Shown piece by piece: positions 1 through 64,000 of a stretch of DNA of 64,000 bases. Source of the DNA: Mizuhopecten yessoensis (taxonomy: Eukaryota); assembly GCF_002113885.1 (NCBI RefSeq), contig NW_018406762.1:1142834-1206833 (forward strand). Direction: 5' to 3'. Both the position numbers and the translations under genes were made by a program. Below the pieces are notes generated by a model, which worked only from the letters and a program-made list of their open reading frames with translations, was not told where the DNA came from and ran no database searches. Position 1 is the first letter of the stretch. Every line of letters starts with the position of its first letter.

Positions 1-159
1 ATAACTTGTCTAATCCAGACCCTTTCTTATCCAGAAAACAAAAATAGGCGATCTGTTGATATTTCATTGTAAATTATTGTTAATGCATAGTGATCCCTAA
101 ACATTGAAGTTGAATATTTTCTGTTCTTACATCAGTGCTTTATTTGAAAGTATATAAAC

Positions 160-710
160 TTAGCCCAAATAAAATTAATTACTTGGTTCTCAGGCCAATT
201 TTTTCAAAAGAAATGCGGCAGTTTTTTGGGTTTTTTTCCATCATTTTACATGGCAAAAACGAGACGAGTTTTTTTTTGTTTTTTTGTGTAGTTTGTAAAA
301 CGTTCATTGTGGGCATTACCTGGTCTTTTTATAGTTGTGTAGAGACCTGTCATAGAGCAAGCCACTGAAAATCCCCCCACGATGTTCCAGAAGAGAATCA
401 CGAACCCCCCCACCCCCATTCCTTATTTGTACCGAAATTAGCGCCATTTGTACACAAGACTAATAAGTCATAATCATTTTAACGCTTGCCTGTTTATCAA
501 TCCTTATCTTTATTCAAATGTTTTCGGGACTTGGGTGACTAACGAGTAAAAACAAAATGCGGACTAATTTTCCGGATTTTTTTAAAGACGGTGGTTGGCC
601 CATTCACATATTTGTTTTTAATACTTTCACGATAAAATCGGCAATGCGGTGCCCTAAAATGAAATGCGCCCGGGCCTGACAACCAAGTAATCTTTTTTTT
701 TTTAGCCTTA
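160..710. mobile_element. Non-autonomous DNA element (MITE) with ~35-bp imperfect TIRs, Kolobok-like ends
   Basis: Left TAGCCCAAATAAAATTAATTACTTGGTTCTCAGGCC is inverted relative to right GGCCTGACAACCAAGTAATCTTTTTTTTTTAGCCTTA. Superfamily is inferred. Confidence 0.5.
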
Positions 711-1117
711 CCAGGTACATATTTACTCAAAATATTGATACCTAACATCACTAAATGTATAAACTGGAACCTGTTTAAATCATGTCTGGTTTTGACAGGT
801 GACACTGTATCATGAACACACTTGGTATGGATAATTTCATAGACTTATTTTGCTGTAAAAATAGCAAAATAAAGTACTGATTGACTAATAGTAAGTTTAC
901 CGAATGGCTGACGGTACCATTATGTGTGGATTAAGCAAGTGTAATAAAAAATGAGGAGTCAATTTTAAGAAGCAGGTATTTTGAGAATTTTTTGCCCGAG
1001 TTTATTTCAATGTTGCATGTGAGTAATGCTTGTTTTTCCACCCAGGCAGTTATCTAGTAACACTACCGGTGTTCATTTTGTTGAAAAATTTTACCTTCAT
1101 AAAATTTTGTTTCTTAG

Positions 1118-4100
1118 AAATTGGAATCAGCCATACAAAATGTTATGGACCATGCTGTTCATGCGAAGAAGTCTTTAGCTCCTGGTCTGCGATGTGTAAG
1201 TGTAAAACCACACTATGAAAACAAGCTTTATTATAAAGTATATGTCAGTTTACCCAGCATGCTCAATATATACCAGAGTTAAAAACAAATTTGAAATCTT
1301 ATTTAAAAGATGCATTGTATAACATATTTTGAGACATCACTTGGAAATAATTCTATCCAATACAAATGAAAAACGAACAATTTCAGCAATGTTTTTTTTT
1401 GCTCAGTTTTACTGTCAAATACAGGCTTTTTCCGCTAGCTTATGAGTGCCTTATTTACCCAAAATGGCCAAAAAATTAGGAATATATTCCCAAATTCAAT
1501 AGAAATATTGCTTTATTTTCCCAATTAATGAAGGAACAGGTCGTTGTAAAATTTAGGTAACAAAAACTTTGAATTTATTAACAATTATGTATGTTAGGAT
1601 GAAATGAATTTGACTGAATGTAGTCCACTGATTTAACACATGAAGACTAACGACACTGTCTGGTTTCTCAGCTCCTCGGCTACTTCCACAAGCAAAGGAA
1701 ACACAGTGGTGTGGACAGCATGTTGCTGAGGCTCTACGGTCCCCTGCTGTGGCGGTCACTCAAGGTCAGTGTCAGTGGTCAGCTACAATGATCAACCTGA
1801 CGTGTTTTAGTGTCACATAACCTTCACACGATGGACATCATTTCTTTATATATGATGGAAAATAGCGAATTCACTTTTAACGCTTGATATTTTTCAAATA
1901 GGTCAAATAAACTTCGTCTTGCAGTAAATGTTGTATGTTAAGTATTGAAGGATTGTTATACTATATACATGTCCTAGGAATAGTTGTATTGTTTCACCAT
2001 TAATAGGTGGCTAACTGTCATGTGAGGGAAAATGCAGCCATGCTTCTTCTAGACTCGTTCCCACTACAAGACCAGGAACTTTGTAACGAAGAACTTGACC
2101 AGCTCTTACAGAAACAGTTTGACATCTTCCAGGTGAGTAGAGGACTAGTTTTTACCTGTAATTATTGGGGGGGGGGGGGNNNNNNNNNNNNNNNNNNNNN
2201 NNNNNNNNNNNNNNNNNNNNNNNNNNNNNNNNNNNNNNNNNNNNNNNNNNNNNNNNNNNNNNNNNNNNNNNGTGGGGGGGGGGGGGGTCCACTTCCAGGT
2301 GAGAAATTGTAATTACTGTCAATAAGTTTAATCAGTTTTGGGGGAGTGACATCAAGCTGGGTACTGATAATGAGCAATTACCTATGATAATCATTTTGAT
2401 GGTGATGGAGATGGGGAGGGGCACATCTTCAAGGTGAGTACAGATACTTTGAAATACTTACCTTACCTGGAAAACCTGTTAATCAGGATAATGAATAACA
2501 TAAAATCCGAAATGTTGACACATTCACTACCTGTGACATAGCATGCCTGAAAGATCATGGCAAGGTCAGCACACAGAATTTGACCATTAATTTAACAAAT
2601 CTGGTCATTTTGGAGGTATTTTAATCCTTTCAGAATTTACTGGAGGATACCTACCCCAGTATTCGCTCGGTCACTGTCCGCAAGCTGTGTAAGATCCTGA
2701 GTACCTTCTGCGAGTTTATCCCGGCGGAAACCATCAAAAATCTCGTCACCAAGATGATGCAGGATCTTGTGTGGGATGCGTCGTCTGCTGACGTCAGAGC
2801 TAGTGTTATATTGGTACGTAAAGACATGTGTGAAGGCCATCTCTCTTCTACATCAAACTCACTTCAAGTAAAGATATACCAAAACAGTTCCTAAAGACAC
2901 TTTAGGCAACTCTTTATATATCCGGTAAACCATTATTATTTACTACATAACAGGAAATGTTCACTCAGTCAAATTTTTCGCCCTTCAACAGTAAAATCCA
3001 TTTTCGCAAAATGTTCAATTTGTCCTCCACATTTAATTTTGATGTGTATTATGTTGTTTAAAAATATTCACTGTAATTATAAATTTGCTCTCATAACAGA
3101 GGGCAAAAAATGACCAAAATTCAACTTCATCAAACATTTCCAGTAAACAGTAGTTTATCTGGGTTTTTTTTTATCCCATCCTTTTGCCTTTCAAATTCTA
3201 TATTGAGTGAGTCTAAGTTAAATATAATCTGTTTTGAAAAGAGGGAAAAGCCATGATAAAATAACTGGAGGCATAATATAAAACAAGTGAAAATTTGCTG
3301 TTCCGAAACGTTGTGGTCAAGACAACTGTGCAAAGATTTGGGCTTACAAACTTAACACATGTACATGTATTATACACTCTGACAATAGAGCGAAAGATTT
3401 TAGTTATCTTTCATGTATCGACCAGTGATGTTATTTCTTTGTACAAAAGTGTATTAATCCTTTCACCACTGTAGACCATAATGGACTTCTCCAGATCAAT
3501 GCATGGTAGGGTTAACTTAAGTTACATAGGGGTGAAAGGGATAATGAGAAATGTTTTGTCACTGAGGCTGGCTGACTGAGGATTATCACTGTTGTAGAGT
3601 ATGATGACACTACTGGACAACCAGATGTTTATTCCCATGCTGAAACCGATCCTGCCCCAGCTTTGTAACCACATACATGACGTGTCGGAGAAGGTCCGGG
3701 TCGCCATGATAGAACTCCTCCTCAAGGTCAAGGGCATCAGAGCCATCAAGGTCAGTCAGCTGTGTAATCTAAGGTCAAGGTCATGTATGTATGGTTAAGT
3801 CTTACTAAACGATACTTCCTAATTGCGATGGCCAGAGGACCAGATTATTCCACCATTGAATAAACCATGGCGTTGGCTCTACCCTAAATAAAAAAAAATC
3901 AATTTTAATTCAGTAATCAAGCAAACACTGGATCAGGATATGTAAGCTTTGCTTCAATCTCTGATGGCTCATTAAGAATTGATAAACGAAACATGCAAGT
4001 CAATCCGCCCGTCTGCTGTGGGACACTCCAGCAACCAGGCTCTTCTTTCTTTCCCCCCAAAATGCTCAACTTGCCATGGGACAGTAATTTCTCTGGCAAA

Positions 4101-7100
4101 GAACTCGGTCATAACCAATTTTTATGCCAGGTGGCACTCGTATCCTTTTAATGCTGACCCACTTTAAAATAAAAGTGTAAATACTTATCGTTAATGGGCA
4201 GGCCTATCACTTACATCTGTGGTTTGTAACAGTGCATGGACATATAACAATGTCTTAATATAAAGATAAATCAGTATTATAAAGTTCAGATTATGTATCA
4301 AATGAAAGATTTTTATCAAATAATGTCCCAATTAACATGTTACAGAAAGAGCTGATAACATTTCGCATCATTTTATCACCAATACTAATTCCTGATGGTG
4401 AAATTTCCAGGCAGTTGTAGCAGAACAAAAAGTATAAAGATGAACTTGCAATAAGTCTTCGGCTGGAGAATGAGAGTATAGTTATGTAAATGTAAACAAA
4501 CATTTTTCCGTACTCTATGATGAAAGCAATTAAATGATTGTGGGTCTGAATCCTTGTTGCGAAAATTGTTCTGTGTATGATCCCTCAAGGTGTAAAAAGA
4601 GATCTCCACTGTAGACCCATTCGATGGTTTGCAAGCCTGAAAATGTCTCTTAAAATTATGTACTTTTGTAGTACTGGGATATTGTCCCAATGGAGCACAT
4701 ACTGGCCCGTCTGGAGATCGACTCTCATCCGGTCGCCCGCCGCATCATGAAGCTGCTACAGAGCACATTCATGCCCCTGGACAAACCTAAGAGTGTCCAG
4801 CTTGACCGCTGTGTTGCCCTGATAGAGTCCAGCCGAGGAGCGGCCAGACAGTACTTCCACTACGCTCCAGCCAACCTGTCAGTGCAGGACACAGGTAAAG
4901 CCAATAACACAGATCTCTTTAAATTAAATTAACACAGATTGTAATTTCACGAATTTTACATGTGAAGGAACATTTTTGTGGTGTCCTAATATATTAATCG
5001 TGGCTCATTTTTACGCTTGTGATATTAGTTGTGGATCTTATTCTTTGTGCTTTCATTATTGACTACAATCGCAAAAAATATTATCCCCGTGGAAATATCC
5101 TGCTATATTGTATGTGGTAACGCCTGTGTAACTTGTGACTAATATCCTGTGGTCTGTCACAGCCACGTTTATGATATATAAACATATACTTACAGCCACG
5201 TTTATGATATATAAACATATATTTACAGCCATGTATATGATATATATACATATATTTACAGCCACGTATATGATATATAAACATATATTTACAGCCACGT
5301 TTATGATATATAAACATATTTACAGCCACGTACATGATATATAAACATATATTTACAGCCACATATATGTTATAAAAACATTTACAGCCACGTATATGAT
5401 ATATATACATATATTTACAGCCACAAATATGATATATCAACATATATTTACAGCCACGTATATTATATATATATATATATATTTACAGCCACGTATATGA
5501 TATATAAACATATATTTACAGCCACGTATATGATATATAAACATATTTACAGCCACATATATGATATATAAACATATTTACAGCCACGTATATGATATAA
5601 ACATATATTTACAGCCACGTATATGATATAAAAACATATATTTACAGCCACGTATATGATATCCATCGTCGCCTGTATCCTGAGATGTATAAAAGCAGAG
5701 AAATCAAAGCAGGATGGAGTTGATACTTCACAACAGGAAGGGGGAGATAACTCCAAGAGCCAGGATGCAGCAGCGGAAGAGGTATGAAATCAAACTGCCA
5801 AAATTCATCATTAAAAAGGAATTAATTTTGAATATCTGTTTTTTTTTATTGTTTTGGTCATAAAGCAGAATGATTTGTGAATTTCAAGGACCCTGTAAAG
5901 GGTCTTGTTCTTATGTATGAAATGGATATTTCATGCTCAGGAAAAGTGAAATATTTAATGATTAAAAAAAAAAGATACATGACATTATGGGCCTGCCCCC
6001 AGAGGAGCTACTGTTTCCATTTATGCAGCATTCAGTTCTCACATCAAAGGGTCCTCCAGGGTCGAAATTTGGATAAAAGCCCTTTACAAATACTGAAGAA
6101 GTAAGATCAAAATTTGCTTTTATTTTCCCATTGGGCCCTGCCTCTCTTCCTCTATGGGTCGACACCTTCCATTTATAATATATTGAGTCTTCTTGGGCTA
6201 AGGATTGTCATGACTAAATGCAGTCAAAATCTGCTCAGCTTTTCTTGTCAAGTAGTATTTTAATGAAAAATTGATGAGTATGCAACACCATGCATAAACT
6301 CACTTGCCTTCAGGCAGAGGAACAGATTGTCCAGAAGATTTTGTTTTTAGTTCATTCACTCTATCAATTTTCTTGTATAATTTAATGATTTGTGTAGAGA
6401 AACTTAATTGTTTGTAATGCGGTGATGTCGTTTAGCTTTTGTGTCTGGATCGTTCAATTTATTTAAACAAAAAATGAATATCAGAATTCTTAGGTTTTTA
6501 GTATATGAGAATGCGGACTGTAACTAGTGATATGACCACAATAAATACAAAAATATGGGATGTGATTAACAAAAAAACGAAACATAAACACCAGTGTTTC
6601 TGTAATATTTCTGAATTCAGCTTGACGAAGAGGAGGAGGAGGAGGAGGAGGAAGATGGCACCCTGACAATACATAATACAGAGGTGATGGCCGGACTGGT
6701 GGAGGCAGTGGTCATACTCTGGTCCGTCACCAATAACGAATTCAAAAAGGTAACTTCTACTTAAAAATTGCAATACTGTATACAGGGAATTGTCGCCCTT
6801 AGATAGTAAAATCCATTTTCCCCCAATATTAAATTTGCCCTTCACATTTAGTACTATGTTTATAATAGTGGTTACAGATGTCCACTGTAATGATAAATTT
6901 TTCTCCCACCCTTCACAGGTGTGTCTCCCATGCTAGCCGGGAAAGATCAGCTTGTCACCCCCTAGGGGGAAATAGCCTCGTGCCGATTAGCAAGCGTTCG
7001 ATTGTGACGTCATTAAAATGTGTCACCGGTAATTGTGACGTCATCGAACGTGAATGACGAAATTCATACAACAAATGTGTTTTTGTTTACACTACTTAGT

Positions 7101-10100
7101 GTCGGTGGAGTTGTGACTGAAATAATATGATGGGAGAAAAACAATTCTCCCCTACCTTGAGGGTGTGATAGAGAAATCTCCAGGGGAGGATTCTATTAGT
7201 CATCATTACGAAGGGCAAAAAAGGCGAAAAATTAAACTGCAGAGAAAATTTCCAAGTATACAGTATGTACATGTGGTAAAGAAAATTTTGTATCCCCTGC
7301 CTATTTGTATTACAATATTACATCTTATTTATGTCCTTAAAGTCTGGGATATCAATGATACTTTACATGTTGTTTTCTTACTAGGGGTTTCCTTAAGGAG
7401 GTGTCACTGAGTTTTTTTTAAAATTGGAGTGTAACCTTACTGGCTTGCTTTGGGTTATACATGTGTACATGATAACATCCACAGAACTTGTAAAATAAAC
7501 ACCGATAAGATTTACATCAGTCTTTAGTAGAGAGGTTTGGTGTAGTTATAACGTTAACATGTATGTCTGTTCCTTCGGCTATCTTTGTATCAGTGGTATC
7601 AAGGGGATAATGAGATTAAATCAGAAATGTTTGTTTATTCCAGCGACAGAACCATGGGATTGAGAAGAACCTACAAACCAAGATCAGCATTGCTGTTACA
7701 GAAATGATGAAGTTCTTTGACGTGAGTATGATAAAGTATCCTAGTCATGTAACTTCTGTGTTTCCCTGAAGGATTGATTTAATTACAGCCATTTCTTGTG
7801 TATTGCCTGCGGGCTTTACTGTTTTTGGCTTGGAAAAATACCGACGACTGGGGGCTATCTGATGAAGCGGGCAAAGTGACCAAACGTTTCCAAGAAACCC
7901 ATAAAAAGTGCAAGCTATGTGATACCTTACAAATGCTAAACCATAAACATCTTGATTATAAACAATAACATTACATAATTATAGAAATTCTCAAGTTTTA
8001 TCATTGAACGTATGCGTGAAAAGTTGGTTCATATTACGGGTACTGTGTTATACCGTCTATGTGGAGTAGTAGGAGTCGCCATGCCTGTTTACATCAGGAT
8101 AGTGAATGGCTCTATTAGTATATCAAGGATTAGAAGTTAAAAAACAGAAAACCCAAGTTAAATGTGTATCTCATTCCTAAGCATCTGGTATTCGTTCTGT
8201 ATATTGGTTTTTATGTAGCAGAATTTATTTCAAAACTTGATATTTTGAGGGGTGCAGGCAACATAAAGGAGTTGGCAATATGTGAGAAATTACAATAAGG
8301 ATTGATACAAACTACTGATATGGAAATCCGTTGCAACAACACAAACTGAAATATGTTGAGTTGTTGATTTGAGACTATTTGTTTTGTAGGACCCTCAAGT
8401 GTGTGCTGCTCTGATAAACCTGGCCGGCTTCGTTCCTTACAACTCTGTTCCCACCATCAGGTATCACTACTACAGATATCTAGTTGTACAATAAGCTTTA
8501 AGACACAGAATAACCCCTTTTCTCTATGACCAGTCATCATGTCCTCTCATATTCTAGCCATTTTCACTTGCAAGGGATGTGGCTTGATAGTAAAAGGTAT
8601 TACTATATTCTGTTACAGATCTTCATGTCTGTATATCTGTTAGAGGCTTACATTATGTGTGTGTCCATTGTCTGTTACAGCCGTATATGTCTGTCCATCA
8701 TCTGTTACAGCTGTACATGTCTGTCCATCATCTGTTACAGTGTAAATATCTGTGTGATATTCGTTACAGCCAAACTTGTCTGTCTATCATCTGTTACTAA
8801 TGTTTGTGTCAGTCCAACAGCTGTCCATGTCTGTCCGGCATCGATAACAGTGTATATGCCTGTGTTTTGTTACAGCCGTATGTGTCTATCCAAACTGAAG
8901 AAGATGCCGGTGGACAGTGTGGCGGAGGATTACAACTGTTACCTGGATGCCCTGTGTAAGTGGGACAAGGTGGTGGATATTCTGGACCTAGTGGACGAGT
9001 GGCTGACCGAGGGTCTACAACAGGGTCACTCACAGACACCTACTGTCAAGGTTTGTTGGGAGGATTTTATAGCTGAGTGAGGCTCCCTCACTGACACTGT
9101 AGGCATGTGTTTGTGAAACAACGTAAAGATACGTCATCATGACAAGTGTCAGAAGGACTATATGTAAAGATACGTCATCATGACAAGTGTCAGAAGGACT
9201 ATATGTAAAGATAAGTCATCATGACAAGTGTCAGAGGGACTTCATGTAAAGATACGTCATCATGACAAGTGTCAGAGGGACTATATGTAAAGATACGTCA
9301 TCATGACAAGTGTCAGAGGGACTTCATGTAAAGATACGTCATCATGACAAGTGTCAGAGGGACTATATGTAAAGATACGTCATCATGACAAGTGTCAGAG
9401 GGACTATATGTAAAGATACGTCATCATGACAAGTGTCAGAGGGACTTCATGTAAAGATACGTCATCATGACAAGTGTCAGAGGGACTATATGTAAAGATA
9501 CGTCATCATGACAAGTGTCAGAGGGACTATATGTAAAGATACGTCATCATGACAAGTGTCAGAGGGACTATATGTAAAGATACGTCATCATGACAAGTGT
9601 CAGAGGGACTATATGTAAAGATACGTCATCATGACAAGTGTCAGAGGGACTATATGTAAAGATACGTCATCATGACAAGTGTCAGAGGGACTATATGTAA
9701 AGATACGTCATCATGACAAGTGTCAGAGGGACTATATGTAAAGATACGTCATCATGACAAGTGTCAGAGGGACTATATGTAAGAAACATCATCATGACAA
9801 GTGTCAGAGGGACTATATGCAAAGATACGTCATCATGACAAGTGTCAGAGGGACTATATGTAAAGATCCGTCATCATGACAAGTGTCAGAGGGACTATAT
9901 GTAAGAAACACCATCATGACAAGTGTCAGAGGGACTATATGCAATGATACGTCATCATGACAAGTGTCAGAGGGACTTCATGTAAAGATACGTCATCATG
10001 ACAAGTGTCAGAGGGACTATATGTAAGAAACACCATCATGACAAGTGTCAGAGGGACTATATGCAAAGATACGTCTTCATGACAAGTGTCAGAGGGACTA

Positions 10101-13100
10101 TATGTAAGAAACACCATCATGACAAGTGTCAGAGGGACTATATGCAAAGATACGTCTTCATGACAAGTGTCAGAGGGACTATATGTAAAGATCCGTCATC
10201 ATGACAAGTGTCAGAGGGACTATATGCAATGATACGTCATCATGACAAGTGTCAGAGGGACTTTATGTAAAGATACGTCATCATGACAAGTGTCAGAGGG
10301 ACTATATGTCAAGATACGTCATCATGACAAGTGTCGGATGGACTATATGTAAAGATACGTCATCATGACATGTGTCAGAGGGACTATATGTAAAGAAGAG
10401 AAATAAGATTCTGATCTATTCAAATAACAGGGCATAGGGAGGCACTCATTACCTAGACCCTAAAATTTTCAAGTAGTTTACAATAGTCTCCTCTTATATT
10501 CATGACTGTGATAGGCAATGTTGTCATCCCTTGTGACCATTGGCAGAGGATATATAAAAAGAATGGATCTGTCTGTCTGTGCAGATGGTATTAAGGCAGA
10601 TTTTTTTGTCCGTATCTGGGTATATGTTAAATATCAATTTACCTTACATATATACAATGCTCAATAAAAGCATGTCGCTGATACAGAAGTGTCAAACTGA
10701 CTCGGATCCAATTGCATTCACAGCCCTATGAATGCAATTCTTCTTGCAGTGTTCAAATAGGGACTTGAAGTTGAAATGTAAATATAGCATCATTAAATTG
10801 TAAATGCTGTTATGTAACTTTCAGAGTTGTATACTATGCTATATTGTAACTTGGGCATCTGGGCATCTTATCCTAACTTTTCCGCTTAGCAGGGGATATC
10901 AATATTGCGCCATCTTCATTTTCACCTCTTCAGAAGTACACTGAGGAGGCATCGATAAAGAAAGCTTATTTAATTTTTAGTACAGATACAACCGTTATAT
11001 GTGAATTACTGAGAACAGTAATAAAACACAAATACAGACCTCTGTATAGAATTAATGTTTCTTCTTTAGGTTGGTAAGACGAATCGGAAGAGTGTTGGGT
11101 TTGTGGTACCACACGAGCCAGCGCCCATACTCGGGATAGACTACCTGACCTACATGTTACGTCACCCGATATGTCGACCCATCCTCACGAGTCACGAAAA
11201 CGAACTCACGCAGCTCCAAACTAAACTCAAGACTGTCATGGTACGTATAATAAAGTATACTGTTTTACTACGAAATGAAAGTCTGGATATACCCAGAAAA
11301 TGATCAATATAAACCTCCCAAGTAATGTACCAAAACAAAAATTGCCAAAATGAGTTATTCGTGAAAGCATGCAAAATTATATGGATGGTTTTATCATGAA
11401 ATGCTTTTATTGCTATGGAAGCGACTTGTGAACAAATTTTGAGTGGTCATATTGAACTAGTGTCTTCGATACACAGTGTATATATGTTCATTGTATCTAT
11501 ACTCATTTGACCAGAGTCACTGAGGGAGGTAAGTGTTATAAACCGTCATCGCTAAGGGAGGTAATTGTTATATACTGTCGTCACTAAGGGAGGTAATTAT
11601 TGTAAACCATTGTCGCTAAGGGAGGTAATTGTTATAAACTGTCGTAACTTAGGGAGGTAAAATGTTATAAATGAGTCGTCGCTAAGGGAGGTAAAATGTT
11701 ATAAAAGAGTTGTCATCAAGGGAGGTAATTGTTGTAAACCGTCATCGTTAAGGGAGGTAAAATGTAATAAATGAGTTGTCGCTAAGGGAGATTAAACATT
11801 ATAAACTGTACACAATCATTGCTAAAGAATGTTTTACTTTGTCAACAGAAGTGTGTTGAGAAGAACCTGAGATCCGACACCGAACCCGTAAATGACGACC
11901 TGTTAACTGCCAGCTTTGGTCTCTACTGTAAACTCGCGGGCATTCTCCATCAGTCAGTAAGTCTGTACTCCACACACTACCAGCTTTAGTCTCTACTGTA
12001 AACTCGCGGGTATTCTCCATCAGTCAGTAAGTCAGTACTGTACACACTGCCAGCTTTGGTCTCTACTGTAAACTCGCGGGCATTCTCCATCAGTCATTAA
12101 GTCTGTACTCTACACACTACCAGCTTTGGTCTCTACTGTAAACTCGCGGGCATTCTCCATCAGTCAGTAAGTCTGTACTCTACACACTACCAGCTTTAGT
12201 CTCTACTGTTAACTTGCGGGCATTCTCCAATAGTCAGTAAGCCTGTATTCTACATACAGGCTACTGACCTTAACTTTTTATTCTAAAATATAGGCATTGG
12301 TATGTTTACATCAGACTAGACCAACAGGAACAGATCTTAATGTTAGGATGGATGGTTTTAATCGAAATACATTGTCAGAGAGGATTTGAAGTGCTTAACA
12401 ATGCTGATCAGTGTCTTTGTCTGAGAGGATTTGACTTAACAATGCTGATCAGTGTCTTTGTCTGAGAGGATTTGACTTAACAATGCTGATCAGTGTCTTT
12501 GAAAGTTTGATTTGTTCTTGGAACACAAATGCTTTATTGAGAATGAATGCAGGTCATAAAAAGTTGGAAGTTCTAAGTTTGATTAAGGTTTGAAGAACAA
12601 ATGTTACGGTCACATGTACGGGATCAAATAAAGTGTCTTCATTAAAATGTCAGTGTTTAGGATTTTACAAGGCTACTTGAGTAAATAAGCGGTCTTCTCT
12701 GTGTAAATAAAACAAAACAGTTATATCTTAACTTCCCAGTTAACATGTGCATTTAGACACTGAGAGGGTCATGACAGTAGAATCTGTTGAGCATTTAGGC
12801 ACTGAGAGGGTCATGACAGTAGAATCTGTTGAGCATTTAGGCACTGAGAGGGTCATGACAGTAGAATCTGTTGAGCATTTAGGCACTGAGAGGGTCATGA
12901 CAGTAGAATCTGTTGAGCATTTAGGCACTGAGAGGGTCATGACAGTAGAATCTGTTGAGCATTTAGGCACTGAGAGGGTCATGACAGTAGAATCTGTTGA
13001 GCATTTAGGCACTGAGAGGGTCATGACAGTAGAATCTGTTGAGCATTTAGGCACTGAGAGGGTCATGACAGTAGAATCTGTTGAGCATTTAGGCACTGAG

Positions 13101-16100
13101 AGGGTCATGACAGTAGAATCTGTTGAGCATTTAGGCACTGAGAGGGTCATGACAGTAGAATCTGTTGAGCATTTAGGCACTGAGAGGGTCATGACAGTAG
13201 AATCTGTTGTAGCCCACCTATAATTATACAGTTTATATAGTGCGTTATCCACTGTGCCACCCCCGACCACACTAATAGGGCTACTCCAGTCACACCATCC
13301 TAAAATGGCTCACGTTAAGAGATAATGATTAATTTAGATGGGAACATCCGTCCTTGTACTAGGTGCTAGACTATCTTTTTGTTTAGCTTTAAAATATGAA
13401 CCTTAATTTGTTCTTTTTTCTCTCCATACAGAATACAAAAAACGATGCGACTTCAACATTTGAGGAGTTATATTCTTGGGCAGATGTACATGTGTTACCC
13501 AGCATTAGCCAGCTGGACAAACGGGCAGACATGACGTCCAGGAAACGTACATTGTTTACCTTGACGGATATAACTATCCTTCCCAGCCCTGATACGCAGG
13601 ACAAACAGACAGACTTGTCCAGGAAGCGAACATCACAACAGGCTGGACAGAATTCCGGAACATTGGCAACATCCATTGTCGAGATGATTCTGGCTGCCTG
13701 GGGTGACCTCCTCCTCATAGGCATAGGAGATACAAGCTTTGCTGTCCTGTTGGCCGACTTCTGTGTTAGTTGTCTACAGAGAGGTAACGTAGACTTCCCC
13801 AACCGCCAATAGTTGCTTATAAGTCAATTTTTTGTAATTATTTCTTTGTCTGTAATGATCGTTTTACTTTTGTTAAGATATGTTTTATGTATAAATTATA
13901 TAGTGGCATGTTTTACTTCAGTTCCAAACTTTGGAGTCTTGACATTACAAAAAGTATGGTAACATTGTACATCCATTTTTTATGCCATCAAAATTCATTT
14001 ATAAGGTCTTGACTTGCAAAATGCTCCCAACAAGTTACTAACTTGATCGGTGTAACCAATACCTTACCTGTTTGCACAGTCCTGTCAACGAAAGGAAAAC
14101 TAGAGTGGTTTAACATAAGAATATATATTTCCCTGGAGGTTTCGTGTCATATTCTTTGTTAACTTTTGTACGAGATGCAATAACGAAGAACTAAATTTTC
14201 TGTTTTACAGACGAGTGTCTGTCCACCTTGTCCGCTGTCATGAACTGTTTGTGTAGTGTCACAGCTCATATCCTACTGCAAGGCAAGAGGTCTGATGGTG
14301 ACAGCATCGCAGCCTACCTCGGTAAAGTGTTCATAGCCATAGCGACCGCCCTGCTGAAGGACAAAGATCAGGTCTCTAAGGTCTGTGGTTGTTTCTCTTC
14401 CTTGCTTATATTGGTTTCCAACACGTAGGGCCTGTTCATTTATGCAGAACACCGGTACTTCCGTTTTTTAAAGGTAGCATTTTTGGTTATAAATCCTGGG
14501 GGACCTGCAAAAGTTGATGCAGGCCTTGCGAGGCTTTGTCAAGACTCGCCTGAAAGCAGCATCAGATTACTGGGTCCAACCTTATTTCATAAATTAACGA
14601 CTCTGGTCCAACCAATTCAACCATTTGGATCGCGATAAACGAAAACGACCTACATCTCCAAATGGTTTATTATTTTGATCAAGGTTGGTATGAAATGAGG
14701 TTCATTTAATGTTAGTGAAGGAGGAGGGTTACCTGTTTATTCACAAAATGTCACACATATTTTTCATTATTTTAGGAAAATATATTTCAGACATGAGCAT
14801 TCGTTCAATCGCAGCATACTTTCTTCTGAAGTTCAATGCACCAAGAAAATGTCCTCAATACATAAAACACATACAATACAATAGACCATGTGTGTGCTTG
14901 TATTATTAAACCTCTCCCATCAATGTACCGGTAACATTTGTGGAATGAGGGTACCCACATTTAATTTTGTATGTATTTGAAGATTTGCTGACGAATGAAT
15001 AAAAACAACTATTTAACCTCTATATCTACTTAAACATGTTAAACTCTTGGTCAGAATGTTCCGATGAACTTACTGCGAAGGTGACTTGAAATAGTGTTTT
15101 AATCTGTTAAATGTTTAATCTGTTTAATGTAATGTTTAATCTGTTAAATGTTTAATCTGTTAATCTGTTAAATGTTTAATCTGTTAAATGTAATGTTTAA
15201 TCTGTTAAATGTTTAATCTGTTAAATGCTGATTTCATGTGTTGGCAAGCGAGGTTGATAGATTGGTGGATTTGATGGATTGAAATTATCATCTGGCAAAT
15301 CATAAAACATGAAAAAAGCAAAAATACAAAAAATAAAAATCTTGATCAAACCCTATTTGATCATGTATTCGTATCGGTGATTGATAGAAATTGTTACATA
15401 GTGCATAGATGAATGAAGAGTCTGCAATGAATTTCGATAACATCAGAGTTGTCGTTTTAAATTTAAATCTATTCTCCTATTCGGTTTGACAGTTATTACC
15501 AGGGGTGCGGAATCATTTGATGGAAATCTTCACACTTGTTTACGGAAGTCCGTTGATGGATGAAACTACACTACAGGAAATCATGGCCACAGTTATTGGG
15601 GCCTTGTTGGGGGAACTGGTCCACACAAGTCAGCAGGTAAATATTGGGGCCTTGTTGGGGGAACTGGTCCACACAAGTCAGCAGGTAAATATTGGGGCCT
15701 TGTTGGGGGAACTGGTCCACACAAGTCAGCAGGTAGATATTGGGGCCTTGTTGGGGGAACTTGTCTGCACAAGTCAGCAGGTAAAAATTGGGGGGCCCTA
15801 AAGGGAAATGATCCACACAAGTCTGCAGTTTTATCTGAAATCTTGTACAGTTTCTGTACTGTAGAGCAATATGTGTATACAGGAATATCATGACACTCCT
15901 AAAATAAATATGATTTATTCTTGATAATTTTATGGAAAAATAACATCAATATATTTTAATCTACAGCAAAAAACCATATTTATCAAAAGTTAAAGTCAAT
16001 GTAAATAATGTGTTCTGTCATGAGAATCTATCATACTATACCATACTTAACTGCCACTTCAATTTCAGTTTGATTTGGAAGAAATCAGTGGTGATCTTAC

Positions 16101-19100
16101 ACAGTTACCTCCCTTGTCTCGCTGGCTGTGTGATTCAGTATGCAGGAAAAACTACATAGCAAAGTATGTACTAGATTTGACTGTCATTGTCAAGGTCTGA
16201 TGTTTACAACCTGACCCCGTAGTTTGTTTATAAAACATTTGGGCTTCATCAGTGAAGTTGAGTCAGCTTTGACATACTAATATTCCTTGTTTAATTCTCA
16301 CCAAAGCCATTACTTTGTTAGTGAAATTAAATTATTTACAGAAAATAAAAATATTTTAGTGTCTATATTAAAAATAATACATAGACATGAATGATGATAA
16401 TATTCTGTAAATTTGTAACAGTTCTGATGGAGTTAGTGAGGACTCTTGGTACTACGGGGAATAAAAAACAGACAGAGGTGTCAGACTTTTCCCTTCTTTT
16501 GAAAATATTAACTTTTGAGGATCACTGTGTTGTGTTTACAGGCACTTCATTGGGGAGTTAGGCAAGTGTTTGGAGTCGGGGGCTGTGGATGACCTACACA
16601 CCCTTCACGGTGCCATCCACATGTTGGGGTCCATTGCCAAATGTAAGTGTATGGATTATGCCTTGGCTGCACACACGGATAGGATTTTTGTTAGACATTG
16701 TTGGTTTAGTCTAGATAGTAAAAAAAAAAAAAAATATCTTGAGTGGTTTTATAAAGTTCCAGTGAAATCATGTATTAGTGGACAGTTTTGTTCCACCTAT
16801 TATGCAAATCCTTAAATATCGTATTTTAGAAAGACAGTGTAGATATTAATGATAATTTTAGATATAATTTTTCTATACTTTCCTCGACTGCAATGATATT
16901 TTTCTGTTTATTGAAATAAATAATTTTAGGGAAGAGGGGATGATATTCAATACTTGTGACAACATAGCTCAAGTCCTAAAAGGGGAGACACAAATATCTA
17001 GTGTACCTAAATAAATTACTGAGCTAAACCGAAATGAAATGCTGTCAAAAATAACAGTTTTGATGTTTCTTCTCGTCAGGCAATTGATGAGAACCTTTCA
17101 GTGCTTCATTTGTGAATTTCCGAAAATATGTTTTTAAGATAAACCCAAGATACCGGGAATGAAGGAGTGTTGGATCGCAGTCCAGAGTCAGGCTGATAAA
17201 ATCAAAAGTGAACAACACACGCAGGAGGAGGAGGAGGAGGATGTGAGAGACAAGTAAGTACATGTATCAGTTATTACAGATATTGTGAAATATTTGTGTA
17301 TTTGTTTGGAAAGGGGAAGGAAGACGGGGGGTGAGGGAGAGATAGCTCAGAATTGCAGCAACATTAGTTAGAGTGAAAAGTTATATACATGCCTCCATCG
17401 TTAGGGCATAGGTGACTTAGGGCATAGGTGACTTAGGGCATAAGTGACTTAGGGCATAGGTGACTTAGGGGTTAGGTGACTTAGGGCATAGGAGACTTAG
17501 AGCATAGGTGACTTAGGGCTTAGGCGACTTAGGGCATAGGTGACTTAGGGGTTAGGTGACTTAGGGCATAGGTGACTTTGGAATTAGGTGACTTAGGGCA
17601 TAGGTGACTCAGGGGTTAGGGGACTCAGGGCATAGGAGACTTAGAGCATAGGTGACTTAGGGCATAGGTGAATTAGGGCTTAGGTGACTAAGGACATAGG
17701 TGACTAAGGGCTTAGGTGCCTTAGGGCATAGGTGACTTAGGGCAAAAGTGACTTAGGGCATAGGTGACTTTGGGATTAGGTGACTTAGGGCGTAGGTGAC
17801 TTAGGGCATAGGTGACTTTGGGCTTAGGGGACTTAGGGCATAGGTGCCTTAGGGCTTAGGTGACTAAGGGCTTAGATGACTTAGGGCATAGGAGACTTGG
17901 GACATAGGTGACTTAGGGCATAGGTGACCACGGGCTTGGGTAACTTAGGGCATAGGTGACTTAGGGCGTAGGTGACTTAGGGCATAGGTGACTCTGGGGA
18001 TCGGTGACTCAGGGCATAGGTGACTTAGAGCATAGGTGACTTAGGGATTAGGTGACTTAGGGCATAGGTGACTTTAGGCTTAGGTGACTTAGGGCATAGT
18101 TGACTTAGGGCTTAGGTGACTTAGGGCATAGGTCACTTAGGGCATAGGTGACTAAGGGCTTGGGTAACTTAGGGCATAGGTGACTTAGGGCCTAGGTGAC
18201 TTAGGGCATAAGTGACTTAGGGCATAGGTGACTTTGGGCTTAGGTGACTTAGGGCATAGGTTACTTAGGGCTTAGGTGACTTAGGGCTTAGGTGACGTAG
18301 GGCATAGGTGACTTAGGGCATAGGTTACTTAGGGCTTAGGTGACTTAGGGCTTAGGTGACGTAGGGCATAGGTGACTTAGGGCATAGGTTACTTAGGGCT
18401 TAGGTGACTTAGGGCTTAGGTGACGTAGGGCATAGGTGACTTAGGGCATAGGGGACTTTGGGATTAGGTGACTTAGGGAATAGGTGACTTAGGGCAAAAG
18501 TGACTTAGGGCATAGGTGACTTCGGGATTAGGTGACTTAGGGCATAGGGGACTTAGGGCTTAGGTGACTTTGGGCATAGGTGACTTAGGGCATAGGGGAC
18601 TTAGGGCTTAGGTGACTTTGGGCATAGGTGACTTAGGGCATAGGTTACTTAGGGCTTAGGTGACTTAGGGCATAAGCGACTTAGGGCATAGGTGACTTTG
18701 GGCTTAGGTGACTTAGGGCATAGGTGACTCAGGGGTTAGGTGACTCAGGGCATAGGTGACTTAGAGCATAGGTGACTTAGGGCTTAGGTGACTTAGGGCA
18801 TAGGTGACTTAGGGCATAGGTGACTTAGGGCATAGTTGACTTAGGGCTTAGGTGACTTAGGGCTTAGATGACTTAGGGCATAGGTGACTTGGGACATAGG
18901 TGACTTAGGGCATAGGTGAATTAGGGCTTAGGTGACTAAGGACATAGGTGACTAAGGGCTTAGGTGACTTAATATGTTACAATGTTGACAATGTAAGCCC
19001 CCTATAGTAAGTGAACATACCCAATATATTAACCAGGTGTTCATTACAATGACAATCTTTAACATCTTTTATGGACGAAAGCGATCGATGAAGCAGTTTC

Positions 19101-19586
19101 ACTAAACGTGCTGTTTTCATTAATTACACCACAGAAAGAAGTGATCAAAAATCAAAAAACTATTGTGTCGTCATTTCTTATGTTTTTAGGAAAAATAAAA
19201 ATATGTTTCATGCTAGAATGTGTCATGAAAATGGTGTGAACCTGTCAAATATTGCAATGTTTCTTTTCCCCATCAACATGTTGGTGTTTGGGGTAAAGAG
19301 CTGTATATGTGTGGGGTGTAGGATGATGGCTTAGGGAATGTAGAACTCACCCAAAATTAGTTTAAACAAAGATTCAGTCTAGCTTCAGTTTGAACATTTT
19401 CTATTTCACGAAAAAAGAAATAAAGAAACCATCAGAAAGTTACATTTCTCATTACTAACTCTGATAATAGTTATAAAATCAATACAGTTGTTCTCATGTG
19501 TTGTACATTTGTTTTCCAGAGAATTATTGCAGTCTCTGACAACAAAACTACAAGAATGTCAGCAGGCGCTGGGACTGGCATCCTAA
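1118..19586 (+). CDS. NCAPG2: Condensin II complex subunit G2 (HEAT-repeat protein), 5'-partial. 20 exons: 1118-1195, 1672-1764, 2007-2132, 2634-2813, 3598-3750, 4672-4894, 5648-5781, 6621-6749, 7644-7721, 8390-8460, 8876-9050, 11070-11240, 11849-11956, 13432-13783, 14211-14380, 15493-15636, 16069-16163, 16542-16642, 17139-17253, 19520-19586 (stop TAA 19584-19586)
   Basis: All exons are AG/GT flanked, phases are consistent, and they join to 2763 nt (920 aa + stop). Peptides recall vertebrate CAP-G2 in colinear order: LLGYFHKQRK..LLRLYGPLLWRSLK, VRENAAMLLLDSFP, LLEDTYPSIR, DASSADVR, HDVSEKVRVA, YWDIVPMEHILARLEIDSHPVARR, MAGLVEAVVILW, YLDALCKW, FGLYCKL. C-terminal exon boundaries (e.g. donor 14371 vs 14380) are less certain. 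Confidence 0.93.
2180..2271. other. Assembly gap (N run) flanked by poly-G
   Basis: N run inside NCAPG2 intron 2133-2633. Confidence 0.99.
3454..3544 (+). mobile_element. ~90-bp TTAA-flanked MITE, copy 1 of 3
   Basis: TTAA-(T/C)CCTTTCACC ... GGTGAAAGGG-(A/T)TAA. Near-identical to 50131-50221 and, inverted, to 42847-42937. Confidence 0.8.
5157..5662 (+). repeat. ~33-bp tandem repeat (~15 copies) containing the 3' splice site and first ~15 nt of NCAPG2 exon 5648-5781
   Basis: Unit ACAG|CCACGTATATGATATATAAACATATATTT. The last copy runs directly into the coding exon. Confidence 0.95.
6774..7265. mobile_element. TA-flanked MITE (TACTGTATA...TATACAGTA) with a nested TIR element at 6887-7209
   Basis: Outer inverted ends with TTTCGCCC/GGGCGAAA-like subterminal motifs. 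Inner element bounded by GTAATGAT...ATCATTAC and carrying two TGACGTCA sites. Confidence 0.55.
8609..8892 (+). repeat. Degenerate ~30-bp tandem repeat containing the acceptor of NCAPG2 exon 8876-9050
   Basis: Recurrent TCTGTTACAG|CCGTATATGTCTGTCCATCA at 8671, 8701, 8731 and further copies. The real junction is TGTTACAG|CCGTATGTGTCTATCCA. Confidence 0.8.
9122..10397 (+). repeat. 41-bp minisatellite, ~31 copies, intronic
   Basis: Unit ATGTAAAGATACGTCATCATGACAAGTGTCAGAGGGACTAT; period 41 (e.g. 9251 to 9292). Confidence 0.97.
11515..11810 (+). repeat. Degenerate ~31-bp tandem repeat, ~9 copies
   Basis: Unit GTCGCTAAGGGAGGTAATTGTTATAAAC(T). Confidence 0.85.
11907..12258 (+). repeat. 70-bp tandem repeat x5 spanning the 3' 50 nt and donor of NCAPG2 exon 11849-11956
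   Basis: Unit CTGCCAGCTTTGGTCTCTACTGTAAACTCGCGGGCATTCTCCATCAGTCA|GTAAGTCTGTACTCCACACA. Confidence 0.95.
12373..12500 (+). repeat. ~41-bp tandem repeat x3
   Basis: GTCTGAGAGGATTTGACTTAACAATGCTGATCAGTGTCTTT repeated. Confidence 0.9.
12749..13209 (+). repeat. Near-perfect 42-bp minisatellite x11, intronic
   Basis: Unit GCATTTAGGCACTGAGAGGGTCATGACAGTAGAATCTGTTGA; explains the repetitive ORFs on both strands. Confidence 0.97.
15098..15227 (+). repeat. ~16-bp AT-rich tandem repeat
   Basis: TTAATCTGTTAAATGT repeated ~8 times. Confidence 0.9.
15594..15798 (+). repeat. 48-bp in-frame tandem repeat x4 spanning the 3' end and donor of NCAPG2 exon 15493-15636
   Basis: ATTGGGGCCTTGTTGGGGGAACTGGTCCACACAAGTCAGCAG|GTAAAT; GT at 15637, 15685, 15733, 15781. 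Confidence 0.95.
17401..18971 (+). repeat. 16-bp TTAGGG-containing minisatellite, ~98 copies, in last NCAPG2 intron
   Basis: Unit TTAGGGC(A/T)TAGGTGAC. Confidence 0.97.
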
Positions 19587-20045
19587 ACCAAACCTACAGA
19601 CAGTCTACAAATGCCAGGCCTGGCAACGTAACAGATATACAGGCAAGAAACGCTGCTACCAACAAAACAAAACTACAAGAATGTCAGCAGGCGCTGGGAC
19701 TGGCATCTTAAACAAAACCTATTGACAGTCTACAAATGCCAGGCCTGGCAACGTAACAGATATACAGGCAAGAAACGCTGCTACCAACTAAACAAAACTA
19801 CAAGAATGTCGGCAGGCGCTGGGACTGGCATCTTAAACCAAACCTATTGACAGTCTACAAATGCCAGGCCTGGCAACGTAACAGATATACAGGCAAGAAA
19901 CGCTGCTACCAACAAAACAAAACTACAAGAATGTCGGCAGGCGCTGGGACTGGCATCTTAAACCAAACCTACAGACAGTCTACAAATGCCAGGCCTGGCA
20001 ACGTAACAGATATACAGGCAAGAAACGCAGCGACCAACAATAACT
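19541..20045 (+). repeat. 125-bp tandem repeat x4 spanning the last codons, stop codon and proximal 3' UTR of NCAPG2
   Basis: Copies start at 19541, 19666, 19791, 19916 (AACAAAACTACAAGAATGTC...). Confidence 0.95.
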
Positions 20046-20279
20046 AAAGCATACTTCAGTCAGCAAATGCTGGGATTTGCATCGAAGACAACACTTTCAC
20101 TTCACTGAGACAAGAATTACAGATGTGTCAAAATGTTAGGTGAATACAGTGAACCACATGGTCAACAATTTAACCGTGATTTATTATGAGCATGTGTAGT
20201 TAAGTAAAATTTATAATAACTTTAAGGTAGTTTCTATATCATATTCAAGAATGATTGCAGACAGAAGCACTGCAAAATT

Positions 20280-20368
20280 AATAAAATTTTGGCCATTTCT
20301 GGTTGACAAAGTAATGTCAGCGTACACACGTTTTTGTGCAATAGACACCTAAGATTTTATACAATAAA
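20280..20368 (+). promoter_or_regulatory. Candidate NCAPG2 polyadenylation signals
   Basis: First AATAAA hexamers after the stop codon, at 20280-20285 and 20363-20368; the former is followed by GT/T-rich sequence. Confidence 0.3.
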
Positions 20369-22315
20369 TCCTTACATATGTATTTCCTTTTCTTTTTAAT
20401 TCTGATTTTTTCACCTCAGGACAAGAGGATAGAAACGCTGGAATTAAAAAAAAAAACATTACTTCACGATCAATGTAACTGAGGGGATAAAACTGGTGGG
20501 CTCTGCCTGTCTATGAGCAACTGTTTTAGGAGCATATATCATAAACTGTTAACTTTAATGTTCCAATTTCTCGCGAGTCAATCAGATAGTAGACGACTTT
20601 CTTTGGTATTTTTACACTTGCAACATGGTGGAAGGTCTTTATGGCTACCTCTCTGTGTTGATCTGTCCATTTCCTTCTGCGAGACATCTTCAATAGACTT
20701 GATGTTTGGCCCTAATGCTCCTACACATTCATCAAAATTAATAACCTGGAGTACCACACAGTAAATCAATGTAGGTCTCTGACATTTATATTTAACCAAC
20801 TTTAAGTTTGGGTGGTTAGCCCATTACTCCAGTATTGATCAAACTCAATATATTTAGACCATGGTCTGTGTGTATACAAATACTTAAATCAACACCCAAC
20901 AAAAGGGTTGACTTAACGACTATAGATCAACAAGAGAAGGCTCCAAATACAGTTTGCAAGTTTAAACAGATTTGGAAAAATTCTTCAACCTTGTGACAGC
21001 CTCTGTAAATATGTGCAGTCAATAAAATTGGTTGAATTATTGATATTCTGTAACTAAAATTTCCTGTTGCAACCACACAATAACTTAATTGAAAGAAAAC
21101 AAACACAGAAATATTCTTTTTATCTTTTTTATTTATTTATTTTTTCTTCTTTTTCTTCTTCTTCACCTGTATCAACTTCAACAAAGTTTGGTAACAATTT
21201 TAATCCTACAGCTTGCCCTCTGGTTCAGAAAGATTTTCACAAGTGTACAGCTATCAATTTTTTCCGAAAATTTATAAAAGCAGAGAACATTGACGAGTAT
21301 TAAATTGTCTTCGCTCAAATCTATTTCACGATTTGAATACATTCTATACATTCCAAATTCTCGTACTCCTATTTTTTCACATCACAAAAACTTTTAATAA
21401 ATTGCCATATTGACCTTAAATGTACATAAAATTCTGAGCACACTCACTTTCTCCATAATTTTTACAGCCGATACTTAATTTATTTTGCATGAAGCCATAC
21501 GTCTACTGTCACAACACTTTATCGTTTTGTCCATCGTCTAAACATAAAAAACATGTCTACACATTCATATTTATCTATATTCAATGTCACCCATTAATTT
21601 TAAAGTTTACTTACAAAACAAATCTTACAATTTCCCATTTAATTTTGCTAACATGATATTGTAAAAAGTTTATGAACAGCAAGTGTAAAAATAATGTTTG
21701 AAAAAATGGTGGCATATCGTGGAAAATAAGGCATGGCAAATGTAAACAACTGTTTATGTACAACACTCAATAACCAGGTTTCTGTACAAAGTAAATGCAA
21801 TTGACTAGTTCCCATGATAAATGATGATATTTTTGTGTACATGTACATGTTGATTGTTTTTGGTGATGAAAATGTCCGCATACTCTCCATGTGTAGAAAG
21901 AAACCTGGTTATATGTTAATGTCAAAATTCTCAGTCCTCGCAAGCTTATTGTAAATTATTCTCATCATTATTATCCAACCCTCCCCATATGAACTCCTTC
22001 CCATTCCCCCCTCCCATTCTATATCAAACAAATCCCCAATTTAATATTTCCAAGTCAATAAAATAATCTGATTTTTTTTTTAATATTCTACATCGAACTG
22101 AAATTTTCGGGGTAATTTCTACATCAAGATTTCTTGATCTTAAGTTTAAAAGGCTAAATATCATTTTCCCACCCAGTACAAAATAAACGTTAATGAAAGG
22201 TCCATCTTAGTCCTTACAAGTCTTCGTCCTCTCTCACACATTCACACCCAAGACGTTTGTTCATGCAATAAACAATGTCAGTCATTTTATCTAGGATAAC
22301 TTAAAGAATTTGGAT

Positions 22316-22456
22316 ACTGTAAAACCTTGTTATAACGCGATTGTTTGTCCAGAATTTTGTTCTTAATCGAGGTCGGTACTAAAATGATGGATATGTACCA
22401 AGAAATTATAAAGAAAGGAATATTGAAATATGCAATCTATATTAAAAAGGTGGCAT
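22316..22456. mobile_element. Short TA-flanked MITE (Tc1/pogo-like ends)
   Basis: TACTGTAAAACCTTGTTATAA ... TTATATCAAGGTTTCACTGTA inverted ends. Confidence 0.6.
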
Positions 22457-23531
22457 TATATCAAGGTTTCACTGTACAAGATTTCATGGATTCAATCTAA
22501 ATTCAAAAAAAAAATCATACCACAGAATTCACCAATAAAACAGATTTCCTGACTGACATTGATTACTACTTTAAAACATCTGCATAGATAAGAAAAAAAT
22601 AACAGTAAGTTGTGCCATTTATCTCGACAAAAATACACTTCAGTTGGGTACCGCTAATAATATTAGCACTATTACTGCGTTGTTTGATAACATTCCTTAA
22701 AAAACTTTAAGACATTTTCTTAACGTTATGATTTCTTGTAAAATTTACAACTAATATACACAACCCATACCTTTCCAAATATATTTAGATAATTAAATCA
22801 GACAAAAAATATCTGGGCACTGAACCATTTAAATACCTAACAATTAAAAATACCCTTTCAATAAAATTTCATTAAAAAATAAATTATTGCAACTTGATAG
22901 CTTTGTCTTTATGAACGAATGTTTTTTTACCGAAATGAAATGACTATGTAGTTTTTAACTTAAAATGGAAAATAAATAAATGGAAACAAAATTAACAAGT
23001 TTGCCCTCGCCATGGTTTAAACATATGGACATGGGAGGGCAGTGCTACACCTCTGTGAGCACACGTATAATATATATCATAGACTTGCTCGTAAGACGCA
23101 TAACCCCGGACATCTGATGATAATTAAAAAACACTTGCTCCTGAGGTTAATCAAAATCAAAAACAGTTTTCACTGTTTATGACGCATAATACAAAATATT
23201 TTCAATAAAAACATAATAAAAATGAATTGATAAGATGACATTCAAATCGACAAACAAAAACATATATATGCTGTCAGATTTGTGATCCATTTTTTTTGTA
23301 TTTTATATTTTAATATTTTTTTGTACATTTTACTGTACAAATTTATTGTTAATAATATAGAATACATATCATAATTGTGACAATGAGAGTATGCAAATCA
23401 TGTATACAAAAAGCCTAAGTAAAACAAATCTTAACATACAAAGAAAGTTCTCATTGTCACGATGACTGGGAGATTACTAAATGCCAGTCTTTTCAGTAAA
23501 TTGTCAGTTCCTTTACAGCCGCAAAGGAAAT

Positions 23532-25173
23532 TTACTTTCCTGCCAATTTGCTGATCAGAGTAGCTTTCATCTCTTTTGCCATCTGTTCCATTTCTTCAAT
23601 GCGTTCACGGAGCTTGGCGTTATCGACGATCAGTCGTTCAGCCTCCCCTTCCATATTCGCATACTTCTGTTTACGAATTTCTCGGGATCTCCTAGACGCG
23701 ATGTTATTCTTTACTCTCCTCTCCCGATATTTTTGAACGGGGGCAACCTTCGCCTTAGGTTCTTCAAAGACATCATCGTCCTCAGTAGCAGACGATGTAC
23801 GAGATTTCTTAGAGACGTAGTCATGATCTATGCTGGCTGAAAATGACCCCATCTCATCAGATAGTACATCACCATGCTTGCGCTTCTGAGATTTTGTCTT
23901 GACAGGCTCATCAATTACTTCAGGCTCAGGCTCATCAATTACTTCAGGCTCCGGTTTCAATGAAACCTCTGGTTTACCCAAGTTGGAATCCTCCTGTAAA
24001 AATAAATTAAGATTGAAATATAAATTCCGTGTCACTTACTATATGAAACACAATTTGTTAAATGGATACAATTGTAGTTTGATATTACAGCATTGAAACG
24101 CGAGATTTAACAGATTGGATAACACACTTACCAGCTGGAGGAATCCTGTGAGGTCCATGAAGCTGTTGAGGTACTCGTCATCGACATCATCAGAGAAGGA
24201 AGTGAGGACGTCCATGATGTCTCCACCCATTTTATCCAAACTAGGTTCACCCCCCACTTCATCAACAAAATCAGTGTTCAGGTCAAAGGTCGTGGCAGCT
24301 GGATCAGGTTTGATTCCAGCCAGCTCTGTAACATACACAAATTAAAAGAAATATTGAGATTTGTGTTCTTTTTCAACAGTATATATATCTTTATAAATCG
24401 TCACCTGAATATATTTATCATTTCATACACTACACCATTTTTCATCTAGTCATTATACCTATTTATAAATATTGCATCTATTTTTAGATATTAAATATAC
24501 TGTATAAAATGCAAATGCATTGACATTTTGTTAAATTAAGTATTTATAACGGGGTCAATTAAATTGAAACATCCCTGCTTTCAACTTATCTGATTTCCTT
24601 GCAAAAGATCAACACATCACAATTTAATATTATTTACTACTTATATAATCCTATATACACATTCAAATTTGTAATATTTTCTGTCAATCAATAACGAATG
24701 ATTTATTTATAGATCGATTTTCACGGCTCGTCACTAAATACCCTTTCCGTGTTAAGCAGGTGCCCCTGGTTAGGAGATAAATATTTATACACGTGACCTG
24801 TGATAGATTACTCCCACGTGATCTGTCCTACCTACCGGCCAAACCCTTGTTTCGCCATATTGAAAATTTGACAGCCAACACTTATCACGATCAAAATTGT
24901 AAGATATCACAACAACACCACAAAAATAGTTTGACAACTAGAATATTCATTTACAGATATAGAACAGAACACAAAATTCCAATAACTTTACTTACCGTTG
25001 TCAAATAGGCCACTTGGATTCAGTGCCAAATGTAGAGAATTGTTGGAAATCGGGGGTGGCGACATCTGAAACGAGTCCGAAAATAGACTCATGTCCAGTG
25101 TGTCCAGCAAGTCCAGCCCCGATGTCCAACATGTCGACGAGCTCGTCGACGCTTCTTGGGACGAAGCAGCCAT
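23532..25173 (-). CDS. bZIP transcription factor, PAR / C-EBP-like basic region, 277 aa. Coding exons 25173-24996, 24325-24132, 23993-23532
   Basis: C-terminal KYRERRVKNNIASRRSREIRKQK basic region followed by a heptad zipper. Acidic N-terminal segment (DDVDDEYLNSFMDL). GT-AG junctions in phase 1 and 0. ATG 25173 has A at -3 and G at +4. Subfamily cannot be assigned by eye. Confidence 0.88.
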
Positions 25174-25210
25174 GCTCGGCGATGTTGATGCCAATCGTTT
25201 GTTCAAACAT
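25001..25210 (-). other. Overlapping out-of-frame uORF (69 aa) in the bZIP mRNA leader
   Basis: ATG 25210 (AAA ATG) is the only AUG in exon 2 before the main ATG, 37 nt upstream and in a different frame. Stop TGA 25003-25001 lies 5 nt before the exon donor. Confidence 0.7.
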
Positions 25211-25538
25211 TTTGCTAAATTCTGCCGTATTATTGGGTCCCCGTGAGAGTGAATTGTTACGATTTGTCGTAACTTTTCGATCTTGGATTTAATGTTCCAA
25301 GTGTCTACCTTCCCTCGGTCTCTCCCTTGGCTTCGTGCGAGCTCAGTGGGTAGAGTCGGTTTCTTCGTCACTCTTTCCTTTCTGACGGCGCCGGGCTTGG
25401 CCGGGACTAAAAAATGAAAGAAAAGAATATAAAACAGACGTTTCATGGTTTTGTGAGGATATTTCTTAAATAAGTGTTTAAGGGGTATCATTTTGGGACT
25501 ATTCATGATCTTCATCGTGAGATTTACACCACAATTAC

Positions 25539-25620
25539 CTGGCTTGTGTTTCTGCGTTCTTCTTCCTTGCCTACATTCGTATCACTGTCGTTTCTTACAC
25601 CGGCACGGCTTCTTATGGTG
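25539..25620 (-). other. Probable non-coding first exon of the bZIP gene containing an AUG-UAG start-stop element (25576-25571); spliced to acceptor at 25406
   Basis: Donor CAG|GTAATT at 25539/25538. Acceptor TTTCATTTTTTAG|TCCC at 25407/25406. TSS position is not directly visible. Confidence 0.6.
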
Positions 25621-25680
25621 CAATCCTTGATACTATTTTTAAAAATGACGACTTCCGGTAAGTTCACCGACCAATCAGAG
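25616..25680 (-). promoter_or_regulatory. Candidate bZIP core promoter
   Basis: Cluster of TGGTGCAAT (25616-25624, one mismatch to C/EBP-ATF TGATGCAAT), TA-rich TTTTAAAAATAG, CRE half-site TGACG (25646-25650), ETS site ACTTCCGG (25651-25658) and CCAATCAG (25671-25678) immediately upstream of the first exon. Confidence 0.5.
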
Positions 25681-26759
25681 AATCAGGAATGGACATGCTG
25701 AGATAAATATAAACATTACGATGTAATTCCCCGAAATAGAAAACTAAGCTTTCGGGATTACTCGGATATTTACATATCAATAAAAAAAAACCACAACATG
25801 TATCCGAATAAACCAATGGCTCTTCCGAGAAGCAACCCACACCTTTGGTTTTCCTACATTGAACACAATATCCAACTCTTTATTAAAATGTGTATTTTTA
25901 TTTAAAATTTCAAAAGGAGAGAAAAAAACCTAGCTAGTTCTAGTATAAGATTTGAAACAAGACAAGTTTATCAGGTCATTATAATAACAAAAATATATAT
26001 GAAATAAAAAAAACTTCCCGGTTGTGTCATTTAAACGGAAGAGCTGGGTGCTACGGGTGACCCTAACTAAATAATATACCCGTGTGCAAAAGTTAAATGC
26101 TGACGTATGTTTACAAACAGTAGAGTTGATCCGTGTCTGTATTGACATATTTATATATATATACGTTTATAGGTATATATATGTCAATGGTAGTATATGC
26201 CTACTGACGTCTTATCGTTTTAGAACCCATGCAAGTTGGGCGTAAAAACTAATGTACAGTCGCCATATATCTTGTGCAGACCACAATCTGACAAAGGTTG
26301 ACATTTTTTAATGAACAACATAATATACTTATTTGTTTATATAATATTATTTACGATGGGGACATTTTCATGACTTGATTTTTTTTACATAAAATGTCTA
26401 ACTTTCAAAGTTAAAATATCTCATCTTTGATAAATCTTTCTGCATCGACAGACACTTATTGAAATGAATTATCTTGACAATGTGCTAATTGCTAATTGTT
26501 TTTTTTCCTGAAGACTACGTTTAAAATATTACTATGTTTACAAATACATTTTGAATGGTTCGTCAAACGAATATTTAAAAAGTGTCATCAAGCTGAACGT
26601 GCAGTAATTAATTAGTCACGTAAAGTCACAGTAAGTGCGCTTTATCTACTTACCCTGTTGGCGATTCTACCACCTTGTACATTTGTATTATCGATCCCCA
26701 CCCAGCATGAAATATAAAACAACCCCAGAGGCTCATTTCGTACCCTGCTCTGGAGCTGT

Positions 26760-27050
26760 TGTCTCTTGGATACCAATTCTGATCGCAGCATCCGAGACGA
26801 TTTGAAGACGCTTCAGTTTGGCTGTGACATTGAATACAAGTTTGGAGTTGTGTGTATACAATCTGTTTTATATACTACTGGCATGGCCTAATACAATGCT
26901 ACACGTCAGTATTTAACTGGAATGTTCCTTACAACAGGATCCTGGGAGGTGGAATTTTCTGGAATATATTTCTACCAATACAGCAAAAACCATCCATGTG
27001 AAACATTTATGGGTGATTAACTATTCTAGAGTGTTCCAGCACCTGTACTA
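26760..27050 (+). mobile_element. Possible ancient, frameshifted RTE-like LINE remnant
   Basis: Broken frames give LNTSLELCVYN..ILL and RILGGGIFW, reminiscent of post-RT motifs TKLRxYN..ILLYG and RRILGIxW. Heavily decayed. Confidence 0.25.
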
Positions 27051-27254
27051 ACTGTTCAGGTCGAGATGATGCTAGTGTGCAGCCGATAGAGCATAACAGT
27101 TTTGACTTTAATTGTGGATTTATTGCACCATTTAAATCATATTGCTTCGAAATGTAACAAAACTGTTAATATATAGTTCTTCAAATTGACAAGATGTTAG
27201 TCAGCAACTATACTCAACAAATATTGGGGGGGTTTCCTGGCGGTAAAGCTGTGT

Positions 27255-27590
27255 CGTTATACACAGGTTTTATACAGGAGTACTGTTAAACACAGGTCTT
27301 ACATAGAGCGGTATAACTGTACTATAACGGTACAACTATACCACTCTGAATAAAACATGCCTCTTACTGTACAACTAAACCAATCTGTATACAACCTGTT
27401 TTATACAGATTGGTTTAGTTGTACAGTAAGAGACATGTTTTATACAGAACGGTATAGTTTTGCTGTTATAGACAGGTTTTATACAGATTGGTTTAGTTGT
27501 ACAGTAAGAGACATGTTTTATTCAGAGTGGTATAGTTGTACCGTTATAGACAGGTTTTTCATGGAGCTGTATAGAGGTATTGCTTGTATT
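27255..27590. repeat. Satellite A fragment (GTTATAGACAGGTTTTATACAG motif) with an internal inverted segment
   Basis: Same motif as 29281-31330; 27325-27398 is the reverse complement of 27472-27547. Confidence 0.8.
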
Positions 27591-27716
27591 CCCTTTAGGG
27601 AGGTTCAGCATCTTTGGTTGTCCTTTATACACAGGTGTCTGTATTGAACGGGATGGCCTCTGGTACTTACCTATACAATATCCGTTTGAGATACAGTTTA
27701 GAGTCACTTCTTTATT

Positions 27717-29010
27717 TGCATCTGATTAGTGGAAATGATTACAAGATGTTACTTGTATAGTGTACCCACCTACACGATCAATGTTACCAGTTAACCATAC
27801 CGGTATACTAGCTAAAGTATAGATTTACTGTAATTGATTGTCATATCTTCTGTCGGTGAAGGTCAGGGTTATATTTTCAGAATTCGGGTCACACACGTTC
27901 TGTGCTAGGCTAGAGCCGACAATAGTATTCCGTGCTGATGCAATATCTCGAAATAGTAACGACACCCGGCCAACTGAGCATGACCAGGTATGCGGTGGTG
28001 AAATACAGGAAGTCGTGTGTAAATTTACTGTTTATTACGATGACGAAATACCTGTACTTTGTTATGATACTCGGCTTCACCTAATATCACCTCTGAAACT
28101 TATAATATATTCTTGTATTTGAAATTTAAATGATCTCATCAATTATTTGTGTGACATTAATATGGGAAGAGGGCGCGGGGACGAGAAGGAGTGGGTTTGT
28201 GGTGAATTGTATTGATATATTAGGCCAAGAGCTCTTTTGTTTAAAGTATGTTAAGCTTCTTGTCAACTTCACGCAAAAAACTTTTTCTCGAGTTTATTTT
28301 CAGACGTATTAAGATTCACAATAAACAACATAATTGGATATTCAAAACAATCGCCAAAAGACTTGTCTTCGAAGGAAGTAGTTGTATTTCGGGTATTTCT
28401 CGATAATACTATTTTGAACATTTTGATTTTCACTCGTTAAACAAACCAGACTTTGTATATCCTGGTTCTGTTGTTTTAACCTGGTTGGCTTAAAAGGTCA
28501 TCAACGCGACTAAACTAGAAACAATGTATTATAAATTAAAATAAGAAGTATCTGATAATTTACAATCATATTTGCGTTTCTGTCTTATATGAATTACTTT
28601 GAAGATCAACATATGTAATTCTAGATCTGAATTCCAATGTACAAGACCGGGAACAAAATGTGCTATGTTCTCGTTAAGCTGTCAATGCATTGAAAAACTG
28701 GCAAAAGAAAACGATGATATCAAAAATAAAACTTCACAATAGAGTTTTAATAGCTCACAGACTTTAAGTATTGATTGAATAATTTATAAGATAATGCAAC
28801 AGACACAACTACATTACGTGTTACATGTATTCTAAGTATTTGGTACCTTGGGGTTTTTTTTCATTTAAGAGAAAACTAATTTCATTTGTGAACGTATAGT
28901 ATAAAATATCAAACACACTTGCCATAGCCACATTGGCCCTCCCAACTATACAAGCTCGCGTAAATCATGCAGTCAATACAAAGAATTTGTCAGCAGTTTG
29001 CATATCTATG
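27717..29010 (+). repeat. Segmental duplication, copy 1 (~1.3 kb non-coding block)
   Basis: Aligns by eye with 31682-34430, starting TGCATCTGATTAGTG. Confidence 0.9.
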
Positions 29011-29280
29011 TAAACTTAAACCTGTATAATCAGAAAACCTGTATAAGTCAGAACTATAACGAGGTTCCATTTTATAATTTCTATGTAAACTTAACCTGTG
29101 TAATAAGAAAACCTGTATAAATCATAACTATAACAAGGTTCCACTATATTCATTTCTATGTAAAGTTGTCCTGTGAGACCAGAAAACCTGTATAAATCAG
29201 AACTATAACAAGGTTCCACTTTATACATTTCGATGTAAACTTAACCGGTGTAATCAGAAAACCTGTATAAATCAGTACTA
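29005..29280 (+). repeat. Satellite B (~63-bp unit), first block
   Basis: TATGTAAACTTAACCTGTGTAATCAGAAAACCTGTATAAATCAGAACTATAAC... repeated. Confidence 0.85.
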
Positions 29281-31330
29281 TTATAGACAGGTTTTATACA
29301 GACACGTAAAGTTGTAACGATATAAACAGGTTGATACAGAGAGGTATAGTTGTAACGTTATAGACAGGCTTGATACAGAGTTGTATATAGTTGTAACGTT
29401 ATAGACAGGCTTGATACAGAGTTGGATATAGTTGTAACGTTATAGACAGGCTTGATACAGAGGTGTATATAGTTGTAACGTTATAGACAGGCTTGATACA
29501 GAGTTGGATATAGTTGTAACGTTATAGACAGGCTTGATACAGAGTTCTATATAGTTGTAACGTTATAGACAGGTTGATACAGAGTTGTATATAGGTGTAA
29601 CGTTATAGACAGGTTTTATACAGACACGTATAGTTGTAACGTTATAGACAGGCTTGATACAGAGTTGGATATAGTTGTAACGTTATAGACAGGCTTGATA
29701 CAGAGAGGTATAGTTGTAACGTTATAGACAGGTTGATACAGAATTGTATATAGTTGTAACGTTATATACAGGTTTTATACAGACGCGTATAGTTGTAACG
29801 TTATAGACAGGCTTGATACAGAGTTGGATATAGTTGTAACGTTATAGACAGGCTTGATACAGAGTTGTGTATAGTTGTACCGTTATAGACAGGTTGATAC
29901 AGAGCTGTATATAGTTGTAACGTTATAGACAGGCTTGATACAGAGTTGTGTATAGTTGTACCGTTATAGACAGGTTGATACAGAGGTGTATATAGTTGTA
30001 ACGTTATAGACAGGCTTGATACAGAGTTGTTTATAGTTGTAACGTTATAGACAGGCTTGATACAGAGTTGGATATAGTTGTACCGTTATAGACAGGTTGA
30101 TACAGAGCTGTATATAGTTGTAACGTTATAGACAGGCTTGATTCAGAGTTGTATATAGTTGTAACGTTATAGACAGGTTTTATACAGAGAGGTATATAGT
30201 TGTAACGTTATAGACAGGCTTGATACAGAGTTGTATATAGTTGTAACGTTATAGACAGGTTGATACAGAGCGGTATAGTTGTAACGTTATAGACAGGCTT
30301 GATACAGAGATGTATATAGTTGTAACGTTATAGACAGGTTGATACAGAGAGGTACAGTTGTAACGTTATAGACAGGCTTGATACAGAGTTGTTTATAGTT
30401 GTAACGTTATAGACAGGTTGATACAGAGAGGTATAGTTGTAACGTTATAGACAGGGTGATACAGAGTTGTATATAGTTGTAACGTTATAGACAGGTTGAT
30501 ACAGAGAGGTATAGTTGTAACGTTATAGACAGGCTTGATACAGACACATAAAGTTGTACCGTAATAAACAGGTTGATACAGAGAGGTATAGTTGAACCGT
30601 TATAGACAGGTTTTATACAGAGTTGTATAGTTGTACCGTTATAGACAGGTTTTAAACGGAGTGGTATAGTTGTAACGTTATAGACAGGTTTTAAACGCAG
30701 TGGTGTAGTTGTACAGTTAGGGACAGAATTTTATACGGTGTGATTTAGCTGTTCTGTTATAGACATGTTTTATACGGATCGATATAGTTGTATCATGATA
30801 GACAGATTGATACAGAGAGGTATAGTTGACCGTTATAGACAGGTTTCATATGGAAAGGTATATTTGCACCGTTATAGACAGGTTTTATACGGAGCGGTAT
30901 AGATGTACCGTTATAGACAGGGTTATACAGAACGGTATAGTTGTATCGTTATAGACAGATTGATACAGAGAGGTATAGTTGACCGTTATAGACAGGTTTC
31001 ATATGGAAAGGTATACTTGTACCGTTATAGACAGGTTTTATACGGAGCGGTATAGATGTACCGTTATAGACAGGGTTATACAGAACGGTATGGTTTCGCC
31101 GTTATAGACAGGTTTTATATAGATTGGTATAGTTGTACAGTAAGATTCATATTTTATTCAGAGTGGTATAGTTGTACCGTTATAGACAGGTTTTATACGG
31201 AGCTGTATGGTTGTACCGTTATAGACAGGTTTTATATGGAAAGGTATACTTGTACCGCTATAGACAGGTTTTATTCAGAGTGGTATAGTTGTACCAATAT
31301 AGGCAGGTTTTATACGGAGCTGTATATAGG
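29281..31330 (+). repeat. Satellite A (~38-41-bp unit, ~50 copies)
   Basis: GTTATAGACAGG(C)TTGATACAGAGTTGTATATAGTTGTAAC; homogeneous to ~30540, then more diverged. Confidence 0.95.
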
Positions 31331-31681
31331 TATTGCTTGCATTTCTTAATAACAGACATTCCGTGCGATAACATTTCATTGTATGTGATGACAGCCTTAT
31401 CGGGATGTAATTTGTCATACTTGGCAACCTTTACGTCTGATGGTTTCACATGTTTCTGTACCATGGCTGTTTTCGGCCGTTATTTTTGTACAGAAAGATA
31501 CAAAAGCAACGTGTTGATTTTATTTCCGCTTTCATATCTTTGTATACCATGGTACACTTTTTACATGGTACACAAAGATTTGAATTTTCATATCTTTGCG
31601 TACCATATAAAAGCGTACGTGGTACAAAAAGATATGAAAATTCATATCTTTTTGTCAGGCTCTTGTCGGTCATCGTAGCAA

Positions 31682-34430
31682 TGCATCTGATTAGTGAAAA
31701 TGATTACAAGATGTTACTAGTATAGTGTACCCACCTACACGATCAATGTTATGAGTTAACCATACTGGTATACTAGCTAAAGTATAGATTTACTGTAATT
31801 GATCGTCATATCTTCTGTCGGTGAAGGTCAGGGTTATATTTTCAGAATTCGGGTCACACTAGTTCTGTGCTAGGCCAGAGCCGGCAATAGTAGTATTTCG
31901 TGCTGATGCAATATCTCGAAATAGTAACGATACCCACTGAGCATGACCGGGTATGCGGTGGTGAAATACAGGAAGTCAAGTTCAAGTTCTTTATTCACCA
32001 AAAGTCTTAAGACTTATAGGTACAAAGCAATCATGATACATTGTACATGTATATATGTTATAGGAGAGTGACTATAAGCATACAAGTGCAAACTAAACAA
32101 AGAACATAATACAAAAGCACAAAAATTATAAATACGTGTAGCTAATTAATCAATTTCGCCGCTTAGTGGCTAGATATAAATATTTACCTAGATTTGACAA
32201 CTCTTTGACATTATTTACAGATAAAAGTTGGACAAGTTTGTAAACAGAGGGACTCTTATAATAATACTTCTTTATATACTTTAACCTCAAATCATTATAA
32301 AAAGGACATACAAAAATGAAATGAAATTCGTCCTCGACGTCTCCCAAATCACATTTGCTACAGTTTCTATTTCTGCGAATGATATTATTGTGTCTACCCT
32401 TTTCGATATTCAGTTGATGAGACGACGTTCTAAATTTAGTTAACATATATTTGTATTTTGTTTCAATATGTTTACGGAGATAAAACTGAATACTATGACT
32501 GTCTATAAGATATTGATATAGTCTACCTTTTGATGAAGCTGCTATCTTTGCCAACATATTTTGCTTAGTAACATCTTTCAATCTGTGTTCAATAATTTCA
32601 AAAGTGTTTACCAATTGTAGATTCAATTCAAAAATATAATCAAGACCTAGGGCAGTTAATCCATTCTTAATGTTACAAATCCACGGATCATTCACGTTGA
32701 CACATTCATCATAACAAGTTTTTAATATCAAATTATCAGATTTCGTAAACTTCAACCAATATTTGAATACTTTTAGCTTTCTTGTAACAATTAATGGGAG
32801 TCTACCCAATTCACAATAAACTAAATCATTGAATGTAGATTTACATACTCTAAGGACTTTTTTGCAGAAATTCAAATGAACTCTCTCTATATCAGGAGCT
32901 TTGTGAAACCCCCATATTTCTGCACCATAGCTTAAGATGCTGCCGACATAAATATCAAAGACAGAGCATTGGGTTTCCAAATTCAAACAATGGTTCTTTA
33001 AAGAGGATGAAAATGAAAATAAAGCCTTTCTTCCTTGGTCCGCTAAATGCTAAAAGTCGTGTGTAAATTAATTGGCGTTCATCCAAATGTCCCAGTTTTC
33101 CTGTTTACTACGATGACGAAATACCTGTACTTTGTTATGATACACGGATCCACCTTATATCTCATCTGAAACTTAAAATATTTCTTGTATTTGAAATTAA
33201 AATGATCTCGTCAATTATTTGGGTGACATTAATATGGGAAGAGGGCGCGGGGACGAGAAGGAGTGGGTTTGTGGTGTGTTGTATTAATATATTAGGTCAA
33301 GAGCTCTTTTGTTTAAAGTATGATAAGCTTTTTGTCAACTTCACGCAAAAACCTTTTTTCGAGTTTCTTTTCAGACGTATTTTGAAATTCACAATTAAAA
33401 ACATAATTGGATATTTAAAACAATTGCCAAAGACTTGTCTTCGAAGGAAGTAGTTGTATTTCGGATATTTCTCGATAATCCTATTTTGAACATTTTGATT
33501 TTCATTCGTTAAACAAACCAGACTTTGTATATCCTGGTTCTGTTGTTTTAACCTGGTTGGCTTAAAAGGTCATCAACGCGACCAAACCATTTTGTTTTTA
33601 TTATAAATTAAAATAAGAAGTATCTGATCATAATTTACAATCATATTTGCGTTTCTGTCTTATATGAATTACTTTGAAGATCAACATATGTAATTCTATT
33701 TCAGAATTCCTGGAAATATTTGTGTTAAAGTCTCGTTAAGCTGTCAATGCATTGAAAAACTAGGGAAAAACAAAACGATGTTGAAATGGTAAGGAAAGAT
33801 GGAATAATGAAGATAAAGGTTGTTTGTTGATAAGTCACGTGCTGTTACGCTTTAGATCAGAAGGGTTACAAGCCTCATCATCTTGTTATTTTTTAACATT
33901 CAGAGATATACGATGGCCGATAGCGGCCGTCATATCTTACATGTACCTTTTTTATTTGTGCATGTACACACGTTATATCTAATATGTATGTATTTTTATA
34001 TTTGTTTTTTAAAATTGTACATGTACACATCTTATACCTTATACCTATTAACATTCCAAAAGGCGGAGTAAAGCAGACGACTTCTAGTTGATCCATAGCT
34101 TTTGTTAAGAATATAAACCGGTCTATTTCAGTCGACATTATATAGAGATTCATTTTTGATCAAAAATAAAACTTCACAACAGAGTTTGAATATAACGCCA
34201 ACAGGTCACAGACTTAAAGTATTGGTTGAATGATTTATGAGATAATGCAACAGACACAACCACATTACGTGTTACATTTACTCTAAGTCTGTGGATACCT
34301 TGGGGTTTTTTTCATTTAAAAGAAAACTTATTTCATTTGTGTACGTATAGTATAAACATTGGCCCTTCCAACAATACAAGCTCGCGTAAATCATGCAGTC
34401 AATACAAAGAATTTGTCAACAGTTTGCATA
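31682..34430 (+). repeat. Segmental duplication, copy 2, interrupted by a LINE (31978-33053) and a ~380-bp extra segment (~33781-34157)
   Basis: Colinear with 27717-29010 on both sides of each insertion. Confidence 0.9.
31978..33053 (-). mobile_element. 5'-truncated non-LTR retrotransposon (RTEX-like ORF2 C-terminus) with 5-bp TSD AAGTC
   Basis: Uninterrupted ORF 32986-32150 with FDIYVGSILSYGAEIWG, ELGRLPL, KFRTSSHQLNIEKGR and C-x2-C..EDEFHF..CP zinc motif. 3' end AATAAAG(AACTTG)2. AAGTC at 31973-31977 and 33054-33058. The empty site is visible in duplicate copy 1 (GGAAGTCGTGTG). Clade is inferred. Confidence 0.9.
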
Positions 34431-34439
34431 TAGTATACA

Positions 34440-35118
34440 TATCTATGTAAACTTAAACCTGTAAAATCAGAAAACCTGTATAAATCAGAACTATAATTAG
34501 GTCCCACCGTACACATTTTTATGTAAACTTCACCTGTGTAATCAGAAAACCTGCATAAATCAGAACTATAACTTGGTTCCACTATATACATTTCTATGTA
34601 AACTTAACCTGTGTTATTCGAAAACCTGTATAAATCAGAACTATAAATAGGTCCCACTTTATACATTTCTATGTAAACTTAACCTGTGTAATCAGAAAAC
34701 CTGTATAAATCAGAACTATAACTAGGTCCGACTATATACATTTCTATGTAAACTTAAACCTGTGTAATCAGAAAACCTGTATAAATCAGAACTATAACTA
34801 TACATATCTATGTAAACTTAAACCTGTATAATCAGAAAAGCTGTATAAATCAGAACTACAACAAGGTCCCACTATATACATATCTATGTAAACTTAACCT
34901 GTATAATCAGAAAACCTGTATAATCAGAACTATAACTAGGTCCCACTATATACATTTCTATGTAAACTTAAACCTGTGTAATCAGAAAACCTGTATAAAT
35001 CAGATCTTAAACTAGGTCCCACTATATAATTTCTATATAAACTTAACCTGTGTAATCAGAAAACCTGTATAAATCAGAACTATAATTTAGTCCCACTATA
35101 TACATTTCTTTGTAAACT
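34440..35118 (+). repeat. Satellite B (~63-bp unit), second block, ~11 copies
   Basis: Same unit as 29005-29280. Confidence 0.9.
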
Positions 35119-36039
35119 AACAATGAATGGCATACACATAGCTCCGAATTTATGCATAACTACATCATGGATGTTTATCGAATCTGAGCAATCAGAAGCT
35201 TTTAAATTGTTTATTGAAGTTCAAAAATACTATTTAAATATTCCTGTTTTTTTTTTCTCCTTTTACGATTGAGCTATATTCACTAGAAAGCTGTTTTGTG
35301 GGATCAATTGATCTGAACGTGTAAGTACAAAAACAAGTAAGTTTAGAAATTATTTCTTGTAGGTTATATAAAATGATAGTTTCCGTATAAAGCCGGTTCA
35401 TTGGTAGAGTTCACAAAAAGGTGTAAGATCACCTTCTTGATCTCACACAGAACGATTTGTTGGCTAATTGGCCATACGTGGACATCCAAACCGGATAATT
35501 TTATTGGAAGTAATTCTTGAGTTTCATATGTGTGAATCTCAATAAAATGGGACTTGTGACGTACCAAGCACTTTACGTTAAGTCATTTCCTCATTGAATT
35601 CTATGTTGATTTATTTTCAATAAGTCTTCCTGACTGTTTGTTTCGGTTAGATGAAATTCGACACACAACTAAGAATTGTCCGACATTAGTCCGTGGTGAT
35701 ATTAAAAAATATATTTGTTTCTTACTTTTTAAGAACTGCAACTTAAAAAGTTAAACACTTTTGCCAAAAGAAAACCCCGTTTAACGTTGTGGCCTATCTA
35801 TAGGACGACGCCGACGACGCCGATGATGCTGATAAGCCTACCACCTGTGAACAAATTCTCATTACAATACAATCTTATTAAATATAATGTGTGAGCATCA
35901 GAACGAAATATGTTATGTTTTTACATTTGTATTGACTATGACATAGATCAGAAGTTTAGGTGTAGCTAGAGAACTACTCTTGGTATTGATCATTCTGTCA
36001 TTCTAATTCTAGGGTGTAGGTTAAGTCAAAGAGGTTTTG

Positions 36040-36620
36040 TACCTGATAAGATTTTTACTGTCATCCAGGTTACAGTGACCTAATTTTAGTATACAACACT
36101 AAGTCGTGTCCCTGTTAACTCTCTGGACAAACTTTTTAATTAAACATAAATATATAGGTCAAAGGTAGAAATATAGGTCACAGTGACCTACAATGTAGTG
36201 TACGACACTCAAGATCTACCTATATACAATGTTTTGTGGTTTTAGGTGTGATAATAAAGAAGTTATATTCTGGACAAACCTTTAACTATTTTATAAATCA
36301 ATAGTCAAATATAGGTCACAGTGACCTACTTTCAAAATTGCATACTCTCCCGACGTGTCCTTGTAGTAGCCTTGATGCACCAAGAAGTGATTATCAATTA
36401 ACACTGTATAAGGATAGAGGTCAAAGGTCTCATTAAGCCAGTGTCCTATTTTTAGTATGTCCAAGTTTACCCTCCAGAAATGTACTGCATAACAAATATG
36501 AAAAAAATACATATGCACTAGCCAGAGTATGAGGTGTCAAACCTCTCGACACCAAACAGGTCAAAGGTCAGATGGTCACAGTGTACATTTTTCAGTATGG
36601 GACACTCTGCCATCCGAAAT
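36040..36620. repeat. Decayed HINE-type satellite fragments
   Basis: Recurrent AAATATAGGTCACAGTGACCTA / GGTCAAAGGTC motifs. Confidence 0.5.
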
Positions 36621-36690
36621 TATGTCTCTTTCACAGGTCTAGTCCTTTTATTATAATACGGACATTATAATCACGACGAATATCTTCAAT

Positions 36691-37592
36691 AACAAGAGGC
36701 ATAGAGGGCCTTATCACTCACCTGAATATTTAAGCAGTCAAAGCAAAATATTCTCATTAAATATTATATTGCACTACAAATATTTCCCTCGCAAACTTTG
36801 TCGGCTCCATTTGTTGAAACTACCAGCCAAATATTATTATTAAGATTCTATACTTTGGTTCTTCTTCAGAAGTTGTTTGACATATTTCCCCCTGTGACTT
36901 GTTAGTAGGTCAATGTCATTTTCCTTCTGAAACTTTGTTAGCTCTATCCCAAGAAGCTACCAGCCAAATCTTATGAATCCATTCCTTTTGGTTCTTCAGA
37001 CCAAACCCTTTGAAATGTTGTTGACCTCTGTGACCTTTTAAAGTTGGTTGAGGTCATTTTCAATTGCGAATTTTGATGAGCTCTATCCCAGGAGGCCACC
37101 AGCAAAATATTATAATTTTATGCCTTTCGATTATTCTTCAGAAGTCGTTTGATGTTTTTGACATATTTGACACCTGTGACCTTGAAAGTAGATCAAAGTC
37201 ATTTTCATTCTCAAACTTCGTCGGGCTCGATCCCGGAAAGCCACCAGCCTAATATAAAGATTAGATACCTTTCAGTTCTTCAGAAGAAGTCGTTTGACAT
37301 ATTTGACCGTTGTGACATTGAAAGTAGGTCAAAGTCATTTTCATTCTCAAACTTCGTCGGGCTCGATCCCTGAAAGCCACCAGCCCAGAAGTCAGATTCT
37401 ATACCTTTCAGTTCTTCAGAAGAAGTCGTTTGAAGAGTTTGACATATTTGACCGTTGTGACATTGAAAGTAGGTCAAGGTCATTTTAATTCTCAAACTTT
37501 GTCCGGCTCCTACCAACAAAGCTTTCATTCAAATATCATGGCTCTATGCCTGTTTGTTCTTCAGAGGAAGTTGTTTAAAAGAAAGTTGACGG
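36691..37592 (-). mobile_element. Non-autonomous Helentron (HINE/DINE-like) element with internal ~140-bp tandem units
   Basis: End reads CAGGTGAG..AAGGCCCTCTATGCCTCTTGTT on minus (subTIR + GC hairpin + TTGTT). Internal units TGTGACCTTGAAAGTAGGTCAAGGTCATTTT...GTTCTTCAGAAGAAGTCG at ~36893, 37029, 37174, 37311, 37456. Confidence 0.7.
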
Positions 37593-38115
37593 ACAAAGTG
37601 TAATGTACAAAGCTTTGACAATGTGTAAAGGACAAAGCTTTGACAAAGTGTAATGGATAAAGCTTCGACAACGTGTAATTGACAAAGCTTCGACAAAGTG
37701 TAATGGACAAAGCTAAGAAAAAGTGTAATTGACAAAGCTTCGACAAAGTGTAATGAACAAAGCTTCGACAAAGTGTAATGGACAAAGCTTCGACAAAGTG
37801 TGATGGACAAAGCTTCGACAACGTGTAATGGACAAAGTGTTCTGGACAAAGCTTCGACAACGTGTAAAGGACAAAGCTTCGACAAAGTGTTCTGGACAAA
37901 GCTTCGACAAAGTGTAATGGACAAAGCTAAGAAAAAGTGTAACTGACAAAGCTTCGACAAAGTGGAATGAACAAAGCTTAGACAAAGTGGAATGAATAAA
38001 CTTAGACAAAGTGTAATGGACAAAGCTATGACAAATTGTGATGGACAAAGCTTAGACAAAGTGTAATAAATAAAGCTTAGACAAAGTGTAATTGACAAAG
38101 CTTAGACAAATTGTA
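37590..38115 (+). repeat. 25-bp minisatellite (~20 copies), two GACAAAG half-units
   Basis: GACAAAGTGTAATG-GACAAAGCTTC repeated. Confidence 0.92.
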
Positions 38116-40951
38116 AGGGATTAAGTTTTATGGTTCAAGTTTAATTGAAAAAGTGTGAAGGAGGGTGTAATGTAAAAAGTTTGATGGTCAGACAATATCA
38201 TTGACAAAGCGTAACGGAGAGATAGTTAGTGTGATGGACAAACAGACAATGTGTATTGGACAGAGTATGATGGACAGATAAAGTATGACAGACAGGCAGA
38301 TTTATAAAAGTGACAAGGTCCTATAGTACCATACAGGATAACATCTTGAAATGACCTTAGCTGTGGATAGGATGTAAGGCTCTTCACCACCAATTCAGAG
38401 TTACTGATAGGTCTAGGGTAGGGAATCAATTAAGATATAAAGACACCAGACACTGTAATTATGAGTAGTTTGTACTTTATTATTCACAAATTTAAACAAG
38501 TATCTACTACAAGGTAAACATATATAATGATGTTGATAAACCCTTGTTATAATATACAGTAGTACACTGAACTAAGTCTGTACACAAGTGGGTCAACATT
38601 CACAGGCAGACACTTGTACAGGTCCGCCATTACAGGAGGCCAAAACGGGACGCCAACAGTGCTAGCTACGGCATGTTTGAGGGGGAAAAAAACAGAAACA
38701 AGTTAAAATAGCTTATAATGCCAACTGTACGAGTCTCTGCTACCTTCTTTAAACATGATCAAGTGACTGGTCAGCAGAGAATGACCAGTACGGTCACTCA
38801 TTCACAAAACATACATGTGAACCCATCACTAAAAGGATGAAATATATTCCCAGCAATAAAATCAAATTTACTTAACGACTTTGCCTCTTCACTTACAAGC
38901 CAAGAGAACAGCCATTTCTTACAGGGAAATCAGTAAACCGTGTCACTAGGACCTATACTTATAAATACCCGTTTTTAGCACTTCCTCTTTACAATGTCTT
39001 ATTGACCAATATCTCAAGAAGAACATTAATCCACACAACATGATGAATTCGACCCCGATCATGCAGAGGAAGAAATTAAAAATACAATACAGTTGACTGA
39101 AGCAAAAACTCTTATCATCCTGATGTGACCACTTGATCAATGATAATATATTAAAATTCAATATTGTGTACAAAATATTCCAAATGCATAATTTTTTTAC
39201 TTAAAACAGTTTTCCCATCTTTAAAAAATCCCAATAGAACAGTAAATTGCAACTATAAAATTCACAAAAACTGATATTCCAGTAAAGATATCCTCTACTG
39301 TAGATTATAAATAATTAACAAAATAGCCTCACTTTCGTTATACTAAAACTCATTTCTATAAAAACCAAACATGTTGAAATTATTTTCTACTGGCCTGCAG
39401 ACTTTCTTCTCCAATAAATCTAAGGAGACATAAAAATTACAAACGGACTATAATTACATGTACAATAGAACAAACCACTCCTGGCTGGGAACGTGTGGCT
39501 ATTCCGCATTACAGCAGTGTTTAGTGTGGAGAGGTCGCAAGTCGCTACGGAAAATCTACGTATACAACGTAAAATTAGACAATTTACTTACACAACTGTC
39601 CCAATATATTTTTTACCAGCTTTCTGAAATTTCTTTGGTCTTCAATGAATGTGCAGTACCGACCAAAGGAACTAGTTTTTTTTTCCATACAAGAAATATT
39701 AACTGAAAAAGCACGAATCTGTTGCCATGACAATGCCTTTTTGTATCAAAAATATAATCTCCATCATGTTCTAAGGTCATTGTCATGACAACAAAAGCGA
39801 TATTTCATAACGAGGGGTGAATGGAATAGAATGGACTGAATCGTATCTAAATGGTCTAAGGATGACCTAACCAAGCCTTTCATTACCAAAAAACGGAATA
39901 TCTTAAAGTGTTTTGATTGTCTTTTTTTATGTACAGAAAATAAAAGCTTTAAACTGCAAAGAAAAATATTAAAAGCTACTAAGTAGAATGACAATATTGG
40001 GATATTCTGATTTTTTTTTTTTTTGGGGTGGTTTATATTTCAAACAATTAACAAATGTTATTTTTCAATCAATTATAATAATATTTCATATTGAAAATAT
40101 GTATTTTTAATGGTTATAATAATATTTAATATTAAGGTATACGTGTCACCGGGTTGACAGCCAAACAATATTGGCCTGCATTGTGAGTAAGGCTCTACAC
40201 CAAACATTTAACACACATATAAATAAACCACATCTTACCCACTTTTAATGGTGGAAATAAAAAGCACTTTATTTAAAAAAAAACACACATTTCCATGACT
40301 ACGTGATATTAGAAAAATCATTGTTCAGGAAATGAGTATAATAACGTTGGATAAAATCTAGATAAATGTTTTATTTTAATAAATAAGAAAGTTTGTTAGG
40401 GTGATGAAATCTTGTGATAATACTATCGGCAGTACCTGTAGAGAAATGGCTTACTAACATGAGAAACTGACATATATTACAATCATATGTCAGTAAACAT
40501 AGTTACAATGACCTACATTCTACATTTAGTTTTGGTTAAGATGAAGTACACCTCCTTCCTCCCACATATGTGAAATAAAATGTAGTCAAATCCAGGAAAT
40601 CCTAATATTCACTGAATCTACACTTTTCAAATTAATTGCTTTAATTTCAAATGGTTTTTTCCTGATTACAATTTAAACGAAATAAGGTATCTTCAAGTCA
40701 AGAAATCAAAATAAAAGCTTAGGCAGCAGAGTCTACACATTAACATTATGAGGTAATGCAGACATTCCCGTGAACACCTGCTGCAGTAATATCAGTAGGA
40801 ATATGACATGGCACCATTGTTGATAAAGATATGGAGACTGACCTACATTACAGAGCCTGAATTAAACAATCGGCAACCTACGAGTTTGCTCAGTCATAAG
40901 AGCACAGCTGCTTAGTTTGAGAGGGATCCTGGTATCAGACAAGCTAACAAT

Positions 40952-41362
40952 GATGTATCTACAGTACCATACCCATCCAACAATGATGTACTACAGTACC
41001 ATACCCATACAATACAGTGTATATACAGAACCATACCAATACAGTAGTGTATCTACAGTACCATACCAATACAGTACAGTGCCAATACAGTACAGTGTAT
41101 CTACAGTACCATACCAATACAATACAGTGTATATACAGTACCATACCAATACAATACAGTGTATCTACAGTACCATACCAATACAGTACAGTGTATCTAC
41201 AGTACCATACCAATACAATATAGTGTATCTACAGTACCATACCAATACAGTTCAGTGTATCTACAGTACCATACCAATACAATACAGTGTATCTACAGTA
41301 CCGTACCAATACGATACAGTGTATATACAGTATCGTACCAATACAATACAGTGTATCTAGTG
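40952..41362 (+). repeat. 32-bp minisatellite (~12 copies)
   Basis: CAGTGTATCTACAGTACCATACCAATACAATA; period 32. Confidence 0.92.
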
Positions 41363-42846
41363 CCTTAACACTTCCTTAGGATTTCTTTAAGAATTAAACC
41401 TAAATTAATGAATGCAGGAACTACAACCCAATCAAAACAGTTGACTTGAATTTATGAATAAACCAAAGGTCAATGTCCACAACCAATGAAAAACCTTAAC
41501 TTTAATCTATGCATGAACAAAAGGTTAATTTTCACAGTTAACTGCTAATTATGCATGAACTAAAGGTCAGTGCTGCCCCTGCTGGTATGATTGGTCTTGC
41601 GTGGCCACAAAGAGAAAAGATAACTGCCGTGATTTCATTGTACAGTCAAGGTACATAAGGCCACATTAATACGCTTATTTCTTGAGAAATTTGAAATTAT
41701 TTATACATTTAAAATTTTTAACCTGAGATTGAAAATAAATTAACAAATCACTGAAACAAAAAACAACCGTCTGTGAATTCAAAATGAATTAAAACTTTTA
41801 CAGGTATGCTATTTTGTTTCCAATTATAAAATTAAATCATAATTTGTACACATCATAGCTACACTGTTCATCTAGTTTTTGTCAACTTTCATGTGAGCAT
41901 TAGTCTGGTGTGCTCCAAGTGGATCAGGAAGATACAAGATTATATAGATATCTGTACAAGGCTAATCAATTGTGCTTTCAACCCATTCTCTTACTAAAGA
42001 AAATAAAAACAAATTTAATGACCTGTTATCAATGTATATCGTCCTATGCTTGACCCACCAATATAAAGGCCCTGGTCACAGATACTGGCTTAGAAGTTCT
42101 AGGAGGATCAGATTCTGATCAAGATTTAGCAGCTTGTTTAGAGGTAGTTATGTTTTTGTTGTAACCAAATCATACAATTGTTTGAAATCCTTTAATTAAC
42201 CCTACAATGTTTCCTTCACAGTACTTTCGGTCCTTCTATGTTTCTGCCATGAGGCTCTATGGGGACATCACTCTGGGTTATGTTGTTATATGGTTTTTAA
42301 GTATTGGAGGGCTAGTATGAAATTCCTGAGATACAAGCTGAGCAATTATCTGTTTAAAAAGTTTGTTTTACATAACATTCATGTTAAATTAATGCTGATG
42401 TTTTTTTATGATATTTTACAGAAAATGCAACTAAGGACAGAACTGAGGACCCGTTTCCCCAACATCCCTCAGCCGGCTCACATTTTCCCCTTGATATAGA
42501 TTTCGTCTTCGAGTTGTCCTTTACATATTGCCAATTCCCTTTGTTGGGCATGTTATTCGAAAATTGGTACGAATACAGCAACATAAGGGACAAAATGGGC
42601 CAGTCACCAAGCTTCTTTCCTTTTTTGAAACATAACTATTAAACAGACACTGCTGAAATTGATAGGCAAAAGCAATAAAACACAGAGAGTAAGCCAAAGT
42701 GACATTTGAAATCAAAAGTATCGGACTACTAAATATTTGAGTTTTGTTATCCTTCAATTTCCCCTTTTTGAAAAGTCCAGACCTCTGAAACGAGCTTGTA
42801 ATTATGGGCCTTTGACTGTGTGAGAAGGAGGAGAAGGCAGATTTGT

Positions 42847-42937
42847 ATAACCCTTTCACCCCTATGTAACTTTTAAGACTCTACCATGCATTGATATGGA
42901 TGAGTCCATTATGGTCTACAGTGGTGAAAGGGGGTAA
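42847..42937 (-). mobile_element. ~90-bp TTAA-flanked MITE, copy 2 of 3
   Basis: Reverse complement of 50131-50221 and 3454-3544. Confidence 0.8.
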
Positions 42938-44002
42938 TAATCCACTGAATTTTAGACATACAGGACAGCTGCGTGTCTGACAAAAACAGGCTGCTAGAAA
43001 TACAATTATTTTTGTTTTGCTTGTTTGAATGAACATGTACAGTTGACTTCCTTTGGAAAAAAAATTACACTCATGATTTACATATTGTGGGTTATTACGG
43101 TCAATCTTGCCAAAGGGCCTTTTTTTGAGTCAGATAAGTTCATGAATCTAAACAATATTTCCTTAATTAAAAATATAAAATTTTATCGATAATGTATTTC
43201 AAATGGTTGTCTTTGTAATTAATTCTTCATTAAAATTAGAACTTGTCTACGCCTAAAAACTACTAGGATTCCCCTGCAATGGAAACTCAACCAGACTGAT
43301 GTTTTTATCTTGTTTAACTCACTTACCCCTGAAATTTCATGATTAACTATAAATTTTGAATTGAAAGAGTTAAATTGTGTCTTCAGGGGTGAATAAGTTA
43401 AATCTTGTATACCTTTTTCCATGAATTTCAGATGTTTGTTTTAAATTTTAAGTAAACACAGCGGTTTGGCTAATAGACACACAGTCTTCTTTCAGTTTAA
43501 TGGTTTGTGATGTAAAAGTTGTAACTCATTCCACATACCATACTGTAATGTCAGAGTTGATAAGGGGAGGTAACTGTGCAACAGATTAAACTCTGTCATA
43601 ATTCAATACGCTGAGCAGAATTCTAAACAAGCCATGAAATAATTTACATCGTGATTTTTGACTGTTCTCAAATGCATAAATATAACTGTTAAAATAGTCA
43701 TTTGAAATTAAAAGTGATATGACAAAACCCCACATAATAATATGTCATTCAGATTAAAAGAATGATTTCTTTATACAGCATCGTATCAAGACAACACATG
43801 AAATAACAAATACATGGTATTATATCACCACAACTACATATTTGTGTCATTTTCCTTTATCCATTCCACACATTTTTCAGTTCAGCTTCATTACACCAGG
43901 CCTTCACAAACCTTCCTCATCTGATGCTTTAATGGAGTTACGGAAAATAAGTAACAGAAATTTTCCGTATCTCCAGAAAAGCTTTCCATTCTGAACACAC
44001 CA

Positions 44003-44226
44003 TCAGGGGTGGATCCAGGATTTCGTGTTAAGTGTTAAAAAGATATCTGCTGAGGTCATGATGTTGTCAAGTGCAGGTGGTGGTGGTGTGGGATGGTTTA
44101 GTGAAGAAACTACCAAAGTGAAAATCAAACAACCAAAAAGTGTGGGCTTTCATCCTTTGGGAGGAAATTATAGAAAAATTTTTTAAAGTGCAGTCCCCCT
44201 GATTCATCGCCTGGATCCATCCCTGA
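44003..44226. mobile_element. MITE with GGGGTGGATCCAGG TIRs (PIF/Harbinger-like)
   Basis: TCA-GGGGTGGATCCAGG ... CCTGGATCCATCCC-TGA. Confidence 0.6.
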
Positions 44227-45402
44227 ACGGGTTTCAAATCAAAAGATATTTTACTCGACAACAGCAGAAAACATGTAGATTCATAGACCTATATTTTGTT
44301 TCTGCTTATTGTTTGAAGTAAGACATCACCAGCATTTCCCTGTGGATACAATATATCATAGACAGCACTTGTTATTGTAATGGCATGAACAATGCGCGAC
44401 ACAACGTAGTAGACAGTCTGTACAGAACAATAAACAACAAATACTATCTATTCCTTTAAGCCTCTAGTAATCTCCTCTATGTACAATGCTAGAGAAATAA
44501 ATTACATTTTAATGAATAAACAAATATACAAAGGTCTGACCACTCCCATTTCTAAGACATCGTTTATTCCTAAACAACAAAATAGTTGACACTTTAAACA
44601 CATTTGTTGTTTTGTAATCTTTTAAAAATGTCTTAAAGCTGGAATATGTGGGGGAGAGGGGGAGATTTTCATGTCTGGCCAAAATTGGAAATTAGTTACT
44701 GTACTTTGCATGGCTTACAACATTAGTTTCACAGTAAGAAAAAGTACAAGAACATTGGTGTTATCGTGATTAATTGTTTCCGTACAAGTTATTTCACAAG
44801 TTGATTAATTGATAAACATTTGTGTTCTACTTTCTGATGCATTAACTGATCTATCAGGTTCCCGTTGTTTGTCTACCTTCATCATTCTCTAATAACAACA
44901 AAAAGTTCCAGATTGTCGTAACAGGATTACACCTGTGGTAGGTGTTTAGCCATGTTCACTCTAAACTGATCTTGCTCAGCCGAATATATCAAACAGAATC
45001 AATCTTCCAAACAAAATACTTGGAATTTCAGATATGTATCATCCTCGCAAACTATCTGATTTACATATAATTTGCAAATAGGTTTTTAAGACCAAATCAC
45101 GAGGTATATAAATCATGCCCTTTACATGAGGTATATTTTAAGCTCAAGTAGTTTTGAATCTTAACCAGACAGAAGTTATATAACAAGATCTGTACATCTT
45201 CGTTACATATTTTACACGTGTACGTATTCTAGACAAAGGTTGAGCTCCACGCAGGATCTTATCAACTGATGATGTTTCTATTGGTCATAGTATAACAACA
45301 CTTACAAAGTTGATGGGAAAAGGAGTAGTGGGGAATCAAACAAGAAACATGCAATCATAAATCCTAAGTAAATGTATGAGGTATTTATGTCAAATATCAG
45401 CC

Positions 45403-45434
<32 letters not shown>
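45403..45434. repeat. (ATG)n microsatellite
   Basis: About 10 ATG/GAT units. Confidence 0.9.
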
Positions 45435-46501
45435 AACTCATGATAATGATTTTCTGAGTGATTGAAGTCAACAATCGGTGTCAAGTTACCTCCCCTTGGT
45501 TCTATCACAATTTCATGCTTGGCATTTGTTTAATTCTTTCACACAGACTTACTTTGAATAGGACAAAGTGCATTACCACTGCTGCCACGAAAAAGAGTAT
45601 GATTTCCACAGCAGATTGTATTAGGAGCAATGCTTCATGGCAGAAATCTTTTGGCATAAGTTGTAATACCTGAATTTGAAATTTCCAATCAGTGTGTTCC
45701 AGTGCAATTGAGATTAAGAAAAAACCATGGGATAACAAGACCATAAATGACAGCTACAACAACACAGCAGAGAGCCTAGAAACACAGCTCTATGGGATGT
45801 CAAGGAAAACGTACCGGAAACAAATACATAAAACCCATGATCCAACTCGGCCATAGATACATACATCAGTTGATCAACAGCAGACACCTGTTCAAATACC
45901 CAGGAACGCCGCGGAACACTTGTTCAACCGGTTCAAAAACACTTGAACAAATGCTCAATGTTGAATCAATGATGCTTGAACAGTAACATGATCATTATAC
46001 ATTTTCAGAATGTTCCTGACGAACTCTGAAGTTTCATGTGTAGACAGGTCTGGTTCTTGTAGCCACAAGCCCCTTGAAATGAAATAATTTCTATGCACTC
46101 ATAACATTAATCAGAGTGACAAACAAAGGTAATAACACATTTCTGAACACTTTTTTAAATTTATGATGTGTAACTTTACATTTGAACCAAGAGTCATGTC
46201 ACTTAATATGAGGTATACGGACACTGACCTCTGGTCTACATCATGAAACTTCAAAATTTTGCATGGCAGCCTATATTCCTTATGAACAATGACACAGAAC
46301 TATATGCGTCGAACAGCTTTTTTGTTTTTGTCACGTAGAACATTTTCTTTTCTTCTGAAATGCTTGTTTTTGAAATCAACAGTCTCAATCCGTAACATAT
46401 AGCATTACTTATGCTATAATCTGGATGTTATTCCTGGACCCAGCGGTCAGTAGATCAGAACAGTCCGTCCTGCACGTTCTCTACATTATGTCCATGGCTG
46501 T

Positions 46502-46542
<41 letters not shown>
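46502..46542. repeat. (CA)n(TA)n compound microsatellite in ACVR2 3' UTR
   Basis: Directly visible. Confidence 0.9.
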
Positions 46543-46547
<5 letters not shown>

Positions 46548-46956
46548 TAACTGGTCGTCTCCTCTTTGTATAATGAGAGAGGCGAGATCCCACAGTGTCA
46601 CGTAGCTCCTGAGGTGGGATGTGTCTGCTAACACACACACAAAGACTGAATCACAAAACTCCATAATTCATCAAGCGTCCCTGTCGCTGTAGCAATATGA
46701 TTTGAGAAGCTCTATATATATAAGTTTGTATTGTAGCGTCCTTTTTCACTGCATACAAACCTCACTTTCGACATTCCTCTCCCCTCCCCCTGGCACTGTC
46801 CGCACAGCCGTTAACTTTCCCTCCCCGTCAAGTCTGTGATGTAATGTACAGCCCTTCCCACTCCCTTCCCATTTGACTTGCACTGCCCTTCCCTTTCCCT
46901 CCCTCATTCAATCAATTTGTCTTTACTATCCCCTCCCCAGTTTGGCCAAGTTTGAG

Positions 46957-49900
46957 CTACGATGAGATGGTAGATATCTGGTAGTGGGTTGTTTCCTGGT
47001 TGGGACAGAGTAAATGGCTGGTTGAGTTAGATACGTTGAGAGTGCGGCCTATCTGCAGCAAGCGTTCGTGGACACAGTCAGCCGACACCCGTGCTTCTGC
47101 ATCCTGATCCCAACATTCTTCTATAGTGGGAATCAGAGCCTCAAGTCCCTGTAAGGTAAGAAAGTCAAACATACAGCTGGTATCTAAAGAAGACAAACAT
47201 AACATAATTACATTTATCATATGAATACTGTGTTATGCAGTGTCATAAAACCATCACACGAATTATGTTTATGTAACATGTATAATATCACTCTGGAAAT
47301 GACGTCACAATTGAATAGGAACAATCAATGTGATGTCACCTCATTGTGAAGCGGACACAATTTTCATCGTTCAGAAGCGGCAAAGTGCAAAATATTCCTT
47401 TCAGATCACAATTATACATCTTACTTTGTATTATATGATAAAAAGAATCGGTCATTTGTTTCCCTTCATATTAGATTTCTGATACTCGTTTTGGACTTTT
47501 CATATTTGCTCGCAAAAACATGAAAACTTGTATCATAAATCTAATCTGAAGGGAAACTTTTGACAATAATCATGTTAAGTATGATTTCAGATGGTCTAAA
47601 AACACCCACCGCATGTCTGATCCAGTGATCCTTGACGGAGGGGCGAATCTTCTTCATCACCACCAGCTCCTGCATGTCCTCCAGAGTAGGATGTGAGCCT
47701 ATCTCCTCCTCATATGGTAACTGGTAGTCTTCCACCGGGGCGTCCGAGCCCGAACACCGCGACATGAGTTCCCACATCACCAGGCCACATGCGTACATGT
47801 CAATACGCAAGAAAGCATCTCGGTTAAAACTGATTGCACCTTCCAAGACTTCCGGCGCCATGTAACGCCTTGTTCCCACCTGCAATGTAGTTATTAAAAC
47901 AAAATGCAGAAAACAAATCTACTGATCAATTTTTCAAACTATAATGAATTTTTTTCTCATCACATGTGAATTTCTAGTAGGATAGACATTAATAATTGTT
48001 TACTTTTTCAATTTTCTGTTACTTTTTCTAGATCTACAGACAGATAATGAGCCTCTTTTAAGAGTCTTATATCTACTGCTTAAGTTTCGCCTTAGAAAAG
48101 CTGGTCTTCCATAATGGGGACAAAACATCATGACAGCAAATATAGGTACACAGCATACAATGTAGTACAGCGACTTTTAGTGAAATCAACATTCTAAGAA
48201 AGAACAATTCTACAGAAAGAACAATTCTAAAGATTTTACCTGTGAAAGGGGAGTATTTGACTAAACACAATTTTCCAGGTTTTCAGTGTTCTTTTATCAA
48301 ATAATCTAATATTATATATGGAAGTTAATGACAAAGATTTGACCTATTAACTAATTTAAGTCCAGGACTTTCACAAGTTTCTGCTCCGCTAAAAAAAAAG
48401 AAAACACTGAACAGACATACCAAACCATGAGTCTCCCCTGGGCTTTTGCCTGGTTCAAACTTGATGGCCAGACCAAGATCTGCGATACAAGCTGTCAGGT
48501 CATCCTTCAAGAGCACATTTTTACTCTTGAAGTCACGATGAGCTATTGATGGTTTCCCCTCCAATCCGCGAGCTACTGGGATCTCATCGTGCAGATAGGC
48601 CAGGCCGTTGGTCATGGATTCCGCAATCTTGCAGAGCTCACTCCAGGTGATGGTATTGCCTTTGAGGTAGTCGGACAGTGATCCAAACTCGTGGAAGACC
48701 GAGATTAGCCAGAGGTTCTCTTCACGCTTTTCTGCTCCAATAAATGCAAGCAGATTGTCATGCTTCATGTGAGGTAGCTTGTATATCTCCTGTTCCGTCA
48801 TCCACGATGAACGCTCCTTAAACGGCATGATTTTAACAGCGACCACCTGATCAGTCATAATGCCTTTCCAGACAACTCCGAAACGTCCATGTGCCCGGAC
48901 TTCCTCCAGCTGTACTGGCCGAAGAGGGTGTGGCGAGGGTGGGAGGTCAAGCTCAGGGTCACCAGTAGACAGCTGGTGGTGCTGCATGTATCTACAAATA
49001 CATCAACATGAACATAAACAACACATGACAATAGATCATTTCAAAACAAAAAAGGAAATTTACATCAGTCAATTAATCCAAACCTTATTGTTTTCCAGAC
49101 AATTTTAGGAACTGAAATATTTTTACTACCAATTCCGAAACTTACAATATCAGATTTCTTTAACAAAAAACAAACTTGTCTGTGGAATCAAAATTGACAA
49201 AGCTCCCCTGCATTCATCAGATTAAATCATTTTCTGGGGATTGATCTGAGGCAATTGATGCTACAATGAATTGATCATATAAAAGTCATACTGTATTGTA
49301 AAATCTCCTAGCTTCTTTTATATTCAAATAAAACCCAGCTTCAAATTATGAATACACCACATAATTGACTGTTTTCTCAGCTTTAGTTTTGTGTAAGCTA
49401 TTATACAAAGGCAAGCAAGTGAAGCCCATTCACAGGCCACAGACAATCTGCTAGTGTTTAGTTCACCTGTTGTCCTTGAAGTAGAACCTCCACATAAAGA
49501 ACACGCCGATGATGATTATGACGAGGACAATGATAGGAACAATGGAGTAGAGTAAAGTTTTTAACAACTTGTCCTCCGGAGGATTTGTCTTTGTTGATGA
49601 GGTATCTACAAAAAAAACAAAGACATTATATAAAAGCATTTCAAAATATGGACAAAATTCACATATACAACAAAATGTGTCGGCCTTAATAGCAGAATTT
49701 TGAGTCCTGTGCTCTTATACATGAAACCATTATCATGCTCAAACTCTGATTCTGTGCTCAAGCCCACTTTCTTGTTCAGGTAATAAATTAATAAAATTTC
49801 ACATCTAATCAATGATTTGGAAGAACGTTTGAGAGTTGTAATCTAGAATTGACTTTTTGACCTTGTTACATGATTGACTCATTCACCCATTGAAATCTCA

Positions 49901-52653
49901 ATATGAACTATTCCAACCATTGAATTGGAAGAGTTCATATGTGTCTTCAGGGGTAAATGAGTTAAGCAAGAATTTTAAGAAAGCTGGTTTAAGGATAGAA
50001 TCCATGCTTAGACTTAAGATATTTTGGATTTCTCCTCTTTGATGGTACTTGGAACTCGCACAGAGGTTTTTAAAATACTTATCTGAATTATTTCAAGAAA
50101 AATCTCAATTTTGACAACATTGCTTGGTTTTTAACCCTTTCACCACTGTAGACCATAATGGACTCATCCATATCAATGAATGGTAGAGTCTACTAAAGTT
50201 ACATCGGGGTGAAAGGGTTAAAGTGCTGCTTGATATGAAACCTCAAATATGATACAGTGGAATCTTACACTTCAAACAGTTTTTCCTGGTTTGGGATAAC
50301 GAGCTTATAAGACAAACTACCAAAAATACTGGAATTTGAGAGCAGTGGGCCACATCAGTAATAATGAAGTTAAGACGGGCCATTATATATGTAAACTTAA
50401 AAGAAAATTGGAATATGGAGGAGTCAATGGCCCTTCCAGGATTATTCCTGCTTTTATGTTGACATTACTTTTCTTGAAAGTACGAATCACTTTACCTGTA
50501 CCTGTCGTACTAGGTGTCGACGTGGGAGGGTAATTTATCGGGGTGATGTCCTGGTTACAAAGCGGTTTGTTACAACAACAGAATGGCACGCTCGTGATCT
50601 TTTGACTCTGGATACAGTTCTCCTGGTCACACATATCCTGGTCGGCCCAGCAGCCCTGTTTCATAATGTCTATACCATTGGAGGTGTTACGCCATGCCGT
50701 GAAACAGTGCGGCATCTCAGAGTCACATTCCTGAATTGTCTCGCAGTGCTCGATACTACTGTTACACTTGTCGTCTTTATACACTACACATCGTAACTTT
50801 GGCACTTCGGGCGTTTTCCCTTCAATAGTCGAACCAGCTGTTGACGAGAAAAATAAAATTATGTACATGTTTAGCTATGGTCTGGAATTAAGTAACATCA
50901 CTAAGGCCAACATTCAAAAATGTTAACAAAATACAATTCAAACCAAACAAATGTTTTACTCAACTATGTTTGATATTAATGCTGTCATGTACATGTGAAT
51001 ATATCTTAAAATATCATAAAATAATATATATACATTAAATAAATTCAGAGAATTAAGAACCTATTGCTCCTTCGCCTGTTGCGATTGAATATATTTTAAG
51101 ATGTTCTCGCTTTTACTCAATACCCTGCCTCCTTTCTGGTATCCAGACAAGGAGCAAAGGACCAAATTATTCCACCATTAAGAAAAACATAGGGTTGTTT
51201 CTACTCTTGCCTTGTGCATATATCTTGATGCAATGTTCATACATAAAGCTTTTTAACAGAATAATTATTATTAAGTCGCTAAATGATTGTATGCCTCATG
51301 TATCTACCTGGATGATCCGATGTCTCCTTCAAATCATGTTTTTGCTTTTGATGGTAATTTATTGAACAATAAAACCTACTTTGGACATTGAAGACAGTTA
51401 TACTGTATCAAACATTTTGTTTAATCAACAAAGGCAACAAAGGAAATCACATGGAAATTAAACCAGATTTATTTTACAGTGAATAAAATGTGAAATTCTG
51501 ATACAATTATCAGTTCTTTTAAGACTAGTTTCATGTCTGTATCCAATTATACATAAAAGCTATAGATAATAAGTAAGCTTTGGTTACAATGAATACTGTT
51601 AATTTTAAATAACCAATCACCTAAATCATCTGTCACTTATAATGCATGTCTGAAAATTACTTACTGTTGTCAAAACAGCATTGAATAATTCTATCAACTT
51701 ATCAATACCACTTATTTAATACACAAAACAAAAATAATGTAGGTCTTTTAAAGTTTAATTGAATATCTTTTAAACATTTACAACAAATTTTCAAGAAACT
51801 TATGCCAGATTCAACACATGCAGAATGCGTATATATTTTCCCCAAATAACTACTCCATACAGTATATTCCAATGTGATGCCATGTCACATTATGAACAAT
51901 CAAACATCTATGTAACACATTTTAAATGCATATATATATCCGACAGAATTGTTGGAACTTAACTTGCAACAAGATGAGGTTAGGTTGTATAGAAATGTAA
52001 TATCAATATCCCAGCTTTATAATTCATAGGAGCACAGGGGATATTAAGGAAAATATATCTTTCTATAATGAAACCAGTATCAGTAATTGCTATATATATA
52101 TATAATGAGGATACAAATTACATACAAATGACTTTTATAAGGTTTAGTGAGTTGAAGGGAGTAAGGGTTAATGTTGGCAAGATCTTACGCTTATTGGACG
52201 AAGAAGAAGATCGTGGGATCAGTGCCACAGTGGTCCGAATATGAAGGAATAAGGAATGACATTAAGATTTTGTTGGATAGATGACAACAAGAATGACGAC
52301 GACTTCGGTTACTTTAAACAATACAAAAACGTGTACAGAGTGTTTAAGAATAAAACATCTGATCTGTCACACGCATGTAAATTAACACGTGCATGTAACG
52401 ACCGGTGTTTACATTCGAACGGGGCCACACGTTGTGAACTGATTTGACATCAGAATTTAGGCCGGGTTATTTCCAAAGATTTCGACATACGAGTATGTCA
52501 GATGTGTTTTGTAGCATGAAAGCATTCCAGTTGAACATATTATTAGCTCAGCAGTGTCAATCTATGAAACTTACCACTTATTTGAAACGATAGCGCAAGA
52601 CTAAAAACACAAAAGATCGGGCAGAGCCTCTGAAACAAGTTTTGCGAGTTCAT
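46957..52653 (-). CDS. ACVR2: Activin receptor type II (TGF-beta family Ser/Thr kinase receptor), 530 aa. Exons 52653-52575, 50837-50496, 49605-49467, 48991-48421, 47879-47610, 47148-46957
   Basis: Signal peptide [26 protein letters not shown] (ACC ATG). Cys-rich ectodomain ending [34 protein letters not shown]. Kinase motifs [79 protein letters not shown]. No GS box, so type II. All phases consistent (1593 nt). Confidence 0.95.
50131..50221 (+). mobile_element. ~90-bp TTAA-flanked MITE, copy 3 of 3 (best preserved)
   Basis: TTAA-CCCTTTCACC ... GGTGAAAGGG-TTAA. Confidence 0.85.
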
Positions 52654-53627
52654 GGTTCAGCTCGAGTATCGATCCCGTTCTGCAACAAGAAATCTAGTAA
52701 ATATTCTTTCTTATTGCAGAATACGAGTCTCTAGATAATCGTTTAAAGTCATATTAAAGGCTGTCTCCCCAGTCTTCGTTGTTCAACACAAATTTCCTTT
52801 TTTTCTGCACGTAAAGCCGAGAACTCTGTTTACTTTTATTCCAATATGGCTGACACCACTCTGAGTTGCCCGGATGTTGTTAATTGTTGAAACTAAAATA
52901 CAAAGACGAAAAGGATTTCCGGCAATGTTACCCCGTTTAACCCTTGGTAGAGAAAAAATGTCAATACCATGATTTACGTCAGAGATAGGAACAATACTAT
53001 TAACTTCAACTTGGAAATATATTAATGGATACTTTAAACTCTTTACTGATATACAAATTAAATGAATCCTTTGTAAAGATTTTAAATGCGTGCCCATTTA
53101 AATGCCAAAATGTCCCGATTAGAAAGCATGGATTCGTGTTTAGACGTGCATTAACAAAACAACGGCCTTTGCATTAAATAACAATCATCAACCCATATCA
53201 ACTGATCATGTCTAGGGTTACTTAGCAAGAATTCGACAATTTAATATTCATATCCAGCTTCAATATTGAACATATCTACTTGAATTCGTGTTCAGTTGTC
53301 CACCGACCATTTACAAATAAAAAAATATTCTGAGACAAATTGTAAGCAAAGTATGAGAAATTAACGAGTTAATACATGTTTTGTAATTCTTATCAAATAC
53401 AATGAAATATATTTTTACCCTCTTTTCTCATTGGGTACGTTCTTGTTTATATATATTTTTCTTTTATAAATTTTCCTTGCTACGTTTTGCGTCATATATT
53501 TTACCAAATTTTGCACGCAGTTGTAGCTCGTTTTATTAGTAATATTAATACACATTTATTTCTCCAAAATTACTGACATCTAATTTGTTGATCTCCGTAC
53601 AAAATTTGAGCAAGACCCGTGTTTCTG

Positions 53628-53670
53628 CTTAGACCACGGAATTAGATGTTATCTAAGTCCGTGCTTAGAC
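53628..53670. mobile_element. 29-bp palindromic insertion with 7-bp TSD (CTTAGAC)
   Basis: CTTAGAC-CACGGAATTAGAT-GTT-ATCTAAGTCCGTG-CTTAGAC; 13-bp arms with one mismatch. Confidence 0.75.
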
Positions 53671-54259
53671 ACAATATTATATTTTGCCGTAATTTTTTGT
53701 CCAATTAGCTTAGCATAGTTAAATACTAAGAAACCGATCCTTATATAAATTAAAATTGTCAAACAGATGTGATTAATAATTTTCTAGTTATGTGCAGAAT
53801 TTCATCAAAATGGGATATATATATCAAAATGTTTTTAATACGTCAGCTCTTGTCCGATCATCTTTTTATTTATTTATTTATTAATATAAAAAAAGTGTTA
53901 TAAGACACAGTAATAAATGCCTACTATCGTTAGCAATAAAGTTATATCTGATTATAACTTACTCAACAGGATTTAAAACAGTTTCCTTATCACTAGATAA
54001 AGAAACACACAATGCCCAAATTGCAACGTTCCAGAATATTAAATCAAAGTCTGACTTCTGAGACCTGCTACAGGAAGGGTCATAATGATCCGTCAAAAAG
54101 AACAATTGGAGATATTTTTGCATCAAATAATATTATCATTATTAGGTGTACTTGCTTTTATTATGAAACAGAAAGAAATTCCATAAATTTTGTTTGAGTT
54201 GTTTTTAAATCATGTATTTTTTTCTAGAACATCTACAAGTCTATTTGCATTAGAAGACG

Positions 54260-54505
54260 GGCACCTGCTGATTGGTACGCTTAGAGTTGTCCCCCTTGGG
54301 TCAGTGTTTTCGCTTGGCTATTGTCGCTGTCTGCTGGCCTGGCAAACGAAAGCAGATTGCCCATCACTGGGGTGGCTATTGTGCTAGCTGTAACCATGTT
54401 TTTGAGTCATCAATAAGTATCCGTCGTTCACGTGAATGTTTATACAGGAACAGTGTTACGTTCTTGGACGCCAAATTGCGACGAAATTCTAGAAAAAGGT
54501 GAGAC
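54260..54505 (+). promoter_or_regulatory. Possible divergent promoter and non-coding first exon of an unidentified + strand gene
   Basis: Locally CpG-rich, inverted CCAAT (CTGATTGG ~54268), strong donor AAG|GTGAGA at 54498/54499. No coding exon identified downstream in the window. Confidence 0.3.
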
Positions 54506-56391
54506 CACTGTGTTTGTAAAGGGACATAGATCTTGCATTTGTTGAAGAGCGTGTATTATTTTAGGAACGCAAGCTCGCTGAATCATTCTCAGCATCGCAC
54601 GCGAGGTGCTGTCTTTGTGTTATAGGATGGTGAATGGTTCGAACAGCTGACTGTTTAATCTCATTCATTTAGAATATTGCTTTGGCTGTCTCCGACACTT
54701 GCAATGCCGAAATGTCAAACGTAAATGGTAGATTTATTTACGGTCGTTGTTTACACTTCACCACAGACAACACGGATTTTTTTTTTTATGAAAAATGTAA
54801 TATTCAGTAGCTTGATTCGTCATTAATCAATATCCTGCTAGTTTTGGACATTATTTCCTCAGACAAATGTCTCGATACACTAGCACTAAGCAGACGGCCA
54901 ACTGACAGTGTTAGTCTTAAGTCTAGTTTCATTGTTTACAGGTTAGTGGTCTTTATTTCAAGTGACATACCGGACAGAGGATCTTTATCATACTCATTTG
55001 ATTATCTATCTAAAAATAACTGAAAAATCATGTATATTTTCATTCCATGACAAATACGATTGCTTTATAACTCTGTCAGCAAGCTACTGTTATATTTCTC
55101 GAATTTTGTGAAGGACAAAGGAACCAATCACTGTCAGTATACATATATATTTATATATATTTTAAGGAAAATCTTCATTTCTAGGGTCACCATGAAAACA
55201 AAGAAATAGTCGAGAAATGATGAAGAATTTTACGTGATTAAGTCTTTAAGTACAGACTGATGTTGTGCAAACGCATGCCTATTGTCATTGTGGCACTTTT
55301 TAACACATACAGCAAGTTGTCACGATGATAAAATATACACCAAGAACCCAGTTCTTGTTCATTATAGGTCTTCATAGCCACACGAACACACACTTCAAAG
55401 CTACTTGACTTACTTATCATACTTAATCATGTTTAGTATGTGTATTTGAAGGTTATAGTGAATGTTTTTTATTTCCTGCATGGTAAATATATAGGAATGA
55501 ACGTTTGTTTTTGGCTGGGTCCAACAAGTTATTGTCTTGTGGTCACATCTATAGGCAAAGTAAACAATATTTATGCAGATATATGTTGAATGTCAATTGT
55601 GTTTGAAAAAATTCATGGAAAAGTTGTGTATAAAGATATCGAACTAGGTCAAACTTTACTAGAAGCAGTGCCATTCAAGACTTCTTTGAAAAATTCACGA
55701 TAATTGGTCCGGATCCTGCAGATATAGAAAAAAAATACAGGAAATGTAAGTTGAATTTCCTAAAAATCTTCATAAAAATTAGCAGGTTAACGTTTGACAA
55801 AGTGAAATGAACTGGGGTCAAAAATACTACAATATTTGAAGTTATACAGAGGGGTTCACTTTACAATGAGGGGGTTTCGTATTACCATACTGGGCTCATA
55901 TTTAATACCATTGGCTTCACAACACCAGAACATGTCAGTCTTTTTATAGATTGCATTATAATCCAATGGCAGATGGTGTACTAGTATGTAGTGGTGGTAT
56001 TATTCTGGGTCTATAAGAATAACCTGAGGTAATAGATCCAGATCTGGTTACCTAAACTGAATTATTGAAGGGGCTTTATGGATTGTGTGTACATGTGTGT
56101 TCAGGTCTCAGCTGGTTTGTATTGTAATTTAATGTCAAAAAATATAAAAGAAACATGGTGTTTACAACTAAACTATTAGGCTAGTAGAGTTGGTAAGAGT
56201 GTCCTAAATTTGGATCTGTGTCCTAGGCCTGGGTTCAAATCCTTGCATTGAATGATCATTGCATTTTTCCTGTTTTAGCTGTGCTACTCTATACCTGGAA
56301 ATTTCAAAAACTGTTTACCTTTTCACTGATTTTCACTGGTGTAATCCATTTTTACCCTGTGCTTATTTTCGCCCTATACATGTATTGACTG

Positions 56392-56549
56392 TGTGACAGG
56401 TTTTAATTGTACATAGGATTAAGGTCGCCTTCTAGCTTCGAGCTAGAGGGAAGTTCCCTTTAGCTCAGTGGTAGAGCATGCATCCGACTAGGAACCTGGA
56501 GATCATGGGTTTGATCCCCGGTGGAAGCACACTTTTCTTTCCTATTACA
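56392..56549 (+). mobile_element. tRNA-derived element (A and B boxes) inside a TG...CA-bounded ~158-bp unit
   Basis: A box TAGCTCAGTGG (56461), B box GGTTTGATCCC (~56508); unit ends TGTGACAGG...CCTATTACA. Confidence 0.55.
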
Positions 56550-59090
56550 TGTACAACTGTATTCATTGTCTTGACAAATTCGCTGTTTAAAAGTGAAGTC
56601 TGAAACTGCAGAGAAAATATTGTGACACACAATAATGTACCAATAATGATTTGAAGATAGTTTAGGGAATCGGTCTAGAACAATTGCAAGTGGCTCTGAC
56701 AGTTGGTTGGAACTGTAACTGGACTGGGTCAATCACCGGTGACCAGGTTAAAGCGTCCGTCTAGAGCTGGGTTTGAACCCCGGTCTCGTTTGGCATTTTC
56801 CGTTCCTGTTGCATTTGGTGCCTACGACCAACCCCTGTATCAAGAAGTATGGGTAAACTTGACAAGAGGATAAGCGGCAAAGACTTGGAATTTTCCCACT
56901 CTTGTTAAAGAACGTCCACTGTCGTTGGAGGTTCCAGGTTTTATTCCTCGTCTTATGGTCACATTTTCAGTTTTGTTTGAGCAGCACAGTCTTGCGAGGC
57001 ATTTATAAAAACATGTTTGCAAAATATTTTTCAAACTAAGACAGGCTATCTGCTTCCATTTCTATCTTGGTGGTATTTGGAAGCAGTAAAATTATTTCCA
57101 AATCTGATACATGTATAATTTCTTTTTTTTGAATTAATATATTAGCAGAGCTATTATGATAATAAATGCCTTTACACAGATTTGTACAGTAGGTGAAATG
57201 GATGATCAAAATAATTACACCACAGCAGGCCTTAGCCTGCACTTGTTGCTTCTACCAAGGCAGCTTAAAAAAGATTAAACAGTTTATAAAAAGGAAGTTC
57301 TGATATAATATTTAGTGGTGAAGGATGAATTGGAGATAAAACAGATGTCAAGTGGCTTTGGCTGTATATAAATCCCTGTACTTGGAGGTTTTAGCTAAAG
57401 TGACAATGCACTATAGATATAACACTGATCCTGACACTACCAGCCCAGGGTCACATCTACAAGGAGGAAAGCCACATTTGTTGTATTAAACACCCCACAA
57501 ACATAGGGAACCGTCACATACTGGAGCTATGGACCACATAGCTGTAGACACTTACAGCCATACATCTGTAAGACAGGAAGTTAAATGTTGCTGGGTTACC
57601 ATTTTTTTGTCTACAGGGTACCTGCTGTACATAGCCCATTGCATGTTACGAGAGACCAAGAGACCAGTCTGATGCCCCTCTGTGTAGCAGCAGTTGATGC
57701 CCTTATCTTTTCTTTGTTTTTCCACCAATTCTTTCTTTGTGACATTCTTATAAGTTTTGACGTTTGTGTTGGGAAGAAGTAAAATGTGAAAAAATAAATT
57801 AATTCAGAAATTGCCAAGTGCCCTGTACATGTGTGCTTATTAGATAGAATATGATAAGAGACCATTTAAATATGTGTTAATTGCAATGCAGTGCATAGCC
57901 AAAGCACCTGCACCGTCAGCCATGCAGAACATTTACTACATGTGTAATGAAATTCTGCTGATGAAAAGAAAATCTGAATCAATATTTTCTAAAACGTGGA
58001 GCTTTGAAATTGTGAAGTCCTAACAGGTAGGCAACAATATATTACACGTAGTATACAAGTCAGATGTTTAAAGTTGTACTGAAAAGATTTTCAGCACACA
58101 GCTGTAACAAATGCTCTGGCTTCTGACCCTGCGTGTCCTTGTTAGCAATGACAAATAGACCAGTTTTGCAGTAGGACAGACCTCTGTCATGTGAAAGACT
58201 CTATTGTTTGTGAAAGATGACTTATCTGGTCGTAGTCGGCTCTGTGGTTTATAAGTGTGCTTCTAAACGAAAACTATGACAACATTCCTGGTTTACCTAG
58301 GAGGATTTGTGTATTTACCTGGTCAAGACTAGCAACCAGGAACCCCATAAGTGATGTGCTGGTTTGTGACACTGCAGCACTGTCAGTGTCATCTTTGATA
58401 ATGTGACGGAATGTAACACTTAAAAATGTGAAGTGTTATCACTGGCAATGTGTTGAATTTTGTGTGACGCTGCAGAATTTTAAAGTCGCCAATGACTCGA
58501 GATCACTCTCCTATATGAACCATATACAATTATTTGATAAAATAAAATTTGTTACCTTATTATAACTTATATTACCTACCCTAAATTTTTCAATCATGTT
58601 ACTGGAAACACATATATTTTTTTTGTCTGGCCAAACCACTGGCAGTGTGTTGGATTGTAATTAGCACACTTTAGGACTTGGAGACAATATATTGATGGAT
58701 TCCAAAAACTTTGATAGTGACAGTAGTTTTCTTAAGATGATCATCCTGATTTGTCTGTTCTCAAAACGACACAGCTTGTTAAATTTTCCGCAAAATATCA
58801 GAAAGGAAAATGTAGAAGAAATATATTTCATAGAAGATCTATTGAACACTTCATTGCAAGGTGATTCACAGCCAATCATTGTGCATGAGTGTGCAATTCT
58901 GAACCCCTGATGTAACAAGTAGCATGGCATCAAAATTTATTGCATTTGTAATTTTGCAATCAGACTTCAACTAGTGCATTATTACTATGATCGTGAAATA
59001 CAGTCACCTCTGGTAGGTTGTAGCATCATTTGATATTCTCATTCACGTTGTGCTCGATTATGACGCAAGGTATACATAAGTAGGGTGATT

Positions 59091-59313
59091 GTTTGGTTTG
59101 TTTGTGCGTTACATCCCATTAACAGCTAGGGTCATTTAAGGTTGTGCCAGGTTTTGGTGGTGAAGGAAAGCCAGATTACCTGAAGAAAAATCACTGACCT
59201 GCAGCCAGTACCTGGCGACTTCCCCACGTAGGCCTTGAACCCGCGACCCAGTGTTTGAGGGCTTGTGATCATAGACTGTCAGACGCCTTAATCACAACGG
59301 CCATCCAAACCCC
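59091..59313 (-). mobile_element. tRNA-headed SINE with V-like central domain and (AAAC)n tail
   Basis: B-box GGGTTCAAGGCC on minus, GGAAAGCCAGATTACCTGAAGAAAA central block, tail TGACCCTAGCTGTTAATGGGATG..AAACAAACCAAAC. Confidence 0.7.
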
Positions 59314-60066
59314 AAGTAGGAGGATGAAGGTCACAACAATAAAAAATAAAGTCATAGAAAATGAAAATTATGGAAATTATAGAAAATAAATCATGATTAC
59401 CACCTCTTTACTTCAGAAAAGCCCAGGCATATATAGTACATAAAACATTTTAATCTATGCTCCTTATAAAAAAACTTCAAATCATAGACTTGTAGTTGTT
59501 TCTTTGTCTGTGTGATCCAAGGTTTTGAAGAGTTGAGTGTAGTTCTATGTTTCCCAGCTAACTAAATGTATACCAGTAATCATTTACTTGGTCAATTTGA
59601 AGGATTTCCGATCAGATGTCATTTAATTTCTAGATGTTACCGGTAACTTTAAAGTTCTCCCAATCATCTTGAAGCTATGAAATAGAGGGAGTTCTGTTAG
59701 TATGCAATTATAACCAGGAAGCTGCTCTGCAATGTACTATGGCCTCCACTGATGTCAAATAATATACAGAACATTTAGTGTGTAGTTTCTAGAGAAAAAT
59801 ATACCAAAGATTTAGTGTGTAGTTTCTAGAGAATAATAAAGATATTTGAAAAGGATAGATAAGACTTGTTTTACGGGTAAATGATTCCGTCATAAAGTTA
59901 CACACTAAGGCCCTGTACTGAAAACTTACCTACCGTATTTACTGTAATGAATACCCATATGCGCCAATAAACTGCTCCCCATTCTTCAGGCCCGATATCA
60001 AGCTCCACACTTAGTTTTGTCATACTGTCTGGAAAACAAATTATACGAATCAATGGATTATACATC

Positions 60067-60290
60067 TGGTTTGTTTATTTTTTGTGCTTTATGTCCTATC
60101 AACAGCTTTGGTCATTTTACTAAGGAAGAGCAAGATTTTGTGGGGGAGGAAACCAGAGTACCTGGAGAAAAACCAGCGGCTTGCGGTCAGTACCTAGTGA
60201 CTGCTCCACATAGGCCTCAAACCTGAGACCCTGTAGTGGAGGGCTAGTGATATAGTAAATGGTCATTAACTTGACCATAGCTTCCCCCCA
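60067..60290 (-). mobile_element. Second copy of the same SINE family
   Basis: GGAGGAAACCAGAGTACCTGGAGAAAAACC..GCGGTCAGTACCT..; colinear with 59091-59313. Confidence 0.7.
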
Positions 60291-62289
60291 ACATATTATC
60301 AATCCCTCTGCATCATTAGAATGATAATAACCTCCGTAATTGTAAGTGTTGATGTTGCCACTGTGTTTAGGACATAGTGTACTAATTTACATATTTCTCT
60401 AGGCATAAACCTTACCGACACATTTCGTCATCCGAACATCTTGCAAAATCGTCATTAAGATTAATTCTGTATAAATTTTCTTCTTGCTTAAATTAAAAAA
60501 AAAATATCAACCTTCTCTGAAAGTAGAAGTTGGGTTTATGCATGGACATTTTCATTATCACTCGCCAAAGTGCAAGTGTGGGTGCTGCATAAGTTTCGCT
60601 GATAATAGGGTAACCATATCAGAACTTGTCAAGGCTAGAGTTAATGTCGTTTTATAAAATTGTAAGGTATACAAGGTATTTTAATATTGTATACATAATG
60701 TACATTCAGTTAGTAATTCTCTCATCTAAAAAGTTTCTCTCGTTTCAATATTTTTGAAGTGCACTTGGTATAAATGGCAAAGACTTCATTATATATATTG
60801 CTGCCATTTATTTTGCTATAGGAATCATTAAAAAAAAGGAAAAGGGAACTTGAAATTATGTTGTCAGTAAATCATAGTGGCAGATGAAACGAGGGGCACT
60901 ATATCAAGGTTTTATGGTATATACAAGGTGATTAATCTTTATCTTTTTATGGGTGCTTTCCCATTGTATTATTAAAACCTTCGGGACCCACCAAGTTAAG
61001 TTTCAGTATTTCCAGACATTTTATGACTACCATCAAAAAACACAGGACAATAAATAGGACTCAGGACAATATGTTTTAGATTCATTACTTTGTACATACA
61101 TTGTATATTCAATACCACCGATAGAAATGAAGCTTAACAGAAAAATGAATATAGAAATAATAATGATAAAAGGACTTTTTCTGTAATTTAAACTATATAT
61201 CTATGATCTATAATTTTCCAGATTGAAGAAAAAATGGGGGGGTAGGATGGAGGGGGGGCATCAATACCTATATATGCATAAAATAAAAATTCATATGGGG
61301 ATATACACGATCCTTCCTTCTTAAGAAACCAAAGTAGGACATGTAATCTCCTTTACATATACTGTACATGATGTAAATTTCCTAAATACAAGAGAAAATT
61401 GTTTTACTTTATCTAATTTCAATGTATTGTGTGGTATATACCTGTCCTACTTTTTTGTTAATTTTAAAGCTGACAGTACAAATTTAAGTACGAAAAAAAA
61501 TGTAATTATATTTTATTTCTACGAAATCTCTATTGAAAGCTTTTTAAGTTGTCAGCTTCAATGTCCTGGCCATTATTTATGGTCTTTTATACTGTTTTGC
61601 CTTATATTTCATTTTTATATCTTTTAAGTTTTTGTATTTTTTCCCCCCAAAAAGAACAGTGGCAAGTTTCAGCTACTCTTTATTTTGTTTTATTTCACAT
61701 ATTTACCATATACCTGCTAAGTTTTCAGTGATGAAATGAGAGATGATGGGGTTCACATGCTGTCAATTACAATCAAGATCTTTAGGCCATCCACTCAGGA
61801 TGGTATACCTGAAATTTTATATTTGTGATTGTTTTAGATTAATTGTCACAATAGCATGTAACACAGATACTGTCATCTATTTTAATGACAACTTGGCATG
61901 CTTGGTTTCTTGGATTCTCAAATTAGCCATTGGGTTGAAAAGAAAAATCATATTTAGCCTTAGGTTTGAATGGAGAAACCAACTATTGCCACTGGGTGAA
62001 CATATTTTTATCTCATTGCCCGACAGCTGGTGAGTGCAACTGTCCTTGGTTTGTTGCTGTGACATCACTGACGGTATGGGTTGCATGTTAAATCTAGCAT
62101 GACAATCACCATTATGTGGCAATATATCTCACCGCCACCACCACGCTTCCCACAGCACTTTCACCAATGCTTTATACAGGGTGGTTTAGTAGATTCTGAT
62201 TGCTATGCCTATAACAAAATATATGAATCATCAGTTTCTGTTTTTCGCTGATATCATCTCTGCATGTTCACCTAGATAGCACTGGCAAT

Positions 62290-62482
62290 AGCCCACATCG
62301 GGGGAACCGCTACCGTTATTGGCAGTGAATCACCCTACTAAAGAGAACAGGAACCCTCAGGTGACTTGACTTAAGAACCACATCCATGTTCAGGAGTTCT
62401 AAATACCAAAAACTGGCACGTCCTTAAATGACCATAGCTGTTAATGGGACGTAAAACACAAACAAACCAAACCAAACCAAAT
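62290..62482 (+). mobile_element. SINE 3' part sharing the tail of the 59091 family but with a different body
   Basis: CTGGCACGTCCTTAAATGACCATAGCTGTTAATGGGACGTAAAACACAAAC(AAACC)3. Confidence 0.65.
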
Positions 62483-62806
62483 CTAAATAGCAAAGATCGT
62501 ATGGTGACAGAGCAACGGTAGTTTCTTCCAGGAATGAAATGTAAGGGTCAAGGAAGATTTGACCTGGGCAGTTCATTGCCTGGGGTCAAGAAGGTAAGTC
62601 TGAGCAATGGGCTTTTTTCAGCAATATTTAGTAAATATCAAAAAAATATAAGAGTCATTATATTTTGATGTATCAGAAAACCAGTGGAAAGACAAATTTC
62701 AGTTTTGAGGGTCCTATGGTCCTGTGCAAGATTATCCCTGCAATTAAAAGAGGGTTAAGAAAAAATTTACCATGGGAGGTAATAGAGGAAGAAAGAAGAG
62801 TAAAAA

Positions 62807-63032
62807 GGGGAGGTAACAAACAAGTTAGATTTTAGAGGAGCAGTGGACGGGTAAATAGAGTAGGTAACAACGGGATAGTTCACTAGAGGAAGAGCAATGA
62901 AGAGTTAACCAGGGGAGGTAACAAACAAGTTAGATTTTAGAGGAGCAGTGGACGGGTAACTAGAGCAGGTAACAACAGGATAGTTCACTAGAGGAAGAGC
63001 AATGAAGAGTTAACAAGGGGAAGTAATAAACA
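62807..63032 (+). repeat. 105-bp purine-rich direct repeat x2
   Basis: GGGGAGGTAACAAACAAGTTAGATTTTAGAGGAGCAGTGGACGGG at 62807 and 62912. Confidence 0.9.
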
Positions 63033-64000
63033 AGGGGAGGGGCAATGGAAAATGAACATAGGAAGGAGATTTATAACCAAGGGAGGTAATAAATGGGCAA
63101 AATATAGTGATCCAGGTTGTTGTTTTTTATATAAAAGGGGAAACATTTAGGGAAATTCATTTAGGGGAAATTGGAGAAATGGATCAAAAAATGTATTTAA
63201 AAAAAATTGGCTTCAGGGTCACTAAATGTGGGTTTACTACAGCATTAGAATCTGAAATTATCCTTATCAACAAACTAAATGTACAGAATTATCACAGAAA
63301 TTGGTTTGTACTGGGTAACATTAGAATAACTACCTCAGAGCTATCACTCATTGGATGGTGGGAAGGATCCATACTGACAAGGAGGGCCTTATGTAAGGAT
63401 GATAGGGAAAGTCTGGTTTGGAGGAGAAGAGTTTAATGCTAGGACAAATACATCAACGTTTTGGCTAAAAATTGTGATCTCTAGAATGATCGAAATTCTG
63501 TTATACAGTTGGTGCTCAAAATATGTCAAATCTTGCTACGATAAGGAGAGGATTTTCAGTAGCAAACAACTAAAAACAAAGAGTTTATAGAAAGTTTAAG
63601 ATAAACAATTTCATTGACAGTTAAAGATTCCCATGATGAGGTAGAATTCTTAATGAGGGAAACATTACCAGGTCAGGTGTCCCGATTTTCAACCCTGTAT
63701 AGGTAAGGATATTTAGTGTTTTACAAATAGACCGAAATATTTGTAACCAACCTATTTATACCAGCAATAATGTATGGCATTCATTGATTTTTTTTTTGAT
63801 GAAAATGATAAAACTGTGATCATAATAGAAACTGTATTTTCCTAATATTCTGCTTATTATTTGAGTCTAGAGAATTTGAGTTTATAATAATAGTAATAAT
63901 ATTGATTTGGGATCTTGTATACCGCTTTATCACAAACTAGTTCGTAAGTCGTCTCAAAGCGGTACACAGATTATTATCCGTGGTTATAGGGCCTTTGCAA

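What the first reader, a model, noticed from the sequence alone, without database searches (positions are those of the whole stretch)
5135..5665. Apparent acceptor hand-off: the best-looking 3' splice site is now poisoned and only the last repeat copy gives an intact ORF
Seen: the first copy has a branch-like GACTAAT and unique upstream tract (ATCCTGTGGTCTGTCACAG, AG 5161-5162). Splicing there reads (ATYMIYKHIFT)n and hits TAA at 5342-5344 after a 31-bp unit. The penultimate AG (5613-5614) gives an immediate in-frame TAA. Only AG 5646-5647, preceded by the weak repeat-derived AAACATATATTTACAG, gives the conserved ATYMISIVACILRC. Inference: the functional acceptor moved ~485 nt downstream onto a repeat-made site. 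The spliceosome must skip ~14 near-identical decoys, perhaps through exon definition, and array length could tune NMD of an essential gene.
Basis: partly seen in the sequence, partly recalled or inferred. Interest (0 to 1): 0.78.

Follow-up and report, generated by a model that had tools for sequence, protein, structure and literature searches.

The report
Decoy splice-acceptor minisatellite in scallop NCAPG2
One intron of a scallop chromosome-condensation gene ends in sixteen tandem copies of its own cut-here signal, and the RNA reads laid here use only the last copy; this kind of repeat is already known from amphioxus and a few human genes.

Summary
Window 5159-5662 is a 33-bp minisatellite (15.6 copies). 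Each unit carries ACAG plus the first 15 nt of an exon of NCAPG2 (condensin-2 subunit G2; the species, Mizuhopecten yessoensis, is named by an NCBI protein). Of the 21 AGs in the intron, only AG 5646-5647 gives an open frame.

RNA evidence agrees. All 22 junction reads in two raw RNA runs, and one 4,004-nt transcript contig, join 4894 to 5648. RNA depth is zero across the array.

The used acceptor has the poorest pyrimidine tract of the 14 acceptors I could place in the gene. The first copy looks ordinary.

This is a known kind: tandem copies of an intron-exon boundary. Amphioxus "mirages" include acceptor-side cases (PMC3087553). The human F7 intron 7 repeat is the donor-side mirror (PMC1557585). 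Earlier notes of this scan report the same kind at other loci of this genome.

The "hand-off" from an older acceptor, CTGTCACAG, fits the array's sharp left edge and pyrimidine content. I put it at about 0.55-0.6.

Nothing supports NMD tuning by array length.

The parts
4672..4894 (+). Upstream NCAPG2 exon (YWDIVPMEH...SVQDT). It ends in phase 1, and the donor GT is at 4895-4896.
   Evidence: matches PDB 9f5w_G, condensin-2 subunit G2, residues 495-560, E 8.2e-17; junction placed against P0153. RNA depth and the joint.
4895..5647 (+). Intron of 753 nt, GT..AG.
   Evidence: the joint 4890->5644 (cut +4 = 4894->5648) skips 753 nt with GT..AG ends.
4921..5115 (.). Fragment of a dispersed repeat (transposon-like) inside the intron. 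It ends 43-45 nt before the array.
   Evidence: 42 matches in the own genome, one of them the locus itself, the other 41 at 73-84% identity; in 16 aligned copies the similarity stops at about 5113-5115 and the flanks then differ.
5137..5143 (+). Branch-point-like GACTAAT. Its A lies 21 nt before the first copy's exon-like start.
   Evidence: Weak evidence: the strict motif occurs at 1 of 13 real acceptors and at 8% of background AGs.
5144..5162 (+). Unique pyrimidine-richer tract ATCCTGTGGTCTGTCACAG with the first acceptor-like AG (5161-5162). It is silent in the RNA laid.
   Evidence: pyrimidine fraction 0.60; zero RNA depth; a stop at 5342-5344 if this AG were used.
5159..5662 (+). 33-bp minisatellite of 15 full units plus a last 19-nt part. 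Each unit is ACAG + 15 nt of exon head + a 14-nt AT-rich tail. The last copy is the real intron-exon junction.
   Evidence: no other locus of the genome carries this unit.
5646..5647 (+). The AG that is actually used as the 3' splice site.
   Evidence: 13 reads (X23), 9 reads (X24) and 1 contig (X19); the only open frame.
5648..5781 (+). Downstream exon (A)TYMISIVACILRCIKAEKSK...AAAEE. The donor GT is at 5782-5783. The unique part is GC 0.49, purine 0.65.
   Evidence: The exon head is kept in Pecten maximus, Ylistrum balloti and P0001.

Best explanation
This is a 'mirage'-type minisatellite. The 3' end of an NCAPG2 intron (ACAG) and the first 15 nt of the next exon, plus a 14-nt AT-rich tail, have been copied head to tail 15 extra times into the intron.

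Shown: the exon head is ancestral coding sequence. The array is real. Only the exon-proximal (last) AG is spliced in the RNA laid. All other AGs of the intron would give premature stops.

Inferred: the spliceosome picks the last copy because it alone is followed by true exon sequence (GC 0.49, purine-rich GAR motifs, a donor 134 nt away). Each decoy is followed by GC 0.18-0.36 repeat that looks like intron. NMD is only a back-up.

Inferred, about 0.55-0.6: the founding event copied only the 19-nt junction, with an AT-rich filler. That stranded the older pyrimidine tract and branch site in front of the first copy, so the working acceptor is now a repeat-made, unusually weak one.
For: - Array and its statistics.
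- Gene identity.
- The exon head (A/V)TY(M/I)IS is kept in three other scallop proteins.
- 22 of 22 junction reads and 1 RNA contig join 4894 to 5648. RNA depth is zero in every bin from 4908 to 5611. No other joint was listed at min_share 1.
- Only 1 of 21 intron AGs gives an open frame.
- Composition contrast: exon GC 0.49 and 9 GAR triplets, against array GC 0.24 and 0 GAR triplets after the first 12 copies.
- Weak used acceptor and ordinary first copy.
- Sharp left edge: the unit's tail plus ACAG (a 21-mer, 3 or fewer mismatches) occurs nowhere else in the window, and the unit occurs nowhere else in the genome.
- The kind is described in print, acceptor side included, with a donor-side mirror in human F7.
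Against: - Both raw RNA runs come from one study. Their tissue is unknown and NMD was not blocked.
- Joints are listed only from 3 reads up. With 22 reads the 95% upper bound on decoy use is about 13%.
- The exon-context mechanism rests on composition only. No splicing assay was done, and no enhancer matrix exists for molluscs.
- The hand-off step has no orthologue evidence. A plain mirage with a truncated first unit gives the same picture.
- The acceptor score rests on only 13 reference sites, scored in-sample.
Confidence: 0.8

Rival explanations
1. A plain mirage with no hand-off. The ancestral acceptor tract was already ...ATAAACATATATTTACAG. The whole 33-nt segment (18 nt of intron tail plus 15 nt of exon head) was duplicated. 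A later deletion at the array's left edge removed the first unit's tail, so the unique tract before the first AG is ordinary intron that looks like an acceptor by chance.
For: - Described mirages copy intron tail plus exon head as one unit.
- The second acceptor-side array of this gene (about 8600-8875) does so.
- A pyrimidine fraction of 0.6 or more is found at 20% of background AGs, and a strict CTRAY at 8%. The flank's looks are therefore not rare.
Against: - It needs an extra deletion.
- The supposed ancestral tract would have a pyrimidine fraction of 0.40-0.45, below all 13 other acceptors of the gene.
- Only 2.3% of background AGs have both the strict branch motif and a pyrimidine fraction of 0.6 or more.
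Confidence: 0.33
2. The decoys are used at an appreciable rate and their transcripts are removed by NMD. Array length or unit make-up would then set the productive output of NCAPG2.
For: - Every decoy leads to a premature stop.
- Several decoys score as well as or better than the used site.
- Steady-state RNA under-reports NMD targets.
Against: - 0 of 22 junction reads use a decoy, and RNA depth is zero across the array in two raw runs. One assembled transcript carries only the 4894->5648 join.
- Equal use of 16 sites would need NMD more than 99% efficient to fit these counts.
Confidence: 0.07
3. The array is mis-sized or partly an assembly artefact of a short-read genome, so the count of decoys and their frames is unreliable.
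For: No contig of the DNA run laid spans the whole array. One contig carries an extra AT after 5249.
Against: - 14 DNA-like runs from 6 studies hold 0.82 or more of the sampled words. The array is 39% of the stretch.
- Independent contigs match variant units in order, for example 5303-5421 and 5517-5624.
- The splice result does not depend on copy number.
Confidence: 0.05

Closest known systems
[quoted passage not shown]
   Same: Tandem units that copy a splice junction with a piece of the exon. The acceptor side is included: BflGb6 copies the 3' end of the intron plus the 5' part of exon 2. Regular splicing is not disturbed. (Passages read in PMC3087553, and PMC3902484.)
   Different: - The phylum differs (mollusc), and the unit is short: 33 nt against 150-160 nt in BflGb6.
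- The first copy here has a different upstream tract from all the others.
- The used acceptor is the weakest of the gene.
- I did not read the original Adh3 paper.
Human F7 intron 7 37-bp VNTR, and the CBS, LMNB2, PDGF and 6-16 junction minisatellites
   Same: A minisatellite whose terminal unit spans an exon-intron boundary, so identical pseudo-sites follow the real one and stay silent. Only the exon-proximal site is used. (PMC1557585: abstract, Introduction passages and whole Discussion read.)
   Different: These are all donor-side. The selection there was explained by 5'->3' scanning that takes the first site. Here, on the acceptor side, the last of 16 sites in transcription order is taken, so a first-come rule cannot explain it.
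Scanning model of 3' splice-site choice (first AG after the branch point). The duplicated-acceptor globin experiments are named in PMC1557585's Discussion. The model itself is recalled from general knowledge.
   Same: Within one unit the rule may still hold. The only yUnAy motif at a usable distance from the used AG is the TTTAC of the previous copy, at -37.
   Different: A branch site upstream of the array, followed by the first AG, would select 5161-5162, which is not used. The rule does not explain why unit 16 rather than units 2-15 is engaged.
NAGNAG / tandem acceptors (recalled, no call)
   Same: Several AGs compete for one exon.
   Different: The spacing is 3 nt in NAGNAG, which gives in-frame isoforms. 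Here the spacing is 29-35 nt, there are 15 decoys, and all of them are poisoned by stops.

Membership tests
Mirage-type splice-junction minisatellite | Head-to-tail tandem array | tested here: met
   TRF: period 33, 15.6 copies, 89% matches. 16 copies of the 19-mer against 0 in shuffles.
Mirage-type splice-junction minisatellite | The unit contains a splice signal plus the adjoining exon edge, and one terminal copy is the authentic junction | tested here: met
   The unit is ACAG + CCACGTATATGATAT (the first 15 nt of the exon) + tail. The last copy runs into the exon. The exon head is conserved in orthologous proteins.
Mirage-type splice-junction minisatellite | Regular splicing is kept; the copies are not used | tested here: met
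   22 of 22 reads and 1 contig use 5646-5647. RNA depth is zero in the array.
Mirage-type splice-junction minisatellite | Length instability or polymorphism between alleles | tested here: inconclusive
   One DNA contig carries an AT insertion after 5249. No read or contig spans the array, so copy number could not be compared.
NCAPG2 (condensin-2 complex subunit G2) | Sequence similarity to the solved human protein, and a full-length orthologue model | tested here: met
   The exon 4675-4893 matches 9f5w_G residues 495-560, E 8.2e-17. P0153, named condensin-2 complex subunit G2-like by NCBI, lies on the window exon by exon: 14 of 18 junctions were placed exactly. Pfam gave nothing for the single exons.
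F7-type donor pseudo-site VNTR | The repeated site is a 5' splice site and the first copy is used | tested here: not met
   Here the repeated site is a 3' splice site and the last copy is used. It works like the mirror image but is not a member.
Regulated unproductive splicing (alternative splicing coupled to NMD) | Detectable use of the poison site | tested here: not met
   No decoy joint was listed and depth is zero across the array in two raw RNA runs. NMD was not blocked, so low-level use is not excluded.

The most novel reading that the evidence does not exclude
The working acceptor of an essential condensin gene really has moved about 485 nt onto a repeat-made site that is the weakest in the gene, and 15 equal or better decoys are ignored. 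This would make the locus a natural test bed showing that exon-side context can wholly override tract strength and first-come order in 3' splice-site choice. Array length or unit variants would then segregate as alleles that change productive NCAPG2 output.
Probability: 0.12. Interest if true: 0.6.

Novelty: new member of a known kind. Interest (0 to 1): 0.3.

Why it matters
The result mainly sets the record straight. The striking ladder of acceptors is a tolerated junction minisatellite of a described type, not a regulatory switch shown to act.

Its modest value is as a clean natural experiment on 3' splice-site choice. Sixteen near-identical acceptors sit in a row, and the last and weakest is used in all reads laid. 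This is the mirror of the human F7 donor case, where the first site wins.

If orthologues confirm that the old pyrimidine tract was left behind, the locus would document how a splice site can be replaced by its own tandem copy without changing the protein.

The same gene carries further junction arrays, and the scan's earlier notes report many more in this genome. The open question is why such arrays are so common in scallops.

Tried and rejected
- RNA structure hiding the decoys. The fold of 5120-5720 is no more stable than shuffles (z 0.51; 14 of 20 shuffles fold at least as well). Rejected.
- The array as a dispersed or transposon-borne satellite. The own-genome search found the unit only at this locus. 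The one other hit, on contig C4870 at 71-75% identity, is a different 31-nt array. Rejected.
- The exon head recruited from an intronic repeat (exonisation). Rejected, because the head encodes residues kept in three other scallop proteins.
- A nearby template for the 14-nt tail. There are 11 matches of the tail plus ACAG in the window, and all lie in the array.
- Haplotigs or paralogues of the locus. The downstream flank is single-copy. The upstream flank matches only dispersed-repeat copies.
The metagenome scan gave 470 pattern matches but no relative. Searches for short ORF fragments covering the exon or the left flank plus the first units found nothing.
- Single-exon searches. Pfam on single exons gave nothing significant. 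The PDB search with the 44-aa exon gave nothing better than E 2.3.
- Literature. Eight answered searches found the F7 paper and two mirage papers. I found no paper on such arrays in molluscs among the rows these searches listed. Supplementary files (for example the BflGb6 alignments) were not opened.
- The spliced model was never joined for a search. Exons were searched apart.

Full report
**What is there.** Window 5159-5662 is a tandem array with period 33, 15.6 copies, 89% matches and 4% indels. Splitting on the unit's first letters gives 16 starts. Fifteen are full units: nine of 33 nt, four of 31, one of 29 and one of 35. The sixteenth runs into unique sequence. The 19-mer made of ACAG plus 15 further letters occurs 16 times with at most 2 mismatches, against 0 in 100 shuffles.

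**The gene.** It is NCAPG2.
- The exon 4672-4894 matches human condensin-2 subunit G2 (PDB 9f5w_G, residues 495-560, E 8.2e-17).
- A library search with that exon found 185 proteins at E 0.001 or better.
- A follow-up search named the closest full-length ones as condensin-2 complex subunit G2-like of Pecten maximus, Ylistrum balloti and Mizuhopecten yessoensis.
- The M. yessoensis protein P0153 reads ...APANLSVQDTATYMISIVACILRC..., which is exactly what the window gives when 4894 is joined to 5648.
- That protein name, and the earlier notes of the scan, are the only basis for the species name.

From donor 4894 (phase 1) I read every one of the 21 AGs between 4897 and 5647.
- AG 5161-5162 stops at TAA 5342-5344.
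- AG 5613-5614 stops at TAA 5629-5631 after five codons.
- Only AG 5646-5647 stays open to the exon end at 5781.
- GACTAAT is at 5137-5143.
- Two small corrections: the first unit encodes ATFMIYKHILT, and there are 15 upstream acceptor-like AGs.

**Is the array real?**
- Fourteen DNA-like runs from six studies hold 0.82-0.87 of the sampled words of 4600-5900. The array makes up 39% of that stretch.
- Contigs of one independent DNA run lie on array pieces in the right order, one of them with an extra AT after 5249.
- No contig spans the array, so the copy number is not verified.

**Which acceptor is used?** I laid two raw RNA runs, one RNA contig run and one DNA run on 4600-5900 at min_share 1.
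- One splice joint was listed: 4890->5644, cut +4, GT..AG, which is 4894->5648.
- It had 13 reads in X23, 9 reads in X24, and one 4,004-nt contig of depth 22 in X19.
- RNA depth is 0 in every bin from 4908 to 5611 in both raw runs.
- Loose ends at 4670 and 5781 carry the neighbouring exons' sequence.
- Limits: both raw runs belong to one study, joints need 3 reads to be listed, and NMD was not blocked.
- With 0 decoy reads of 22, the upper 95% bound on decoy use is about 13%. Sixteen equally used sites with 90% efficient NMD would have given about 60% decoy reads. The decoys are therefore truly skipped, not merely degraded.

**The exon head is old.** Pecten maximus has VTYMISIVACILRC, Ylistrum balloti has ATYMISIVACILRC and P0001 (a Logan transcript) has VTYIISIIACILRC. 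A more distant mollusc-like protein, P0003, has VAYISML. The 15 exon letters in each unit are therefore copies of real coding sequence. The exon was not recruited from a repeat.

**Strength of the sites.** I placed 14 of 18 junctions of P0153 exactly. I then compared the tested sites with the 13 other acceptors.
- Pyrimidine fraction at -23..-4 is 0.50-0.70 in the 13 reference acceptors, 0.40 at the used site, 0.60 at the first copy and 0.45-0.55 in the 14 repeat decoys.
- A small in-sample weight matrix gives 5.9-13.8 bits for the 13, 0.6 for the used site and 5.0 for the first copy. Two decoys reach 5.3 and 4.7.
- A strict CTRAY at -45..-12 is found at 1 of 13 real acceptors and at 8.3% of 3,759 background AGs, so GACTAAT says little.
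- A pyrimidine fraction of 0.6 or more is found at 11 of 13 real acceptors, against 20% of background AGs.
- The only yUnAy motif at a usable distance from the used AG is the TTTAC of the preceding copy, at -37. Each copy may thus supply the branch site for the next one. This does not explain why the last copy wins.

**Why the last copy (inference).**
- Up to +15 all copies are alike. After that the real exon has GC 0.49, purine 0.65 and 9 GAR triplets, with a donor 134 nt away.
- The decoys are followed by repeat of GC 0.18-0.22 (0.36 at the penultimate copy), with no GAR triplets after the first 12 copies.
- I therefore favour recognition through exon-side context and cross-exon contact with the donor, with NMD as a back-up.
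- RNA structure is not the reason (z 0.51).
- First-come scanning cannot be the reason either, since the last site in transcription order is taken.

**The surroundings.**
- Window 4921-5115 of the intron is a fragment of a dispersed repeat. There are 42 matches in the own genome: the locus itself plus 41 other copies at 73-84% identity.
- In 16 aligned copies the similarity ends at 5113-5115 and the flanks then differ.
- Only 43-45 nt of locus-specific sequence therefore precede the array.
- The unit itself occurs nowhere else in the genome.
- The tail plus ACAG occurs nowhere else in the window.

**Hand-off or not.** The array's left edge is sharp. Unique sequence abuts ACAG, and nothing like the 14-nt tail stands before the first copy.
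- Reading 1: the 19-nt junction was copied with an AT-rich filler, which stranded the older tract.
- Reading 2: a full 33-nt unit was copied, as in described mirages and as in this gene's second acceptor array (about 8600-8875), and the first unit later lost its tail.
I put it at 0.55-0.6.
- The test needs orthologous introns, which I could not reach.

**What is known.**
- PMC1557585 (abstract, Introduction passages and Discussion read) describes the F7 intron 7 VNTR. It lists CBS, LMNB2, PDGF and 6-16 as genes with donor-side junction minisatellites in which mostly only the authentic site is used.
- PMC3087553 (passages) describes amphioxus "mirages", with an acceptor-side case in BflGb6, and states that they do not disturb regular splicing.
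- PMC3902484 (one passage) adds PGBD5, Adh and TnC.
- The lead to the word "mirages" came from earlier notes of this scan. Those notes also report the same kind at POMGNT1, an NHE gene, a beta-secretase gene and others in this genome. I checked the papers but not those loci.

**Verdict.** Use of the last acceptor is shown. The kind is known. The hand-off is plausible but open. NMD tuning is unsupported.

Noticed in passing
window 8600-8875: A second, more degenerate acceptor-side array of the same gene. Units of about 30 nt carry TGTTACAG plus a copy of the head of the exon that starts at 8876. The NCBI model uses the last copy.
   Followed up: partly
window 11906-12254 and 15594-15828: Donor-side junction arrays: 70 nt x 5.0 copies and 48 nt x 4.2 copies. 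Each unit holds an exon end plus GTAAG/GTAAA. tblastn finds the exon end repeated at 11976, 12046 and 12110. The placed donor 15636 lies in the first copy.
   Followed up: partly
window 19541-20048: A 125-nt unit in 4.1 copies that includes the end of the last coding exon of NCAPG2, so the C-terminal coding piece is repeated downstream.
   Followed up: no
window 9123-10396, 12749-13209, 17401-18971: Large intronic minisatellites of the same gene (41 nt x 31, 42 nt x 11, 32 nt x 49) that begin or end within about 10-150 nt of an exon. I did not settle whether their units copy a junction.
   Followed up: no
window 4921-5115; loci L012-L029: A dispersed repeat with at least 40 other copies in the genome. 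In L020 its 3' block is itself tandemly repeated with a period of about 124 nt. Contigs of DNA run X2 break at 5027, 5075 and 5107, inside it.
   Followed up: partly
L006 (G000:C4870), locus 15-1684 and 1787-3104: Two long minisatellites side by side (31 nt x 53 and 34 nt x 39). The first unit contains ACAGGTATGA on the minus strand, which looks like a splice donor.
   Followed up: no
window 4860 and 5774: Two exon positions differ from the window in RNA run X24: C>A in 5 of 12 reads and C>T in 4 of 12 reads. They look like heterozygous SNPs. No DNA of the same animal was laid.
   Followed up: no
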